From Nitrospinaceae bacterium (GTDB taxonomy: Bacteria > Nitrospinota > Nitrospinia > Nitrospinales > Nitrospinaceae): 64,000 bases of DNA. The stretch's first letter is position 1, and every line of letters starts with the position of its first letter. Below the pieces are notes generated by a model that did no database searches, was not told the DNA's origin, and worked only from the letters and a program-made list of their open reading frames with translations. Below, piece by piece: positions 1 through 64,000 of this stretch. The position numbers and the translations under genes were made by a program. Location: assembly GCA_965223665.1 (NCBI GenBank), contig OZ245011.1, positions 4,000,001 to 4,064,000 of the forward strand. The letters run 5' to 3'.

Positions 1-1064
1 GCGCCATAAACCTTTGCGACTTCTGTTAAATCGTCTAAAACTTTTCTGGAAAGTACTTCTGTGCTTTTTTTGACATTGATGGCTTTGACTTGGCCACCAT
101 TTTTTAAAGTCTCAGCAAATACTTTAAAATCAGTTCCCTCTACAGTTTCTGTTAAATCAACAAATTCCATTCCAAATCGAAGATCTGGTTTGTCAGATCC
201 AAACCGGTTTATAGCGTCACGATAATTTAAAATTTGAAATGGAGTTTCGATCTCAATACCTAGAACTTCTCGATAAATATTGGCGATCATTTGTTCTACC
301 ATTTCAAATAGTAATTCTTCATCAACAAAGGAAAGCTCAATATCAATTTGGGTGAATTCAGGTTGGCGATCATTCCTTAAATCTTCATCTCTAAAACATT
401 TGACGATTTGGAAATACCGATCCATTCCTGATACCATCAAAATTTGTTTGAATAATTGTGGCGATTGGGGCAGGGCGTAAAATCTTTGTGAATTGATACG
501 ACTGGGTACTAAATAATCTCGTGCGCCTTCAGGAGTGCTACGAGTCAGCATTGGGGTTTCAATTTCAATAAAGTTTTGTTCATGCAATGAATTGCGTACT
601 ACGCGAGTAATGTTATATCGCAATTTCATATTTTTTTGCAGTTCATCACCCCGTAAATCCAGATATCGATGTTTGAGTCTTAATGCCTCGCTAACTTCGG
701 CATTGTCCCATCCAGGGAAAGGAGGAGTTTCTGATTTATTGAGAATGTTCAGATCTTCTACATAAACTTCAATAGAGCCGGTTTTCAACTTGGTATTTAT
801 CATCTCATCTGGTCGAGCCCTCACATTGCCGGTTACGGCTATCACGTAATTGCCCCGTAGAGATTGGGCTTCCTGATGAGCTAATTGATCGATTTGTGGA
901 TTCAAAACTACTTGGGTGATTCCATATTTATCCCAAAGATCAATGAAGATCAATCCTCCATGGTCTCGGCGGGTATGAATCCAACCGCACAGGGTTACGC
1001 TTTGACCAATTTGCGAATTGGACAATTCTCCACAATTGTGTGATCTTTTTGAATTGTTTGGCAT
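1..1064 (-). CDS. aspS: Aspartate--tRNA ligase, probably the non-discriminating Asp/Asn type; partial, 3' end lies outside the window
   Basis: Manual translation from ATG at 1064 gives MPNNSKRSHNCGELS..GWIHTRRDHGGLIFIDL, and later TPEGARDYLVPSR, YALPQSPQLFKQ, FQIVKCFRDEDLR. His in RDHGG is typical of ND-AspRS. Confidence 0.96.
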   Translation of the reverse strand, partial: MPNNSKRSHNCGELSNSQIGQSVTLCGWIHTRRDHGGLIFIDLWDKYGITQVVLNPQIDQLAHQEAQSLRGNYVIAVTGNVRARPDEMINTKLKTGSIEVYVEDLNILNKSETPPFPGWDNAEVSEALRLKHRYLDLRGDELQKNMKLRYNITRVVRNSLHEQNFIEIETPMLTRSTPEGARDYLVPSRINSQRFYALPQSPQLFKQILMVSGMDRYFQIVKCFRDEDLRNDRQPEFTQIDIELSFVDEELLFEMVEQMIANIYREVLGIEIETPFQILNYRDAINRFGSDKPDLRFGMEFVDLTETVEGTDFKVFAETLKNGGQVKAINVKKSTEVLSRKVLDDLTEVAKVYG

Positions 1065-1230
1065 AAATTTTAGATTAAGGCAAAAAATGATCCCACAACT
1101 TACTGAAAATGAAGACGAGTTGCAAGTGCTTATTTGATACACATTTAAAAATATTGAACCATTGGGTGCTTTTGGAAGAGGGTTTGGGCCACGAGAGCGT
1201 TAGGGAAAAACAAATTAGTCCCAATAAAGT

Positions 1231-2670
1231 CTATTCAGGTGAAGTTTCAGGATCGGATGGTTTTTGGAGTTTCTCGGAGGAATTTGAATCATCATCTTCC
1301 TCAGATTGAGAAACAAGGGCTGCAGCTTTTTTCTGAGCTTCTATTTCCCGCTGTTTTTCTTCCATAGCTTTTTTTTCTGCCTGCCATTCAATAACCATTT
1401 GGGGCTTAATCTTTATTGCGACCGGAATATTAACCGTACTGCAGGAACGGACACAAACGCCGCATCCAGTACATGTTTTTTTATTAATAATGGGCTTTTG
1501 ATCCTTTTGAGTAATGACACCAGGGATGGGGCAATCGATTATGCATTGTTGGCAAAAGGTATCACCATAAGCCTGACATTTCTTTTTATCAAGAATGGCA
1601 TAGCCCATTTTTGCTTCTTCTCTTCCCCCGGGGACTGGTAGTAAGGCACCATCTGGGCAAGCAGGAATACAGGGTAAATCATTACACATTACACAAGGAA
1701 CTTTGACTGGGTCGATGTAGGGCGTGTCCATAATAAGGAAGCCGTGTTTCTTAGGAACTCTCTGGATAGCATCTTTCGGACAGGCATTAATGCATTTGTC
1801 ACAACGAGTGCAGGCCTGTAAAAAAGCTCTTTCAGAAATAGCTCCAGGAGGTCTTAAAAGCGGAATTCGTTTTGTGATTTTATCTACGGTTTGATTAACT
1901 TTATCAATTTTACCCTGGATTTTGTCCACCGTAGGTTTCGCAAAAAAATGGACGCTCTTACGCATTAGATTGCGCCGGTTCATCTCAACATCTTCGTCAC
2001 TCCTTTCTTCCTCAGACTCTTCATCGTGATTTTCGTTAGAGTTTGAAGAAGGGATTTCTTGAGTTTGTTCAATAGAGGTTTCTATTTCAGAATCTGGGGT
2101 CTTAGTATCGGAGGATTGTGAATCCAGGTTATTTTTTGCAGCTAGTTTTTCAGCCTTAATTCTTTTCTTTTCTAATTTTCGAGCTTCAATTTCTTCAGGG
2201 TCTTCTAGGGTAGGGTAAAACCGTTCTACCACTCGTCTAAAAAAACCGCGCTTGGGTTTTTCAGTTTCAATAATTTCTGTTTTGGCCTCATTGCCAGTCT
2301 CTTCTAAAGCTTCATTCGATTCAGAGAGATTTTCATTTAAACTATCATTCTGTTCGTTTAATTCTTCTTCCTCTTTAAGGCGTATTTTTTTTCTTTTAAT
2401 TTTTTTTCTTTCTTTTTCTTTTCTGTCTGATTCGTCGGCATATTCTTTGAGTTGATTTAAACTTCCAAATAATCCACGACGAGATATCTCTTGCTGCTCA
2501 ATAGGTTTTTTTAGGGAAGCTTTTAATTTGTGCAAACTTAAAAGATCTTTGTCATCAGAAGAATGGTTTCCTTTTTGATCTTCCGAAATATGATCTTCAT
2601 TCGTTTTTATTTTTGGAGGAAGTTTTTTTCCTTTGAATTTATCTTTATTTAGTTTGTATCGAAGTGACAT
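1231..2670 (-). CDS. NapF/NapG/MauM-like polyferredoxin with a long charged N-terminal extension
   Basis: LRPPGA followed by four Cys clusters (CTRCDKCINACP, CVMC..PCIPACP, C..CQQCIIDCP, CTGCGVCVRSC). Confidence 0.85.
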   Translation of the reverse strand: MSLRYKLNKDKFKGKKLPPKIKTNEDHISEDQKGNHSSDDKDLLSLHKLKASLKKPIEQQEISRRGLFGSLNQLKEYADESDRKEKERKKIKRKKIRLKEEEELNEQNDSLNENLSESNEALEETGNEAKTEIIETEKPKRGFFRRVVERFYPTLEDPEEIEARKLEKKRIKAEKLAAKNNLDSQSSDTKTPDSEIETSIEQTQEIPSSNSNENHDEESEEERSDEDVEMNRRNLMRKSVHFFAKPTVDKIQGKIDKVNQTVDKITKRIPLLRPPGAISERAFLQACTRCDKCINACPKDAIQRVPKKHGFLIMDTPYIDPVKVPCVMCNDLPCIPACPDGALLPVPGGREEAKMGYAILDKKKCQAYGDTFCQQCIIDCPIPGVITQKDQKPIINKKTCTGCGVCVRSCSTVNIPVAIKIKPQMVIEWQAEKKAMEEKQREIEAQKKAAALVSQSEEDDDSNSSEKLQKPSDPETSPE

Positions 2671-2737
2671 AAAAAATTTCTTATTTAACCAAGCCTTTTA
2701 TTACATAGTATCTCACGCCAAGGAAGTATTGTAATTT

Positions 2738-3241
2738 TTAATCCCTAGGGTCCCATCCCATTTCATGCGCGATATTTTTATAATCGTGCCAATTTTGTGC
2801 ATTGGCATTTTCCAACATATATTCATCGGTAGCTAAAACAAGAGGATGACCCTTATTGACAAAAGATTGGACTGTAGGGAATCTTAAAAGAAATACAGTT
2901 ACACTTATTCTGGCTAAATCTTTGATATCTGGATCATCTAAAGCCTCTTTTAATAAATCTTCTGCATTGTCTTCTGTAACCTGTTGAAACAGGTCTGCGG
3001 TCTTTTCTTCTAAATGAGGGTTCGTATCACAAATCTTTGCAGCCTCAAGCTGAAGCTCTAGAATTCTTTGAAAATCCTCATCATCAAATTCTCCTTCCAT
3101 TTTTCCTTCTTCCCATGCAGAACCATCCAAGGTTCTATTATTGGGTTCGTCTTTACGTTCAGAGGTTTCACAAAATGCTAAATTTGCCTCATCTAAGATG
3201 ATTTTTGTCTTTATTTCTGTCTTGGTTAGATTTTCTGACAT
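2738..3241 (-). CDS. Hypothetical acidic protein
   Basis: 167-aa ORF with an upstream AGGGAG RBS-like sequence; no recognised motif. Confidence 0.7.
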   Translation of the reverse strand: MSENLTKTEIKTKIILDEANLAFCETSERKDEPNNRTLDGSAWEEGKMEGEFDDEDFQRILELQLEAAKICDTNPHLEEKTADLFQQVTEDNAEDLLKEALDDPDIKDLARISVTVFLLRFPTVQSFVNKGHPLVLATDEYMLENANAQNWHDYKNIAHEMGWDPRD

Positions 3242-3617
3242 GGAACTTATTGGACTCCCTTATTTATACTTTCGAATTGTAAAAATTAAGATTTTTATGG
3301 CTTAATTCCCACTTACTAGCGAAAGGTAAGTTTATTTAAATGAATTGGTTTGTTGGCCTCATCCTACCATAATTACCCTTAGAAACGGAAGGAAACTCAG
3401 TGTCGAGATTCTGTTACTTTTAGGACACAAATGGTTACAAAAGTGGATTTCCGAAATTATGGTAAATTTATTGATTTTAAAGTTTACATGCAGTTTTTCT
3501 TATAGGTAGTGTGATACCATACCCCTAAATTTTGAGAAAATACGGATCAAATTTGATTTTTATCCATCAAAACTTCTATAAATAAGGGCGTTTTATTATT
3601 AGTAGAGTGAATGGCTT

Positions 3618-5441
3618 ATGAAAAAAGTTTTATTAATTTTTCCACCTGAGTGGGTTCCAACTGCACCTTATTTAGCCCTCCCTAGTTTGACGGCTGTATT
3701 ACGTCAAAATGGAATTCAAGTAGTGCAAAAAGATATTAATGTAGAGGCTTTTGAACATTATTTCACTCCTGAATTTTTTCAATTTGTAGAAAACAAGATT
3801 AAGGGGCGACTTAAGAGCTTAAGAGCGAAGCAAAGGGAAGCAGGGCTCAGCGATGAAGAAAGTCAACTTAAAGAAATGCTCACTCAATATACTTTTGTAG
3901 ATTTGCCCTACCATATAGAAAAAGTCCAGCGGGCTAAAGAGATTGTGCGTTCAAAGGAATTTTATGAAGTTGAAAAATTAGAATGGGCTTTAAATTCTTT
4001 TCGTGAAGCGATGGAGTATATATCCGCCTCATATTTTCCTGCGAGTATAAATTTTTATCCGGTTGAAAGTAATTTAAATATTTATCGTCCCTGGGTTTCT
4101 GAGGATCTATTTAAAGCTCCTTATGATGAAGATGTAAATATTTATATTGATCTTTGCAAGCAACTGGTTTTCCCCACAATTGAAAAAGAAAAACCAGATG
4201 TAGTTGGGGTTTCAATTGGAACACCGGTGCAACTGATGTCGGGAATGACGTTTTGCCAATTAATCCGCGAAAAATATCCGGAAATTCATGTGACTGCCGG
4301 TGGAAATATTACCACCCGCTTAAAAGATGAGATTAGCAAAAATAAGAAGTTTTTTGAAAAGGCGTTTCACTCATTGATTTGCTACGAAGGGGAGCATGCC
4401 ATGGTAGAACTGGTAAATGCTCTCGACAAAGGGACCTCTCTAAAAGAGGTTTCAAATCTGATCTGGATGAACGATTCAGGAGAAATCCATGTTAATGAAA
4501 AACTTCATACAGAAAAGGTAAGCGAGTTACCAGTCCCGGACTTTGATGGAATTCCCTGGCATTTATATTTTGCTCCGGAAAAGATTGTGCCTTATTTGGG
4601 GACGCGAGGTTGTTATTGGGGGAAATGCACATTTTGCGATCATGGAGCAGGTTATATTGATCAATTTCGCGCGAAACACGCGGATCAAATGGTTGAAGAG
4701 TTGGCCGAGTTAAAAAGTAAAACGAATGCAAAACACTTTTTGTTTACCGATGAATCGTTTCCGCCTGCCCTGTTTAAAAAGCTTCCACCCATGATGTTAG
4801 ATGCGGGATTGGATATTTATTGGACAACCCTAATTCGGTTTGAATCTTCACTTGTGGAGCCTGAAGTTTGGGAAATAGCTGCAAAATCTGGTTGCCGTTC
4901 TCTTTACTTCGGATTGGAATCAGCCAATGAACGCATAATTAAGTTAGTTAAAAAAGATACAGATATTGATGTGGCAATTCAAAATCTTAATGAGGCAAAA
5001 CGCGTAGGAATTTGGAGTCATGTGATGGGATTTTTTGGTTTTCCAAGTGAAACACAAGAGGAGGCTGAAGACACGCGTCGTTTTTTAATTGATAACCAGG
5101 ATATTATTCACTCCGTAGAAATGTATTTCTTTGTTTTGTATAAACAAGCGCCTGTGATGAAAATGCAAGAAGAAACAAAGATTACGGTTCAATATGATCC
5201 CAATCATGATTTAGCTTTGGATTTTTATTATACCCCTGAAAATGGTCTGACTATTCCTGAGGCGATGAAAAGGTATGAACAGTTTTATAAAGAGGATTTT
5301 CAACCTTGGGCGTTAAGAGTAAATGCCCGTGAACATGTGTATCTTTATATTACTCATTTCGGAACAAATAAGCTTCCTCAGCTTTATGTTAAAAATCAAC
5401 CTTCCTCTGAACGGGAACTTACCTCTGAAGCAATAATTTAA
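3618..5441 (+). CDS. Cobalamin-binding radical SAM protein
   Basis: N-terminal B12-binding domain (LIFPP..PYLALPSL, PDVVGVS) and RGCYWGKCTFC CxxxCxxC motif. Confidence 0.9.
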   Translation: MKKVLLIFPPEWVPTAPYLALPSLTAVLRQNGIQVVQKDINVEAFEHYFTPEFFQFVENKIKGRLKSLRAKQREAGLSDEESQLKEMLTQYTFVDLPYHIEKVQRAKEIVRSKEFYEVEKLEWALNSFREAMEYISASYFPASINFYPVESNLNIYRPWVSEDLFKAPYDEDVNIYIDLCKQLVFPTIEKEKPDVVGVSIGTPVQLMSGMTFCQLIREKYPEIHVTAGGNITTRLKDEISKNKKFFEKAFHSLICYEGEHAMVELVNALDKGTSLKEVSNLIWMNDSGEIHVNEKLHTEKVSELPVPDFDGIPWHLYFAPEKIVPYLGTRGCYWGKCTFCDHGAGYIDQFRAKHADQMVEELAELKSKTNAKHFLFTDESFPPALFKKLPPMMLDAGLDIYWTTLIRFESSLVEPEVWEIAAKSGCRSLYFGLESANERIIKLVKKDTDIDVAIQNLNEAKRVGIWSHVMGFFGFPSETQEEAEDTRRFLIDNQDIIHSVEMYFFVLYKQAPVMKMQEETKITVQYDPNHDLALDFYYTPENGLTIPEAMKRYEQFYKEDFQPWALRVNAREHVYLYITHFGTNKLPQLYVKNQPSSERELTSEAII

Positions 5442-5535
5442 TTATTCCTTGGTTTTCAATAAATATTAAACCGCCTTGCCTTTAGACCGCTTTGTGCGAA
5501 ACAAATGTTTTGAGTTAAAGCTTTATGAGAGACTC

Positions 5536-5564
5536 TTGACATTTGTTAAGTAAGAAAATACTAT
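5536..5564 (+). promoter_or_regulatory. Sigma70-type promoter upstream of the heme-binding protein gene
   Basis: TTGACA-N17-TACTAT. The -35 overlaps the quasi-palindrome TTGAC-ATTT-GTTAA. Confidence 0.55.
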
Positions 5565-5706
5565 TGGATTTCCGAACTTCGCCAATTCAATTTTGAAGTT
5601 GGATAGGACTTTCCGTTGACTGTTTCTAAGTTGTTGTTATCAATTTTATCTTAAAAAATATTTATACGAACTGACTTTTCTAGTCTTGAAGAGGGGAGAA
5701 AATATC

Positions 5707-6483
5707 GTGCGATTTAACTCTAGGAAATTTTTTTCATATTGCTTTTTTGTTTTGCTAACTATAAACATCTTTTTGCCAATAAAAGCCTTGGCTTTGCCAA
5801 CTCATGAGGAACTGACCGCAGCTCTAGACGCGGCTTCTGCCGCTGGAGTTAATAATGGAGGTATTTTTTCTCCTGCGCGAATGTGGGCTGCAATTGTTGA
5901 TCGAGCCGGACGTGTGGTGCATGTTACTAAAACCACCGGTTCTGATCCGTGGCCTGGGAGTCGAGTTATTGCTATGCAAAAAGCTTATACAGCAAACGCA
6001 TTTAGCAATGATGGATTGGCATTATCAACTGCAAATCTTTTTAAAGCGGTTCAACCGGGTGGAAGTTTATTTGGTCTTCAATTTAGCAATCCTGTCAATC
6101 CATTATTAGCCTACGGAGGAGCACCTCATAAATTTGGAACGAAAAACGATCCAGCTGCTAAAGGGAAAAAAATTGTAGGTGGAGTGAATGTATTTGGAGG
6201 GGGTCTACCCATATATGACCCCAATACCGGAGAAGTTTTAGGGGGAATTGGAGTTAGTGGTGATAGTTCCTGTGCGGATCATGTGATTGCTTGGCGTATT
6301 CGTCACGCACTTGGCTACACCCAGGTTCCGGGAGGGGTAAATACTGGCAATTATGGAGGAGCGGTGGCTCCAGCAAATGGGGATGATAATATCATTTTTG
6401 ATCTTACAAATGGTTTTGGACATCCATTTTGTGGATTTAATGAATTAACAGTAATAGATTTGCCATCGATGGGAAATTTTTAA
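5707..6483 (+). CDS. Exported GlcG/HbpS-family heme-binding protein
   Basis: Signal peptide, AIVDRAG, KAYTANAF, FGGGLPI, GGIGVSGD. GTG start follows GAGGGGAG (ORF track start is 5686). Confidence 0.8.
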   Translation: MRFNSRKFFSYCFFVLLTINIFLPIKALALPTHEELTAALDAASAAGVNNGGIFSPARMWAAIVDRAGRVVHVTKTTGSDPWPGSRVIAMQKAYTANAFSNDGLALSTANLFKAVQPGGSLFGLQFSNPVNPLLAYGGAPHKFGTKNDPAAKGKKIVGGVNVFGGGLPIYDPNTGEVLGGIGVSGDSSCADHVIAWRIRHALGYTQVPGGVNTGNYGGAVAPANGDDNIIFDLTNGFGHPFCGFNELTVIDLPSMGNF

Positions 6484-6646
6484 CAATTTGAAACTTTATT
6501 TGTTGCCTGGTTTAGTATTTAGTCGGAGGTTTTTTCGGCAGCAAACTTTTTATTGGAAAAGTTGTTGAAAATTGGGTTAATATTGCTCCAGGACTATTTG
6601 GTGATTTAAGATCAACCCATAAGTATTTTTTAAAGGAGGATTCGCC

Positions 6647-7108
6647 TTGAAAAAATTATGGACCGTTTTTATTTTTCTTTTTGTATTCCCAAGCTTGTCG
6701 ATGGCTCATCCGGGAAAGGTGGATGATAAGGGTTGTCATGTATGTAAAAACAATTGTTCTAAATGGAATGTTCCTAAGGGTAAGCCTCATTGTCACGATC
6801 CTGGTGATAAAGGACAGGGAGGATTAAAAAAACAAAAGCAGAAGGAAAAGAAAGCAAAGGCTCGTGAATTAAAAAAAGATAAAAAAAAGAAGGCTAAAGA
6901 TTCCAAAACTAGTAAAAAGGCAAAGAGTCAAAAATCAAAAAAGATGAAAAAAGAAAAGAGCCAAAAGAGCAAAAAAAGTAAGAAAGAAAAAAGTAAGAAT
7001 CTAGAGAAGAAAGCCAAGAAAAAATCAAAAAAAGAAAAGTCAAAGAAGGAAAAGAAAAAAAAGAGTAAAAAATCTAAGAAAAGTAAAAAGAAAAAGTCTA
7101 AAGACTAA
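6647..7108 (+). CDS. Exported YHYH-like His/Cys domain protein with a Lys-rich tail
   Basis: AAGGAGG RBS, signal peptide ending SMA-H, HPGKVDDKGCHVCKNNC..HCH, then a K/S/E low-complexity tail. Confidence 0.8.
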   Translation: MKKLWTVFIFLFVFPSLSMAHPGKVDDKGCHVCKNNCSKWNVPKGKPHCHDPGDKGQGGLKKQKQKEKKAKARELKKDKKKKAKDSKTSKKAKSQKSKKMKKEKSQKSKKSKKEKSKNLEKKAKKKSKKEKSKKEKKKKSKKSKKSKKKKSKD

Positions 7109-7135
7109 AGCTTTCTTAGTATATTTAAACAATTT

Positions 7136-7197
7136 AAAAACCCGATCTTCTACATATTGCTTGTCTGTAAAACATAATGTAGAACCTCGGGTTTTTT
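7136..7197. terminator. Bidirectional intrinsic terminator (long hairpin) between convergent genes
   Basis: AAAAACCCGA-TC-TTCTACAT ... ATGTAGAA-CC-TCGGGTTTTT. Confidence 0.7.
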
Positions 7198-7237
7198 ATT
7201 AATATAACTCAGTATTCCAGGAATTTATTATAGCAAT

Positions 7238-7645
7238 TTAATGGGTAATAATTGGTTCCATTTCTTTTGCTTCTTCCACCCATTTTGCTATTTGACTTGG
7301 CTCCGGAACACTTCGTGTTAATTTTTTTGCTTCGTTGATTTCTCTCATTTTTGCTGACAAATTATCAGGAACTCTCATCTTTAATTCTTTTACAGTATCG
7401 ACACCCGCAGCCTCTAGCAGTTCGGAATATTGTTTACCAATTCCTTTTATTCTCATTAAGTCCGCTTTATTTGTCCAACCCAAAAGAACGGATTCGGATA
7501 TTCCAGTTTTTCCGGAAGTATCTTTTCTACCTTTTGCTGAACCGCATACCTCAAGTAAGTCAGAAGTTGTATTGATTCCAGCTTCTGTTAATTTATTCCC
7601 ATTGATGGGGCCAATTCCTTCTATTTCCTGAATTTTATAGCTCAT
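7238..7645 (-). CDS. DUF4332 domain protein (HhH-like)
   Basis: IEGIGP..L..AGI, ADLMRIKGIG.QYSELLEAAGVDTVKEL. Confidence 0.9.
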   Translation of the reverse strand: MSYKIQEIEGIGPINGNKLTEAGINTTSDLLEVCGSAKGRKDTSGKTGISESVLLGWTNKADLMRIKGIGKQYSELLEAAGVDTVKELKMRVPDNLSAKMREINEAKKLTRSVPEPSQIAKWVEEAKEMEPIITH

Positions 7646-7883
7646 TTTTCCCTCCCTGAATAAAAAAATGTTCAGAAATTATACCAAAAAGGGCGTATTG
7701 TTTTTAAGAATAAACATTGTTTCTAAATATTGGAGTTACGTATTAGTAGCGTGATCGGACTAAATGATATTGTTTTTTTTGAAGTTATTAGGTGGGCCAT
7801 TTTTTTCTTGATTGCCGAAATTCCGAAGTGTAATTTAGGAGATAAATTAACCAAAAAAAATTATATTTTAGGGGGAAAGTCAT

Positions 7884-8441
7884 ATGAGCTTGCTTCAAAC
7901 AATTTTAGGCAACCAGGGGGGCGCCACAGTAATGGAAATGGCAAAAAAATTTGGAATTGGCGAAGATGCGACTCAAAGCGTTTTAGGAAAAATTGTGCCT
8001 GCCCTGTCTCAAGGTCTTAAGAAAAATGTGTCCACTGAATCTGGGCTTGAAAGTCTTTTAGGAGCATTAAGTAAAGGGAATCATCAAAAATACCTAGAGA
8101 ATCCTCAAAGCCTTGGTGAAGAAAGTTCTATTTTAGAAGGAAATAAAATTTTGGGTCATCTTTTGGGGAGTAAGGATGTCAGCCGAAATGTAGCGGGTCA
8201 TGTAGCCAAAGAAACTGGGCAGGATGAGGGAATAATAAAAAAAATGTTGCCAATGGTAGCCAATTCTCTGATGGGAGCATTAGGTCAGCAATCTTCTGGA
8301 ACGGGCATGTTAAGTTCTTTGTTTAGTAATGATGGAGACTCAGGGTCCAAATTAGGATTGCTCACTTCTTTTTTAGATGCAGATAATGACGGTAGTGTGA
8401 TGGATGATGTTTTAGGAATGGCAAAGAAGTTTTTTAAATAA
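7884..8441 (+). CDS. DUF937 (YidB-like) protein with a C-terminal EF-hand-like loop
   Basis: GNKILGHLLGSKDVSRNVA, KKMLPMVA, LDADNDGSVMDD. Confidence 0.85.
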   Translation: MSLLQTILGNQGGATVMEMAKKFGIGEDATQSVLGKIVPALSQGLKKNVSTESGLESLLGALSKGNHQKYLENPQSLGEESSILEGNKILGHLLGSKDVSRNVAGHVAKETGQDEGIIKKMLPMVANSLMGALGQQSSGTGMLSSLFSNDGDSGSKLGLLTSFLDADNDGSVMDDVLGMAKKFFK

Positions 8442-8480
8442 TTTAGAAAAAAGTTTTAAAGAGCTAGAGTTGTTAATTCT

Positions 8481-10343
8481 TTAGCTCTTTTTTTCTGCAA
8501 AAAAAATGGTTGCCTCGGGATTGATGGTATTTTCAGGGCACATTTTTAGATGTTGCCGAAAAAATGGCATGTTTATAATGGCGTCTCCCTTATGAGAAAT
8601 TAAATTATAATGATCAAATAGTCCTCGAATAGGATGAGGACCTTGCAGAAATAATATTCCTCCTGGTTCTAAAGCATTGGTAACAGACATTAAAATTTGT
8701 TCTGCGGTTTCTCGTTCATGATGATACATAAATGGTATCCACTTAAATATCATATCGTATTTTTGTTCATAAGCTTCTTCAACGTATTCCATTTCTGGAA
8801 GAAAACGAACTCGACTCACACCATCTAACTGTTTCCGAGTAACAGAATAATTCCATAATTGTTGAGCGTTTTTAACGGCAAACTCTGGGTCCCCATAAAG
8901 AACTACATATTCCCGTTCATGAGTGCAGTCAATGCACCCAGAAATTACCGTATCAAAAGTATGGATAAGAACACGTTTTACACTTTCCAATTTTTCGGGC
9001 ATGCCTTTATGGTTTTCCATGTAATAAAAAATTTGGTCAAGTGCCATGGGTTGAAGGGAGGACTCATCAATTGGATCTGCTCCCTCGGGATAAAATGGAA
9101 CAGTGTATAAAATTTTTATCGGATCCACCTCCGGAACATTTCCCTCAAAAAACTTTTTCCAGCCAAATGATTGAGGAGCGGGAACCGGTACCGGCCCACT
9201 GGGTTCAATGTTCCAATCGGGTTTAAGAGAAATCTCTCTTTTTTGTTGCGCATCATGTAAAACAATCCGATTTTCTAATACTTCCATGTATCGTTGACAG
9301 GAACCACGTCCCCCTTGGGCTGTGTTGATAAAGGGAATGGCTGCAGGATCGTTCCAACTAGTTACTTTAAACAAATAGCCTTCTTGGACTGTAAGACTAA
9401 TTTTATGTTGCGTATCAAAGTAACGCCAGGGAGGGTGAGATTTTGGTGTCCATTCAATTTCATGGGAACGGTCTGCATTCATAAAGACATCAAGAATTTT
9501 TTCTCCCTTGGGACCTCTAGGTTCAAAAAAAGCAGAAAATATATTGTACGCTTCGCTGGAAGGATAGGTAGGTAATCCTCTGTATCTTAAAGGTAGCATG
9601 GTGTTGTCACGGCTTTGGTCTTCATAAAGTCCCCAAATAAATTCAAATACGGCGCCGCCACTTCCAGGTAAAGTAGATTGAAATAATTCTACAACTGGAA
9701 TTAGATCTAAATGTTCCCAATTCACCGTGAACATAAAACTGACAAACTGAGTTTTTTCAAAATTCCCGTTGATCAAAACGTATAAACCGTCTTTTTGTAA
9801 TTGCACATCATATTCGCCTTCTCCGGTTGTAATGAAATTTTTGTCATGATAAAAATATTTTACTTCAGAGAAGGGGACCTGCCAGGCCTGGGAAGCTCCA
9901 TGTCGAAGATCATCCAACGTCATACGTTCCCAGTTGGGTTGGCTTTTAATACTAATATGTGTTGAGAAAGTTTTTGCCTTGGGTCGAATGCCGATCCATT
10001 GTTGACAGTCCAGTTGCATCCGAACGTGTTTAAGTTTGATTTCATTTGAACTTTGGTCACGTTCCCATTCAGCTTCATGAAGAATATTTCCAGACGGATC
10101 TGTCATCAAAAACCGTTTACCTAATGAGTTATAAAACACCGTGTGGCCCGTGGGATAAATTTTGACGCGTATGTTGTCAGCTAATGGTTCTTGCCTATCA
10201 AACCAATAAGTCGCTCCATTTATCTCTTTGCTTTTTAGTTGCGTCAGTGGTTCTTTGAGTCGTTCAACTTCCTGGATATTTGGAGGAAAGACCAAATTTC
10301 CTTCCTTGGATAAAACTTGAATACGTTCATGGATATCAAACAA
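8481..10343 (-). CDS. Large hypothetical protein; C-terminus resembles a class I SAM methyltransferase fold
   Basis: 620-aa ORF with AAAAGGA RBS; YDMIF and ALEPGGILFL near the C-terminus. Confidence 0.7.
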   Translation of the reverse strand: MFDIHERIQVLSKEGNLVFPPNIQEVERLKEPLTQLKSKEINGATYWFDRQEPLADNIRVKIYPTGHTVFYNSLGKRFLMTDPSGNILHEAEWERDQSSNEIKLKHVRMQLDCQQWIGIRPKAKTFSTHISIKSQPNWERMTLDDLRHGASQAWQVPFSEVKYFYHDKNFITTGEGEYDVQLQKDGLYVLINGNFEKTQFVSFMFTVNWEHLDLIPVVELFQSTLPGSGGAVFEFIWGLYEDQSRDNTMLPLRYRGLPTYPSSEAYNIFSAFFEPRGPKGEKILDVFMNADRSHEIEWTPKSHPPWRYFDTQHKISLTVQEGYLFKVTSWNDPAAIPFINTAQGGRGSCQRYMEVLENRIVLHDAQQKREISLKPDWNIEPSGPVPVPAPQSFGWKKFFEGNVPEVDPIKILYTVPFYPEGADPIDESSLQPMALDQIFYYMENHKGMPEKLESVKRVLIHTFDTVISGCIDCTHEREYVVLYGDPEFAVKNAQQLWNYSVTRKQLDGVSRVRFLPEMEYVEEAYEQKYDMIFKWIPFMYHHERETAEQILMSVTNALEPGGILFLQGPHPIRGLFDHYNLISHKGDAIINMPFFRQHLKMCPENTINPEATIFFAEKKS

Positions 10344-10591
10344 ATCAATTTCCTTTTGAGGTTGTGAATTGGAGGGATTATAGGGAGTGAATTAAATGCT
10401 GTCAAATCAGCTGTAATATATTTTCCTTTTGATCAAAATTAATCAAAAGGGATTTTTGGGATTTCAGGTTTCCTATTTCCCTTGATAAGCCAAATTGTTT
10501 GCGTTGGGCTGGCAAAGCTTTTTAAATTCCAGGTAAAATACAAATACACACCCACATTTGATTTAGAGAATTTGCCAAGCCTTTAACCTTT

Positions 10592-10921
10592 TTGCGTGTT
10601 TTTGGCGTCTTGCTTTTAATCTGTTTTATTACCAGTCCTTTGCAAGCACAACCCAAAAAAAGAAGGCCGGGGATTGAGCCTTATATGAGTGAAGAAATTC
10701 CTTCTAACGAACTTATTGATCGAATTTGTCGAAAAAAACCGGATCAAGTGATGGGAAAAATTGAAACGGGTCCAAATTAATATACGGTTTACATTGCTGT
10801 CATAGCAAATAGAGCCATTCAAGCGCAAGCGACCACGCTTGTTAAACTGGATTCCAATATGTGGGTCCTTGGTTGTTTTGCATCTATTCCGCAGGTAGTG
10901 ATGCAGCCAGTAAAGAAGTGA
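10592..10921 (+). pseudogene. Small exported protein gene interrupted by an in-frame TAA at 10778-10780
   Basis: 62-aa signal-peptide ORF; the same frame stays open for 46 more protein-like codons to TGA at 10919-10921. Confidence 0.6.
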
Positions 10922-11059
10922 ATTTAAACTCCCCAGTGTTTCGAAGGATTAATAGGATTTTTTTTGGAAGAATTTCAAAAAAATACAAGAACTAGCATAC
11001 AATTAATGTCTTAATGATGATGTGAATACTTGGTTTCCATCGGTTTTTTTTGCCATATA

Positions 11060-11088
11060 TTGACACCCCGCCTTTAGGTACATATAAT
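11060..11088 (+). promoter_or_regulatory. Perfect-consensus sigma70 promoter upstream of the TPR gene
   Basis: TTGACA-N17-TATAAT. Confidence 0.75.
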
Positions 11089-11185
11089 CCTAGCTAAACC
11101 TTGAAAAAATCAGGGGATTTTTTATTTGCTCTTAATTGGATAATGCCGGTTGGGAGATATTTTTGTTTGTTTTTGGAGAAGTTGC

Positions 11186-13825
11186 ATGGAATCGAAGCAA
11201 AATGACCCAAATAGTGAATCATTAAGTGAAAGTCGCAAATATGAAGAAATGGCTTATTCCAGCCTGCAAAATCAAAAGCTGGAAGAAGCAGAGTCTCATT
11301 TTCTTACGGCTTTGGATTTAATGGAAAAATCGGGAGACGAAACCGGACAAGCTTATACTTTAGGCAATTTAGGTAACATTTGTTTTCAAAGCAGAAGGTT
11401 TGATTTAGCCCAAGATTATTATCAGCGCTCACTTTCTTTAATGGAAAAACTTAAAGATAGTCGGGGAATTGAAAACTCTTTAGGTAATTTAGGAAATGTG
11501 AATTTGTTTAAAGGGGAGTTAGATGAGGCCCAGGAAAATTATCTTAAAGCTCTAAAATTTGGTGAGGAAACAAAAAATCTAGAAGGGCAAATTAAATATA
11601 ATGAAAATCTCGCCCAAATTGCGATTCAAAGAGAAGACTTTTTAGATGCTTTGAAGTTTTTCGAAAAAGTTCGGTCATTTTTGATTTCAGAACAAGAGAA
11701 TATAAATAAAGTAAATGAGCTGGACGAGCAAATAAAAAAAATAAAATCCCATCCTAAATTTTTGGAAGCTCGGGAAAAAGAATTTCAAAAAGAAATTGAT
11801 AGCCTATCAGAGCAAAAACGCCATAAGGAACTTATTGAAAAATACCAGGAACTTGAAGAAATATTTTTCCAGGCAAATCGTTTTGACAAAATGGTTGAAG
11901 TAAACGAAAAAATTATTACTGTTTTGAACGAACAAAATGATAAGCAATCTATTGCCATTTGTCATGCCAATTTGGGAAGCACTCTGATGCAGGAAGCTCT
12001 TTCTGGAAAGAAAGAGTTGCTAACCCAAGCGGAAGAGCATCTTCGGCAAGCCCTGGAATATATGGAAAGTAATAAGGATCAACGGCGAAAATCTTATCTA
12101 TTAGGAAGTCTGGGAATAATCTATTTAAACCAAAATGAATTGGATAAAGCTTACGACCATTACAATCAATCCTTGCAAATTATGAAGGAATTGAACGATG
12201 AAATGGGGGAGGCACGGAGTTATGCCAATCTGGGTCGTGTAGAGATGCTCAAAGAAAATTGGGATGCGGCTTTAGCGCAATATCAAAAGTCCTTAGAGAT
12301 GATGGAGAAATTGCAAAACAGGCCTGGGGTCGCACAACAACATGAGGCGATTGGAGATATTTTTCTGAAGAAGGAAGACTGGGATCAGGCTGATGAAAAT
12401 TTGCAGAAAGCACTAGCGTTTTATGAAATGTTAAAAGATCAGGCTAGTGTTGGGATTGTGGAGGATAAGCTGGTTTACATTATGAGCCAGCCATCGAAAT
12501 TAGAAAGCAGAGCAAAAGAAATTCAAGATCAGTTGAACCAAACGGATGATAATAAAGATCCTAAAAAGAAGATTGCGTTGCTAAAAGATCTTAGTAACGT
12601 TTATTTTATGGGGAACAATTTTGATAAAGCGCAAGAGTATCTTGAGGGGATATTACCGCTTCAGGAAAAATTAGATGACCAGATGGGTTTGAGCAGCACG
12701 CATGGAAACTTAGCAAGTATCTTAATGCAAAAACAAGATTTTGATAATGCTGATAGTCATTTTGAACAATCCATCCAGATAAGGGAAAAAGCCGGTGTGA
12801 CTCCTGAAAGTTTGATTGAACTGTATGGTAATCGAGCCAATGTTTTATTAATGGCAAATAAATTGGATCAAGCGGAAAAGTTAATGAAAAAAACGCTTAG
12901 AATCAATGAAAAAGCTAAGAACACTAAGGGATTGGTAGCAGACTATCGAAATCTAGGAAATCTTTGCCTGCAAAAAACGGATTGGTTGGGTGCTGAGCAG
13001 AACTATAAAAAAGCGTTGGACATTAATTCAAAGCTTGGTAATAAAAGTGAAATGGCTGAGGACTATCGGAATCAATGTAATTTGTATATTCAAAAGGAAG
13101 ATTGGAAACAAGCGGAAAAATATGGTCGTGACGCTTTAGAATTAGCAGAGCAGATTAAGGATTTGCAAAGTATTTGTCATGATTCGCGAACTCTGGTGAG
13201 AATTTATTCTGAACAAAAAGAGAGAATGAAAATTGAACCTCTTCTTTTGAAATCGTTGGAAACTGCTAAAAACATTAGTCAGAGAGAAGTCTGTATTGAT
13301 TTGCGCAGTCTTGGTAATTTTTATATGGATAAAGGTTATACAGAAAAAGCTGAAAAGTTTTTTAAAGATTCCTATGAGATTTCCCAAAAAGCAGGTGACA
13401 AAGGTAGTCTTGCTGAAGATCTTCGAAACTTAGGAAATTTTTATTTTCGTCGAAGTAATCCTACAGAAGCGGAGACACTTTATAAACAAGCGTTGGATTA
13501 TACTTTAGAAATTGGAGACAAATCCGAATCTGCGAAAGATTATACTTTCCTGGGAAACTTAAAGTTTAAGGGGAAAAAATTTGAGGAGGCTGATCAATAT
13601 TTTGAAAAAGCCGCGACCTTGTTTAAAGAATTAAAAAATACTGTGAGTCTGGTTCAGCTGTATATGACGGTGGCCCGGTTAAACTTAGCAGAATCCCGTA
13701 AGGAGCCCAGTGAAGAGTATTTAGATAAAGCTCAGGAAATTGCAGTTTCTTTGGGTAATCCTGAAAAACTCACTAAATCGATCGAAGAAATGCGGAAAAT
13801 GATAGACCGGATCGACAAAATTTAG
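11186..13825 (+). CDS. Large tetratricopeptide-repeat (TPR_12/MalT-type) protein
   Basis: Many repeats of the form xNLGNxxxxxxxxxxAxxxYxKAL. ATG follows GGAG (ORF track start is 11150). Confidence 0.9.
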   Translation: MESKQNDPNSESLSESRKYEEMAYSSLQNQKLEEAESHFLTALDLMEKSGDETGQAYTLGNLGNICFQSRRFDLAQDYYQRSLSLMEKLKDSRGIENSLGNLGNVNLFKGELDEAQENYLKALKFGEETKNLEGQIKYNENLAQIAIQREDFLDALKFFEKVRSFLISEQENINKVNELDEQIKKIKSHPKFLEAREKEFQKEIDSLSEQKRHKELIEKYQELEEIFFQANRFDKMVEVNEKIITVLNEQNDKQSIAICHANLGSTLMQEALSGKKELLTQAEEHLRQALEYMESNKDQRRKSYLLGSLGIIYLNQNELDKAYDHYNQSLQIMKELNDEMGEARSYANLGRVEMLKENWDAALAQYQKSLEMMEKLQNRPGVAQQHEAIGDIFLKKEDWDQADENLQKALAFYEMLKDQASVGIVEDKLVYIMSQPSKLESRAKEIQDQLNQTDDNKDPKKKIALLKDLSNVYFMGNNFDKAQEYLEGILPLQEKLDDQMGLSSTHGNLASILMQKQDFDNADSHFEQSIQIREKAGVTPESLIELYGNRANVLLMANKLDQAEKLMKKTLRINEKAKNTKGLVADYRNLGNLCLQKTDWLGAEQNYKKALDINSKLGNKSEMAEDYRNQCNLYIQKEDWKQAEKYGRDALELAEQIKDLQSICHDSRTLVRIYSEQKERMKIEPLLLKSLETAKNISQREVCIDLRSLGNFYMDKGYTEKAEKFFKDSYEISQKAGDKGSLAEDLRNLGNFYFRRSNPTEAETLYKQALDYTLEIGDKSESAKDYTFLGNLKFKGKKFEEADQYFEKAATLFKELKNTVSLVQLYMTVARLNLAESRKEPSEEYLDKAQEIAVSLGNPEKLTKSIEEMRKMIDRIDKI

Positions 13826-14011
13826 TTTTTTAAATTACGAGGCTGCTTTTATTAGTTAGGGTTTTCTAACTTGTTGTTTTTTAATTCGGTTTCTGGTTTT
13901 TTTGTGTAAAGTTTTAATAATTAATATTTTGGTGGATATTGTTTTATTGAGCTATATAGAAGGGGCGGAGCCTGACTAATATATAGCTTGTATAAAAAAG
14001 TTTTAGTAGCC

Positions 14012-14040
14012 TTGACATAAAGGGTTCCTTCATATAATTT
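14012..14040 (+). promoter_or_regulatory. Probable sigma70 promoter
   Basis: TTGACA followed by TATAAT (15-nt spacer) or TAATTT (17-nt spacer). Confidence 0.5.
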
Positions 14041-14086
14041 TATGCAATAACTCCCAGAATTTATTATTTCTATTGGTTTTTTAATT

Positions 14087-15259
14087 ATGAAAGTTATATA
14101 TAGTCCCCAATTAATGGAAGAGGCTGTTTTTCGGCACTTGAATCATTTAGAGCGTTCTGGAAAACGAGCGGAATATGATGAATACCATTCTCTAGCGGAT
14201 CCGATTTATGAGCTTCCTGAGGATGATCGAGAGGAAGCCTTTGCTAAAGTAAATAAATTGTTCTTTATTGAGAATCTTGGTTTAGGCGACTTTGTACTTA
14301 AATCTCTCGAAGCATGTGGATTAATTCCCAAACGCCAAAGAGTTGCGAAGAAGCCTGTAACAGTACCAGCAGAGGCCGAGGAAGCAGAAGCTGAGTCAGC
14401 ACCTGTTGATGGATTAGATACTTCGGCGGCGGCCGAGGAGTCCACCGAAGTTTCTCCACCAAATGAAAATGAGGAATCCTTAGAAGCAGTCGAACAAAAA
14501 GACGAAGATCTTGTGACTTACGAAGAAGAAAGAACATTTGAAGAAAAGATTAAAGAGATTGTTATTAAACGAGCCATTAATAAAGTGGATGAAGGTTCTA
14601 ACGTTTTAAATAGAGTTTCTGGTTTACCTATTATCGAAATGCGAGTTTTGGCCAGTCGTTTTGCAAACCCTGAAGAAGCAAGGGAACTAGAATCTTTTTT
14701 GATTCATGAGTTTATGCATGCCCGGGATATGATGGATCCTGAGTTTGATTATGAGGACGCATTTATTCCAGGAAATCCTTCAGTAAAAAACTTAATTACT
14801 GCACGGTTTAGATTGCTTTGGAACATTTTTGTAGATTCGAGATTAGCCCGAAAAAAAATTCGCTCTGTTATGCCAAAAGAAGCAAGATTTAGAGAATTTG
14901 ATAACTATTATCGGAAAATTCCTGAACAACAGCGTCGAGGTATTTTTGAGGGTTTATGGGGTACAGAAAAACTGACCCATGAAGAATTACTTTCCATGGC
15001 CACAGATTTAGAAACTCTTATTAGTAAATATGTGGATTATACGGAAGAGTTTACGGAACAAGATCGAGAATTTATCCATCTTCAGGGGTCGCCCTGTCCA
15101 TTGTGTAAATTCCCAACTTATAATTGGGTGGACGATCCTGAAAGTGTTTGTGATGAAATGGTTATTGAAGCAATCCAGATTGATTTTCCGGATTGGGAAA
15201 ATAAAGATGGCGCATGTGACCGTTGTATTGAAGTGTATGAATTAAGGGCTGGTATATAA
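14087..15259 (+). CDS. Uncharacterised HExxH protein with a C-terminal Cys4 Zn-binding motif
   Basis: LIHEFMHARDMMDPEFDY, CPLC...CDRC, and an acidic low-complexity insert. Confidence 0.8.
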   Translation: MKVIYSPQLMEEAVFRHLNHLERSGKRAEYDEYHSLADPIYELPEDDREEAFAKVNKLFFIENLGLGDFVLKSLEACGLIPKRQRVAKKPVTVPAEAEEAEAESAPVDGLDTSAAAEESTEVSPPNENEESLEAVEQKDEDLVTYEEERTFEEKIKEIVIKRAINKVDEGSNVLNRVSGLPIIEMRVLASRFANPEEARELESFLIHEFMHARDMMDPEFDYEDAFIPGNPSVKNLITARFRLLWNIFVDSRLARKKIRSVMPKEARFREFDNYYRKIPEQQRRGIFEGLWGTEKLTHEELLSMATDLETLISKYVDYTEEFTEQDREFIHLQGSPCPLCKFPTYNWVDDPESVCDEMVIEAIQIDFPDWENKDGACDRCIEVYELRAGI

Positions 15260-15475
15260 AGAGCCTTTTTATTTATAGAACAAATATTGAATTGACGGTA
15301 GTATTGTTTAAAATGTAAGATTTCCAGCTATAGGCATTTAGTAGAATTCTTATAGTTTAGATAGGTGAAAGTTTAAAAACCAATTTAAAGATAATTGAAA
15401 AGAATTTTTATTAAAGTTAAAATAAGGGCGAAAAAGGACAGCTGTAATTGAATTCCTTTTCTAATGGAGTAGCCG

Positions 15476-16306
15476 ATGACTGAAACGAGTGAAGTATCCA
15501 AAAACCAAGATCCTATACTAGTGAAATTTGGAGAAACTGGAACCCTTGAAGAATGTAAAGAACAAAGAATTTCTTTACAGTTAGCCCGGGGTCGAGTGTA
15601 TGACATATTGTCAAGTGCATTCAGTTATCCTTGGAATCGGAAATTTTTTAGACCTAAGTCGCTTTTAGAACCCTTAGATGTAGTCTTATTAGATGAAGAT
15701 GATTGGAAAACTGCGAAGGAAATAATTAATCGATTCGGTAAATACCTACCCAATATGGCTTTAAAGCAAGTTCAACAAGAGTATGTAAAGGTTTTTGGTC
15801 ATGCTGTTTCTCAGGAATGTCCCCCGTATGAAATGCAGTATGGAACAGAGGGGGGAATCCAATCACAAACTGATGTGTTAATCCAGTTGGGGGGGTTTTA
15901 CGAAACCTTTGGATTTGAATTTCCTAAAAGTCGAGGAAAAGAACGAGTAGATCATCTTTCTGTTGAATTAGCATTCCTTGCTTACCTATGTTTTAGAGAA
16001 GCCTATGGAATAAGTAATGGACATGATGAAAAGAAAATATCCATTGTCCGACAAAGTTCGAAAAAATTTATAAGAAATCATGTGGGACGGTGGACACCTT
16101 TGTTTTGTATTTTTACTTCCCGTAAGGCGGAACGGGGGCTTTATAAAGATTTAGTAGACCTGTTAGCTTTGTTTGTGAAAAATGAATGCGCCTTGTTGGA
16201 TGTTAAGCCGATAAAAGTCGAAGAACCAGAATATCGTTCGTTGTCTTACAGTATGGAAAATGATCTTGTTGCTAATGCTCCAGCTGAGTGCGAACCGATA
16301 AAATAA
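15476..16306 (+). CDS. TorD/DmsD-family molybdoenzyme maturation chaperone
   Basis: CPPYE, ERVDHLSVELAFLAYL, F+RNH+GRW motifs. Confidence 0.88.
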   Translation: MTETSEVSKNQDPILVKFGETGTLEECKEQRISLQLARGRVYDILSSAFSYPWNRKFFRPKSLLEPLDVVLLDEDDWKTAKEIINRFGKYLPNMALKQVQQEYVKVFGHAVSQECPPYEMQYGTEGGIQSQTDVLIQLGGFYETFGFEFPKSRGKERVDHLSVELAFLAYLCFREAYGISNGHDEKKISIVRQSSKKFIRNHVGRWTPLFCIFTSRKAERGLYKDLVDLLALFVKNECALLDVKPIKVEEPEYRSLSYSMENDLVANAPAECEPIK

Positions 16307-16360
16307 GCTATCTGCTACAACCCTCTAGTAATTTTTACCCACCAAATACGGGAATATAAT

Positions 16361-17311
16361 GTGTCGTCTCGAAACCTTTCAGTCTTAGTAGGGTTATTGT
16401 TATTTTGTTTGCCCTTGTCCAGTTTTGCTGTCTCTATAAACGCTGTTAAGGTGGACGGAGAAGTGCCTCTGGATCCTTCAAATGTTTTTTGGTCCAATTA
16501 TGGTCCTACCAAAAATCTTCATGTAATTATTGATCTTAATCCCCAAATGATCACCAATCCAATGTGGCCTAATCCTGCGACGAAGTGGGTTTCAGTCCAA
16601 GCGGCCGTTAATGAAAAGGAAATTGCGATTCGATTAGAATGGGTAGACCCCACTCGTAACGATATTATGGTTCAATCGCAACAATACCGCGACCAGGCCG
16701 CAATTATGTTTCCTGTGGATCAAAGTGGACCTGTTCCACCTTTTACAATGGGAGGTGAGGAAGAGCCGGTAAATATTTGGCAATGGAAAGCCACATGGAA
16801 TAAAGAGGCCGCTGGTAAGGGAGGGAATGAATCAATGCAAGATGTTGAAGATCAGTATCAATATATGGCCATGGGATCTGGAAGTTACTATATCTATGAG
16901 CCTAGCGGAAAATTAAGTTTGTCGGACAAGGAAAAATCAGGAAAAATATCTGATAGAAGTACCTATATTGATGATGGAATGGGCAAAAATGAAGGCGTTT
17001 ATAACCCGGGTCGAGCAACCCACAATATATTATCTGATGCAACCCTACGTCGATCTCCTGTGGAAGATTTAAATGCAGAAGGGTTTAGCACCCTTACCAC
17101 ACAAGCGCATCAAGATGTTGATGGAAATGGCAATTGGAACAATAATCGGTGGTCTGTTGTTTTTAAAAGAGATAGGGTAACCAAAGATAAGAATGATACA
17201 CAATTCATATTTGAAAAAACTCCCATAGCTTTTGCAATTTGGAATGGAAATAATAAAGAAAGAAATGGACAAAAAGCCTTAACTCATTTCCATGAGCTTG
17301 TTTATAAATAA
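16361..17311 (+). CDS. EbdC/NxrC-like periplasmic heme-b (DOMON-type) gamma subunit of a type II DMSO reductase
   Basis: Signal peptide, IRLEWVDPT, DQAAIMFP, FTMG (Met ligand), PVNIWQWKA, EDLNAEGFSTLT, AFAIWNG..ERNGQK (Lys ligand). No CxxCH. Confidence 0.85.
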   Translation: MSSRNLSVLVGLLLFCLPLSSFAVSINAVKVDGEVPLDPSNVFWSNYGPTKNLHVIIDLNPQMITNPMWPNPATKWVSVQAAVNEKEIAIRLEWVDPTRNDIMVQSQQYRDQAAIMFPVDQSGPVPPFTMGGEEEPVNIWQWKATWNKEAAGKGGNESMQDVEDQYQYMAMGSGSYYIYEPSGKLSLSDKEKSGKISDRSTYIDDGMGKNEGVYNPGRATHNILSDATLRRSPVEDLNAEGFSTLTTQAHQDVDGNGNWNNNRWSVVFKRDRVTKDKNDTQFIFEKTPIAFAIWNGNNKERNGQKALTHFHELVYK

Positions 17312-17640
17312 GTTTTGCGCATTTACCCAACTCCCCCTTATTAGGGTATATTTTCTGGTTCCCAGAAACTATTTTTTTAAACCCTTTCGAGGGTTTGGGC
17401 ATCAAATTAATTTGAATAGGAACAAACTATGTTCCTGAGAATTATTATTAATCTACTGAGGGTTTTAAACCTAAAGTTATAAATAAATAGTTGTCTTTAA
17501 TAAGAATTTCTTTCGCTACAGTTTATGATTTATTTCTTTGAAAGTTTTAAGTATTTTTTACTTGGGAAAATGAGGGAGAATAAAAAATAGTGATTTAATT
17601 AGCGAAAGTAATTTCAATACTTTAAAGACGATCTGAAACT

Positions 17641-19329
17641 ATGTTTGTCTTTGATCCATTGACGCAAGGATTGGAGTTTTTAGCTCAAAGGGATTTGCAG
17701 AGGGCTGAAAACCTGTTTCTTCGTGTAATTAATGATCCTTACGTTCAAACAGAAGAATTAAATCAAGCTCGAAATTATTTAGATGATATTCGTTCATGCC
17801 AGTCTGGTGTGAAAGAGCTTGACTTTGATCAATATAAAAAACTTTCCAAGAAGAATTCGGTTTCTTTAGAGAAGGTTTTCGATCTATTGACGGAGATTTA
17901 TTTTTCTAAATGTGTATCTTTTGCAGAAATTGATCAAGAAATCTCCCGCCTTACACCTTCCGTTTTCAGCAGACTCAAACAAATAAAAATTAGAGATATT
18001 TTAGCTCGTGATGCCCTATTTAAAAAACTAGAGAAAAATGGGCTTCAACATTTAAAAAAGGAATTAGCAGATAAATCAGAAAATTCCACCATAGATATTT
18101 ATAGATGGAAAACTATTTTTAGAAAATTTGTTGAAAAAATAAATCCTCTTTTGCTCGAAAGACACTTGGAATTGCTGGAATATGTTTTAGAAACTAATAA
18201 TATTAAGATTCTAGAAGATTCAAAGTTGACGGTTCTCACTCCGAAATATAGATGGATAATTGAATCGACTATCAACTCCAAATGGTTTTTGTTGAGGAGT
18301 TATTTTTTTAAGGCAAAATCTGAAATCCAAAATCAATTTAATAAAAAAGATGGTACACGAAAGTACTGGGAAGAAGTTAAGTTTAAAAAAATAAAGATTT
18401 TTGAAAATTGTGGATTTAGCGAGAAACACATTCAAAAGTTTCTTTTTACTGACAAGTTAAACTATAAAACGCTAGAAGAAATTTATGAGTTTAGTAAGGA
18501 AATGGGACTTACTTTAGCGCCTAGAGATGTGAGTCTTGCTTTGCGTGGAGTAGAAAAAGCAAAAGATCATATACGAGAACGCGCCGGTTTTCTAATGGGA
18601 AGTCGGAAAGAATTTCAAGATCAATTGATTAGGTTGGGTTTTTCTAAACAAAACTCTTATACTATTGCGCGTCTTGCCAAAAAAGCCACAAGTTTTCAAA
18701 TAGCAGAATCATTTCAAAAATGTTTGGATATAGCTCGAGATGAAATTTACTGGTATCGAATACCCCCACAACTAGAAGCATTACGTATTGAAATCGAAAA
18801 CCAATGTTGCAAACATCTAAGTACTGTTCGGATCCACTTATTTGATAGAGGTCGCCTGAATAAAACTCTATTGCAAATAGGAAAGGAGTTTATACGAAGA
18901 TATCTAATAAAACTGTATGGAGAAAATGTAGTTAATTTGCATTGCTATTTCAGATTGGAAACAATTCATCAGTATTATAAATTAAAGTATTTTCAGCATC
19001 ATCAAGAAAGCTTTCCAAGTGTTTCCGAATTGATCAAAATCAGTAGAGAAGAATTCCAGCCTATTCTTAAAGAAGCTTACCAGCATTTTATAAAAAAACG
19101 TCGATTAACCATTCCTGACGAATTGTTAAATGAAATTGATAATTACCGATCTCTTACGCAATGGGAGGATGGTTTTACCACAATGGAAGAAAAGATGTTA
19201 CTCCGTTTTTGGTTTTTAATGGATCACAATGTTTCAATTACACAGGGTTTGATTCAAAAAGGTGTGCTAAGGCCAGAAACAGATTTGTGGAAATTTGTAA
19301 AGCCTCAAGAAATCGAATGCAATATTTGA
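17641..19329 (+). CDS. Large hypothetical helical protein
   Basis: 562-aa ORF with no recognised motif; 3' end overlaps the convergent ygfZ-like gene. Confidence 0.75.
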   Translation: MFVFDPLTQGLEFLAQRDLQRAENLFLRVINDPYVQTEELNQARNYLDDIRSCQSGVKELDFDQYKKLSKKNSVSLEKVFDLLTEIYFSKCVSFAEIDQEISRLTPSVFSRLKQIKIRDILARDALFKKLEKNGLQHLKKELADKSENSTIDIYRWKTIFRKFVEKINPLLLERHLELLEYVLETNNIKILEDSKLTVLTPKYRWIIESTINSKWFLLRSYFFKAKSEIQNQFNKKDGTRKYWEEVKFKKIKIFENCGFSEKHIQKFLFTDKLNYKTLEEIYEFSKEMGLTLAPRDVSLALRGVEKAKDHIRERAGFLMGSRKEFQDQLIRLGFSKQNSYTIARLAKKATSFQIAESFQKCLDIARDEIYWYRIPPQLEALRIEIENQCCKHLSTVRIHLFDRGRLNKTLLQIGKEFIRRYLIKLYGENVVNLHCYFRLETIHQYYKLKYFQHHQESFPSVSELIKISREEFQPILKEAYQHFIKKRRLTIPDELLNEIDNYRSLTQWEDGFTTMEEKMLLRFWFLMDHNVSITQGLIQKGVLRPETDLWKFVKPQEIECNI

Positions 19330-21032
19330 TTCAGGCGGGTTTGCATGTCTTTTAATGGCATCAGATCCCCTTTTTTTGAAGCAGCGGCAATTCCTTTTTC
19401 ATAAATTTCTTTTGCTTCTGCATTTCTTTCCAGTTTCTCTAAAGTTTTCCCGAGAGTTAAATAGGCGGCAGAATAATCCGGGAAATGTTCTACCACTCTT
19501 TGTAAAGGAGAAAGGGCTTCATTGAATTTTTTTTGTTCAAAAAATATGGATCCTAAGCCAAAATTTGCCACTTGATCATTTGGGTCGATTTCTAATACCT
19601 GTTGGAACATCCCAATTTGGCGAATTCTTTCTTCTTCTTCCTGCTTGCTACGCTCTCTTTGAGCTTTTTCAATTTGACTTTGCTCAACCATTTTTTCAAA
19701 TTGAATAGCCGTTGCTTCGGCTTTCTCAGTTTCTGCCTCTTCTATTCTTCCTTGCTGCATGTAGTAAATGGAGAGGTTGGTGTGGGCCATTATTTCCTGT
19801 GGATCGATTTCCGCAAGTCTTTTCATTAACGCAATAGCTTCGTCCAATTTGTTTTGCTTGGAGAGCATTACCCCTAGAGCTTCATAGCCTGGAGCATATT
19901 TAGGATCCAACATGATAGCATCACGTAGAAGGGCTATAGGTTTTTCCAGATCTTCCTCCTCTTTATATAAAGTTAATGCTTCTTTATGAAGGATTTTCGC
20001 TCTGTCAGTTCTAGAAGTAGGTTGATAAAAGGGAAGGAGAGCTGTTTTGATCTGATGCTTTTCACCATTGACAGTAACTTTGTATTCTTGGTTAGGACTT
20101 CTAAAATCTTTTTGTACATAGGCTAAACTTATAATTTTATTTAAGTCGGGAGAAAAACAGGAACTTTGAACTGTACCGAGTTTTTTGTTGAACATTTTTA
20201 TTTCTGAACCCATGGAAGGGTAAAAATCCGATTCCCAAATCAATCCCATTAAAGCAAAGGCAGGGGATCCATAAGTTTTGATCCGTGCGATGACTTCTTG
20301 TCCTATATAGCATCCTTTATGGTAGCTTACGGAATTATGTTCCAGCCCTGTTTCAGGAAGGATTTTGGTATTATCCATATCTTTTCCGAAAACGGGTAAG
20401 CCGGCTTCAATTCTTAATATTTCTTGGGTTTCTAAATTGACGGGTAAAATTCCCTGTTCTTTACCAACTTCTTGGATCTTCTCAATTAATGAACTTTTTA
20501 TTTGCTCAGGAAATATAAGAATATAACCTTCATCTCCAGTTAAACTCTTACAAATGATATAAACCTCTTGAGAGCAAATAGTTTCTATTTTGAATTCATT
20601 AGGTTTTAGAAGAGAGGATTGGGCGCCTCCGGTCAACTTTTCAATTATTACAGGGCTGTTAGGTCCTTGAATGGCTATTAATGAATTATGTTGGGATTGA
20701 GTAAGAAATTCGATTTCTTCCCGAAAATGATAATTTTCAAGGGATTGAATAAACGTTTCTGTTTGTGATTTTTCGAGGAGAATCAATGCTGAGGTATCTG
20801 ATTCTTTATAGATCGAAAAATTGCATAATAGTTTTGCCTTGCGATCTACGATAGCGTTGTTTTGTCCATTGCCGATATTTAGTTTTAAGACATCATTGGT
20901 GGTTTGGCTTTGTAGAAAAGAAAAAGTATCTTTTCCTCTTGCTTTTACCAAACCCCAGTGGTCAAGGAGAAAATATCCACAGCTTTGCCGGACTTGCTTG
21001 TATTCTAAAAAATCTTCAGAAATGTTTTCCAT
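19305..21032 (-). CDS. ygfZ: YgfZ/GcvT-family folate-binding Fe-S maturation protein fused to C-terminal TPRs
   Basis: GKDTFSFLQSQTTND, RIEAGLP, KGCYIGQEVIAR signature; last ~230 aa are TPRs. Confidence 0.85.
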   Translation of the reverse strand: MENISEDFLEYKQVRQSCGYFLLDHWGLVKARGKDTFSFLQSQTTNDVLKLNIGNGQNNAIVDRKAKLLCNFSIYKESDTSALILLEKSQTETFIQSLENYHFREEIEFLTQSQHNSLIAIQGPNSPVIIEKLTGGAQSSLLKPNEFKIETICSQEVYIICKSLTGDEGYILIFPEQIKSSLIEKIQEVGKEQGILPVNLETQEILRIEAGLPVFGKDMDNTKILPETGLEHNSVSYHKGCYIGQEVIARIKTYGSPAFALMGLIWESDFYPSMGSEIKMFNKKLGTVQSSCFSPDLNKIISLAYVQKDFRSPNQEYKVTVNGEKHQIKTALLPFYQPTSRTDRAKILHKEALTLYKEEEDLEKPIALLRDAIMLDPKYAPGYEALGVMLSKQNKLDEAIALMKRLAEIDPQEIMAHTNLSIYYMQQGRIEEAETEKAEATAIQFEKMVEQSQIEKAQRERSKQEEEERIRQIGMFQQVLEIDPNDQVANFGLGSIFFEQKKFNEALSPLQRVVEHFPDYSAAYLTLGKTLEKLERNAEAKEIYEKGIAAASKKGDLMPLKDMQTRLNQILHSIS

Positions 21033-21109
21033 ATTTATAGACTTAGGAGAGGTCGTTAATTAGGTGGCTAATATTAAAATAATAACCGGTTAATTTCTTC
21101 CAAAACCGA

Positions 21110-21140
21110 AAAAAGCGCAACGGAATTAACCGGTGCGCTT
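21110..21140 (-). terminator. Intrinsic terminator after iscA
   Basis: AAGCGCA..TGCGCTT stem followed by a T-run on the minus strand. Confidence 0.55.
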
Positions 21141-21169
21141 ACCTTTAAGATATAAATATTTTTAATTTT

Positions 21170-21511
21170 TTACGTTAAGGAAAAAGACTCACCACATCCA
21201 CAGGTAGATTTTGCATTTGGATTGACAAAAACAAATCCCTTACCTTGCAAACCACCTTGATAATCCAGTTGCATTCCTTTTAAATAGATTAAGCTTTTAG
21301 GGTCCATAAACACTTGGAATCCCTCTTGCTCGACTACGGTGTCACCTTCTTCTTTTGTGGTGAATCCCAAATCATAAGATAATCCCGAACATCCACCACC
21401 TTTTACCCCTAAACGCAAACCAATTCCAGGTTTATTCTCCGCGGCAACTAACTTTTTAACTTCCTCTGCAGCAACCGGAGTTATGCTGACAAAATTAGCG
21501 GTTTTTTCCAT
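21170..21511 (-). CDS. iscA: A-type Fe-S cluster carrier (IscA/SufA/HesB)
   Basis: GGGCSG and NPNAKSTCGCGESF. ATG follows CAGGAG. Confidence 0.93.
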   Translation of the reverse strand: MEKTANFVSITPVAAEEVKKLVAAENKPGIGLRLGVKGGGCSGLSYDLGFTTKEEGDTVVEQEGFQVFMDPKSLIYLKGMQLDYQGGLQGKGFVFVNPNAKSTCGCGESFSLT

Positions 21512-21796
21512 ATTTTTATTTCTCCTGAGAAAAACTAAGGATTCAGTCAATTTAGACTCAAATTGTAACAATCCGTTTCATAATTATACTAGATTTTTTA
21601 GGAAACGGTCAAACCAGGTGATACCAAATTCTTTGGGCATAAAATCTTAAGCTTTTGAAAATTAAAGGGTTAAAAAACGGTTGCCCCATAATTGATTATG
21701 TTATAGTCTTCCTTCTCAAAAAAATAAAACTTTTTTATTGGGTTTGAATCCAATAACTTATTGGTTCGTAAGATTTTGAATTGAAGGGAAAAATTA

Positions 21797-22027
21797 ATGA
21801 TCCGTATTCCAGACCTAATTCAGTTGATAAAAGACAAAATTGCTGATGCCGAAGTTAATGTAATGGATAAAACAGGAATGAGCGACCATTTTGTAATTCA
21901 TGTTGTTTCTAAAGAATTTGATGGTAAAAATATTATGGAGCGTCACCGAATGGTCCAATCTTGCTTAACGGATGCAATGAATGATGGTAGAGTGCATGCC
22001 GCTGAAATCAAAACGGATGTTCCTTGA
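21797..22027 (+). CDS. bolA: BolA/IbaG family protein
   Basis: DHF.IHVVSKEFDGK...RHRMV..L, VHA.EIKT. Confidence 0.9.
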   Translation: MIRIPDLIQLIKDKIADAEVNVMDKTGMSDHFVIHVVSKEFDGKNIMERHRMVQSCLTDAMNDGRVHAAEIKTDVP

Positions 22028-22090
22028 TTTTCTTTCAAACTATATAAAATAATACAATACTATTAACCTTTTGGGATTTAGGAGAGTTTC

Positions 22091-22414
22091 ATGTCCTCGC
22101 TCGAAGATGAAATTAAAAGTGAAATTGCTGAAAATAAAATATTAATTTATGGAAAAGGCACGAAGGAAGCCCCTCAATGCGGATTCACAGTGGAAACAAT
22201 TCAGTTTTTTTCCAAATATGGATATCCTTTTGAGGTGATTAATGTACTTCCAAATATGGAAAAACGTGAAGCATTAAACAAAATGACCAATTGGCCTACT
22301 TTGCCCAAGGTTTTTATCGATGGTAAGTTTTACGGCGATACAGATATTTTAGATGAGATGGAAACCAAAGGGGAAGTGGAACCTTTATTAAAAACGGCAT
22401 TTGGTGATTCCTAG
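22091..22414 (+). CDS. grxD: Monothiol glutaredoxin (Grx4-like, CGFT)
   Basis: KGTKEAPQCGFT, WPTLPKVFIDGKFYG. Confidence 0.88.
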   Translation: MSSLEDEIKSEIAENKILIYGKGTKEAPQCGFTVETIQFFSKYGYPFEVINVLPNMEKREALNKMTNWPTLPKVFIDGKFYGDTDILDEMETKGEVEPLLKTAFGDS

Positions 22415-22450
22415 TCGTGACTATTAACTGAATTACTCGGGGGGAGTAAA

Positions 22451-22975
22451 ATGGGGCAAAAATTAGAAGTGGGTGATCGCGCCCCAAATTTTGAATTACC
22501 AGCTGTCTATGGTTATAAGGCGGGTGCAACAAGCCCTTCCGCAGAGGAAGGGGTCACCGTTAAATTAAAGGAATTTGAAGACAAAAAATGGGTGATCCTT
22601 GCATTTTATGTTTTCGATGCCAGCCCTGAGGATACCCGTGCCATGGTATGTTTCAATGAATGGAACCGAAAGTTCAGGACCAAAGAAGTCGAACTTTTTG
22701 GAATAAGTTGGAATGGGGTTCAATCCCATCGGCAGTTTATTGAGATCTATCAACTGGGTTTTACCCTGCTTGCGGATGAACATAAAAAAGTGACCGATCT
22801 ATATGGGGTTACTGAAGAAGTGGATGACTTGGGACAAATGGTAAAACGTATTCATAGGTCGACTTTTGCGATTGATAAGACAGGTATGATCCGAGGTATT
22901 TGGAATAACATTGAGGATCTTCGAGAACACCCAAAAGAAGTTTGGGAATTCATCCAAAAAGAAAAAGGAGTGTAA
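22451..22975 (+). CDS. BCP/PrxQ-like peroxiredoxin-fold protein lacking the canonical peroxidatic Cys
   Basis: GDRAPNFEL, FYVFDASPEDT (canonical FYPxxxTPGCT), RSTF.IDKTG.IR. Confidence 0.8.
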   Translation: MGQKLEVGDRAPNFELPAVYGYKAGATSPSAEEGVTVKLKEFEDKKWVILAFYVFDASPEDTRAMVCFNEWNRKFRTKEVELFGISWNGVQSHRQFIEIYQLGFTLLADEHKKVTDLYGVTEEVDDLGQMVKRIHRSTFAIDKTGMIRGIWNNIEDLREHPKEVWEFIQKEKGV

Positions 22976-23207
22976 TTCCCTATTACAGGTTACTAATTTC
23001 CTTCCTGAATTGTATTTTTCAATTCACTTATACTTTCTAATCCAATTCAATAATTATTCTTCTTATTGAACTCACTGTTTTTAAAATCCCAATTTTCAGT
23101 TGACAAATCTTTCGAAGAAGCAATATTGTGTATTACTTATTCGAAAATAAAATAATAATTCCAGGAAATTCTTGTCAATCCTTGATCCTTGATTAGAGGG
23201 GCAGATA

Positions 23208-25691
23208 ATGGCTAAAAAAAATGAGGTTTATACCTACCGAAGTGGAAAGAAACTAAAGCTAAAAAAGAGAGTGGATCAATTTGTGGTTCGCCTTTTACCC
23301 GGAGAATTAGTTAATAGTAAATTGTCTGATGCAGAGCAAATGTCCTCTGCCTCCTCGCGCGTAACTTGCTCAAAAAAAGAGTTGGAAACCCTCATGAAGT
23401 CCTCGAGAAAAATGGCGCCCACTCACCATGCTTATGAAGATCCTGAAACTGGGGAAGAATTTTTAATCACAGATAGGGTAATAGTAACTTTTAAAAAACC
23501 GATGTCGGATGAAGAAATAGGAATTTTTGCGGGAAAGTATGCACTAGAAATAGGACGAAAATATTCTGATACTCAGTACCTTTTTCGTTTGACTGATGAA
23601 ACAGGTATGAACCCGCTTAAATTAGTGGTTCTTTTGACAGAGAAAGATAAAAGTATTGAATTAGCAGAAAATGATTTGAATATTAGGGCGTCTCGGTATT
23701 TTAATTTGCCAACAGACTCAGCTTATTTACGCCAATGGCATCTTCATACGCATAGCCAAAGCTCTGAGTTTGATTCTAGATCCTCATCACGGGTAGAGCA
23801 GGCTTGGCAATTTTTGCAAAGTTTTGGAGACAAAGAAACTGTAGTGGCATTTGCCGATGATGGTTGTCGAATGGACCACGAAGACTTTGACTCTGAGGGC
23901 AAATTTGCCGGTTGGGGTTATTTTCAAGGAATTAACTTAATACGGCATGGTGAGGCGGGAGCTTTGTTAGATCGCATGTATGAGTTTGGCCAGGATCATG
24001 GAACGGCTTGTGGAGGAGTCATTGGGGCTGAAGTCGATGGTATGATGACCGTAGGTGCAGCCCCTCATTGCAAGCTTCTTCCAATTAAATGGGAATCAGA
24101 TTCCCATTTTTTGTTCATAAGTGATAGTAAGCTTTTGGAAGCATTAGATTATATTTCAGATAAAGCAGATATCTTTTCAAATTCTTGGGGTTTTGCTCCC
24201 ACTAAAATATATTCATCTCTTGTAATAAATAAAATTAAAGAACTCTCTCAATCCGGTGGACGTCGAGGTAAAGGAATTATTTTTTTATGGGCCGCAGGAA
24301 ATGAGAATTCTCCCATTGATTATTTTGCTGGTCAAGATATTCCCTACACCTCGGGCTGGAAAAATGGGAGTTGGATTGGAGTTAAAACTTCCCGTCGTTT
24401 TGAAAACAATTTATCCGATTTGCCTGGTGTTTTATTTGTGGCTTCAATTTCCAGTAATGCAAAAAGAAGTCACTATTCTAATTATGGAAAAGGGATTGAT
24501 CTATGCGCTCCTTCAAATAACATTCATAAATATCATAGGATTCCGGTAGAAGGATTGGGGATTACTACAACATCAGGTCGTTTTGCTAATGTTAGGGATA
24601 ACTTTGGAGGTACATCGAGCGCGACTCCGTTAGTGGCGGGGATAGCGGCTCTGGTAATCTCCGCTAATCCTCAATTATCCGCTTCAGAAGTAATTTCTAT
24701 TCTGAAAAAAACGGCTTCCAAGGATTTGAATATGGAAGGATATCCTATTACTCCCTCAGCAAGTTATGATCCTAATCCAAAAAAATGGGATGTATCACCA
24801 GTAGCCCCATTTGATAATGGAGATTTTTTAGAAAAAGGATTTGAGGAGGGGACGTGGAGTCCTTGGTTCGGACATGGAAAGGTCGATGCATTTGCTGCTG
24901 TCAAAGAATCAAAAAAGAGATCAGGTGAAACGGGTCAAAAAGTAAAAGTTGAGCAAATAGCAAATTTGGAAATACCGGATAATGATCCTGGTGGAATTGT
25001 GGGCCGAATATTTATCAATGATCAAGGAAAAATCAGTGATCTAAAAGTATTGGTTGAAATATCCCATACTTATATAGGAGATTTAATTATTACCCTTTTA
25101 AGTCCAAATGGCCATCGGGTTGTGTTGCATAATAGGGATGGTGGATCGGCTCATGATTTATTTAAAAACTTTTCAGATGCGAATATTCCGCTATTATCAG
25201 AGATTAAGGGAGAAGAAATCCGAGGTCCATGGACTTTAGAGGTATCAGATAACGCAGCGGTAGATAGAGGGGTACTGAAACGCTGGGGTTTGGAAGCAGA
25301 GATTATTTCCGAAGTGAGTCCCATCCGTATGGAGTCTTCACCGGGAATAAAGATTCCGGATAATGATCCTTCTGGCATTGAAGATACTATTACCGTTCCT
25401 GATTCTCGACTAGTTTCGGATATAAGTGTTGAAGTTGATATCACCCATACCTGGATTGGAGATTTAAAAATTTCTCTACTTCATTTTAATGGGGACACAA
25501 GCGAGGTAATTTTGCATGGCCGAGAAGGTCGTGATGCCCACGATATTCAAGCAACCTACAAAATCTCGGATGAACCTGAACTCCAAAAATTTATCGGGCG
25601 TGGCGCGAATGGGGATTGGAAATTAAAAGTGAGTGATAATGCAGGGCAAGACATTGGAAAGTTAAATCGATGGGCCTTAAACATTAAATAA
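23208..25691 (+). CDS. Subtilisin/kexin-like S8 serine protease with two proprotein-convertase P domains
   Basis: Catalytic triad ADDG, HGTACGG, GGTSSATP; oxyanion AAGN; two IPDN..HT(Y/W)IGDL..W.L P domains. Confidence 0.93.
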   Translation: MAKKNEVYTYRSGKKLKLKKRVDQFVVRLLPGELVNSKLSDAEQMSSASSRVTCSKKELETLMKSSRKMAPTHHAYEDPETGEEFLITDRVIVTFKKPMSDEEIGIFAGKYALEIGRKYSDTQYLFRLTDETGMNPLKLVVLLTEKDKSIELAENDLNIRASRYFNLPTDSAYLRQWHLHTHSQSSEFDSRSSSRVEQAWQFLQSFGDKETVVAFADDGCRMDHEDFDSEGKFAGWGYFQGINLIRHGEAGALLDRMYEFGQDHGTACGGVIGAEVDGMMTVGAAPHCKLLPIKWESDSHFLFISDSKLLEALDYISDKADIFSNSWGFAPTKIYSSLVINKIKELSQSGGRRGKGIIFLWAAGNENSPIDYFAGQDIPYTSGWKNGSWIGVKTSRRFENNLSDLPGVLFVASISSNAKRSHYSNYGKGIDLCAPSNNIHKYHRIPVEGLGITTTSGRFANVRDNFGGTSSATPLVAGIAALVISANPQLSASEVISILKKTASKDLNMEGYPITPSASYDPNPKKWDVSPVAPFDNGDFLEKGFEEGTWSPWFGHGKVDAFAAVKESKKRSGETGQKVKVEQIANLEIPDNDPGGIVGRIFINDQGKISDLKVLVEISHTYIGDLIITLLSPNGHRVVLHNRDGGSAHDLFKNFSDANIPLLSEIKGEEIRGPWTLEVSDNAAVDRGVLKRWGLEAEIISEVSPIRMESSPGIKIPDNDPSGIEDTITVPDSRLVSDISVEVDITHTWIGDLKISLLHFNGDTSEVILHGREGRDAHDIQATYKISDEPELQKFIGRGANGDWKLKVSDNAGQDIGKLNRWALNIK

Positions 25692-25701
25692 GAAAATTAG
25701 G

Positions 25702-26445
25702 CTAATCTGCTTCACTGCTAATAGGTTCAAATTTCCATTTAGTATAGTTATTGCAGATTGTTTGTCTAAGAGATGTTAAAATTTCTTCTTCTTTTCTGGA
25801 GGAAATTTCTTCCACTTCAATGGGGGGAGAAACAATAATACGAATTGGCCCCGGGTAAAACTTCGCGCTTCCTTTTTTAATAAGGTTGCCGGTTCCAATA
25901 ACTGTCACTGGAATCATTGGAGCTTTGGCCCGGGTAGCCAGTAGATGCCCTCCTTTTTTAAACGGACCAATCAATCCGTTTTCAGACCTGGTTCCTTCTG
26001 GAAAAATAACAATCGAATTTCCTTGTTTAAGTTTTTCAATCGAGGATAGAAAAGCTTCATAAGCTTGTTTTTTATTTTCCCTGTTTACAGGTACATAACC
26101 ACAAGCAGACATAGACCAGCCTACAAAAGGTATTTTAAATAAACTTTTTTTAGCAAACCAGCGAATCTGAACTGGAAGGTAACCTGAAAGACTAAAGATA
26201 TCAAAATAACCCTGGTGGTTTGCGACGAAAACCTGAGCTCGATTTTGTTGAACATTTTCCATTCCATGGATATCAACATTTATACCATTCCAATTGCAAA
26301 TGAGTCTTCCCCATAACCTTGCAATGTTATGAGAAGTGTTCCCCGAAGGATCAATGATGCGAGCTAATATCGAAAATGTTCCAAGAATAATTGAAAGCAA
26401 AGTGATGATTAACCAAAATCTAAGAGTATGGTAAAGTGACAGCAT
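25702..26445 (-). CDS. plsC: 1-acyl-sn-glycerol-3-phosphate acyltransferase
   Basis: NHQGYFD and FPEGTRS motifs. Confidence 0.9.
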   Translation of the reverse strand: MLSLYHTLRFWLIITLLSIILGTFSILARIIDPSGNTSHNIARLWGRLICNWNGINVDIHGMENVQQNRAQVFVANHQGYFDIFSLSGYLPVQIRWFAKKSLFKIPFVGWSMSACGYVPVNRENKKQAYEAFLSSIEKLKQGNSIVIFPEGTRSENGLIGPFKKGGHLLATRAKAPMIPVTVIGTGNLIKKGSAKFYPGPIRIIVSPPIEVEEISSRKEEEILTSLRQTICNNYTKWKFEPISSEAD

Positions 26446-26472
26446 GGAATTTATGTGGAAGAATAAATTATT

Positions 26473-27276
26473 ATGTTGAATGAAATATCAAAATGCTTCT
26501 TTGGATTAGGAATCATAGGATTTATTCTAACAATTTATTTCAAGGATGCTTGTGCGTGGGGCTCTGCAGGACATCGGATTGTTGCAAATATTGCGGAGTT
26601 AAACCTTGAACCAAAAGTAATTTCCAAAATACGCCGTGAGTTTAACATAAAACATCTCTCAAATGTGGCGGTTTGGGCGGATGATAAGAAAATAAAACGA
26701 GCACGTCCAATCGTTTTACATTATACCAATATTGCGGAATCTCAACGGATTTATAATCAACCAAGAGATTGTCCCGAAAAAAACTGTGTTACAGAAAAGA
26801 TAAAAGATTTTATATCTGTTTTAGAAAATAAAACATTCCCTTGGATAAAACGGTTTAAGGCTTTAAAATTTTTAGTGCATTTGGTGGCGGATGTTCACCA
26901 ACCGATGCATTTAGGGAATGCTGAGGACCGAGGTGGGAATGAGATAAAATTAAATATGGGTGAAGAATCTATAAATCTTCATGCGCTCTGGGATCATTTC
27001 CTATTGCCGACTCATAATAATAAATTGAGGGATTTGGCTAGAAAATTAAACAATGAAATTGGCCAAAACCAAAAAGAAGATTGGAGTCAGAGCACTGTTG
27101 TAGACTGGACTAATGAATCGCGAGAGTTGGTACTTGATTTTGCTTACCAAGTAAAATTTAATTCTCAAAGAACTTTAAGTGATGAATATATTAAACAAGG
27201 GCGGAAAATTGTGAAACACCAGTTAAGTAAAGCAGGAATTAGACTCTCACATACTTTGAATCAGATAATTAAGTGA
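26473..27276 (+). CDS. S1/P1 nuclease, exported
   Basis: Signal peptide, then WG..GH, WADD, HLVADVHQPMH, NLHALWD. Confidence 0.93.
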   Translation: MLNEISKCFFGLGIIGFILTIYFKDACAWGSAGHRIVANIAELNLEPKVISKIRREFNIKHLSNVAVWADDKKIKRARPIVLHYTNIAESQRIYNQPRDCPEKNCVTEKIKDFISVLENKTFPWIKRFKALKFLVHLVADVHQPMHLGNAEDRGGNEIKLNMGEESINLHALWDHFLLPTHNNKLRDLARKLNNEIGQNQKEDWSQSTVVDWTNESRELVLDFAYQVKFNSQRTLSDEYIKQGRKIVKHQLSKAGIRLSHTLNQIIK

Positions 27277-27300
27277 CTTAAATTTATAGGGAGGTTTATT

Positions 27301-28017
27301 TTGTCAGGAAACAATGGTTTCTATTTTAAGCAAATGCTATCCGGGGTAGATTTTGGTATTGGAGATGTGTCCGCAAAAAATATGGCAAATTTTATTTACG
27401 TATTAGGGGATACTCATACTAAAGAATGTGTTGTGGTAGATCCAGCTTGGAATGTGGATGATATTTTAAAAGTAGTTGAAGAAGACGGTATGAAATTGAC
27501 GGGTGCTTTAGTGACTCATTACCACCCGGATCATGTAGGAGGCCACATTTTTGGAATGGATATTCTTGGGTTAGCGCAACTAATGGAGAAAACACCTGTT
27601 CCTATTTATGTTAACAAACATGAAGCGGAAGGTCTTCACCAAGTGACAGGGGTACCCTTGTCTGAAATGAAAAAGATGGATAGTGAGGATCGTTTGAAAG
27701 TGGGAGATATAGAAATATCATTTCTCCATACCCCGGGTCACACTCCAGGATCTCAATGTTTTAGAGTTAAAGACTATTTAATAGCTGGAGACACGCTTTT
27801 TTTGCAAGGATGTGGTAGAGTGGATTTGCCAGGTGGTGATAGCGAAGAAATGTACCATACCTTAACCAAACGTTTGTCCAAAATCCAAAATGAGATTATT
27901 CTTTACCCTGGCCACAATTATGGAGGAGGAAATTCTGCAACCATGGGTGAGGTGAGAGATACAAATTCTTATTTGCAGATCAATTCTTTGGAACAATGGC
28001 GAATGTTTATGGGTTAA
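27301..28017 (+). CDS. Metallo-beta-lactamase-fold hydrolase (glyoxalase II-like)
   Basis: THYHPDH, HTPGHTPG, GDTLF..GCGR, YPGH. Confidence 0.9.
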   Translation: MSGNNGFYFKQMLSGVDFGIGDVSAKNMANFIYVLGDTHTKECVVVDPAWNVDDILKVVEEDGMKLTGALVTHYHPDHVGGHIFGMDILGLAQLMEKTPVPIYVNKHEAEGLHQVTGVPLSEMKKMDSEDRLKVGDIEISFLHTPGHTPGSQCFRVKDYLIAGDTLFLQGCGRVDLPGGDSEEMYHTLTKRLSKIQNEIILYPGHNYGGGNSATMGEVRDTNSYLQINSLEQWRMFMG

Positions 28018-28088
28018 CATTTGTTTTTTTACTCTGATGAAATATGGGAAAATCTCAGATGGCGTTTGAAAAAAATAAGGAATAAATT

Positions 28089-28760
28089 ATGCGATCTATA
28101 CTTTCAATGTTTGCGAAGTCTCCCTTCAAACCATTAGTCAGTCATATGGATAAGGTGAGGTCTTGTGTAGACCAACTAAAACCACTTTTAGAGGCTCAAA
28201 TTTCTGGTGACCATGAAAAAGTGATAACCCTTTCCGAGCGTATTCATTTATTGGAGCATGAAGCGGATACGATAAAAAATGATATACGGGGTCATTTACC
28301 ACAAAGTATGTTTTTAGCTGTGGATAAAAGAGATTTTATGCACCTGTTATCCGCTCAGGATGATATTGCAGATGCTGTTGAAGATTTAACCGTGATTTTC
28401 AGTATAAAAAAAATAGATACCCCAAGTGCAATAAAAGAACCCTTATTGGATTTAGTCGACCATGTAGCCTTCAGTGCCTATAGTGCTTGTGATCTTATCA
28501 ATGAAATTGATAATTTGTTGGAGGCTTCCTTTGGAGGTGTTGAAGCTGATAAAGTTGAAGCCGGTTGTCAAAAACTAGCCGAATATGAATGGAATGCAGA
28601 TAAAAAACAATTAGTTTTGGCAAAAGTTTTATTTTCCTTAGGTGACTCCATTTCTTGTCCCGATTTGATTCTATGGAATGAAGTCAGTAAAAAACTTGGA
28701 AATGTTGCCGATGAGGCAGAAAAAATTGGCAAAACCTTACGCGTTTTTCTGGCCAAATAA
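28089..28760 (+). CDS. DUF47/TIGR00153 phosphate transport regulator (PhoU-like)
   Basis: SPFKPL..H, LEHEAD.IK, QDDIAD; lies directly upstream of pit. Confidence 0.88.
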   Translation: MRSILSMFAKSPFKPLVSHMDKVRSCVDQLKPLLEAQISGDHEKVITLSERIHLLEHEADTIKNDIRGHLPQSMFLAVDKRDFMHLLSAQDDIADAVEDLTVIFSIKKIDTPSAIKEPLLDLVDHVAFSAYSACDLINEIDNLLEASFGGVEADKVEAGCQKLAEYEWNADKKQLVLAKVLFSLGDSISCPDLILWNEVSKKLGNVADEAEKIGKTLRVFLAK

Positions 28761-28812
28761 TCTTTCCCTTTAAAAAGCTATATTGAATTGATCATTACTC
28801 AGGAGTGATAAG

Positions 28813-30063
28813 TTGGACATAAATAGTATTCTTCTGTTTCTAGCTATTCTAGCGTGCGTATATATGGCATGTAATATTGGGGCGAATGATGTTGCAAATG
28901 CTATGGGCACAAGTGTAGGCTCGAAGACTCTTACATTTAGACAAGCGGTTATGGTTGCAGCCATTGCTGAATTTGTCGGAGCAGTCATGGTAGGGGGCCA
29001 TGTTTCTGATACGGTTCGAAAAGGAATGGTAGAGCCTCAAATATTTGCAGATGAACCCATGCATCTTGTGTATGGAATGATTGGAGCCTTAATTGCTTCT
29101 TCAATTTGGCTTCATATAGCAAGCTATTTAGGTTGGCCTGTTTCTACTACTCATTCTATTGTTGGCGCAATTGTGGGATTTGGTGCTATTGCCGGAGGAA
29201 TGGATGCAGTTAATTGGAATAAAGTAGGATCTGTAGTCATGAGTTGGGTTGTATCGCCGGTAATGGGAGGGGCGGTATCATTTACTTTATTTCGGTTTAT
29301 TTCAAATAATATATTAGATAAGAGAGATCCTATAAGTCAGGCAAAAAAGTGGGTCCCGTTTTTAGTGTTTTTGGTATTTGTGATTTTGGCAAATTCAATG
29401 GTTTACAAGGGCCTTAAAAACTTGAAGTTGGATATGGATTTGACACAATCAATTCAAATTAGTGTGATTGTGGGTTTGATAGCTTTTGCGGTAGCTAAGC
29501 TTTTGGTTCAAAGGGTTAAACCAGTTGCTCTTGATAATATTACAGAGCAGTTTGCAAAAACCGAGCATATTTTTAAGTTTTTACAAGTCTTAACAGCATT
29601 TTATGTTGCATTTGCTCATGGTGCTAATGATGTGGCAAATGCTGTAGGTCCTTTAGCCGCTGTAGCTGCTATTTTAAAGGATGGAACAGTCCATATGAAA
29701 GTGGCCATGCCCTTATGGATTTTAGCTCTTGGAGGTAGTTGTATCGTTATTGGTTTGTTAATTTGGGGAGCGAGGGTTATGGAAACTGTAGGAAAAAAAA
29801 TTACGGAAATTACTCCCTCGCGTGGTTTTTCCGCCGAGTTCGCTGCAGCAACAGTTGTTTTAGTTTGTTCAAAAATGGGGCTTCCCATTTCTACTACTCA
29901 TACCCTTGTTGGTTCCGTTATAGGTGTGGGTTTTGCGCGAGGACTTGCCAGCCTTAATTTAAGTATTGTTACTCGCATTGTTGTTTCTTGGTTTGCAACA
30001 GTACCTTTTACAGCAATTTTAGCTATGATACTTTACAAAGGATTTATCATTATTCTAGGATAA
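28813..30063 (+). CDS. pit: Inorganic phosphate transporter (PiT family)
   Basis: Two GANDVANA motifs and P(V/I)STTH motifs. Confidence 0.95.
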   Translation: MDINSILLFLAILACVYMACNIGANDVANAMGTSVGSKTLTFRQAVMVAAIAEFVGAVMVGGHVSDTVRKGMVEPQIFADEPMHLVYGMIGALIASSIWLHIASYLGWPVSTTHSIVGAIVGFGAIAGGMDAVNWNKVGSVVMSWVVSPVMGGAVSFTLFRFISNNILDKRDPISQAKKWVPFLVFLVFVILANSMVYKGLKNLKLDMDLTQSIQISVIVGLIAFAVAKLLVQRVKPVALDNITEQFAKTEHIFKFLQVLTAFYVAFAHGANDVANAVGPLAAVAAILKDGTVHMKVAMPLWILALGGSCIVIGLLIWGARVMETVGKKITEITPSRGFSAEFAAATVVLVCSKMGLPISTTHTLVGSVIGVGFARGLASLNLSIVTRIVVSWFATVPFTAILAMILYKGFIIILG

Positions 30064-30106
30064 AGAGTGATTTAAAAACAATACACAGAGTTTCAATAAA
30101 ATACTT

Positions 30107-30898
30107 ATGAAAGTTCTGGGACAAGTAAGAAAAATGACGCATGAAGCGTCGGATCCAATCCAATATTATCTTAGCTTAGATGACAAACCTACACCCTTAA
30201 ATCCTGCCTTAGGTAAGGAACTAAAAATTCAGTTTAAAAATAAGATTACTTGTGTTGCTTGTGGAAGAAGCATAAAAAAGACATATGATGAAGGATATTG
30301 TTTTCCCTGCGCCCGCGATTTACCTGAGAATTCTATGTGCTCGGTCCGTCCTGAAAAATGTGAGCACGAGCATGGAAATGAACAAGATCAAGAGTTTTTC
30401 AAAAATTATTGTAATGTTGAGCATATAGTCTATCTGTCACTAACCTCGGGAGTAAAAGTAGGAGTGACAAGGCATTGGAATGTTCCCTCTCGCTGGATTG
30501 ATCAGGGGGCGGTGCAGGCTCTAATTATAGCTAAGACCCCACAGAGAAAATTAGCAGGTCTCATTGAAGTTGCTCTTGCTCAAAAGATGGCAGATAAGAC
30601 CAATTGGCGAAAAATGTTAAAAGGGGAGGTGGATGAAGTAGATCTTATTGAAAAACGAAATGAAGTATTTTCCTGGTTCCCGAAGAATCTCAAAAATTAT
30701 TCTATTGAAAATGAATCAATAAAAAGCTTTCATTACCCCGTCCAGCAATTTCCTCAAAAGGTGGTAAGCCATAACCTGGATAAAGAACCTGAGTTAACGG
30801 ATCGGTTAGTTGGAATAAAGGGGCAATATATAATTTTTCAGAACCGAGTGATTAACCTGCGCAAATATACAGGATATCACCTCGAATTTTCCTTTTAG
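30107..30898 (+). CDS. DUF2797 domain protein
   Basis: CVACG..GYCFPC, KVGVTR, RWIDQGA, DKTNWRKML, GIKGQY. Confidence 0.9.
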   Translation: MKVLGQVRKMTHEASDPIQYYLSLDDKPTPLNPALGKELKIQFKNKITCVACGRSIKKTYDEGYCFPCARDLPENSMCSVRPEKCEHEHGNEQDQEFFKNYCNVEHIVYLSLTSGVKVGVTRHWNVPSRWIDQGAVQALIIAKTPQRKLAGLIEVALAQKMADKTNWRKMLKGEVDEVDLIEKRNEVFSWFPKNLKNYSIENESIKSFHYPVQQFPQKVVSHNLDKEPELTDRLVGIKGQYIIFQNRVINLRKYTGYHLEFSF

Positions 30899-30907
30899 CA
30901 ATTCCAA

Positions 30908-31801
30908 TTATGCAGCTTGTTTTATGACTTCTCCGGTGAGAAATCCTTCAGGATTTTTTGTATTTCCATTTTGTAGTTGTACAACTTTTATTTGTGTCGC
31001 TAACCCAAGTTTTTTAAGCAGAGAAATAAACATCCAGGTTAGATCAATTTCCCAGGGGCGCAGGCCATGCCGGGCAGATTGTGGAAATGCATGATGGTTA
31101 TTGTGCCAGCCTTCACCAAATGCAATAAGGCCTACCCACCAGCAGTTGGTGGATAAATCCTTATCTAGCTTGAAATTACGGTAACCAAACATATGAGCCG
31201 CACTATTGACAAACCAGGTTTGGTGGTAAACTAAAACAAGTCTGACAAAGATTCCCCAGACAACCCAAGGTATTCCGCCTATGGCAAATAATAGTAATCC
31301 CAAAGCCACTTGGATTTTAATAAAGTGGTTATCTAAAAATTGATAAAATTTGTCGTCGCAGATGTCTTTGGAGTAAGTTCTTATTTTCTCTGGAGCGTCC
31401 CATTCATCGTTCCAATAGAGCATCCACCCTACATGGGACCACCAAAATCCTTTGTTGGCATTATGTGGGTCTTTTGGTGTGTCCGAGTTTGAATGGTGTA
31501 ATCTATGTTGAGCTACCCACTTAATAGGACCATTTTCGCACGCTAGTGAACCAATAAATACCAAGGTATAAGCTACCCATTTGGGGACTTCAAGGCTACG
31601 GTGAGTTAAATAGCGATGAAATCCTAAACAAATTCCCAATGAGGCGGTCATCCAATTCAGGACAAGCATTACTGCCACGGCGCTCCAGGAAAAAGCAAAA
31701 GGAAAGAAAGCCAAAAGAGCCATTAAATGTAAAAATATAAAAAAAGAGGCGGTAACGGTAGCAAATTTATTATTAGGTTTAATTGTCCTGATTTCTGCCA
31801 T
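30908..31801 (-). CDS. Delta-9-type membrane fatty acid desaturase
   Basis: His boxes HRYLTH, HRLHH and GEGWHNNHH. Confidence 0.93.
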   Translation of the reverse strand: MAEIRTIKPNNKFATVTASFFIFLHLMALLAFFPFAFSWSAVAVMLVLNWMTASLGICLGFHRYLTHRSLEVPKWVAYTLVFIGSLACENGPIKWVAQHRLHHSNSDTPKDPHNANKGFWWSHVGWMLYWNDEWDAPEKIRTYSKDICDDKFYQFLDNHFIKIQVALGLLLFAIGGIPWVVWGIFVRLVLVYHQTWFVNSAAHMFGYRNFKLDKDLSTNCWWVGLIAFGEGWHNNHHAFPQSARHGLRPWEIDLTWMFISLLKKLGLATQIKVVQLQNGNTKNPEGFLTGEVIKQAA

Positions 31802-31888
31802 GAGACACCTTTATAAACGAGTAATTATTTTATGGGTAAAAAAATGAAACGAGTCTATAACTATAGAGTGTTTTAATACTTTATTAGG

Positions 31889-31929
31889 ATAATAGAGAAA
31901 CGTTGGATTTAATGTAAAAGTTATGTAAA
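31889..31929 (-). promoter_or_regulatory. OmpR-family tandem direct repeat at the -35 position of the desaturase promoter
   Basis: Minus strand TTTACAT-N4-TTTACAT (11-bp period), then TATTAT 18 nt downstream of the proximal TTTACA. Confidence 0.55.
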
Positions 31930-32020
31930 TTGGCTAAATCGGGTATTTGTTTTATTTACCGATAATTTAAGCATTTTGTGGTGTAATAAGAGGAGGAAAT
32001 TGGAAATCTAGGAGTATTGG

Positions 32021-32995
32021 ATGAATAAATTAAAGACTTTGTTTCACCCAATTTTCGTATTTGTGGGGGTTCAAATTGCTTGGATTGTTTTAATGGCCGT
32101 TTGGATCAATTGGTATTTAAAAAACCGCCAGGAATTAAAAGAATTCGCTCAAAAATTTCAGCCGGACTTATTCTCTCCCGATCTGAATTGGGTCGTTTTG
32201 CTGGAGGGGTGTGTTTTGATGATGATTATATTGGCCGGCGTTTTGTTGATATTTGTTTTTTGGAATAAACAAGCTAGATTAAACCGAATGCAAAGTAACT
32301 TTGTTTCTAGCGTTTCTCATGAGTTGAAATCTCCTTTAGCTTCTATCCAGCTTTATTTAGAAACAATGAAATATCAAAAATTGTCACCAGAGGAAACCAA
32401 GGATTTTGTAGAAACCATGCTTATGGATACGGAAAGATTATCTAACCTAATTGATAATATTCTTGAAGCCAGTAGTTCGGAACCTAAAAGTATGCAATTA
32501 CAGATTAAATCTGTTCCAATCAAACCATTTTTGGAAGAGGTCATTGAAAGTTTTCAACGCCAATTTCAAGAAAAGAATTTTAAGACAAAGTTGGATTTTA
32601 TGGATACCCCAACCCTTCAAATGGATAAACGAGCGATTCGCATGGTTTTTAATAATTTAATTAGTAATGCCTTGAGATATTCTCCCTCAGGTTCTCAATT
32701 TGATGTTCGAATAAAAAATCGAAAAAAGTACTGTGATATCGAATTTGTTGATTCGGGTTTTGGGTTAAGTGATAAGGATCAAAAAAAAGTTTTTCGAAAG
32801 TTTTATAGAGTACAAAATCGGGAAACTCAAAATATTGAGGGTGCTGGTTTAGGTTTGTTCATTTCAAAAGAGATCATAAAAAATCACAAGGGAAAAATAA
32901 GTGTGACCAGTGCCGGTAGGAATAAGGGGTCTAATTTTAAAGTATCACTTCCTTTAAATGGTGCAGGTGTAGAAAAGATTATTAATATTACCTAA
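32021..32995 (+). CDS. Two-component sensor histidine kinase (2 TM, short loop, HisKA plus HATPase)
   Basis: SHELKSPL, NLISNALRYS, DSGFG, GAGLGL. Confidence 0.93.
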   Translation: MNKLKTLFHPIFVFVGVQIAWIVLMAVWINWYLKNRQELKEFAQKFQPDLFSPDLNWVVLLEGCVLMMIILAGVLLIFVFWNKQARLNRMQSNFVSSVSHELKSPLASIQLYLETMKYQKLSPEETKDFVETMLMDTERLSNLIDNILEASSSEPKSMQLQIKSVPIKPFLEEVIESFQRQFQEKNFKTKLDFMDTPTLQMDKRAIRMVFNNLISNALRYSPSGSQFDVRIKNRKKYCDIEFVDSGFGLSDKDQKKVFRKFYRVQNRETQNIEGAGLGLFISKEIIKNHKGKISVTSAGRNKGSNFKVSLPLNGAGVEKIINIT

Positions 32996-33011
32996 TTATA
33001 AAAGTTTATTA

Positions 33012-33728
33012 ATGACTGAAAAATATCGAATTTTACTGGTTGAAGATGAAAAAAATCTTGCGAAGGGATTGACTTTTAATTTGCAACGGGAAGGTTATGA
33101 AGTTTCGGTTGCTGAAGATGGCGCTCGAGCTTTAGAGTTTTTGGAAGAGAGTAATTTTGACATGATGATTTTAGATTTAATGCTCCCCAAGGTAAGCGGC
33201 ATGGAAGTAATTAAAGATATCAGAAAAAACAATTCCCGATTTCCAATTCTAATGTTAACGGCAAAATCTAATGATGAGGACAGAACCCAAGGTTTAGAGG
33301 CAGGTGCTGATGACTATTTGACGAAGCCATTTCATTTACCGGAATTGCTTCTAAGAATAAAAGGAATCCTCAGGAGAAAAGAATGGTATCAGGAGCCCAT
33401 TACGAATAAAGAAAAATTTCGCTTTGGAGATTGTTGGATTGATTTTGAAACAGGAAAAGCAAAGGGTTGTGATAGTGAGTTTTTTTTGACGTCCAAAGAA
33501 GAAATGGTAATGAATTTATTGATATCGAATCGAGGAAAGGTTGTCACTCGGGAAGACCTTTTAGAAAAGGTGTGGGGGTATAGCCCTGATATGGAAACTC
33601 GGACAGTTGATAATTTTATAGCCCGTTTGAGAAAATATTTTGAAAGAAAGCCGCAAAAACCCAAGTATATTTTAACCTTACGAGAAAAGGGGTATCAATT
33701 TGTAGACCCAGATAACAAGATTAAATAA
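33012..33728 (+). CDS. OmpR-family response regulator
   Basis: LLVEDE, LDLMLP, GADDYLTKPF, winged helix TRTVDNFIARLRK. Confidence 0.95.
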   Translation: MTEKYRILLVEDEKNLAKGLTFNLQREGYEVSVAEDGARALEFLEESNFDMMILDLMLPKVSGMEVIKDIRKNNSRFPILMLTAKSNDEDRTQGLEAGADDYLTKPFHLPELLLRIKGILRRKEWYQEPITNKEKFRFGDCWIDFETGKAKGCDSEFFLTSKEEMVMNLLISNRGKVVTREDLLEKVWGYSPDMETRTVDNFIARLRKYFERKPQKPKYILTLREKGYQFVDPDNKIK

Positions 33729-33835
33729 TAATGAGGAGAAATAATTTTATTAATTGCTAGAAAAATCCGAGTCGTTTGAAATATTCTGATCTGCAAGTTT
33801 TTATTCGGATTTTAATACAGGAGCAAGTGTATCGA

Positions 33836-34045
33836 ATGGAACAAAAAATTGAAAAGCTAATTGTTGCTTTAATGGTTTTAATAGATAAAAATGGTGGCGA
33901 GTATAAACTAGATGCAAAAGTATATAAAGAAATGTTTGCTAAAAGACATAAGAAAGGCATCCATGTTCAGGAAATTGGTGATGAGGCCATTGTTCTGAAA
34001 TTAGGTGATATGACTATGAGTCCTGACGATGCGATGATGAATTAA
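33836..34045 (+). CDS. Small hypothetical protein
   Basis: ATG after CAGGAG; 69 aa; ends 7 nt before gdhA. Confidence 0.6.
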   Translation: MEQKIEKLIVALMVLIDKNGGEYKLDAKVYKEMFAKRHKKGIHVQEIGDEAIVLKLGDMTMSPDDAMMN

Positions 34046-34052
34046 TTTTTAA

Positions 34053-35429
34053 ATGGAGCTAAGAGTTTTGAATACATCCAAAGTCCAACAAAACCAAATT
34101 GACTTAAGTGACTTTATGGAGGGCTTGATCCGTCGAAATCCAGGAGAGCAGGAATTTCACCAAGCGGTGCATGAAGTAGCAAAAAGTGTAGTCCCCTTTA
34201 TCAATGAAAATCCTAAATATATACGCTCACGTATTTTAGAAAGAATGACTGAGCCGGATCGCCTGATAATTTTTCGTGTGTGCTGGGAAGATGATGAAGG
34301 AAATATTCGTGTGAATCGTGGATATCGTGTTCAGTTTAATAATGCTATTGGTCCCTATAAAGGAGGATTAAGGTTTCATCCCTCGGTCAATTTAAGTATC
34401 CTAAAATTTTTAGGGTTTGAACAAACTTTTAAGAATAGCCTAACCACATTGCCAATGGGTGCGGGGAAGGGAGGAGCAGACTTTAATCCAAAAGGAAAAT
34501 CGGAAAGAGAAGTTATGCGGTTCTGCCAAGCTTACATGACAGAACTCAGTAAATATATAGGTGAAAACATTGATGTTCCTGCAGGAGACATTGGGGTGGG
34601 TACGCGGGAAATTAGTTTTATGTTTGGACAATATAAACATTTGTGTAGTGAGTTTATTGGTGTGTTAACTGGCAAAGCATTGGAATTTGGCGGAAGCCAT
34701 ATTCGAAAAGAAGCAACGGGTTATGGTTGTGCCTATTTTATGGAAGAAATGTTGAAAAGAAAAGGTGATTCTGTTGAAGGCAAATCATGTGTGATCTCTG
34801 GTTCAGGTAATGTGGCTATGTACACGGCGGAGAAACTTTTGAGGCTTGGAGCCAAAGTAATTACAATGTCCGATTCTTCTGGCTTTGTTTATGATGCGGA
34901 TGGGCTTAATGAAGAAAAATTAGCCTTCATTATCGAATTAAAAACTTTTCGACGAGGTCGAATTAAAGAATATGCAGAAAAATTTAAATGCGATTATTAT
35001 CCTGATCATGAGCCCTGGGGTGTAGCTTGTGATCTAGCTTTTCCATGTGCAACACAAAATGAAATTACGGTTCAAAAAGCAAAAGCGTTAATAAAGGGGG
35101 GCTGTAAGGCTGTTGCTGAGGGGGCAAATATGCCAACAGAAAATGATGCCATCCAAATTTTCCAGGACGCCAAAATCCTTTTTGCCCCAGGTAAAGCCTC
35201 TAACGCAGGAGGGGTCGCTGTTTCAGGTTTAGAAATGACGCAAAATAGTATTCGCATGGCATGGACTGAGGAAGAATTGGACAAGCGCCTTAGAGAAATC
35301 ATTCAAAAAATTCACCAACAGTGCGTAAATTTTGGGACCATAGGTGATTTTGTGAACTATGTGGATGGCGCGAACTTAGCCGGTTTTAAAAAAGTTGCAG
35401 ATGCCATGCTTGCTTATGGAGTTATTTAA
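34053..35429 (+). CDS. gdhA: NADP-specific glutamate dehydrogenase
   Basis: GPYKGGLRFHPSV, GKGGADF, DVPAGDIGVG, EATGYG, SGSGNVA, EGANMP. Confidence 0.96.
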   Translation: MELRVLNTSKVQQNQIDLSDFMEGLIRRNPGEQEFHQAVHEVAKSVVPFINENPKYIRSRILERMTEPDRLIIFRVCWEDDEGNIRVNRGYRVQFNNAIGPYKGGLRFHPSVNLSILKFLGFEQTFKNSLTTLPMGAGKGGADFNPKGKSEREVMRFCQAYMTELSKYIGENIDVPAGDIGVGTREISFMFGQYKHLCSEFIGVLTGKALEFGGSHIRKEATGYGCAYFMEEMLKRKGDSVEGKSCVISGSGNVAMYTAEKLLRLGAKVITMSDSSGFVYDADGLNEEKLAFIIELKTFRRGRIKEYAEKFKCDYYPDHEPWGVACDLAFPCATQNEITVQKAKALIKGGCKAVAEGANMPTENDAIQIFQDAKILFAPGKASNAGGVAVSGLEMTQNSIRMAWTEEELDKRLREIIQKIHQQCVNFGTIGDFVNYVDGANLAGFKKVADAMLAYGVI

Positions 35430-35456
35430 TTTTACAATAGCTTCATTTGCTCGCCA

Positions 35457-36845
35457 ATGAACTTTAAATCTGTCCTTATTTTTATATACATTTTATTTTC
35501 GGCTCCTCTGTCTGCCTTTGGGAATGATTTTCCAAAGTTTAATCAATCGCGATATTTAGAAGATTATTCCTACCTAAAAGATCCTTCTCGGCGAACTCAG
35601 TTTTATGATCCTATTAAATTCATACCATTGAATGAAGAGGGAGATATTTTTATCTCCTTTGGCGGTGAAACAAGACAGCACTATGAAAATATAAGAAATG
35701 AAAATTGGGGAGCCATCCCAAGAGATAACAATGGGTGGTATTTGCAAAGATACTTGTTCCACAGCGATTTACATATTGGAAAACAGTTTAGAGGATTTTT
35801 CCAAATACAGGCTGGAACTGAGTCGGGGCGTCGAGGTGGACCGCGGGGTGTGGATGAAGACCGTATGGATATTCATCAATTGTTTGTGGATTGGGTCATT
35901 AAATTTCAGGAAAAAATAACTTTAAGAATAGGGCGACAGGAAATAATATTCGGTGCTAGAAGATTTTTAAACTATAGAGAAAGACCTAACCTTAGATTGA
36001 GTCACGATGCGATCCAATTATTTTGGAATCCGGGTAATCTAAATGTTACGGGTTTTTTAGGTAGGCCCGTTCGAATAAATCGACAATTTTTTGATAATAG
36101 TTCTACCAATGCATTCACATTTTGGGGGATTTATACTGTCGTTGCCGTTTCCTCAACCTTTCCACAAAATGTTGACTTTTATTATATAGGATTGAATAGA
36201 GAACAAGCCGTTTTTGATCAAGGAAGGGCAAATGAACTTCGACAAACAATAGGTACTCGGATTTGGGGTCGCTGGGGCTCGTGGGATTATGATTTTGAAT
36301 TAGTGTATCAATTTGGATCCTTTGGCAATGGGAATATTAGTGCCTGGGCCGTGGTTTCGGATACGGGTTATACTCTTCAATTGGAGGGCGTTTCCAAAAT
36401 AAGATTTAGTTTGCGAGCGGACGCATATAGCGGTGATGACGATCCGAACGATGCTGACCTAAATGCATTTAATCCGTTTTTTCCAAAGGGAAAACATATT
36501 AGCCAATTATCCGCGGCAGGATTGATCAATCAGTATAATCTGCACCCGCGGACAACTGTTGTTTTTAATCAGACTTGGTCTGCAACGGCAAGTGTATTAT
36601 TTATTTGGAGACAAAATACGCGTGACGGATTGTATTCTATTGCAAATGGGTTATTGCGAACAGGTCAATTAAGTAGATCAAGTTTTGTGGGAACGCAACA
36701 TGAAGTTGAAGTGAAGTGGACTATTAATCGATATTTAGATATTAAGGGAATTTTTAATTTTTTTGATGCTAGTTCTTTTTTAAAGGAAACCCCACCAGGA
36801 AACGATATTACTTATTTGGGAACCATGTTGACTTTCCGTTTTTAA
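35457..36845 (+). CDS. Alginate export (AlgE-like) outer-membrane beta-barrel
   Basis: Signal peptide, EDYSYL, RIGRQE..FG, SGDDDP..FNP.FPKG, C-terminal F. Confidence 0.85.
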   Translation: MNFKSVLIFIYILFSAPLSAFGNDFPKFNQSRYLEDYSYLKDPSRRTQFYDPIKFIPLNEEGDIFISFGGETRQHYENIRNENWGAIPRDNNGWYLQRYLFHSDLHIGKQFRGFFQIQAGTESGRRGGPRGVDEDRMDIHQLFVDWVIKFQEKITLRIGRQEIIFGARRFLNYRERPNLRLSHDAIQLFWNPGNLNVTGFLGRPVRINRQFFDNSSTNAFTFWGIYTVVAVSSTFPQNVDFYYIGLNREQAVFDQGRANELRQTIGTRIWGRWGSWDYDFELVYQFGSFGNGNISAWAVVSDTGYTLQLEGVSKIRFSLRADAYSGDDDPNDADLNAFNPFFPKGKHISQLSAAGLINQYNLHPRTTVVFNQTWSATASVLFIWRQNTRDGLYSIANGLLRTGQLSRSSFVGTQHEVEVKWTINRYLDIKGIFNFFDASSFLKETPPGNDITYLGTMLTFRF

Positions 36846-36881
36846 AACTAAATCTCGGAATGTATTTCAGGTAGAATTTAT

Positions 36882-37226
36882 TTAACCTTTTCTTTCATTT
36901 CCTTTAAATAAAATTATTTTAACTTTTTCTTCAGTAATTAAACCTTCTTGAATAATATCTTCCAGTTTGGGTTTCAACTGATCAATTTTTTCTTTTGTGT
37001 CTGCTACTTCCACCACGATTGGAAGATCGGTCGATAGCCGCAAAATTGATGTGGTGTGATAATGGCTGCTTTTTCCAAAGCCATCAATGCCCCTTAAAAC
37101 AGTGGCCCCTGCTAATCCCTCTTTCTTGAAAAACTCCATTAAAAATTTATAAAGATGTTTGCCTTCATGCATGGCTGATTCACCAATAAATATTCTTAAC
37201 AATATCGCCTCAGATTCCTTTTTCAT
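36882..37226 (-). CDS. DUF190 (PII-like) protein
   Basis: LRIFIGE, AGATVLRGIDGFG, LSTDLPIVVE. ATG follows GAGG. Confidence 0.9.
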   Translation of the reverse strand: MKKESEAILLRIFIGESAMHEGKHLYKFLMEFFKKEGLAGATVLRGIDGFGKSSHYHTTSILRLSTDLPIVVEVADTKEKIDQLKPKLEDIIQEGLITEEKVKIILFKGNERKG

Positions 37227-37236
37227 GTCAATAACC

Positions 37237-37608
37237 TCAAGCTGAAAGAGCAATGATTTTTCCAAAATAAATGGCTAATAGAGTCAGTAAAATGGACCCT
37301 ATAATATTAATTCCAAATAAAAATAATTCTTGTTGTTCAAAAAGTTTGAAGGATTCGTAACTAAAGGTAGACATTGTAGTGAAGGATCCTAATACACCGA
37401 TTGTGATAAAAATTCGAGTTTCCTCATTAAACAATCCTTTGAATTCTGAAAGATACATAACTATGCTTAATAGCAGACTTCCAATGAAATTAACCCCTAA
37501 AGTTCCTAAGGGAAATGTGAGAAATCCACTTTGGATCCATCCGCTTAAATAATACCGCATTATTGCACCGAGAAAGCCACCTGTGCCCACCAGGACCCAA
37601 GGAATCAT
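37237..37608 (-). CDS. crcB: Fluoride efflux channel Fluc/CrcB
   Basis: GGFLGA..RY, PLGTL.VN..GS, G.LGSFTTMSTF. Confidence 0.95.
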   Translation of the reverse strand: MIPWVLVGTGGFLGAIMRYYLSGWIQSGFLTFPLGTLGVNFIGSLLLSIVMYLSEFKGLFNEETRIFITIGVLGSFTTMSTFSYESFKLFEQQELFLFGINIIGSILLTLLAIYFGKIIALSA

Positions 37609-37670
37609 TGTTTGCCTCCTGAGGTTGAATGTTTAATCTTAGAAATAAAATGAAGTTGAGTTAAAATATT

Positions 37671-38636
37671 TTAAGAAAAAATTTGTGTTCCTTTTTTTCC
37701 TTCAATAGCTTCGAAAAGATGATCTAAATGCGCAATAATGGCACGTTTTCCCCCGTTTCTCAAAAATTCAAGTGCCGCTTGTACTTTCGGTTTCATGCTT
37801 CCTTCCGAAAAATGTCCTTCTTCAAGCCACTGGGCTATTTCTTTTGTAGTCGCTTTCAAAATAGGTTTTTTGTGTGGAGAATGAAAATCCAAATATGCGA
37901 ACTCAACCTGGGTCAAAATGACGAGATATTCAATTCCTATTGTATTGGCTAAAAGTGCGCTTGTTAAATCTTTATCTATAACGGCCTCTACTCCTTCAAG
38001 AGTTCCATTTTCATTTCTAATGACGGGGATTCCACCACCACCAGCGCCTATAACTATAAAGCCCTTTTTCAGTAAATGAGTGAAAATTTCTTTTTCTATT
38101 ATTTCAAGAGGTTTGGGAGAGGGGACTACTCTGCGAAAGCCCCTTCCTGAATCTTCTTTTATAATCCAACCTCTATCCTGGGCCAGTTGGTCTGCTTCTC
38201 TCTTAGAATAAAACACACCGATTGGTTTAGAGGGATTTTGAAAGGCTGGATCGTTAGCATCTACCCTGACCTGTGTGATGACTGAAAAAGATCGTTTATT
38301 GATTCCATTTTGTAGACAGGCATTGTCAAAAACATTTTGTAAAATGTACCCAATTCTTCCCTGACTGTCTGCGACGCAAATATCTAATGTAATCTTGCGG
38401 GGGAATTCATTGGCAGTTAATTCCTGTTGAAGAAATATTTGTCCAACTTGAGGACCATTGCCATGAGTTAGAACAATTTTAGAATAGTTACTTTTAATTA
38501 AAGGGATAATTTGCTCAAAGGACTTTTGAGCAATTAAAAACTCTTCTTTTTGATGGGCAGGAGAATGTCCTGGGACGTTTAAAGCGTTCCCCCCAAAAGC
38601 AATCAGGAGGCTTGGTTTATTTGATTGAGAGATCAA
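37671..38636 (-). CDS. arcC: Carbamate kinase
   Basis: GGNAL, THGNGPQVG, PSKPIG, EDSGRGFRRVVPSP, GGGGIPV, EAVIDKD, GSMKPK. Confidence 0.95.
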   Translation of the reverse strand: MISQSNKPSLLIAFGGNALNVPGHSPAHQKEEFLIAQKSFEQIIPLIKSNYSKIVLTHGNGPQVGQIFLQQELTANEFPRKITLDICVADSQGRIGYILQNVFDNACLQNGINKRSFSVITQVRVDANDPAFQNPSKPIGVFYSKREADQLAQDRGWIIKEDSGRGFRRVVPSPKPLEIIEKEIFTHLLKKGFIVIGAGGGGIPVIRNENGTLEGVEAVIDKDLTSALLANTIGIEYLVILTQVEFAYLDFHSPHKKPILKATTKEIAQWLEEGHFSEGSMKPKVQAALEFLRNGGKRAIIAHLDHLFEAIEGKKGTQIFS

Positions 38637-38645
38637 AATAAAAAA

Positions 38646-39971
38646 CTAATTTAAAGAGTTTAAAAATTTTGTTAAAACAGTTTCCAAATTTGGGGTTCCT
38701 ATTTCTTGTAATTCATAATGGACACGTAAAGAGGGCTGGTTGATTTTTATGATTCGCGATAAATCAATGGGTGTTGCAATTAATACCAGTTCACAGTCTG
38801 TTGCGTTAATAGTTCCTTCTAGATCTTTAATCTGTTCTTCACTATAACCCATGGCGGGGACCAAGCCACTAATATGTGGGTACTTTTCAAAAGTAGATTT
38901 GATTGATTTAAGAGCCACCGGTTTTGGATCTATTATTTCTTTAGCTCCAAATTTTTGAGCGGCTATAATTCCTGCTCCAAATTTCATTTCTCCATGAGTC
39001 AAAGTTGGCCCGTCCTCAATGACTAACACCCGCTTGTTTTTTATCTGATCAGAATTCTCTGTATAAATTGGTGAAGTGGCTTCAATTACTATTGCCCCCG
39101 GATTGTTTTGGTTTATAGAATTTTTTACTGTTTGAATATCTTGATTTTTAGCAGTATCCATTTTATTTATAATAATGACATCGGCGCGGTTTAAGTTGAT
39201 TTCACCCGGGAAGTAATTTAATTCATGTCCTGGTCGAAGAGGATCTGTGACAACTATTTCTAAATCTGATTGATAAAAAGGGAAATCATTATTTCCCCCG
39301 TCCCATAGAATTATATCTGCCTCGCTTTCTGCTTCTTTTAAAATGGCTCCATAATCTACACCTGCATAAACAACTCCCTTTAAATTAATATAGGGTTCAT
39401 ATTCTTCCATTTCTTCAATGGTACATTCGAACTTTTTGAAATCATCTAAGGAAGCAAACCTTTGGGTAGCCTGTTTTTGTAAATTTCCGTAAGGCATAGC
39501 ATGACGAATGGCTATAACATTATGCCCCCAGTTTTTCAGGATCTTCATTATTTTTCTAGAGGTTTGGGACTTCCCGCATCCAGTGCGGGTTGCACAAACC
39601 GATATGACAGGTTTTTTGGAACGCAGCATGGTAGTTTTTGGTCCCATTAACCAGAAATCGGTTCCCAATCCCATTACAAATGAGGCTTTATTCATCAAAC
39701 TCTTATAAGAAATATCGCTGTATGCAAATACAACTTTATCTACCTGGTATTTTTTTATGAGGTTTGATAAATCCGTTTCAAAGTGAATAGGTATTCCATT
39801 TGGATAATTCTCACCCGCTAAACTGGGTGGATATATTTTTTCTTCTATTCCGGGAATTTGTGCTGCTGTAAAGGCCACCACTTCATAGTTTGAATTGTCT
39901 CTGAAAAAGACATTGAAATTATGGAAGTCGCGCCCGGCAGCACCCATAATAATTACTTTGGTTGGTGACAT
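38646..39971 (-). CDS. arcE: Cyclic 2,3-diphosphoglycerate synthetase-like P-loop NTPase; probable arginine synthetase (ArcE)
   Basis: MGAAGRDFHNFN..YEVVAFTA.QIP, P-loop RTGCGKS, WDGGNND, EDGPTLTHG, PAMGYS; adjacent to carbamate kinase. Confidence 0.8.
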   Translation of the reverse strand: MSPTKVIIMGAAGRDFHNFNVFFRDNSNYEVVAFTAAQIPGIEEKIYPPSLAGENYPNGIPIHFETDLSNLIKKYQVDKVVFAYSDISYKSLMNKASFVMGLGTDFWLMGPKTTMLRSKKPVISVCATRTGCGKSQTSRKIMKILKNWGHNVIAIRHAMPYGNLQKQATQRFASLDDFKKFECTIEEMEEYEPYINLKGVVYAGVDYGAILKEAESEADIILWDGGNNDFPFYQSDLEIVVTDPLRPGHELNYFPGEINLNRADVIIINKMDTAKNQDIQTVKNSINQNNPGAIVIEATSPIYTENSDQIKNKRVLVIEDGPTLTHGEMKFGAGIIAAQKFGAKEIIDPKPVALKSIKSTFEKYPHISGLVPAMGYSEEQIKDLEGTINATDCELVLIATPIDLSRIIKINQPSLRVHYELQEIGTPNLETVLTKFLNSLN

Positions 39972-40081
39972 TTTGAGGGTACTTTAATTTTATTTTAAAA
40001 TTTAATTTTGATGGTTTCTAAAACAATTAATTTTGTCATTAATTTATAATAGAAGGAAAAAGAATGGAAGAAGAAATGAAA

Positions 40082-40888
40082 CTAGTTCAATTGATAGTTG
40101 TGAAAGGTGAATGTGTATTTGGAAAGTGGATTTCCATTTTTTTCAAGGGATAAAGTTATTTTGTTAGGAAGCCAGTAGTTATTAATTTTTTTATAATAGT
40201 ATTCAGCTTTTTCTTTAAACCTGTTTTTTTTGTAACTATATTTTGAGATCGACTCTGAAACTAGCCATTTGCCTTCTTTTTCTAAATATCGAAATTGACT
40301 TTTTACTTCAGAAGGGCCCTGTTTGGGTTTGAGTTGCATTTTTTCTACATTCCATTTTCTTTTATCAACCATTAAGTCATATCTTTGTATGGGAGTTTCA
40401 GAACTATTTGAAACAAAACGAATCAGAATTAAATTGTTTTTTTCCCGATTGGTTTTCTCAATATATTGATCCAAAGTTTGTTTAAGAGTACGCGGGAATA
40501 GTAATTCTTTAAACTGATAAAAAAGTTGAACCACTTCAAATTCTCTTTCGGAAGAATTATTGAATGGCGTCTTTAATATTTCAAAATCACGCAAATCTTT
40601 GGGATTATTGTTATACCATTTGAATTTGACTTTTGGGTTTTGCAAAAAATGATTAGAACCTTTTTCCAGATCCATTTGATCCCAATGAATTTCCACTGTG
40701 AATTTTTTAAGCCCCATATTCTGAGGGTAGTAATAATGATTGTCTAATTTTTGAATGAGACCTTGGGAGGAGTTTGAAAAGGCAGGACTATGAAATAGAA
40801 AGATGGTGAAAGTAAAAATACAAACTAAATGGAAAGCTCTAAACGAAAAACCGAGGAAATCAGAAATAGTAAATCGGGTTTTTCGCAT
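40082..40888 (-). CDS. Hypothetical exported protein (beta-rich, possibly LolA-like fold)
   Basis: Signal-like N-terminus; last gene of a tightly coupled operon. Confidence 0.65.
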   Translation of the reverse strand: MRKTRFTISDFLGFSFRAFHLVCIFTFTIFLFHSPAFSNSSQGLIQKLDNHYYYPQNMGLKKFTVEIHWDQMDLEKGSNHFLQNPKVKFKWYNNNPKDLRDFEILKTPFNNSSEREFEVVQLFYQFKELLFPRTLKQTLDQYIEKTNREKNNLILIRFVSNSSETPIQRYDLMVDKRKWNVEKMQLKPKQGPSEVKSQFRYLEKEGKWLVSESISKYSYKKNRFKEKAEYYYKKINNYWLPNKITLSLEKNGNPLSKYTFTFHNYQLN

Positions 40889-40891
40889 AAT

Positions 40892-41467
40892 CTAGGGCAA
40901 AGCTTTTGCCTGTGTTTCAATGGTAGATAAGACCTCATAAAATTTATCGTTATCCCATTGTCTTGCACCGGAAATAAATCCGCGCAGCTTTCCCTGGCTA
41001 TCTATTAGGTAACTGGTGGGTAAACCCAAAATAAAATAGGAGCGCCTGACTTTTTGGTCGGGGTCTAAAAGGATCGGAAATGTTAAATTATACTCTTTAA
41101 CATATTTCTGCACCTTCTCCTGATTCCCGCGATCAATAGAAATAGCAACTACTTGAATGCCATGTTCTTTTGCAGTTTTATGGAGGCGCTCCATGGAGGG
41201 TAGTTCTTCTTTGCAAGCGCCGCACCAGGTGGCCCAAAAGTTTAAAAGTACAGGTTTCCCCTTAAATTTAGAAAGAGACACGTTAGTTCCGTTTAAGTCT
41301 TTTAATGTAAACTTAGGCGCATCCTTAATTCTTTGAGGTTTTGCAATTCCAAAACTTTCATAAGGATCTGATGAAAAGCTTATCTTTTCCTTTCCCATTC
41401 CCATTAAAAATAAAGAGAAACAAAATACTACTGATAATGTAAAAGTTTTTCGCATAATTTTCCTCAT
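40892..41467 (-). CDS. TlpA/ResA-family thiol-disulfide oxidoreductase
   Basis: LLNFWATWCGACKEELP, GLPTSYLID. Confidence 0.92.
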   Translation of the reverse strand: MRKIMRKTFTLSVVFCFSLFLMGMGKEKISFSSDPYESFGIAKPQRIKDAPKFTLKDLNGTNVSLSKFKGKPVLLNFWATWCGACKEELPSMERLHKTAKEHGIQVVAISIDRGNQEKVQKYVKEYNLTFPILLDPDQKVRRSYFILGLPTSYLIDSQGKLRGFISGARQWDNDKFYEVLSTIETQAKALP

Positions 41468-41757
41468 CTTGCATTCCTATGTAAGTAACTTTGGATCATT
41501 TGCCTTTCTTGTTGTGAAAAAGAAATTCCACTGTTTTTCATATGACCTGCCATAATATTAAGGTAATGGTCCCACTCTGCTGCTGAATGCCTTGAAGGAT
41601 GTGGCCAACTATGACAAACAGTACATTTATTGATAAACATTTTTGCCTCAGCAGATTCAGGTTCTGGTACCCGGGGAGCGCTGGCACAAGCCAGCATCCC
41701 ACCAGATACCAAAGCAAGAACAATAAATTTAAAAACCCATAAAGCTTGTCTCCTCAT
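41464..41757 (-). CDS. Monoheme c-type cytochrome lipoprotein
   Basis: Lipobox MLAC, CTVCH heme motif, distal His/Met candidates. Confidence 0.8.
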   Translation of the reverse strand: MRRQALWVFKFIVLALVSGGMLACASAPRVPEPESAEAKMFINKCTVCHSWPHPSRHSAAEWDHYLNIMAGHMKNSGISFSQQERQMIQSYLHRNAR

Positions 41758-41758
41758 A

Positions 41759-42961
41759 CTAGAAACCTAACTCCTTGGGAGGCTTGGTTCCTGTATATCG
41801 ACGACTCTTTTTAGTCGGTATTTCAATATACCAAGAGAGCATCAATCGATAATCTTCCTTCAACTGAGGTCCGCGTATGTTTTGATAAACCGGAAACGAT
41901 CCATTAAACTCAATGATGTGCAAAGGAAAGGGCTGAAATTGCAAGCCAGTTGTAAAGTTTACTTTAGTTCCGCCATAATTATCAGGGTCGTTCAGGGGCG
42001 AAATGAATGGTAAAGCTGGGTTCCCACCGGCATGACCATTACCATTAACTCTTTGAGAAATGGGTTCATTACTATAAGTATCTTCATAATAATAATTCAA
42101 CTGAAAATGAATGACCGATTTTTCGTGGAACTGATACATTGTGTATAGATCCGCACGAACCTCATCACCCTGTTGGTAGCCCTGGCTGTTATCATAGAAC
42201 CGGCCAATGTACCAAACATTTGCCCCATACCAGAGTGGATCAGCGGATCCTTGATATGCAGCACCAATAATAGGATCAACGGTTCCACTTCCTAACTGCA
42301 TTTTAAAAGGTAGAATGGTCCCATTTTGTCCCGGAACAGGGTTATTGGTAAATTCTTTGTTAATAGATCCCGTTGGAATTGACATTCCAAATAATAGAGA
42401 TAGCTGTTGAGTCGGTGCCAGATTGTCATTTTTCAATACGCGGTATTTTCCTATCAATCTGGTATCTCCAAGCCCGGCGGATGTCATGGTAAACCCGTTA
42501 CGTCCAGATGCGGCAACTAACCCTGGGAAAAAAGTCATCTGCATACGATTAGCTTTGAAACTGGTCATTACCATTACGGCAAAGTCGTCTGTAAAGGAAT
42601 AAGCGCCACCAAACATGGTCATGAACATATCCATAGATACGGGTATGGCAGGAAATGTCGCTCCGCCAGCACTGGGTGGACCCACTAACGCACCTTGATT
42701 GAGAGTACGCTGCCCCTCTTGAAGAGGTCCCATTTGCATATACATTTGGCTGATTTTAAAACGAAATTCATGAGTTTCCGGAATACCTCCACCAAAAACG
42801 TTTAAAGGCATATTTCCGCCACAGTGCGCACAGCATAATCCGATATAGGCCGTCGCTTTAGTAACTCCCAATACCAGTAAAAAAGCGATGGTGATTGACA
42901 GGCGAACCAAAGGGTTTACTTTGGATCTAAAAAAATCTTTTTTGAATTGGAACAAGTGCAT
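41759..42961 (-). CDS. Outer-membrane beta-barrel transporter (MetA-phenol-like) with Cys/His/Met-rich segments
   Basis: Signal peptide, CCAHCGGNMP, MYMQM and MDMFMTM, GLGDTRL, MQLGSGTVDP. Confidence 0.75.
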   Translation of the reverse strand: MHLFQFKKDFFRSKVNPLVRLSITIAFLLVLGVTKATAYIGLCCAHCGGNMPLNVFGGGIPETHEFRFKISQMYMQMGPLQEGQRTLNQGALVGPPSAGGATFPAIPVSMDMFMTMFGGAYSFTDDFAVMVMTSFKANRMQMTFFPGLVAASGRNGFTMTSAGLGDTRLIGKYRVLKNDNLAPTQQLSLLFGMSIPTGSINKEFTNNPVPGQNGTILPFKMQLGSGTVDPIIGAAYQGSADPLWYGANVWYIGRFYDNSQGYQQGDEVRADLYTMYQFHEKSVIHFQLNYYYEDTYSNEPISQRVNGNGHAGGNPALPFISPLNDPDNYGGTKVNFTTGLQFQPFPLHIIEFNGSFPVYQNIRGPQLKEDYRLMLSWYIEIPTKKSRRYTGTKPPKELGF

Positions 42962-43091
42962 TTCTCTCTACTCCCCTGGTAAGAACTAAAAACCTTAACT
43001 AATTAAAGAAAACTATAACGGTCTCCGAGCAGAATTTTCCCTTTTGGTTTAAAAAGCAGGAAAACTCGATCAGAGAAAAAATAAAATGGAG

Positions 43092-43502
43092 TTAAAGAGA
43101 TTGGGGGGGTGGGTCTAGTGAAAGATCCATATGATATTTGTATATCATGTTAACGTGAGGAATTTTTGGAGTGACCATTGTTTGGAGGAGATCCTCACGG
43201 GATTCGTGGATATAATTTGGGGTGATACTGGGTCCTTTGTTAACGTTCCCATTAGTGGAGTTGGGTCCGCAATCATTTAGCCATTGTTGGGCTTTGGACC
43301 GTTCCACATTTTTATGAGGGCAATACAAATGATTTTTCTTGTGGTGATTCAGTAAACAATGTAAAGATTTTTTCCCCTTATGAATTTCAAAGGGGGAGGA
43401 CTTTGAGGTGTGCCCTGTATGCGCCCACACTGATCCCGACCCTAAAAAAAAGATACTTAGGAAAAAGAAAAACCCTGAAATTCTCAAAACTGATTTAGCC
43501 AC
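43092..43502 (-). CDS. Exported His/Cys-rich small protein ending in a polyproline motif (CutF/CruR/DUF2946-like)
   Basis: Signal peptide (VWA-H), HCLLNHHKKNHLYCPH, C-terminal DPPPQSL. Confidence 0.7.
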   Translation of the reverse strand: MAKSVLRISGFFFFLSIFFLGSGSVWAHTGHTSKSSPFEIHKGKKSLHCLLNHHKKNHLYCPHKNVERSKAQQWLNDCGPNSTNGNVNKGPSITPNYIHESREDLLQTMVTPKIPHVNMIYKYHMDLSLDPPPQSL

Positions 43503-43584
43503 CGAATTTAAACCTAAATATAGATGTTTTTCGCTATATTACTTAATTTAAAGGTGGTCTGTCAAGGTTGCCAAATTAAACTGC

Positions 43585-44199
43585 TTAATTTTTGGGACTA
43601 TAGAGCTGGGCGAGCCAATAGGCCATAGATCGGGTAAACCGATGAAATAGGTTTTCGTTACCTTTAACGGGTTGAACGTGAATGAATCTCATCCCTGCCT
43701 TTATTGCTCCTCCATCCGTGAGGTAATTGTCGCCAATCATGCAGACTTCACTGGGATCTTCCAGGTTTAAATAATCTTCCATAGCTTTTTTAAATCCAAG
43801 GGGATCGGGTTTGGGGGGAACATTTGTCACTATGGGCACTTCCGGAATTTGCTGAAATCTTTCTTCGGATGCGTTAGTAAAAATCGCGACTTTGAATCCC
43901 TGGTCAATCATATCTTGAATTTGTTGAATTACGGGTTCTGCAAAACTTTCAGCGTGGTGAGGTCCCAGTGTTCCGTCCGCGTCCAGTAATATACCTTTAA
44001 TTCCTAAATTTTTTAATTCCTCAAGAGAAATATCCGTAAACTGTTTTACAAATTTTATTGTTTTCAAATATGCAGGAAAAAAGGGAAGGGTGAGAAACCG
44101 TTTGATTTTTTCCCATGTGACGCCCTCTCGATTTTTTGGGTATGAAGTAGCCATGATTTTATAAAGTTTTAAATCCTCTTGAACTAAATTATAAATCAA
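43585..44199 (-). CDS. YqeG-family HAD IIIA phosphatase
   Basis: LDADGTL, FTN, PKP, MIGDNYLTD. Confidence 0.85.
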   Translation of the reverse strand: MIYNLVQEDLKLYKIMATSYPKNREGVTWEKIKRFLTLPFFPAYLKTIKFVKQFTDISLEELKNLGIKGILLDADGTLGPHHAESFAEPVIQQIQDMIDQGFKVAIFTNASEERFQQIPEVPIVTNVPPKPDPLGFKKAMEDYLNLEDPSEVCMIGDNYLTDGGAIKAGMRFIHVQPVKGNENLFHRFTRSMAYWLAQLYSPKN

Positions 44200-44223
44200 A
44201 TTTGAAAAAGGGTATTTCTAAGT

Positions 44224-45099
44224 CTAAGAGTATTTTATTCCTGTTAACTGTTCGCTTACTTCCCACAATTGACTTTGAAGCTTTTGGTTATATGAAGCAG
44301 ATGAAGAAGGGATTGCTTTTTTTCGAACAAAATATTTACCTGAAACTTTCTCAACTTCTGATGAGGTTGATAAATAGATTAGTGTTTCCGCTCCCTTTTG
44401 TGGACTAATGTAAATTAAGGGTTTGGCAATTGCCTTAAAAAATAAATACCATTTAGCTCCCTTATTTCCAAAGTTGGTGCTAACAATTCCGGGATGCAAA
44501 CAATTTACGGTCACTTCCGTTCCTATTAATTTCTCTGCTAAAGAATAAGTGAATAAAATATTAGCAAGTTTTGACTGTGAGTAAGCTCTAAGGGACCGAT
44601 AAGACTTTTCTCCCATAAGATTATCAAACTCAATCGTTCCCCCGCGGTGTACCATAGAGGAGACATTTATGATTCGGGCCGGTGCACTGGCTTTAATTCT
44701 TTCCAATAACAAAAGGGTCAAAAGGAAATGTCCCAAATGGTTAACTGCAAAAGTGGTTTCATGTCCTTCATCAGTTTGGTGACGTTTGCCTAATAAAAGA
44801 CCCGCGTTATTTATCAATAAATGTAATTGGGTGTATTGATTTAAAACGGTGTTTGCAAGTTGACGTACTTGCTTCATGGACCCTAAATCCGCCAGAAGTA
44901 AATCCACCTGAGGGTTTCCTGTAAGTTTTTTTATCTCTTTTTGAGCTTCCTCACCTTTTTGTTGGTTTCTGCAAACAAGGATAACTTGCGCACCTTCTTG
45001 AGCCAAAGCTAAAGCCGTTTCTTTACCTATCCCGGAATTTCCACCAGTTATTAAGCAGGTTTTGCCTTGAATCCAATTTTGTGCGTTTTCAGAGGTCAT
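44224..45099 (-). CDS. Short-chain dehydrogenase/reductase (retinol dehydrogenase-like)
   Basis: TGGNSGIG, NNAG, YSQSK. Confidence 0.93.
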   Translation of the reverse strand: MTSENAQNWIQGKTCLITGGNSGIGKETALALAQEGAQVILVCRNQQKGEEAQKEIKKLTGNPQVDLLLADLGSMKQVRQLANTVLNQYTQLHLLINNAGLLLGKRHQTDEGHETTFAVNHLGHFLLTLLLLERIKASAPARIINVSSMVHRGGTIEFDNLMGEKSYRSLRAYSQSKLANILFTYSLAEKLIGTEVTVNCLHPGIVSTNFGNKGAKWYLFFKAIAKPLIYISPQKGAETLIYLSTSSEVEKVSGKYFVRKKAIPSSSASYNQKLQSQLWEVSEQLTGIKYS

Positions 45100-45277
45100 G
45101 AAAGTTAGTGAAATTTGCGCAATTAAAATTCGGAAACAAGCTCCACCTTTTTGAGGTGAATACTTTGATTGACAGAATGAAACCCCCTGTTACATTAATA
45201 TATAGACCTTAAAATTTTATTTAACAATGTGTTGGAAAAATTTTCTAACGAATTTATTCGTATTTGGAGAACTCATA

Positions 45278-46021
45278 GTGCCGTCAAATTTTAAACCAAA
45301 TTGGAAATATTTAGTAGTGGGATTCAGTACCTTGTGTTTTTTAAATCAGCCTTCTGCCTGGGCGGGGGTTTATAAATGGACTGATGAAAAGGGTCGAACT
45401 CATTATACAGACGATAGGTCCCAGATACCTGCTAAGTATCGAGATAAAAATACAATGAAGGGATTAAAAGGATTGGTGGAATCCAAGCCTGTAGCCCCAA
45501 AAACGTCTTCTCCTGCAAAACCTGCGGCAAAGGCGGAAGAGAATACTGAGGCATTGGCACCCGAAGCAAAAGAAAGTTCTTCAGATCAGGCAGTTGGAAC
45601 TACAAATAGCTCTTCTCAAATTTCTCCCGAAGAAATTGCAATGTTAAAAGAAACGAAAAAATATTTGGAAGATGAAAACCGTGAATTTCAACGGATCATT
45701 AAATATGTTGAACCTACGGAAGCAAATGGTAAGTATTATGTCATGGAAATGAATAATCGGGTTAAAAAGAAGCAGGAAATGGTAAAAAAAATGGATGGAA
45801 TGAAATTGTCTTCTCTTCAACAGGCAAAATCCTATTTTAAGCGAACCATTATTATGGATAAGGGTGAAACCATTGGCGGAGAAGATTATTTAGACAGAAT
45901 CGTTAATATAAGGGATAAAATGGAACGGGGTTTAAGAGAAAAAAAGAACTTAATCAAAGAACTGGATAAAGATTTAAAAGCAGTTGATGCAAGTAATGTC
46001 CAAGCTGCTGCTGGTAAGTAA
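45278..46021 (+). CDS. DUF4124 domain exported protein
   Basis: YKWTDEKGRTHYTDD..IP. GTG follows GGAG (ORF track start is 45227). Confidence 0.85.
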   Translation: MPSNFKPNWKYLVVGFSTLCFLNQPSAWAGVYKWTDEKGRTHYTDDRSQIPAKYRDKNTMKGLKGLVESKPVAPKTSSPAKPAAKAEENTEALAPEAKESSSDQAVGTTNSSSQISPEEIAMLKETKKYLEDENREFQRIIKYVEPTEANGKYYVMEMNNRVKKKQEMVKKMDGMKLSSLQQAKSYFKRTIIMDKGETIGGEDYLDRIVNIRDKMERGLREKKNLIKELDKDLKAVDASNVQAAAGK

Positions 46022-46069
46022 AACTTTTCAGTTTTCCTGAATCAATAATTCCAGGAGTTTTCCAAATAA

Positions 46070-46099
46070 AAAAAGGCAGCCGGATCCGGCTGCCTTTTT
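46070..46099. terminator. Bidirectional intrinsic terminator
   Basis: 30-bp perfect palindrome AAAAAGGCAGCCGGATCCGGCTGCCTTTTT between convergent genes. Confidence 0.85.
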
Positions 46100-46199
46100 A
46101 ATTTGTTCAATTAATAAATGGGTTTGGTTCATTACTTATCCGGCCCAAGGGTACCACTTGAGGCAGTACCCCTTCTAGGGACCGGCGTTTGTTCGCAAT

Positions 46200-47519
46200 C
46201 TAGTTCATCTCTTTCCAGGAGGCGACCGTAAAGGGGTATTTCTTTTTGGTTGCTAGATTGCCATACTGGACACCTTCACAACTAAAACCAATCGTAGCGC
46301 TCCCAGTGAAGTTAACGGCGGCATCAATGCTGTTACCTACAACCATGGCTCCATAAACGGTTGCGGATCCGGTTCCAACCAATGCACCGTCACAGGTGGC
46401 GCAGGATCCTATTAAAACGATACCATCCCAATTAAAAGTTCCGGAAATATCTAAATCTCCATCTACTACCAATACTCCTGATCCATTTACATCACCACGA
46501 ATGTCAAGGTCACCCTTTACATAAACGATATCAGGATCACTGTGAGTGCCCCATTGGACGTTATCGCTGTTATTAATCAATTCATTACCGTTGTTCACAT
46601 AGTCAGGAGTACCTGAGGCTGTGAGCAAAGTATGAAGCTTTTCTGCGTCTTTCGCTGTAAAGCTGGTTTGATCTAACATAATGTCCGGGGTTGTTCCACC
46701 GGTTCCTTTAATATGAGTTTCTGCACCTCCTTGAAAATCTACACAGGTTGCAGAATCACAAGTTCCATCATCGTCAATGGGCCCTGTTGATTCAGTAGCA
46801 ACCGCTCGAGCGGCATCACAACTGGTATCTGCAGTCCCATCTACTGCAAAGCCATTAGTGATTGGATTACTGCCATCATCGAAACCGCCTAAAACGTCAA
46901 ACCCTGAACCTTGTGAGGTAATATTGGATAAAGGTCCCACAAGAGTAACGGCCGCAGGAAATTTACTTGGAGGCAAAGTATAGTTTTGCACCATGGCACG
47001 AATCGTTTTGATAGTACCATCTTGGGAAATTCCTGTGGACTCAATATAATAAGTATCATCCGTATCTACCCAGGGATCATCGGTTCCGGTTCCTTCGTCC
47101 TTATTATCAAAAGCACGGATATTATAAGTCCCTCCGTTGAAAGATACTCGAGAATAATTGTATCCATTATAATTGTAAGTGCTACTTCCTGTGATTGAAC
47201 TGAACAGACCATTATCTGAAGTATTGGTTGCGTTTCCATCAGCTCCTTGGAGAATATCATTAGCTTGTAATGTTCTTGCAACTTCTTTAGCTTGCTCCAG
47301 TCCGGCATCTGCGACATAAAATGCTTCACGGGATTTGGTAAAACTTGCAGTTTTACTTATATCCGAAGAGGTAGACTGCATAGCAACGGGTACAATTATC
47401 ATCATGATTACGGTGAAAAGTAATACAACAACCATGGCGGACCCGGATTCATCGTGCAACCAATTTTGTTTTTCCGAATGGAATGTAATTTTTGATTGAG
47501 TTTGATCTAAAGATTTCAT
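46200..47519 (-). CDS. pilX: Type IV pilus minor pilin PilX-like protein
   Basis: ESG-SAMVVVL hydrophobic helix lacking E5, AFYVADAGLE, YYIESTG, C-terminal SWKE. Confidence 0.8.
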   Translation of the reverse strand: MKSLDQTQSKITFHSEKQNWLHDESGSAMVVVLLFTVIMMIIVPVAMQSTSSDISKTASFTKSREAFYVADAGLEQAKEVARTLQANDILQGADGNATNTSDNGLFSSITGSSTYNYNGYNYSRVSFNGGTYNIRAFDNKDEGTGTDDPWVDTDDTYYIESTGISQDGTIKTIRAMVQNYTLPPSKFPAAVTLVGPLSNITSQGSGFDVLGGFDDGSNPITNGFAVDGTADTSCDAARAVATESTGPIDDDGTCDSATCVDFQGGAETHIKGTGGTTPDIMLDQTSFTAKDAEKLHTLLTASGTPDYVNNGNELINNSDNVQWGTHSDPDIVYVKGDLDIRGDVNGSGVLVVDGDLDISGTFNWDGIVLIGSCATCDGALVGTGSATVYGAMVVGNSIDAAVNFTGSATIGFSCEGVQYGNLATKKKYPFTVASWKEMN

Positions 47520-47522
47520 AAT

Positions 47523-48341
47523 TTAAGTTCCCATATTTCTTAATTGAACATTGGTGTCTAAAGTAACGTGAGCATGGGCCACTTGAGGATCGTCCAAATC
47601 CATAGTCATGACTACTCGGCGTAAGTTTCCACGATCCGTGGCGCTTAAGGTGGCAGGTGTCCCGGTAGGAATGAGTTGATTTCCATTTACATCATAATAA
47701 GTGAATTGAAAATTCGAAACATTTCCGATTACAGTGGTCCCATTTTTTGTAATAAGATCATTAGCTGCATCATAATTATAAGTTACGGTGCTATAAGAAT
47801 GAACTACCACTCCGTGTTCAGGGTCGTAATCATTATTTATACATGGAGAGGCCAGGCTAATGGTATTTCCAGATGGAGTCCCATCAATAACACATGTTTC
47901 CCAATTGGTTAGATCCAGCATTTCTGAAATAGTGACAGTCTGGCCATCACTGAACCCGGTGACATCCTCAACAGTTATGGATGTATCTATACCACCTGAG
48001 GCGTTGGATGCCAGCATAGTGTGAACATCACTTAAATTCGCCTGAAAGGAAATGGAAGTTGGAGTCGCATTGGTGACACCTACTGCAGCTCTACCTGATT
48101 CAGAGCTACCGGGAGGGAATCCGTAACCTGCTTCCATGAGGCCGTCTGTCAGGTCGTCCAAAGCAACCCTTGCCAGGCTTCGTAAATGTGTGTTGGCAGT
48201 TTCCTTGCGCATGGTTTTTTCCTGGGTGTTGAAGGTATAAATTCCTGCGCCAAAGATAATGGTGGAAATTGCCATTACAATAATAAGTTCAGTTAATGTA
48301 AATCCTTTTTCGTTTGTTATTAGCTTAGTTTGCATATTCAA
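47523..48341 (-). CDS. pilW: Type IV pilus minor pilin PilW-like protein
   Basis: Prepilin motif KGFTLTELII; C-terminal VQLRN. Confidence 0.8.
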   Translation of the reverse strand: MNMQTKLITNEKGFTLTELIIVMAISTIIFGAGIYTFNTQEKTMRKETANTHLRSLARVALDDLTDGLMEAGYGFPPGSSESGRAAVGVTNATPTSISFQANLSDVHTMLASNASGGIDTSITVEDVTGFSDGQTVTISEMLDLTNWETCVIDGTPSGNTISLASPCINNDYDPEHGVVVHSYSTVTYNYDAANDLITKNGTTVIGNVSNFQFTYYDVNGNQLIPTGTPATLSATDRGNLRRVVMTMDLDDPQVAHAHVTLDTNVQLRNMGT

Positions 48342-48728
48342 TTAGTCCATTAATGTCGTTAAACTTACGCTGTTATTTCCTCCTGTATCTGGCCAGGAGA
48401 CAGTGACAGTAACTACATCGGGGTTGGGGGCAATATTGATTACTGTAGTTCTAGTATAAATATCAAAATCTCCCGTTAAGTTTTCAACAGTAGTGCCATT
48501 GGTTAAGTCATTTGTTGAAGGTAAAGATTGCGCCCTTAAATCTTCGATTTTTTGCTGGGCTAATGCTGTTGCAGTGGTTCGTTTTTGATTTTTTCCATTT
48601 TTATTTACAATATTCCCAGTGAATGAGGCCATACTGATTAAACCAAAAACCAAAATTGAAGCGGCTATTAACAATTCGGGCATTGTGAACCCTGAAGTAT
48701 CTTTTAATATTTTCTTTCTAAAAAGCAT
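48342..48728 (-). CDS. pilV: Type IV pilus minor pilin PilV-like protein
   Basis: SGFTMPELLIA, ALAQQKIEDLR, VTVTVSW. Confidence 0.8.
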   Translation of the reverse strand: MLFRKKILKDTSGFTMPELLIAASILVFGLISMASFTGNIVNKNGKNQKRTTATALAQQKIEDLRAQSLPSTNDLTNGTTVENLTGDFDIYTRTTVINIAPNPDVVTVTVSWPDTGGNNSVSLTTLMD

Positions 48729-48834
48729 ATCCAACCTACTAGTTAAAAATTTTTATTTGGTGTTTCACTATTAGTTTAAAAGTATTCAACCAAACCCCTA
48801 TATTTTTTTTAGCATTGAATGCCTAAGCAAGATA

Positions 48835-48851
48835 AGCAAGTTGCAGGCCAA
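48835..48851 (-). promoter_or_regulatory. Sigma54 (-24/-12) promoter of the pilVWX operon
   Basis: Minus strand TTGGCCTGCAACTTGCT, with GG-N10-GC spacing. Confidence 0.7.
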
Positions 48852-48969
48852 AAATTTGATTTACCGGGTGAATGAAAATCAATCAAAACCGTAATACCAA
48901 GTGTTTTGAAATATTTTCACAGGAAGGTAATTTTATAAAACTTATTTGGATAATTTGATACCCACTTAG

Positions 48970-49020
48970 AGTGACTTACATTTGTCACTTATTTGAGGTA
49001 AAAAGTGACAATATTTGTAA
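48970..49020. promoter_or_regulatory. Probable enhancer-binding protein (PilR-like) sites
   Basis: AGTGAC-N8-GTCACT palindrome plus a degenerate copy GTGACAATATTTGTAA, about 120-170 bp upstream of the sigma54 site. Confidence 0.55.
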
Positions 49021-49068
49021 TTTTTTTTAAGAACCTTACGGGAGGACTAATTTAAGATACTTAATCAT

Positions 49069-49593
49069 TTATTTCAGGTCAGGGTTGATGGGAACAACCT
49101 GAGAGTTTACGAATTTCTCATCTTTTAATTTTTCAAGAGCTTGATATATAGGGTCTAAACCTTTCGATACGGTACCTTCTATGTGGATATAATAATTTTT
49201 TGAATTATTCTCATTTCCTAAATTGGAATCGAGCTGAATAATATTTAAACCCGCCTCAGCCAATGCAGTGGTTACATCTTCAACTATTCCTAACCGGTCA
49301 TTGGCATAAACGCTAATTCGAACATCGGGTTGAATATGGTGTTCCATGCTGCCGGAAACGGAATCCAAATGGAAATGCAAATCTAAGCTTTTGGCAATAT
49401 TTTTAGCAATAGATTGGATTTTTTCTTGATCCTCCTCTAAATAAACCATAACCATGATACAAAAATTTTCTCCTAATCTTGCCATGGTGGAATCTCCCAA
49501 GTTGCAACCTGCTTTACATAGAGAAGCGCTGACCTGAGCTACAATTCCAGGTCGATCTTTTCCAACCAAAGAAAGAAGATACCAATTTTCCAT
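49069..49593 (-). CDS. Tandem ACT-domain protein (GcvR-like)
   Basis: GKDRPGIVA and ANDRLGIV ACT motifs. Confidence 0.85.
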   Translation of the reverse strand: MENWYLLSLVGKDRPGIVAQVSASLCKAGCNLGDSTMARLGENFCIMVMVYLEEDQEKIQSIAKNIAKSLDLHFHLDSVSGSMEHHIQPDVRISVYANDRLGIVEDVTTALAEAGLNIIQLDSNLGNENNSKNYYIHIEGTVSKGLDPIYQALEKLKDEKFVNSQVVPINPDLK

Positions 49594-49713
49594 AAGTGTT
49601 CCTTTTTTAGAAGAGATGTAAGAAATTAATTCCCATTCAATATAAGATTTTCAAAGAATGCTTTCAACATTAATAAATAGATAGAATGAAGAAAAATCAG
49701 GGAAGGACTTAGC

Positions 49714-50388
49714 TTATGAATTCCGGATGCTTTTATATTTTTGAGTTCTATAAACTAAAAAACGACGTATTAGAAAGGGACCAGAAAAAGTCAATATTAA
49801 AACGGGACCAAAGTGAAATATAAGAGCATGCCATGGGTCGTACATACAAGCGATTTGCATAATAACCGCTGGAACCATACCGGCGGAAAATCCATATAGA
49901 TAGTTTTCCCATCCACCTGTTTTTAATAATCCATGACGGGACAAGAAGACAAGTCCTGTTAACCAGCCTCCCCCATAAATCAGAATTTCTACATCACAAA
50001 AAGCTCTAGCTCCTTCCGGAGAGGATTCCGGAGAAATTAGAAAGAAACCAATCACCAGGGCAATTAAGAAAGTTGCTGAGGATACCTGGCTTGAGAATCT
50101 TAAAGGAGAAGAGATTGTTTCTCCTGGGATTAGCTTTTTAAAAGCAATATACAAAGCCAAAAAGCTTAGCAGAATTCCTGATAAGAGTTCTATTTTAAAA
50201 CGGGTGAATTCCAAAATCTGAGATTGAAAATGGGGTCGAAACTCTTGTAGTCCCCAAGTCAAAAGACCGACCGAAAATAACATAATGAGAAACCACACTA
50301 TCGTTCGAATCAATGGGGATGCATAGGGAGTCTGTGGTTTTAAATCAGATACCAATTGATCAATAAACTGATTTCGATGGTTCGCCAA
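49714..50388 (-). CDS. nrsF: NrsF-like (DUF1109) membrane anti-sigma factor
   Basis: IDQLVSDLKP start, about 6 TM helices, two Cys, MQIAC.YDP.H...FH; directly downstream of the ECF sigma gene. Confidence 0.8.
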   Translation of the reverse strand: MANHRNQFIDQLVSDLKPQTPYASPLIRTIVWFLIMLFSVGLLTWGLQEFRPHFQSQILEFTRFKIELLSGILLSFLALYIAFKKLIPGETISSPLRFSSQVSSATFLIALVIGFFLISPESSPEGARAFCDVEILIYGGGWLTGLVFLSRHGLLKTGGWENYLYGFSAGMVPAVIMQIACMYDPWHALIFHFGPVLILTFSGPFLIRRFLVYRTQKYKSIRNS

Positions 50389-50390
50389 TT

Positions 50391-50960
50391 TTATTTCTCC
50401 ATACTTTCAAAAACCATTTTACGTAATTGTTCATAAGCCCGGGAAACTCTTTTTCTCATGGCAGATTCACTAATTCCTTCCTCCATTGAAGCCTCCGAGT
50501 AAGTTAATCCTTTATACTTTGTTAGATGGATTGCCCTTTGAAGAGGTATTGGCAGTTGATTGGTCATTGACTTCAAAGATTCCTTTTTTTCCTGATCTAT
50601 AGAATTATTCGCAGAGGACCCCAAGTTTGTGACAGGATGATCCGATTCAAAAATCTCCACCTCATTTCTTTTCTTTAATTGTCTAAAGTGATCAGCAATT
50701 TTATGTTGAACAATCCCATTTATCCAGGGAATAAGAGGTTTTTCTGGGTGATAGGTGGCAAGAGAATGGTGGATGCCTATTAAGCACTCTTGTGTAATAT
50801 CATCACAATCAACCCAAGCACCTAATTTGCTTTGAATCTTACTATGAATAAAGGGATACAGCTCCAAAAGCAATTCCCGATAGGCCTCTTTTTCTCCTTT
50901 TTGGGCCTTTAAAAGTAAGACCCTCCAATGATTTTGTATTCCACTTTTGGAATTACGCAT
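50391..50960 (-). CDS. ECF RNA polymerase sigma factor (SigF/ECF16-like)
   Basis: DDITQECLI, W...I..HK.AD, GLTYSEAS...SESAMRKRVSRA. Confidence 0.9.
   Translation of the reverse strand: MRNSKSGIQNHWRVLLLKAQKGEKEAYRELLLELYPFIHSKIQSKLGAWVDCDDITQECLIGIHHSLATYHPEKPLIPWINGIVQHKIADHFRQLKKRNEVEIFESDHPVTNLGSSANNSIDQEKKESLKSMTNQLPIPLQRAIHLTKYKGLTYSEASMEEGISESAMRKRVSRAYEQLRKMVFESMEK
50606..50633 (-). promoter_or_regulatory. Candidate ECF promoter inside the sigma gene, oriented towards nrsF
   Basis: Minus strand GTCACA-N16-CGAATA, with the same boxes as the site upstream of the spondin gene. Confidence 0.55.
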
Positions 50961-51027
50961 GGTCTTATTTTAGTCCAAATTCAATAGAAGAAAAAAAAGA
51001 AAATTTCTAAATTTTATTGATTTTTCA

Positions 51028-51054
51028 GTCACAAAACCTAATGAATTGCGAATA
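51028..51054 (+). promoter_or_regulatory. Candidate ECF16-type promoter for the spondin gene
   Basis: GTCACA-N15-CGAATA, 45 nt upstream of the ATG; resembles the GTAAC..CGAA SigF/EcfF consensus. Confidence 0.65.
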
Positions 51055-51099
51055 CCACTTGTAAATTTCGTTAAGATTATTTTTTTGGAGGCTTTCTCT

Positions 51100-51747
51100 A
51101 TGAGAAAATTATTACTAATTGCTTTGAGTATTGTTTTAGGAAGTACCTCGGCATTTGCTGATAATTTAAATACCTATAAGGTAGTTATCACCAACTTGAC
51201 AAAAGGTCAACCACTCACTCCTCCGGTCGTAGTAGTTCATAACAGAAACTTTGCTCTTTTCCGAACCGGGCAACCCAGCACACCCGGACTTCATGTCTTG
51301 GCAAAAGATGGAGCAACAAAACCATTAGTTGAGGAATTAGAACTTTCTGAGGGAGTCAAGTATATAAATGAAGGCACCGGAATTACCTTCCCAGGAGAGT
51401 CTATTCCTATAGAGATTTCAGGAAGGAAAAGAGACTATCTTTCTTTGGTGGGAATGCTGGCTCGAACTAACGATGCTATTGTAGCATCACGATGGATTTC
51501 ATTAAATTTGAAAAAGGGGCAGAAGAAAATAGTTAATCTTTTTGTATACGATGCGGGAGCAGAAGAAAATAATGAGTCTTGTGATTATATTCCGGCGCCA
51601 CCTTGTAACAATGCGTTTAAAGATACAGAAAATGATGAAGGGTTTGTGCATTATCATCCAGCATTACATTTTCAAGGCGACCTGGATCCCCTTAGAGATG
51701 CTTTTGGGTTTATCGGAGCAAAAGTTGTTGTGCAAAGAATAGAATAA
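51100..51747 (+). CDS. Exported Spondin_N-domain protein
   Basis: Signal peptide, ITNLTKGQPLTP...VH, ML..TND, YDAGAE.N.E. ATG follows GGAGG. Confidence 0.85.
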   Translation: MRKLLLIALSIVLGSTSAFADNLNTYKVVITNLTKGQPLTPPVVVVHNRNFALFRTGQPSTPGLHVLAKDGATKPLVEELELSEGVKYINEGTGITFPGESIPIEISGRKRDYLSLVGMLARTNDAIVASRWISLNLKKGQKKIVNLFVYDAGAEENNESCDYIPAPPCNNAFKDTENDEGFVHYHPALHFQGDLDPLRDAFGFIGAKVVVQRIE

Positions 51748-52098
51748 ACTTAAAAAAAATAGCGGGAGGGTCTATTTTTCATGAATAAAGTCAATTATTT
51801 GAAATATGGTTTTACTTGAAAATATTGAAATCAACGCAATTTATTCAAAGTAAAGAAATTATAATATGTAAACCAATCTAGTAGGTTTCACTAAACCTTC
51901 CACATAAAAGATAATTCCTTTCGAATTTTAAATCTTAAATAAGGGGATAATAATCCATTTGTTGGATTTGGAATACCTAATTAATCCCACTTTGGTAGGA
52001 AAAGATAAATTTCAAATTTTTGATAAGTTTTTTTCTAAGGTTTTGCACCATAATTAGGGGTACCATGCTATAATTTTCCTACTTTTTTTAGGGGGGGC

Positions 52099-52686
52099 AT
52101 GGGACGTCCAATAGAATTTAATAGAGAGAACGCAATCCAATGTGCTATGAAAGTATTTTGGGTTCAGGGCTATGAAAAGACTTCATTGACCGATTTGATT
52201 CAGGAAATGGGGTTATCAAAAAGCAGCTTTTACCAATCTTTTGGGTCTAAAAGAGGGTTATTTAAGTTATGTTTAGACAAATATAAAGGAGATTTCATAA
52301 AAAAAGCAAGTCGAATCTTAGACAAATCTCCTTCTGGAAAAGTTTTTATAAACACTTTTTTTAAAGAATTGATTGATAAACCCTCCAATCATATTGCCAA
52401 CCGAGGCTGTTTCATTGTTAATACCGCTATAGAATTTAAGAAAAAAGATAAAAATATTGCAATCTTTGTCAATCAATCGATGAAGGAACTGCAGGGTGTT
52501 TTTCAAAAGGCTATAGATGAGTCAAAGCAAAAGGGTGAACTACCCCAGTTTCCTAAATCAAATATTTTGGCAGGAAAATTGGTGATGATTTTTTTTGGTT
52601 CCAAAATAATGTTTAGAGTTGGAATGGAAAGAAGCTTGATAAGAAAAATAGTGTTTTATTCAATAGAGAATTTATTTGTTGCTTGA
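52099..52686 (+). CDS. TetR/AcrR family transcriptional regulator
   Basis: MGRP.EF, FW..GYEKTS..DL, SKSSFYQSFGSK, GCFIVN. Confidence 0.92.
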   Translation: MGRPIEFNRENAIQCAMKVFWVQGYEKTSLTDLIQEMGLSKSSFYQSFGSKRGLFKLCLDKYKGDFIKKASRILDKSPSGKVFINTFFKELIDKPSNHIANRGCFIVNTAIEFKKKDKNIAIFVNQSMKELQGVFQKAIDESKQKGELPQFPKSNILAGKLVMIFFGSKIMFRVGMERSLIRKIVFYSIENLFVA

Positions 52687-53136
52687 ATAATAATATATAG
52701 AGTTTAAAAATTCCTTAAATTTGTAACCTCCATTTAGGTTCGCCCCAGTATCAAGAGTTATCAAAGTCGAAAAAAATAAAGTTAATTTCTAATATAAACT
52801 GTATTCATTTGACCTCCTCCGAAGTTCCCTCCTTCCTTTCATTATTGGGTCTATTTAGATTTCCTTCTTTTCATACCCACTAATTAAAATCGTTCATCCA
52901 ATAATAATTTACCAATTAAAAAAATCAGTTGGAATGAATTTTATTACTGTTATTTGTGTGTTTTGTCAATCAATTAGCTCTCTTAATAACCTTAAAGTTT
53001 GATATAATTTCACCAAATCCATTTCTGGTTTAAGTAGGAATTTTATGTAGGGGATGAGGAGGTATTTTTTTTGTTAGGGCTTCCTGAATCTTATCTGCAA
53101 ATCCAATTATAAAAATTTACTGTAAGAAATCTTTTC

Positions 53137-54984
53137 ATGTCTTTTCGTACCGCACTTGTAAATATGCCCTTTGGGTTTCATATTTATCCTTCTATCCAAT
53201 TAGGGACGTTATCAACTTTACTCAAGACCCATAACTTTGAAGTTAAAAGTTATTATTTGAATTTGCACTTTGCCCATCAATTAGGGATGCCAATATATAA
53301 TGAACTTTGTGAAAAACGGCACTTAATAGGGGAATGGTTATTTTCAGAAATATTATTTGGAGATTCTCTCAAAAACCAAGCCTACTTAAAGCATTTTGAA
53401 TCGCATATTCAAGAAGTTTGTCAATCAATCCAGCAGCCTAAAGAATTTCTACTAAACGTTAAAAAGCAAATGGTTCCTGAATTTTTGCATTGGGCAGTTG
53501 AATCTATTCCATGGGGGGATTATTCGGTAATTGGTTTTACTTCTACCTTTAATCAAAATTTAGCAAGTGTCACTTTAGCCAAATGGATTAAAGAAAAATA
53601 TCCCAATGTGAAAATTTTGTTTGGCGGGTCCAATTTTGACTCTGAAATGGGTTTAGAATATTTTCGTGTATTTGATTGGATTGACTTTGTTGTCATGGGA
53701 GAAGCTGAGCCAGTATTACCGCAGTTAATGTCAGCCATAAAAAATGAGGATGAAATACCTGATGGAGTGATTTATAGACAGGGAAACGAAATTCTACACC
53801 GAGAAAACACAAATATGTTCCAAAGCTTTGAGGAGTATGGGCCACCTGATTATGATGACTATTTCGAACAGTTGCAAAACATTGATCCTGAATCACCATT
53901 ACTAGAAAACCCTGTGGTGTTATATGAAACGGCCAGAGGTTGTTGGTGGGGAGAAAAGCATCACTGTACTTTCTGTGGGCTCAATGCTTCCACAATGAAA
54001 TTTCGATCTCGTCCAGTGAAGCAGGTGATTTCCGAAATCTCAGAAATGTCTAAGCGTTACGACACATTCCGATTTCGCTTAGTAGATAATATTTTGGAGA
54101 TGAAATACATTGACGGAATTTTTGCGGAATTTGCAAAAGAGAATTATGATTTACAGTTTTTTATTGAAGTGAAGAGTAACCTTCACAAAAACCAAATAAA
54201 GACCTTGGCTTTAGGGGGTGTAAATGTCATTCAGCCTGGAATTGAAAGTTTTAGTGTCAACCAATTGAATGACATGGATAAGGGCGTTCGGCCTTTACAA
54301 AATATATTATTTCTTAAATGGGCTCTCTATTATGGCATTGATGTAACTTGGAATATATTAACCGGTTTCCCTGGAGAAATTGATGGGGATTATCGGAATC
54401 AAATTGAAATTCTTAAGTCGTTATTTCATTTGCAGCCACCGATTGGGGTGGGGGACCTTTGGCTGGAACGTTTCAGCCCATATTTTTCAAGACCCGAAGA
54501 ATATGGAGTTACAATCACTGGTGCTAGTGATGCTTATTCTTACGTTTATGATGCTTCAAAAGTTGATTTAATGAAAATTGCCTATGACTTCGAGTACACC
54601 ACTGAAAATCGCCTGAATCCGAATTTGACGGAAGAACTTAGGCAAATTGTATCCAATTGGAAGCATCGGCATCAATCCGATCAGATTCCATTTTTATTTT
54701 TTACCAAGTCTTTAAATTTTGTAACAGTTTATGATGGTCGCGATGCAAAGGAATCCTTCAAAATGCGATTTGAAGGTCCTTCAGCCTGGATTATCTTATT
54801 TTGTAACGAAAAGCCAAAAACCTTAGAGCAAATTCATTTGATGGTGGCTGAAAAGGAATCTAAATCTGAGGTTCAAATTGAATCGATCCAAACCATTTTA
54901 AAGGATCTTGAAGCTAAACGGATTTTATTTTCAGAACGTGGCAAATATTTAACTCTCGCCATTCCCCATAATTCTCACCTTTAA
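53137..54984 (+). CDS. RiPP maturation radical SAM C-methyltransferase-like protein (TIGR03975 type)
   Basis: VNMPF..PSIQLGTL, GEWLF, GFTSTF.Q, RGCWWGEKHHCTFCGLN, IQPGIES, WNILTGFPGE, ERFSPYF. Confidence 0.88.
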   Translation: MSFRTALVNMPFGFHIYPSIQLGTLSTLLKTHNFEVKSYYLNLHFAHQLGMPIYNELCEKRHLIGEWLFSEILFGDSLKNQAYLKHFESHIQEVCQSIQQPKEFLLNVKKQMVPEFLHWAVESIPWGDYSVIGFTSTFNQNLASVTLAKWIKEKYPNVKILFGGSNFDSEMGLEYFRVFDWIDFVVMGEAEPVLPQLMSAIKNEDEIPDGVIYRQGNEILHRENTNMFQSFEEYGPPDYDDYFEQLQNIDPESPLLENPVVLYETARGCWWGEKHHCTFCGLNASTMKFRSRPVKQVISEISEMSKRYDTFRFRLVDNILEMKYIDGIFAEFAKENYDLQFFIEVKSNLHKNQIKTLALGGVNVIQPGIESFSVNQLNDMDKGVRPLQNILFLKWALYYGIDVTWNILTGFPGEIDGDYRNQIEILKSLFHLQPPIGVGDLWLERFSPYFSRPEEYGVTITGASDAYSYVYDASKVDLMKIAYDFEYTTENRLNPNLTEELRQIVSNWKHRHQSDQIPFLFFTKSLNFVTVYDGRDAKESFKMRFEGPSAWIILFCNEKPKTLEQIHLMVAEKESKSEVQIESIQTILKDLEAKRILFSERGKYLTLAIPHNSHL

Positions 54985-55374
54985 CATTTTTTCTTTGACT
55001 TACTCCAAATTATTTCTGTTTCACATTTTGAATTTGTGGAATAGAAAAAAATTGAAGCCTTCACCTACAAGTTTGGTATCCATTGGATTATTTTTAGCTC
55101 AACAAAAATAAGTCATAGTTCTAGTTTACTAGAACATCAAGTCCTGGTTTTAAAGACCTCTAATAAACCAATAAAACTAAATTATTCGCGCACTTTATTT
55201 TGAGTGGTCAGGTGTGTATAATAAACTAGGATTTTTTTAAGCATATCCTCCAGTCAAAAGAAGTTCTGTAAATTTTCCTTTTCAACAAGTCAACAATTCC
55301 TTTTGCATGTTTTATAAAGATAAGTTTTGCTGAAATTATAAGTATTTAATCTTTGAACTGTCTTTATTAATTTA

Positions 55375-57111
55375 TTGATTCGAATCCAAAGTAAAATGTC
55401 TAATCGATATTTATTTAAGTTTCAGAAAAAGATCCTCCCTAAATCAGCCTTTTTCATTTTTATTTACTTTATTTTATTTTCCACAGTCGAGACTGTTCAA
55501 GCGCAACAGCTTCCGAAACCCGGTCAGACGGAACGGATGGATAGACGGTTTCAAAAACCACTGACTCCTAAATCTAAACTTGAAGATTTACCGCTTGCAC
55601 CAAAAGAGCCTCAAGTGCCGACTAAAATGAAAAAAATCAAATTTGTTTTAAGAGGAGTGGTCGTGGAAGGTTCTACTGTTTATAAGGATGGAGAACTTTC
55701 ACATCTTTACAAAGAATTTTTGGATAAAGAAATTACCCTTGCAAGAGTTTATTCAATTGCGGAAGCCATTTCAGTTAAATATAGAAATGAGGGATATCTA
55801 ATAACCAGAGCATTGGTTCCAGCACAACGGATTACTGATGGAGTTGTGAAAATTGTAGTCATTGAAGGTTTTATCAATGAATTAGATATCCAGGGAGAAT
55901 TGGGCGGTTCAGAAGAAAAAATTCGAGCCTATGGAGAAAAAATAGTTAACGTTCGCCCTTTACATAATAAAACTTTAGAACGCTATTTGTTGTTGATAAA
56001 TGATCTTCCCGGAGTTTCTGTTGAGTCTGTATTAACCCCTTCTAAAGATATCCATGGTGCATCAAAACTTACATTAATAATGGATCATAAACCCTTTGAT
56101 GGGTTTGTCAGTTTAGACAATCGTGGTTCACGTTTTAGCGGCCCTTTTCAATTTTCTATTGGAGGAAGTGCTAATTCTTTTTTAGGACTTTATGAAAGAA
56201 CCAGCCTAAACTTTATTACAGCTACCCAACCAAAAGAATTGATTTATTTTAGTGGCCAACATGAACAACAAATTGGGTCCGAAGGGACCAAGGTGGCTAT
56301 ATTTGGTAGTCTCAGTTTCACTGAGCCGGGCCATACACTGGCTCCATTAAATGTGGAAGGAGATAGCTCTACATTTTCTGTATCTCTTTGGCAACCCTTC
56401 ATCCGATCTCGAAGACAGAATTTTTCAGGAGGGTTAACTTTTTCTCATAAAAATTTTCAGACTGATATTTTGGGTACCTTAGTAACTAAAGATAGATTAC
56501 GGGTATTAACGTTTGAGGTGACTTTTGATCAAGCAGACAGGTTCCAGGGAATTACCTTGATGAATTTTCAATTCAATCAAGGAATAAATATTTTTGATGC
56601 TACAGAGCCTGGTTCTCCCAACCTTTCACGTGCAGACGGAAAAAGCGATTTTTCAAAAATCTTGATTAATATCTGGAGATTACAGCAATTGGTTTCTGGC
56701 TGGAGTTTTTTTACAGAGGCAGAAGCTCAATGGGCTTTTAGCTCTTTACTTTCTGCTGAAGAATTTGCTTTTGGGGGACCCCGCTTTGGAAGAGGTTATG
56801 ATCCTTCCGAAATTACGGGGGATCATGGAATAGCTTTTAAAACTGAATTGCAATATTCAAAAAACTTAACCTATAAATATTTAAAATTTGTACAAGTTTA
56901 TACATTCTTCGATTTTGGTTCTGTTTGGCAAAAGGGGCAGTTCACAGGCCCTTCCAAACGCCAATCCTTAGCTTCAGCGGGTACAGGCATTCGAATGAAT
57001 TTCACACAGTGGCTTTCCGGATATTTAGAAATTGCCAAACCTTTTGACCCTGTTATTGCCGAAGGGGATCAGAATATTAGATTATTTGGTAGCCTAAAAG
57101 CGGTTTTTTAA
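55375..57111 (+). CDS. ShlB/FhaC/HecB (TpsB) two-partner secretion outer-membrane transporter
   Basis: POTRA domains (Y..EGY....VPAQ.I..G, LERYLLLINDLPG), DNRG, FGRGYDP, F.DFG.VW, C-terminal F. Confidence 0.9.
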   Translation: MIRIQSKMSNRYLFKFQKKILPKSAFFIFIYFILFSTVETVQAQQLPKPGQTERMDRRFQKPLTPKSKLEDLPLAPKEPQVPTKMKKIKFVLRGVVVEGSTVYKDGELSHLYKEFLDKEITLARVYSIAEAISVKYRNEGYLITRALVPAQRITDGVVKIVVIEGFINELDIQGELGGSEEKIRAYGEKIVNVRPLHNKTLERYLLLINDLPGVSVESVLTPSKDIHGASKLTLIMDHKPFDGFVSLDNRGSRFSGPFQFSIGGSANSFLGLYERTSLNFITATQPKELIYFSGQHEQQIGSEGTKVAIFGSLSFTEPGHTLAPLNVEGDSSTFSVSLWQPFIRSRRQNFSGGLTFSHKNFQTDILGTLVTKDRLRVLTFEVTFDQADRFQGITLMNFQFNQGINIFDATEPGSPNLSRADGKSDFSKILINIWRLQQLVSGWSFFTEAEAQWAFSSLLSAEEFAFGGPRFGRGYDPSEITGDHGIAFKTELQYSKNLTYKYLKFVQVYTFFDFGSVWQKGQFTGPSKRQSLASAGTGIRMNFTQWLSGYLEIAKPFDPVIAEGDQNIRLFGSLKAVF

Positions 57112-57162
57112 GAAAAATTTTGACAGATATAAATATAATTAAAGGTTTATATTTAAAATTTC

Positions 57163-57711
57163 TTAATGGTCGTCTTCTTTGTCATCGTCATCGTGGTCGT
57201 GGTTTTTATGAGATTCCTTTGTTTTTTTTATAATTTCATCATACTTCCCTTCTTTTTTGAGTTTTTGAATATTAGCCTGGGCCGCACCATGGATGTAAAC
57301 CAGTTCTCCTCCCGAATGCCCTGTTAATAATAATGGAATGAGTCCCAAAGTTGCTAATCCTATAAAAAATTTTCCAATTAATTTGAAACGGATAGTTCTG
57401 CTTCCTAGAAAGGATAAGATTAAGAGCCCTGCAGCAATCCAGGGGATTTTTTCACCCATTTCTTCGTGGTCTTCAATAGTTTCTTCAGAGATTACTTTTT
57501 CAACTAGTTCTTCATCAATTTCCCCAAGTTGGACAGTAATTACCGAAAACATCAGATAGAATGCCGAAATAATAACTAAAACCATCCAACTTTGCCGATT
57601 CCATTCCTTAGTCTTAAATTTGAACCAAAACCAAATAGCAACAATGGGTAGAGTAACACCCAGAACTATAGGGAAATGAACTACAGCAGGGTGCAGGGGG
57701 GTGTTTAGCAT
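57163..57711 (-). CDS. DUF2231-like membrane protein with a His/Asp-rich tail
   Basis: PLHPAVVHFPI, HEE.G, TGHSGGELVY.HG, HKNHDHDDD. Confidence 0.8.
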   Translation of the reverse strand: MLNTPLHPAVVHFPIVLGVTLPIVAIWFWFKFKTKEWNRQSWMVLVIISAFYLMFSVITVQLGEIDEELVEKVISEETIEDHEEMGEKIPWIAAGLLILSFLGSRTIRFKLIGKFFIGLATLGLIPLLLTGHSGGELVYIHGAAQANIQKLKKEGKYDEIIKKTKESHKNHDHDDDDKEDDH

Positions 57712-57833
57712 TGTGAGACTCCTTGTTAAGTTTTCGATCTATTCTGCAATATATTCATTATTAAAGGAATAGCTATTGGTGATATGGTATATAAGTTATA
57801 TCTTAATTTTACAGGGAGTTATTAAGTTTTTTA

Positions 57834-58355
57834 GTGGAAAGTACCTATAGATTAATTCGTCTCATTTCTTTATCGGCCTTTGGAATCATATCAATTCTTA
57901 TAGGAATTGACTTGATGAGTGATAGTTCTGGAGGAGCGACATCCCTGCATCTAATAGTTGAATTCATGTTGCTTGCGGTCAGTGCCATGGTTTTTTCCTT
58001 GATCCTTTATAGTTTTTTTAAAGAAAAGCAAACCACACAAATTTTAAGCACAAAGCTTATGGCAGTTACTGAAGAAAAGGAAAAATGGAAAAAAGAAGCT
58101 GTGGATTTCTTGGAGGGCTTATCTGAGGTGATTGAAAAGCAATTTAACAAATGGAAACTCACAGGAGCAGAAAAGGATGTGGGCTTTATGTTATTAAAAG
58201 GATTTTCTTTGAAAGAAATTGCTGATTTAAGAAATACATCAGAAAAAACGGTACAACTGCAATCGCAATCCATTTATAAAAAATCTAAACTTGGTAATCG
58301 ATCTGAGTTTGCTGCATTTTTTTTAGAAGATTTGTTACCGCCAAGAATTAAATAA
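57834..58355 (+). CDS. Membrane-anchored LuxR-type HTH regulator
   Basis: Two N-terminal TM helices; W.LT.AE.DV...LLKGFS.KEIA.LR.TSEKTV..Q...IY.K. Confidence 0.88.
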   Translation: MESTYRLIRLISLSAFGIISILIGIDLMSDSSGGATSLHLIVEFMLLAVSAMVFSLILYSFFKEKQTTQILSTKLMAVTEEKEKWKKEAVDFLEGLSEVIEKQFNKWKLTGAEKDVGFMLLKGFSLKEIADLRNTSEKTVQLQSQSIYKKSKLGNRSEFAAFFLEDLLPPRIK

Positions 58356-58479
58356 CATTTATCCTCAAAGGGGAATCTATAAAATATTGCCCATTTTTAA
58401 ATTCAATCCATTAAAATATTAGATGGAAGGGTTGTCCTCGAATATATTGCTGCATTAAATCATCCACGACTAAATATTT

Positions 58480-59499
58480 ATGCTAAAAAAACTTATTAAA
58501 ATTCCTCTATATTTAATTGCTCTGGGAATCATTTCTGAAATTGTTTTAAGGTTGATAATTCCTCCAGTAGATTATTTGACTCCGGTTCGCATGAAAAGTA
58601 GTAATTTATTGGTTGCCATTCCTCCCAATGTTGGTGGACATGATGATTGGGGTTTTAGAAACCGGGAGATCCCCCCTAAGGTCGATATAGTTGCAATTGG
58701 AGATAATATAACTTATGGAGTAACTGTCCCACGTTATTCTAGTTGGCCTCATCAACTAGGTGAACAAACTGGGCAATCGGTTTATAACCTTTCAATGGGA
58801 GGGTGGGCCGCACCACAATATTTGTGTGTATTGGAAAAGTATGCGCTTAGCTTAAAACCTAAGGCGGTGGTATTTAGTATTTACTTAGGAAACGATATTT
58901 ATGAAGCTTATAGGAACAAAGGTATATCCTGTAAAGTTAATTCTTTGGATAATGGTGCCTTAAAAAACCAACCGCTCTATCCCCCTTCTGGTATGAAAGA
59001 GAAAATTATTCGTACGCTAAACGAGAACTGTTTGCTTTTTAAATTTGGTTTGGCTCAATTGTCAAAATTAAAAAAGTCGATGGTAAAAAGTAATTCTAAA
59101 GAAAATTTAAATCCACTATTTTCCAAAAATACATTGAAATGGGTTTCTGTTTCCAATCCTGAAGTGAAAGAAGGATTGGATATCACTTTGGATTTCTTGA
59201 AAAAAGCTGGAGTAATTTGTCAGCGTGAAAAAATTCTTTGTATGGCAGCCCTAGTGCCCTCTAAAGAATCTGTTTACCATGGAGAGCTAAGTGATCTTCC
59301 TGAAATCATGGAAAAAGAAAATTATCTTAGAAAATCCCTGATTAATGGAGGAAAAGAAACTTCAGTTTACGTATTAGATCTTCTTCCAGCATTTCAGCAA
59401 GGCCTCAACAAGCAGACCCTTTACCGAGTTGACCAAGTCCGCCCCAACAGCGCAGGAATGGAAATTATTGCAAAAAAAATATCAGAAGTTTTAGAGTGA
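58480..59499 (+). CDS. SGNH/GDSL-fold (AlgX/AlgJ-like) protein with degenerate catalytic residues
   Basis: GFR..IVAIGDNITYG, VYNL..GG, YLGND, D.V(R)PN..G..IIA. Confidence 0.75.
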   Translation: MLKKLIKIPLYLIALGIISEIVLRLIIPPVDYLTPVRMKSSNLLVAIPPNVGGHDDWGFRNREIPPKVDIVAIGDNITYGVTVPRYSSWPHQLGEQTGQSVYNLSMGGWAAPQYLCVLEKYALSLKPKAVVFSIYLGNDIYEAYRNKGISCKVNSLDNGALKNQPLYPPSGMKEKIIRTLNENCLLFKFGLAQLSKLKKSMVKSNSKENLNPLFSKNTLKWVSVSNPEVKEGLDITLDFLKKAGVICQREKILCMAALVPSKESVYHGELSDLPEIMEKENYLRKSLINGGKETSVYVLDLLPAFQQGLNKQTLYRVDQVRPNSAGMEIIAKKISEVLE

Positions 59500-59833
59500 T
59501 TTTTTATTTAACCCTCTGCATTTCCCTAATTTTTTCCACCAATTTCCCAAAATTCAAGAAAATTAGAAAATAAAAGTTTAGTTTCTCCAGGTTTTGACGA
59601 TTTAAGGTTATACCAATCAAAATTATCCCTAACCTAATGCGATCATTTAGGAAATGGGAGGACTTCTGGAGAGGACAAGGAAGGGGCTTTTATCAAATTT
59701 GGATAAGCTAATAGCCTGTTTCGGGGTTTTGGATTTCTTATTTGACGGGTGAGTCCATTTTAGTTAGAATGTGCGCATCCCAAAAACTATTAATTATTTA
59801 GCCCTTAGGCCGTTTAAAGGGGCATGTGATTCT

Positions 59834-60481
59834 ATGAAATGGACCCGAAAAGTCAACCAGACCATTGGCAATAAACTCGGCAAGTGTTGTTTCTTCTTAG
59901 CGGAACCCTTTCAGTTGTTACGTGAGAATATTAGACCAAGAGTAAGAAAGTATTTTGATCAAGCTCTTAGAAGTATTGAAAATAAGAAAATTGGAGCTGC
60001 TCTCTTGAATCTCAATATGGTACTGAGTTTAAAACCTGACCATTTTTTAGCTTGCGTCTATAGAGGAAGAATATATTTGCGGGAAAAAAATTATTCCCTG
60101 GCATCAAATGATTTTATTAGAGCAAGTAAAATAAGCCCTTATCGATTTTTGCACTATAACCTCTATCGTGAATATTTAGATTCCATTCATAGGGGTTTTT
60201 CTCACCGGGCTCATTCTATGGAAGAAAAGTTTAATGAGGTGTTTAGGGGATGGCAGGCTCCGGATATTTATACAAAACATTTAGAATCAAATGAAACCTG
60301 GGAAACTGAGGAACCAACTTTATCCCTTGGTCCCGAAGATGAAGAGGGGATAGTGGATCCTTATCAAGATGGTGATCTTTCTTGGGAAGAGAGAGAGAGG
60401 TTCGACGATATGGGTCCCATCACTGGGAAGGAAATTGAAAACACTGACTGGGAATCTCTTATTCGTAAATTGACTTCTTAA
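59834..60481 (+). CDS. TPR-containing protein with an acidic C-terminus
   Basis: ALLNLNMVLSLKPDHFLACVYRGRIY..A..DF. ATG follows AAGGGG (ORF track start is 59771). Confidence 0.75.
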   Translation: MKWTRKVNQTIGNKLGKCCFFLAEPFQLLRENIRPRVRKYFDQALRSIENKKIGAALLNLNMVLSLKPDHFLACVYRGRIYLREKNYSLASNDFIRASKISPYRFLHYNLYREYLDSIHRGFSHRAHSMEEKFNEVFRGWQAPDIYTKHLESNETWETEEPTLSLGPEDEEGIVDPYQDGDLSWEERERFDDMGPITGKEIENTDWESLIRKLTS

Positions 60482-62648
60482 TTGTTTTTGATAGAGTTTC
60501 TTCCAAGTATTCTAAAATTTCTTTTTCTGATAATGGTTTACAGAAAAGAAACCCCTGCGCTTCGTTACATTCTAAGTTTATCAAAAATTTCTTTTGTTCT
60601 TCTGATTCGACCCCCTCAGCAATTGTTTTTAATTTTAGGCTTTGAGCTAAAGCAACGATTGCCCGTGTAATGGCGGAATTTTTAGGAAGAGAGTATTCCT
60701 GAATGAATGTCTTATCAATTTTTAAAAAGTCTATAGGTAAATTTTTTAAATAATTTAAAGAAGAGTACCCTGTTCCAAAATCGTCAATAGCTATTTTTAT
60801 TCCCAGTTCCTTAAGTTTATTTAAATTAGAAATTGCCAGTTTCGTATCCCTCATTAAAATACTTTCCGTAATTTCAATTTCCATATACTCTGGTGATAAA
60901 CTTTCTTTAGCCAGCATTTCTTCAATTTTTTGAATTAAAAGAGGGTGGTTAAATTGCAGTGCCGAGAGGTTAATGGCTATGGGGATCAAAGGCCATCCTT
61001 TTTCTTTCCAAACTCTAGACTGTCGGCATGCCTTTTCTATCATCCAATAACCTATTTCAATAATTAGTCGAGTTTCCTCTGCAATAGTTATATATTGATC
61101 TGGCATCACAAAACCCAACTCTGGATTTTCCCACCTTAATAAAGCTTCTAATCCTGCTACTTGACCTGTAGTTAAATTTATTTTTGGCTGATAAAATAAG
61201 TCAAATTCATCATTATCAAGGCCTTTACGAAGATTACGCTCTATGCACAATCTCTCCATTGCTCTATTATTCATCGAGGAAGTGTAGAGTTCGAAGGTGT
61301 TTTTTCCCTTCTCTTTCGCTCGGTACATCGCTAAATCGGAATTTTTAAGTAAAGTTTTTATTTCTGTTCCATCTGTAGGAAAAATTGCGATTCCTATGCT
61401 GCACCGGATATAAAGATCATGCCCTTCAATTCTAATGGGAGGTCCTAAGGTTTCTAAAATTTTTTGCGCTAATTTGGCAGCATCATTGGTTTTTTTTAAG
61501 TGAGGAATTAAAATAATGAACTCGTCTCCTCCCATTCTTGCAACTGTATCCTCTTTCCTCAGCAGGTCCCGGAGACGATGAGCCACCAATTGTAAAAGCT
61601 GGTCTCCTGCTTCATGACCTAAAGTATCATTAATTGTTTTAAAGTTATCTAAGTCTAAAAACATAATAGCTACTTGCTCATTATTTCTAATGGCATGTGC
61701 CAAAGCCACTGCTAACCTGTCATTTAGGAGATTTCGGTTCGGAAGTCCTGTTAGGGAATCAAAATAAGCCATTTGTCTAATGGTTTCTTCCATTTGCTTC
61801 CGTTCGGTAATATCTTCTACCCAAATCATTGCTTCGTTTTGCTTGGATTCATTATGAATTTTTTGAATTTTACAGTCGGCAGGAAAGCTGCTTCCATCTT
61901 TTCTTCGCAATATTGCTTCAAAGCCAACAATAGTACGGGTTTCTTTAGCTAGAGAATCCAGACTTTGCCTTAGAATTTCTTTTGTTAAATTAATAGATAA
62001 ATCCAATAGGGTCATTTTTTTAAATTCCTCGGGGTCATAACCCAGTTCTTGGCATGCAAAGGAATTTACTTTTACAAATTGAAAATTCTCTGTTTTAAAT
62101 ATAAAAACTTCCCGATTAAATTCTTTACTTCCTAAGGAAGTAAAATCGTTATTATTTTCATTGACTGAGTTTAGGTAACTGTCATTGGTTACAAGTTTTG
62201 AGGATATTTTTCTTGATCTTGCAGACAAGGTTTTCATAATAGCCAGTAATGCCTTTGGCTGAACTGTAAAATATTCTTGGAATTGGTTTTCATTGATTTC
62301 CATTAAAAGGGAAGGGACTAAAGTGCGCGCACTTGCAGTTCGAGGCAAAGATTCTATTAAAGACATTTCACCAAAAAAATCTCCGGGTTGCATAGTAGTT
62401 AGAGATTTATCATTTTGATGTATTAGAATTTCTCCTTGCAATACAATGTACATAGTTTTTCCCAAGTCCCCTTCCTTGAAAATTACTATTCCCTCCTCCA
62501 GGGGAGTTAATTTGCTTTCTTGAGTCAGTCTTTCAAGTGTGGACTCGTGAAAAAACCTTAAAAAGTCGATCTTTCTTAAAATTTCCATGATTTGGCTGGA
62601 ATCAATGAATGAAGCCAAAGGAAGACTATGATTATTGGGGATATTCAA
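60459..62648 (-). CDS. cNMP-binding/PAS/GGDEF/EAL c-di-GMP signalling protein
   Basis: GDFFGEMSL..PRTAS, PAS, DSLTGLPNR, GGDEF, EALLRW, DDFGTGYSS. Confidence 0.95.
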   Translation of the reverse strand: MNIPNNHSLPLASFIDSSQIMEILRKIDFLRFFHESTLERLTQESKLTPLEEGIVIFKEGDLGKTMYIVLQGEILIHQNDKSLTTMQPGDFFGEMSLIESLPRTASARTLVPSLLMEINENQFQEYFTVQPKALLAIMKTLSARSRKISSKLVTNDSYLNSVNENNNDFTSLGSKEFNREVFIFKTENFQFVKVNSFACQELGYDPEEFKKMTLLDLSINLTKEILRQSLDSLAKETRTIVGFEAILRRKDGSSFPADCKIQKIHNESKQNEAMIWVEDITERKQMEETIRQMAYFDSLTGLPNRNLLNDRLAVALAHAIRNNEQVAIMFLDLDNFKTINDTLGHEAGDQLLQLVAHRLRDLLRKEDTVARMGGDEFIILIPHLKKTNDAAKLAQKILETLGPPIRIEGHDLYIRCSIGIAIFPTDGTEIKTLLKNSDLAMYRAKEKGKNTFELYTSSMNNRAMERLCIERNLRKGLDNDEFDLFYQPKINLTTGQVAGLEALLRWENPELGFVMPDQYITIAEETRLIIEIGYWMIEKACRQSRVWKEKGWPLIPIAINLSALQFNHPLLIQKIEEMLAKESLSPEYMEIEITESILMRDTKLAISNLNKLKELGIKIAIDDFGTGYSSLNYLKNLPIDFLKIDKTFIQEYSLPKNSAITRAIVALAQSLKLKTIAEGVESEEQKKFLINLECNEAQGFLFCKPLSEKEILEYLEETLSKTIKKSIYE

Positions 62649-63013
62649 CTTTTTGCCTCTGAAAGTGATATTATATTAATTGTAAAGGTAAAACTAATAC
62701 TTTGCTAGTTAAACCTTGCCGAACTTACATTAGTTTAAAGTTGATATATTTGAGGGTAGGGGGAGCAAAATCAGCTAAGTTTGCTTCATTAGTTAGTTAT
62801 TATAGCTTGGATTCAATTGAAGGGAACCCGCCAGGAAATTTAGTTTAAATAAACTAAATTTATCTATGGAGGTTCAAACCTGGCAGGTTTCCCCAATTAA
62901 ACAAGAGATTTTCTTTAAAAAGATACGATTTTAAAGATTTTATTCCTTAAAGAAGGAAACTTTTGGAAAAGTGATTTTGATTTTTGGATTAAAGTTAGAG
63001 GAGTTTAAAAGGT

Positions 63014-63988
63014 TTATTGGGAAAACTGCTTTTCATAAGAGTCATCAGAGTGTTGGTTCAGGTAGGCCACAAGTTGAGTTCTTGAATTGACTCCTAATTT
63101 TTTGTGAATTTTTTTTAGGTGAGTTTTGACGGTATGGGTACTAATAAAAAGTCTTTCCGCTATTTCTTGCCTTCCCAAACCATCATGAATAAGACAACAA
63201 ATTTCCATTTCCCTCCAAGTAAGCCCCGCTTTTTGGATTAACATATTGGACTTTGTAAAAGGGTCTGAAGCTGGGTGTATTCTTAATAGCCACATTCTTT
63301 CGATATCTGGATGTTTGTTCTCAAGTTCAAAATAAACTAATTTAAAATTTCCCTTTGGCAAGGAAAGGAAAGATATCTCTGTGCCTGGGTTTTCATCATT
63401 TTCTGATGGCATTGGTGCCGCATTAGTATTGATAACTTTAGATAAACTTTCAGGCAGCAATTCATTGTCAGATGTTTGAAACAAATCGCGGAAAGATCGA
63501 TTGCACGATGCAATTAACATATCCTTATTTACAATTGCAATAGCTGCTGGTGATTTCATTAAAGTTGTGATTGTTGCTTTTGATTTGGCTAGCTCTTCGG
63601 CCAGCATAAGTGATTTTATTTTTTGCATGATGTGGGGGTAAACCCACTCATGGACGGCTTGATTTTTTAAAGACAGAGGTTTATTTTGTTCGTTCTTGGT
63701 AAGCATTAATTTGGCAAGGGTATCTTTTTGAAAGTATTTGTATATTAAATCTCGATCTTCTTTGGTAATCCCTGGGCAATCTAAAAGTGGGGCTTCAAAG
63801 TTTTTGGCACCTCTTGGATCAAAATAATTAAAACCATCCTCCATTAGAGGAATGACGTACTCTCTTATGGCAGATTGCAAAGCCTCTCTATGGGTACATT
63901 GACTGATTAAGTTTAAAGCTTGCAATACCTTGAAAAATTCTTTTTCGTTGACCGTTGCCGTAACCAATATATTCCTCGCAAAAATCAA
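63014..63988 (-). CDS. LuxR-type HTH transcriptional regulator; true start may lie beyond the window end
   Basis: LTWREMEI..LI..GL...EIAERLFISTHTVKTHLKKIHKKLGV.SR. Confidence 0.88.
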   Translation of the reverse strand: MIFARNILVTATVNEKEFFKVLQALNLISQCTHREALQSAIREYVIPLMEDGFNYFDPRGAKNFEAPLLDCPGITKEDRDLIYKYFQKDTLAKLMLTKNEQNKPLSLKNQAVHEWVYPHIMQKIKSLMLAEELAKSKATITTLMKSPAAIAIVNKDMLIASCNRSFRDLFQTSDNELLPESLSKVINTNAAPMPSENDENPGTEISFLSLPKGNFKLVYFELENKHPDIERMWLLRIHPASDPFTKSNMLIQKAGLTWREMEICCLIHDGLGRQEIAERLFISTHTVKTHLKKIHKKLGVNSRTQLVAYLNQHSDDSYEKQFSQ

Positions 63989-64000
63989 TTAAACTGGATT

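Follow-up and report, generated by a model that had tools for sequence, protein, structure and literature searches.

Gene organization of the locus

The window, a 64,000-nucleotide stretch of DNA from the genome under study (G000; 98.6% complete), contains a closely spaced run of four genes, which raises the question of what the first two genes do for their host and whether all four belong to one functional module. The ORF coordinates revealed four co-oriented genes on the minus strand, arcE (38646..39971), arcC (37671..38636), crcB (37237..37608) and a DUF190 gene (36882..37226), separated by intergenic gaps of 9, 62 and 10 nt, exactly as the first-pass annotation had described. The predicted product of arcE is an arginine synthetase (ATP-forming arginine deiminase) of 441 aa with the P-loop TGCGKS at residues 130-135, while arcC starts with TTG and encodes a carbamate kinase of 321 aa. 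The arcC-crcB spacer (37609..37670, minus strand) is a 62-nt crcB leader carrying an AGGAGG ribosome site, and a 110-nt AT-rich region (39972..40081, minus strand) lies upstream of arcE. Contigs from two public runs covered positions 36936-41500 with zero letter differences; the gene order is therefore not an assembly artefact. A promoter/terminator scan found 14 promoter-like sites at the locus against 12.3 +/- 3.3 expected, which is the chance level. A recent foreign origin of arcE-arcC was considered and rejected, as the GC and GC3 values were equal to those of the neighbouring genes.

Identification of the first gene as arcE

An exact scan of genome contigs with the published TK2200 primers gave no match, and a degenerate scan led to Thermococcales loci and from there to primer-bearing genes. 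Two of these, the Thermococcaceae gene L108 and L110, contained both primers as exact matches. The window protein was 63.9% identical to L108 over 432 aa without gaps (597 bits, E 0.0) and 63.7% identical to L110. It thus resembles these TK2200-type proteins over its full length; the thresholds of the published ArcE tree were E < 1e-100 and a length > 380 aa. The GAAGRDFHNFN start pointed out at first pass was found in both the window protein and the primer-bearing gene. Among 168 family-conserved columns, 163 were kept, including those of the P-loop, GAAGRDFHNFN, WDGGNND and EDGPTLTHG; the five departures include a change from His to Tyr at residue 89. Tyr at this residue also occurred in 5 other rows of the alignment. 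The predicted model (pLDDT 92) had cDPGS and LpxK (4EHY) as its top fold matches. In a quick tree of 46 rows, the CpgS pair was split from ArcE with a support of 100; 13 rows were left out of a second ArcE tree. Judged by sequence comparison, the first gene of the run is arcE and not a CpgS gene, as had been claimed at first pass. The family scan gave no family over cut-off for this ORF, and its database names were 'predicted GTPase' or cDPGS, the kind of label that the first-pass annotation had foreseen. For the gene itself, the result is a well-founded correction of a wrong label that is common in databases.

arcE and arcC form a unit

The carbamate kinase assignment of ArcC was supported by NF009007 (334 bits, over cut-off), while the score for TIGR00746 (353 bits) fell under the cut-off of 358. 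ArcC matched PDB 1E19 with an E-value of 3e-83, with GGNAL, HGNGPQVG, NPSKPIG, VIDKD and GSMKPK aligned, which we take to be the active-site motifs of carbamate kinase. We found arcC directly 3' of arcE in 29/30 loci, and a strong arcC was present in 37 of the 40 genomes with arcE as opposed to 2 of the 80 without it. The pairing of ArcE with a carbamate kinase, as first proposed, is therefore borne out, and the real unit is arcE-arcC.

Arginine metabolism in the host genome

The presence of NxrA identified the host as a nitrite oxidiser of the Nitrospinota, consistent with the earlier suggestion of a chemolithoautotroph. G000 encodes ArgG, ArgH, a full CarB and ArgF, and argG was kept in 38/40 arcE genomes. 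The proposal that arginine might be made without ArgG and ArgH, with ArcE in place of these enzymes, is accordingly not supported. The genome check for OTC and arcA that had been called for revealed a single OTC over cut-off, located 1.6 Mb from arcE-arcC, and no full-length ArcA, the only PF02274 match in G000 being one of 125 residues and of the DDAH type. G000 thus has the gene content of the arginine synthetase pathway, with ArcC and OTC present and ArcA absent. An arginine-dihydrolase-like gene adjoins argF in G000 and was also found in 18/20 other genomes of the family. A complementary distribution of this gene and ArcE was tried as an explanation and rejected, the gene being present in 20/40 arcE genomes and 26/80 others. 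As for a presumptive arginine source, G000 encodes a polar amino-acid ABC binding protein and permease; its ABC binding proteins scored below the Lys/Arg/Orn cut-off. Cyanophycin as an arginine store was rejected, as the search for cyanophycin synthetase gave only short Mur-ligase-like matches, the best of which reached 114 bits where the cut-off is 850.

A proposed catabolic role for arcE-arcC

Catabolism with a yield of 2 ATP per arginine appears to be the best reading of arcE-arcC. ArcE would convert Arg, ADP and Pi to citrulline, NH3 and ATP; the single ornithine carbamoyltransferase of the genome would convert citrulline to ornithine and carbamoyl phosphate; and ArcC would yield a second ATP from carbamoyl phosphate. 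The activity and direction of ArcE and the reverse use of ArgF are what we infer from these sequences. It has been reported that ArcE works in both directions in vitro as well as in vivo, that its Keq of about 10 favours arginine breakdown, that it is sigmoidal in ADP, and that it is expected to be catabolic where ArgG, ArgH, CarB and ArgF are present (PMC11032458). Such a route would be redox-neutral, needing neither O2 nor nitrite, and would therefore most likely provide maintenance ATP when respiration stops. The wider kit would comprise an amino-acid dehydrogenase, a 2-oxoacid:ferredoxin oxidoreductase, an ADP-forming acyl-CoA ligase, Tdh/Kbl, Fhs, NfnAB and a group 3b hydrogenase. We consider it probable, with moderate confidence, that arcE-arcC serves the catabolic, anaerobic production of ATP from arginine within this substrate-level-phosphorylation kit, with crcB-DUF190 as a separate unit.

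Several observations speak against the catabolic reading. In particular, the module adjoins no kit gene in G000, no dedicated catabolic OTC and no ArcD are linked to arcE-arcC, and the arginine-dihydrolase-like gene beside argF would provide a competing route. Additionally, a PF13520 search found no APC-type amino-acid permease, cyanophycin synthetase was not found, and ArcE differs at the five conserved columns described above, including H89Y.

Hydrogenase and fermentation genes in relatives

To the arc loci of relatives, the kit genes are often close, a stronger link than those drawn at first pass. The gene directly after arcC was hydB, of the group 3b hydrogenase operon, in 14/39 loci and fhs in 6/39, and a kit gene lay within 10 kb in 24/39. 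These loci often also contained POR-ACD and NfnAB, and an amino-acid dehydrogenase, a 2-oxoacid:ferredoxin oxidoreductase and an acyl-CoA synthetase lay beside arcE in 10/39. G000 encodes the whole kit away from arcE-arcC, with the dehydrogenase-POR-ACD types in one gene run. In one genus (g18), the hydrogenase, Fhs and the island POR were present in 9/10, 9/10 and 8/10 arcE genomes, respectively, as opposed to 1/13 of the others. The controls in this genus had no such pattern (arcE genomes versus others: DUF190, 6/10 versus 9/13; NxrA, 5/10 versus 11/13). Kin are not independent samples, and genes of an island may move as a group without sharing a function. The hydrogenase was missing from 9/40 arcE genomes and present in 18/80 genomes without arcE, including G018, a relative of the same genus as G000 that lacks arcE-arcC.

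In relatives, the location of arcE-arcC next to hydrogenase, Fhs, POR-ACD and NfnAB genes points to a kit for survival or for the fermentation of amino acids, and to the direction in which the hydrogenase may work. We tentatively propose, at somewhat less than an even chance, that a Thermococcus-like kit for fermenting amino acids, patchy in distribution and partly mobile, is present in many Nitrospinota that oxidise nitrite and would serve anoxic ATP formation and ammonia release. In this kit, ArcE-ArcC would act on arginine, dehydrogenase-POR-ACD on 2-oxoacids and Tdh/Kbl-Fhs on threonine, and NfnAB with the group 3b hydrogenase would dispose of electrons by evolving H2 (or by reducing sulfur). 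If this is true, a hydrogenase that is commonly taken to consume H2 would act in fermentation, and 'obligate' lithotrophs would ammonify. The role of the Nitrospina group 3b hydrogenase was called unclear in 2013 (PMC3578206), and physiological evidence was still lacking in 2024 (PMC10839748). The comparative context therefore outweighs the gene itself, as the coupling of arcE-arcC and hydrogenase in many genomes leads to a concrete test of the hydrogenase role. If borne out, the proposal would explain the persistence of major marine nitrite oxidisers in anoxic water and sediment.

The same neighbourhood could instead tie arcE to hydrogenase maturation through the supply of carbamoyl phosphate, which we regard as unlikely. 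HypF is present in G000, hypA/F/D lay within 10 kb of arcC in 12/39 loci, and in T. kodakarensis the carbamoyl phosphate for hydrogenase maturation comes from ArcE/ArcB (PMC13260591). However, the full CarB of G000 is absent from T. kodakarensis, it is arcC, a consumer of carbamoyl phosphate, and not argF that stays attached to arcE, and the arcE genomes without hydrogenase also argue against this link.

Anabolic use and nitrogen scavenging

The pair could also be anabolic, with ArcC making carbamoyl phosphate and ArcE putting free ammonia on citrulline, for cheaper arginine at high ammonium. The reported reversibility of ArcE would allow this, and an ATP saving might benefit energy-limited autotrophs. 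The retention of argG, with argH and carB in G000, a Ks for NH3 of 3.7 mM, the finding that carbamate kinase is no substitute for CPS in T. kodakarensis, and arcE-arcC neighbours that are catabolic rather than arg biosynthesis genes make this quite improbable.

We give an equally low probability to nitrogen scavenging, in which the ammonia from arginine would be assimilated by GdhA, with ATP as a side product. The pathway chemistry gives two NH3 per arginine, organic nitrogen use has been reported for Nitrospinota, and gdhA (34053..35429, plus strand; NADP-glutamate dehydrogenase, NF006929 over cut-off) is 1.5 kb from the DUF190 gene. However, gdhA lies on the opposite strand, and its occurrence does not follow that of the module: it was kept in 4/5 arc-less relatives and missing from the examined locus in 4/6 relatives with the four-gene run. 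The link to gdhA drawn at first pass was not supported by this distribution. Moreover, the arginine-dihydrolase-like gene beside argF, common in the family, would do the same job irreversibly. Catabolism of arginine for ATP stays our preferred reading of arcE-arcC.

crcB-DUF190 is an independent pair

CrcB scored 87.9 with TIGR00494, over cut-off, and its TTMSTF matched the F80M structure 6B2A; together with two fluoride-coordinating positions, this score places it in the Fluc/CrcB family. The protein has a Met at the Fluc-Ec2 F80 position, and the F80M change is known to stay active in Fluc-Ec2 (PMC5636608). The DUF190 protein (114 aa when the start is placed at an ATG that follows a GAGGT motif) matched PF02641 with an E-value of 2.5e-36. 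Its standing partner is crcB (123 aa), which was directly upstream of the DUF190 gene in 29/30 loci of the phylum and 4/5 Thermococcales loci. A literature search for DUF190 with crcB found nothing relevant.

It had been suggested that the four genes form one functional operon, in which Fluc/DUF190 shields Mg-phosphoryl-transfer chemistry from fluoride. The short gaps on a single strand fit this idea, as does the retention of the run in 7 genomes of 3 genera. Also in its favour, a further three genomes, from a different family, have crcB no more than 4 kb away from arcE or arcC, above what random placement would produce. However, all seven runs were on one ArcE branch (91/82) and therefore count as one event. 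Neither arcE nor arcC was present in 27/59 DUF190 genomes, crcB-DUF190 was 1.5 Mb from arcE in G146 (Thermococcaceae), and an Rfam scan of 33000-44000 gave no fluoride riboswitch or other RNA, apart from one chance snoRNA match. Additionally, the position of crcB-DUF190 and its leader are conserved in 5/5 arc-less relatives tested and in G019, where the arc genes are 2.4 Mb away. Whether or not arcE-arcC is present, relatives keep the crcB leader. The arc-less G018 has a single 210-nt spacer that aligns with the crcB leader and with the 110-nt region upstream of arcE, which forms the left edge of the indel between G000 and G018; of the 62-nt spacer, it is the 3' part that aligns with the crcB leader of G018. 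We therefore consider the shared operon marginally less probable still than the two preceding alternatives. The comparison indicates that crcB-DUF190 is an independent pair outside the arginine module; the fluoride link is probably inherited gene order, the gap upstream of the pair now being occupied by arcE-arcC, as it would seem, in one lineage.

Comparison with known systems

A cyclic 2,3-diphosphoglycerate synthetase or generic GTPase, as the database labels have it, is by far the least credible reading of the first gene and is largely refuted by comparison, because cDPGS, although the best PDB match by sequence and by fold, matched weakly (E 5e-5 versus 4e-274 for the control L101; TM about 0.47), true CpgS was 23-24% identical over only 75-107 residues and kept 41/168 conserved ArcE columns, and neither CpgS nor its partner 2-phosphoglycerate kinase was matched in G000 at E 0.01 (tblastn; of the two 2PGK queries, NF003259 confirmed one). 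Neither of the findings that were named at first pass as grounds for giving up ArcE, grouping with CpgS and a 2-phosphoglycerate kinase, was thus made. CpgS (PDB 8ORK, 8ORU, 9SXB) shares the P-loop fold family and is a distant homologue.

CrcB-DUF190 shares family scores and motifs with known Fluc systems, and the pair is conserved from Nitrospinota to Thermococcales; in contrast to Fluc-Ec2, the Met at the F80 position is natural and there is no riboswitch. The arginine deiminase pathway (ArcA-ArcB-ArcC-ArcD) has OTC, carbamate kinase and anaerobic ATP from arginine in common with the proposed route, whereas G000 is without full-length ArcA and linked ArcD, and the ArcE step would conserve ATP, giving 2 instead of 1 ATP per Arg. 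Thermococcales peptide fermentation (PMC11032458) uses an amino-acid dehydrogenase, a 2-oxoacid:ferredoxin oxidoreductase and an NDP-forming acyl-CoA synthetase; G000 encodes these three enzyme types in a single run of genes, with a group 3b hydrogenase and NfnAB also in the genome. The Nitrospinota enzymes and their substrates are predicted, with scores below equivalog cut-offs, and fermentative growth or survival was not reported for Nitrospinota in the literature found.

The closest known system is the ArcE-ArcB-ArcC pathway of T. kodakarensis (TK2200; PMC11032458, PMC13260591), with a 64% identical full-length enzyme, an LpxK-like fold match of the kind described for TK2200, and a carbamate kinase and one OTC in a genome without ArcA. 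In contrast to that peptide-fermenting archaeon, the G000 host is a nitrite oxidiser that keeps ArgG, ArgH and CPS, so its carbamoyl phosphate would not depend on ArcE, and it has arcE and arcC adjacent with argF far away. Nitronauta, Nitrospira and Nitrosococcus have already been named as ArcE holders (PMC11032458). ArcE in such hosts is therefore not new; what is new is the context of arcE-arcC with hydrogenase and fermentation genes in relatives.

Organization of the four-gene locus

Re-reading the window returned the co-directional run described in the first-pass annotation, arcE-arcC-crcB-DUF190 on the minus strand with gaps of 9, 62 and 10 nt; the last gap holds only if DUF190 starts at the ATG at 37226, which is preceded by a GAGGT motif. 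crcB has an AGGAGG ribosome site, arcE and arcC have no clear one, and arcC starts with TTG. Of four public runs, two gave contigs spanning 36936-41500 with zero differences; the runs belong to one study and may come from the source sample. An alginate-export-family porin gene (35457-36845) is convergent with DUF190 and co-travels with crcB-DUF190. Upstream of arcE, a run conserved across the family (within 40082-43502) comprises a 136-aa ORF, a MetA-pathway-like 400-aa protein, a small CxxCH protein, a TlpA-like thioredoxin and a 268-aa ORF. The source genome, G000 (4.35 Mb, 98.6% complete), encodes a twin-arginine NxrA (1710 bits against PDB 7B04), and the database names of close ArcE relatives are Nitrospinaceae or Nitrospinae; on this basis, we read the host as a Nitrospinota nitrite oxidizer.

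Assignment of the first gene to ArcE

Family scans of the window ORFs identified carbamate kinase, CrcB and DUF190, and for the first ORF they gave no more than a sub-threshold CbiA-type P-loop match. Because there is no family model for ArcE, the arginine synthetase TK2200 of Thermococcus kodakarensis, a reference was traced through the cloning primers that the supplement of the TK2200 paper gives. The forward primer matched exactly in three of 97 Thermococcaceae genomes, and at loci L108 and L110 (mutual identity 99%) the reverse primer was exact too. The window protein showed 63.9% and 63.7% identity to L108 and L110, respectively, over 432 residues with zero gaps, compared with 23-24% over 75-107 residues for true cyclic 2,3-diphosphoglycerate synthetase (CpgS) controls, among them L101, which matched PDB 9SXB at E 4e-274 and adjoins a 2-phosphoglycerate kinase gene. 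The alternative of a CpgS accompanied by this kinase was not supported, as queries for both proteins had zero matches in G000 at E 0.01. Alignment to 162 other ArcE rows gave 168 columns with a conservation of at least 95% and the residue of L108; the window protein kept 163 of them and CpgS 41. The five deviating columns include H89Y, which recurs in five other rows. The AlphaFold model (pLDDT 92) matched cDPGS and LpxK structures, including 4EHY, the structure used for TK2200 (PMC11032458). The first gene is, on these sequence comparisons, arcE, as initially proposed; the accompanying warning of a GTPase mislabel was borne out by the relatives, whose database names are "predicted GTPase" or cDPGS.

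Distribution and phylogeny of arcE-arcC

ArcE was found in 40 of the 120 phylum genomes, four of these being fragments at contig ends. Strong carbamate kinase (at least 141 bits; matches of at most 36 bits, to other amino-acid kinases, excluded) was present in 37 of the 40 versus two of the other 80, and in 29 of 30 loci the gene directly after arcE is arcC. Of the 40 arcE genomes, 21 had an NxrA with at least 89% identity, four distant matches being excluded; according to PMC10839748, binning often loses NxrA. We also observed arcC with no detectable arcE in G059 (L096), which retains the remaining hydrogenase-fermentation island treated below, and in G080 (L084), where arcC is head-to-head with crcB-DUF190.

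The ArcE tree omitted 13 of 46 rows (two CpgS, four near-identical Thermococcales, three long branches and four from genus g18). ArcE of G068 (L034) and G006 (L083) lay outside the main phylum branch and, as the arcC of G068 is also only 43% identical, both copies look separately acquired. In genus g2 of the window's family, ArcE of L023 and L029 is located in the island and groups with other families, a placement that suggests transfer within the order; holding the window's family together was rejected (p-AU 0.005; simple model, group chosen after the first tree).

Association of arcE-arcC with hydrogenase and fermentation genes

Flanks of 5.7-20 kb were compared for 39 relatives, out of 41 that carry arcE or strong arcC. 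Directly after arcC came hydB of a group 3b [NiFe] hydrogenase operon in 14 loci, formate-tetrahydrofolate ligase (fhs) in six and crcB in six. Within 10 kb, 16 loci carried hydrogenase genes and 12 carried hyp genes; porCD-A-B accompanied by an ADP-forming acyl-CoA ligase was seen in 10, nfnAB-like genes and fhs in nine each and tdh in four, and 24 of the 39 had at least one gene of this kit. The Nfn-type labels reflect our reading of NF004862 and TIGR01316 matches, and the kit substrates are predicted, because most proteins fall below equivalog cut-offs. In G061, arcE-arcC lies exactly between the nfnAB-like and hydrogenase blocks.

Genome-wide, hydrogenase was present in 31/40 arcE genomes versus 18/80 others (three 37-38% matches excluded), island POR in 28/40 versus 14/80 and Fhs in 34/40 versus 23/80. 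The DUF190 control was commoner in arcE genomes too (30/40 versus 29/80), a sign of how lineage and completeness raise counts of this sort. In genus g18, hydrogenase, Fhs and POR were found in 9, 9 and 8 of the 10 arcE genomes, and in only one of the 13 others, the arcC keeper G059; the controls DUF190 (6/10 versus 9/13) and NxrA (5/10 versus 11/13) had no matching pattern.

In G000, all kit parts are present but scattered. Co-oriented genes for porCD-porA-porB, an ADP-forming acyl-CoA ligase and a Glu/Leu/Phe/Val-type dehydrogenase occupy L115:7313-13633 (G000:C1:1941312-1947632), with a polar amino-acid binding protein encoded on the opposite strand 1.3 kb beyond the run. The nfnAB-like genes are head-to-head with the group 3b hydrogenase operon (L116:8386-15935; G000:C1:2937385-2944934). 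The hyp genes have another location, and HypF shares only 40% identity with the island type.

The ArcE holders already listed in PMC11032458 include Nitronauta, Nitrospira and Nitrosococcus. PMC13260591 links the arginine synthetase pathway with the maturation of hydrogenase in an organism that lacks CPS. Term searches in passages of four Nitrospinota genome papers (PMC3578206, PMC8026999, PMC10839748 and PMC13768755) turned up neither arginine catabolism nor carbamate kinase; these passages leave the role of the hydrogenase unresolved or regard it as an H2-uptake enzyme, and PMC3578206 also names, as one option, a fermentation of glycogen that involves polysulfide or protons. "Nitrospina" and "carbamate kinase" do co-occur in the literature, in one case for purine breakdown, and a search of mainly open literature found no paper combining "nitrite-oxidizing" with "arginine synthetase". 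The new part, and the value of this case, is the comparative link of arcE-arcC to a fermentation kit in nitrite oxidizers, which is real as gene order and whose physiology is predicted.

crcB-DUF190 and gdhA as neighbors

DUF190 was found in 59 of the 120 genomes, 27 of them with neither arcE nor arcC. The gene ahead of DUF190 is crcB in 29 of 30 loci from the phylum and in four of five from Thermococcales. In the five most complete of the family's 12 arcE-less genomes, the crcB-DUF190 slot was unchanged and the arcE-arcC position was empty, with no replacement; G019 keeps the slot although its arc genes are 2.4 Mb away. The crcB leader also survives the absence of arcE-arcC: arc-less G036 shares it with three carriers in genus g5 (77% mean column identity), and a TGnTAnAAT motif, read by eye, occupies the same place in all four g3 genomes (two with arc genes, two without). 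Among 32 genomes with both units, seven had the four-gene run, three (G038, G048 and G080) had the units within 4 kb in other arrangements, in three they shared a contig at a long distance and in 19 they lay on separate contigs. The run-bearing ArcE copies form one branch (91/82, unstarred). Given slot and leader retention and this single branch, the run appears to be one inherited arrangement in which arcE-arcC was repeatedly lost or gained as a block, and crcB-DUF190 is, judged from gene order, a separate unit.

The earlier idea of a functional tie through fluoride protection is not supported, since crcB-DUF190 persists without arcE-arcC and the run marks one ArcE branch; the proximity in G038, G048 and G080 speaks against chance alone, may stem from an old shared neighborhood, and keeps the fluoride idea alive as an improbable option. 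A tie to gdhA finds no support either: the gene is on the opposite strand and does not track the run, being retained in four of five arc-less genomes and absent from the fetched locus in four of six run-bearing relatives.

The window's Fluc (37237-37608) has Met at the F80 position, as do all 36 readable phylum matches (nine unread; some genomes counted twice), and four Thermococcales matches have Phe. By sequence, the phylum's Fluc is thus a natural, phylum-wide counterpart of the active F80M mutant.

Arginine genes and predicted catabolism

Of argF/arcB, arcA, argG and argH, the first-pass annotation's search list, argF, argG and argH were found in G000, and no full-length ArcA was found. 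ArgG, ArgH, CarB, PyrB and one ArgF exceeded family cut-offs, the ArgF gene lying 1.6 Mb from the window. The proposed synthesis of arginine without ArgG and ArgH loses its footing, as G000 has both and argG occurs in 38 of the 40 arcE genomes; it is as catabolism that the arginine reading stands. A stand-alone arginine-dihydrolase-like gene (L002:145-951; G000:C1:2457551-2458357; NF052232 333 bits, cut-off 450) lies directly upstream of this single argF; it is present in 46 of the 120 genomes and 18 of 20 others in the family, and may provide a second, ATP-free arginine route. G000 also has a DDAH-like amidinotransferase gene and two further glutamate-dehydrogenase-family genes, one of them 2.2 kb from argH (L004:1282-2043, L121:5888-7159 and L122:4326-5747).

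According to PMC11032458, TK2200 converts Arg + ADP + Pi to citrulline + NH3 + ATP (Keq about 10, sigmoidal ADP response), and with OTC and carbamate kinase yields two ATP per arginine. The window's ArcE would share this chemistry, the lone ArgF would run in reverse, pulled by ArcC, and the breakdown would be used upon failure of nitrite respiration. G000 encodes an ABC-type binding protein for polar amino acids together with a permease, whereas searches in this genome for an APC permease and cyanophycin synthetase found none; protein turnover is a possible arginine source. We propose tentatively, and somewhat short of an even chance, that Nitrospinota nitrite oxidizers use the kit for anoxic amino-acid fermentation with the hydrogenase as fermentative sink. 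According to PMC7078480, H2 evolution driven by NAD(P)H runs inefficiently at 20 C except where H2 is kept low, which may call for sulfur reduction or a partner. The remaining kit genes would mirror the three-step amino-acid catabolism of Thermococcus described in PMC11032458, with NfnAB and the hydrogenase as the electron outlet.
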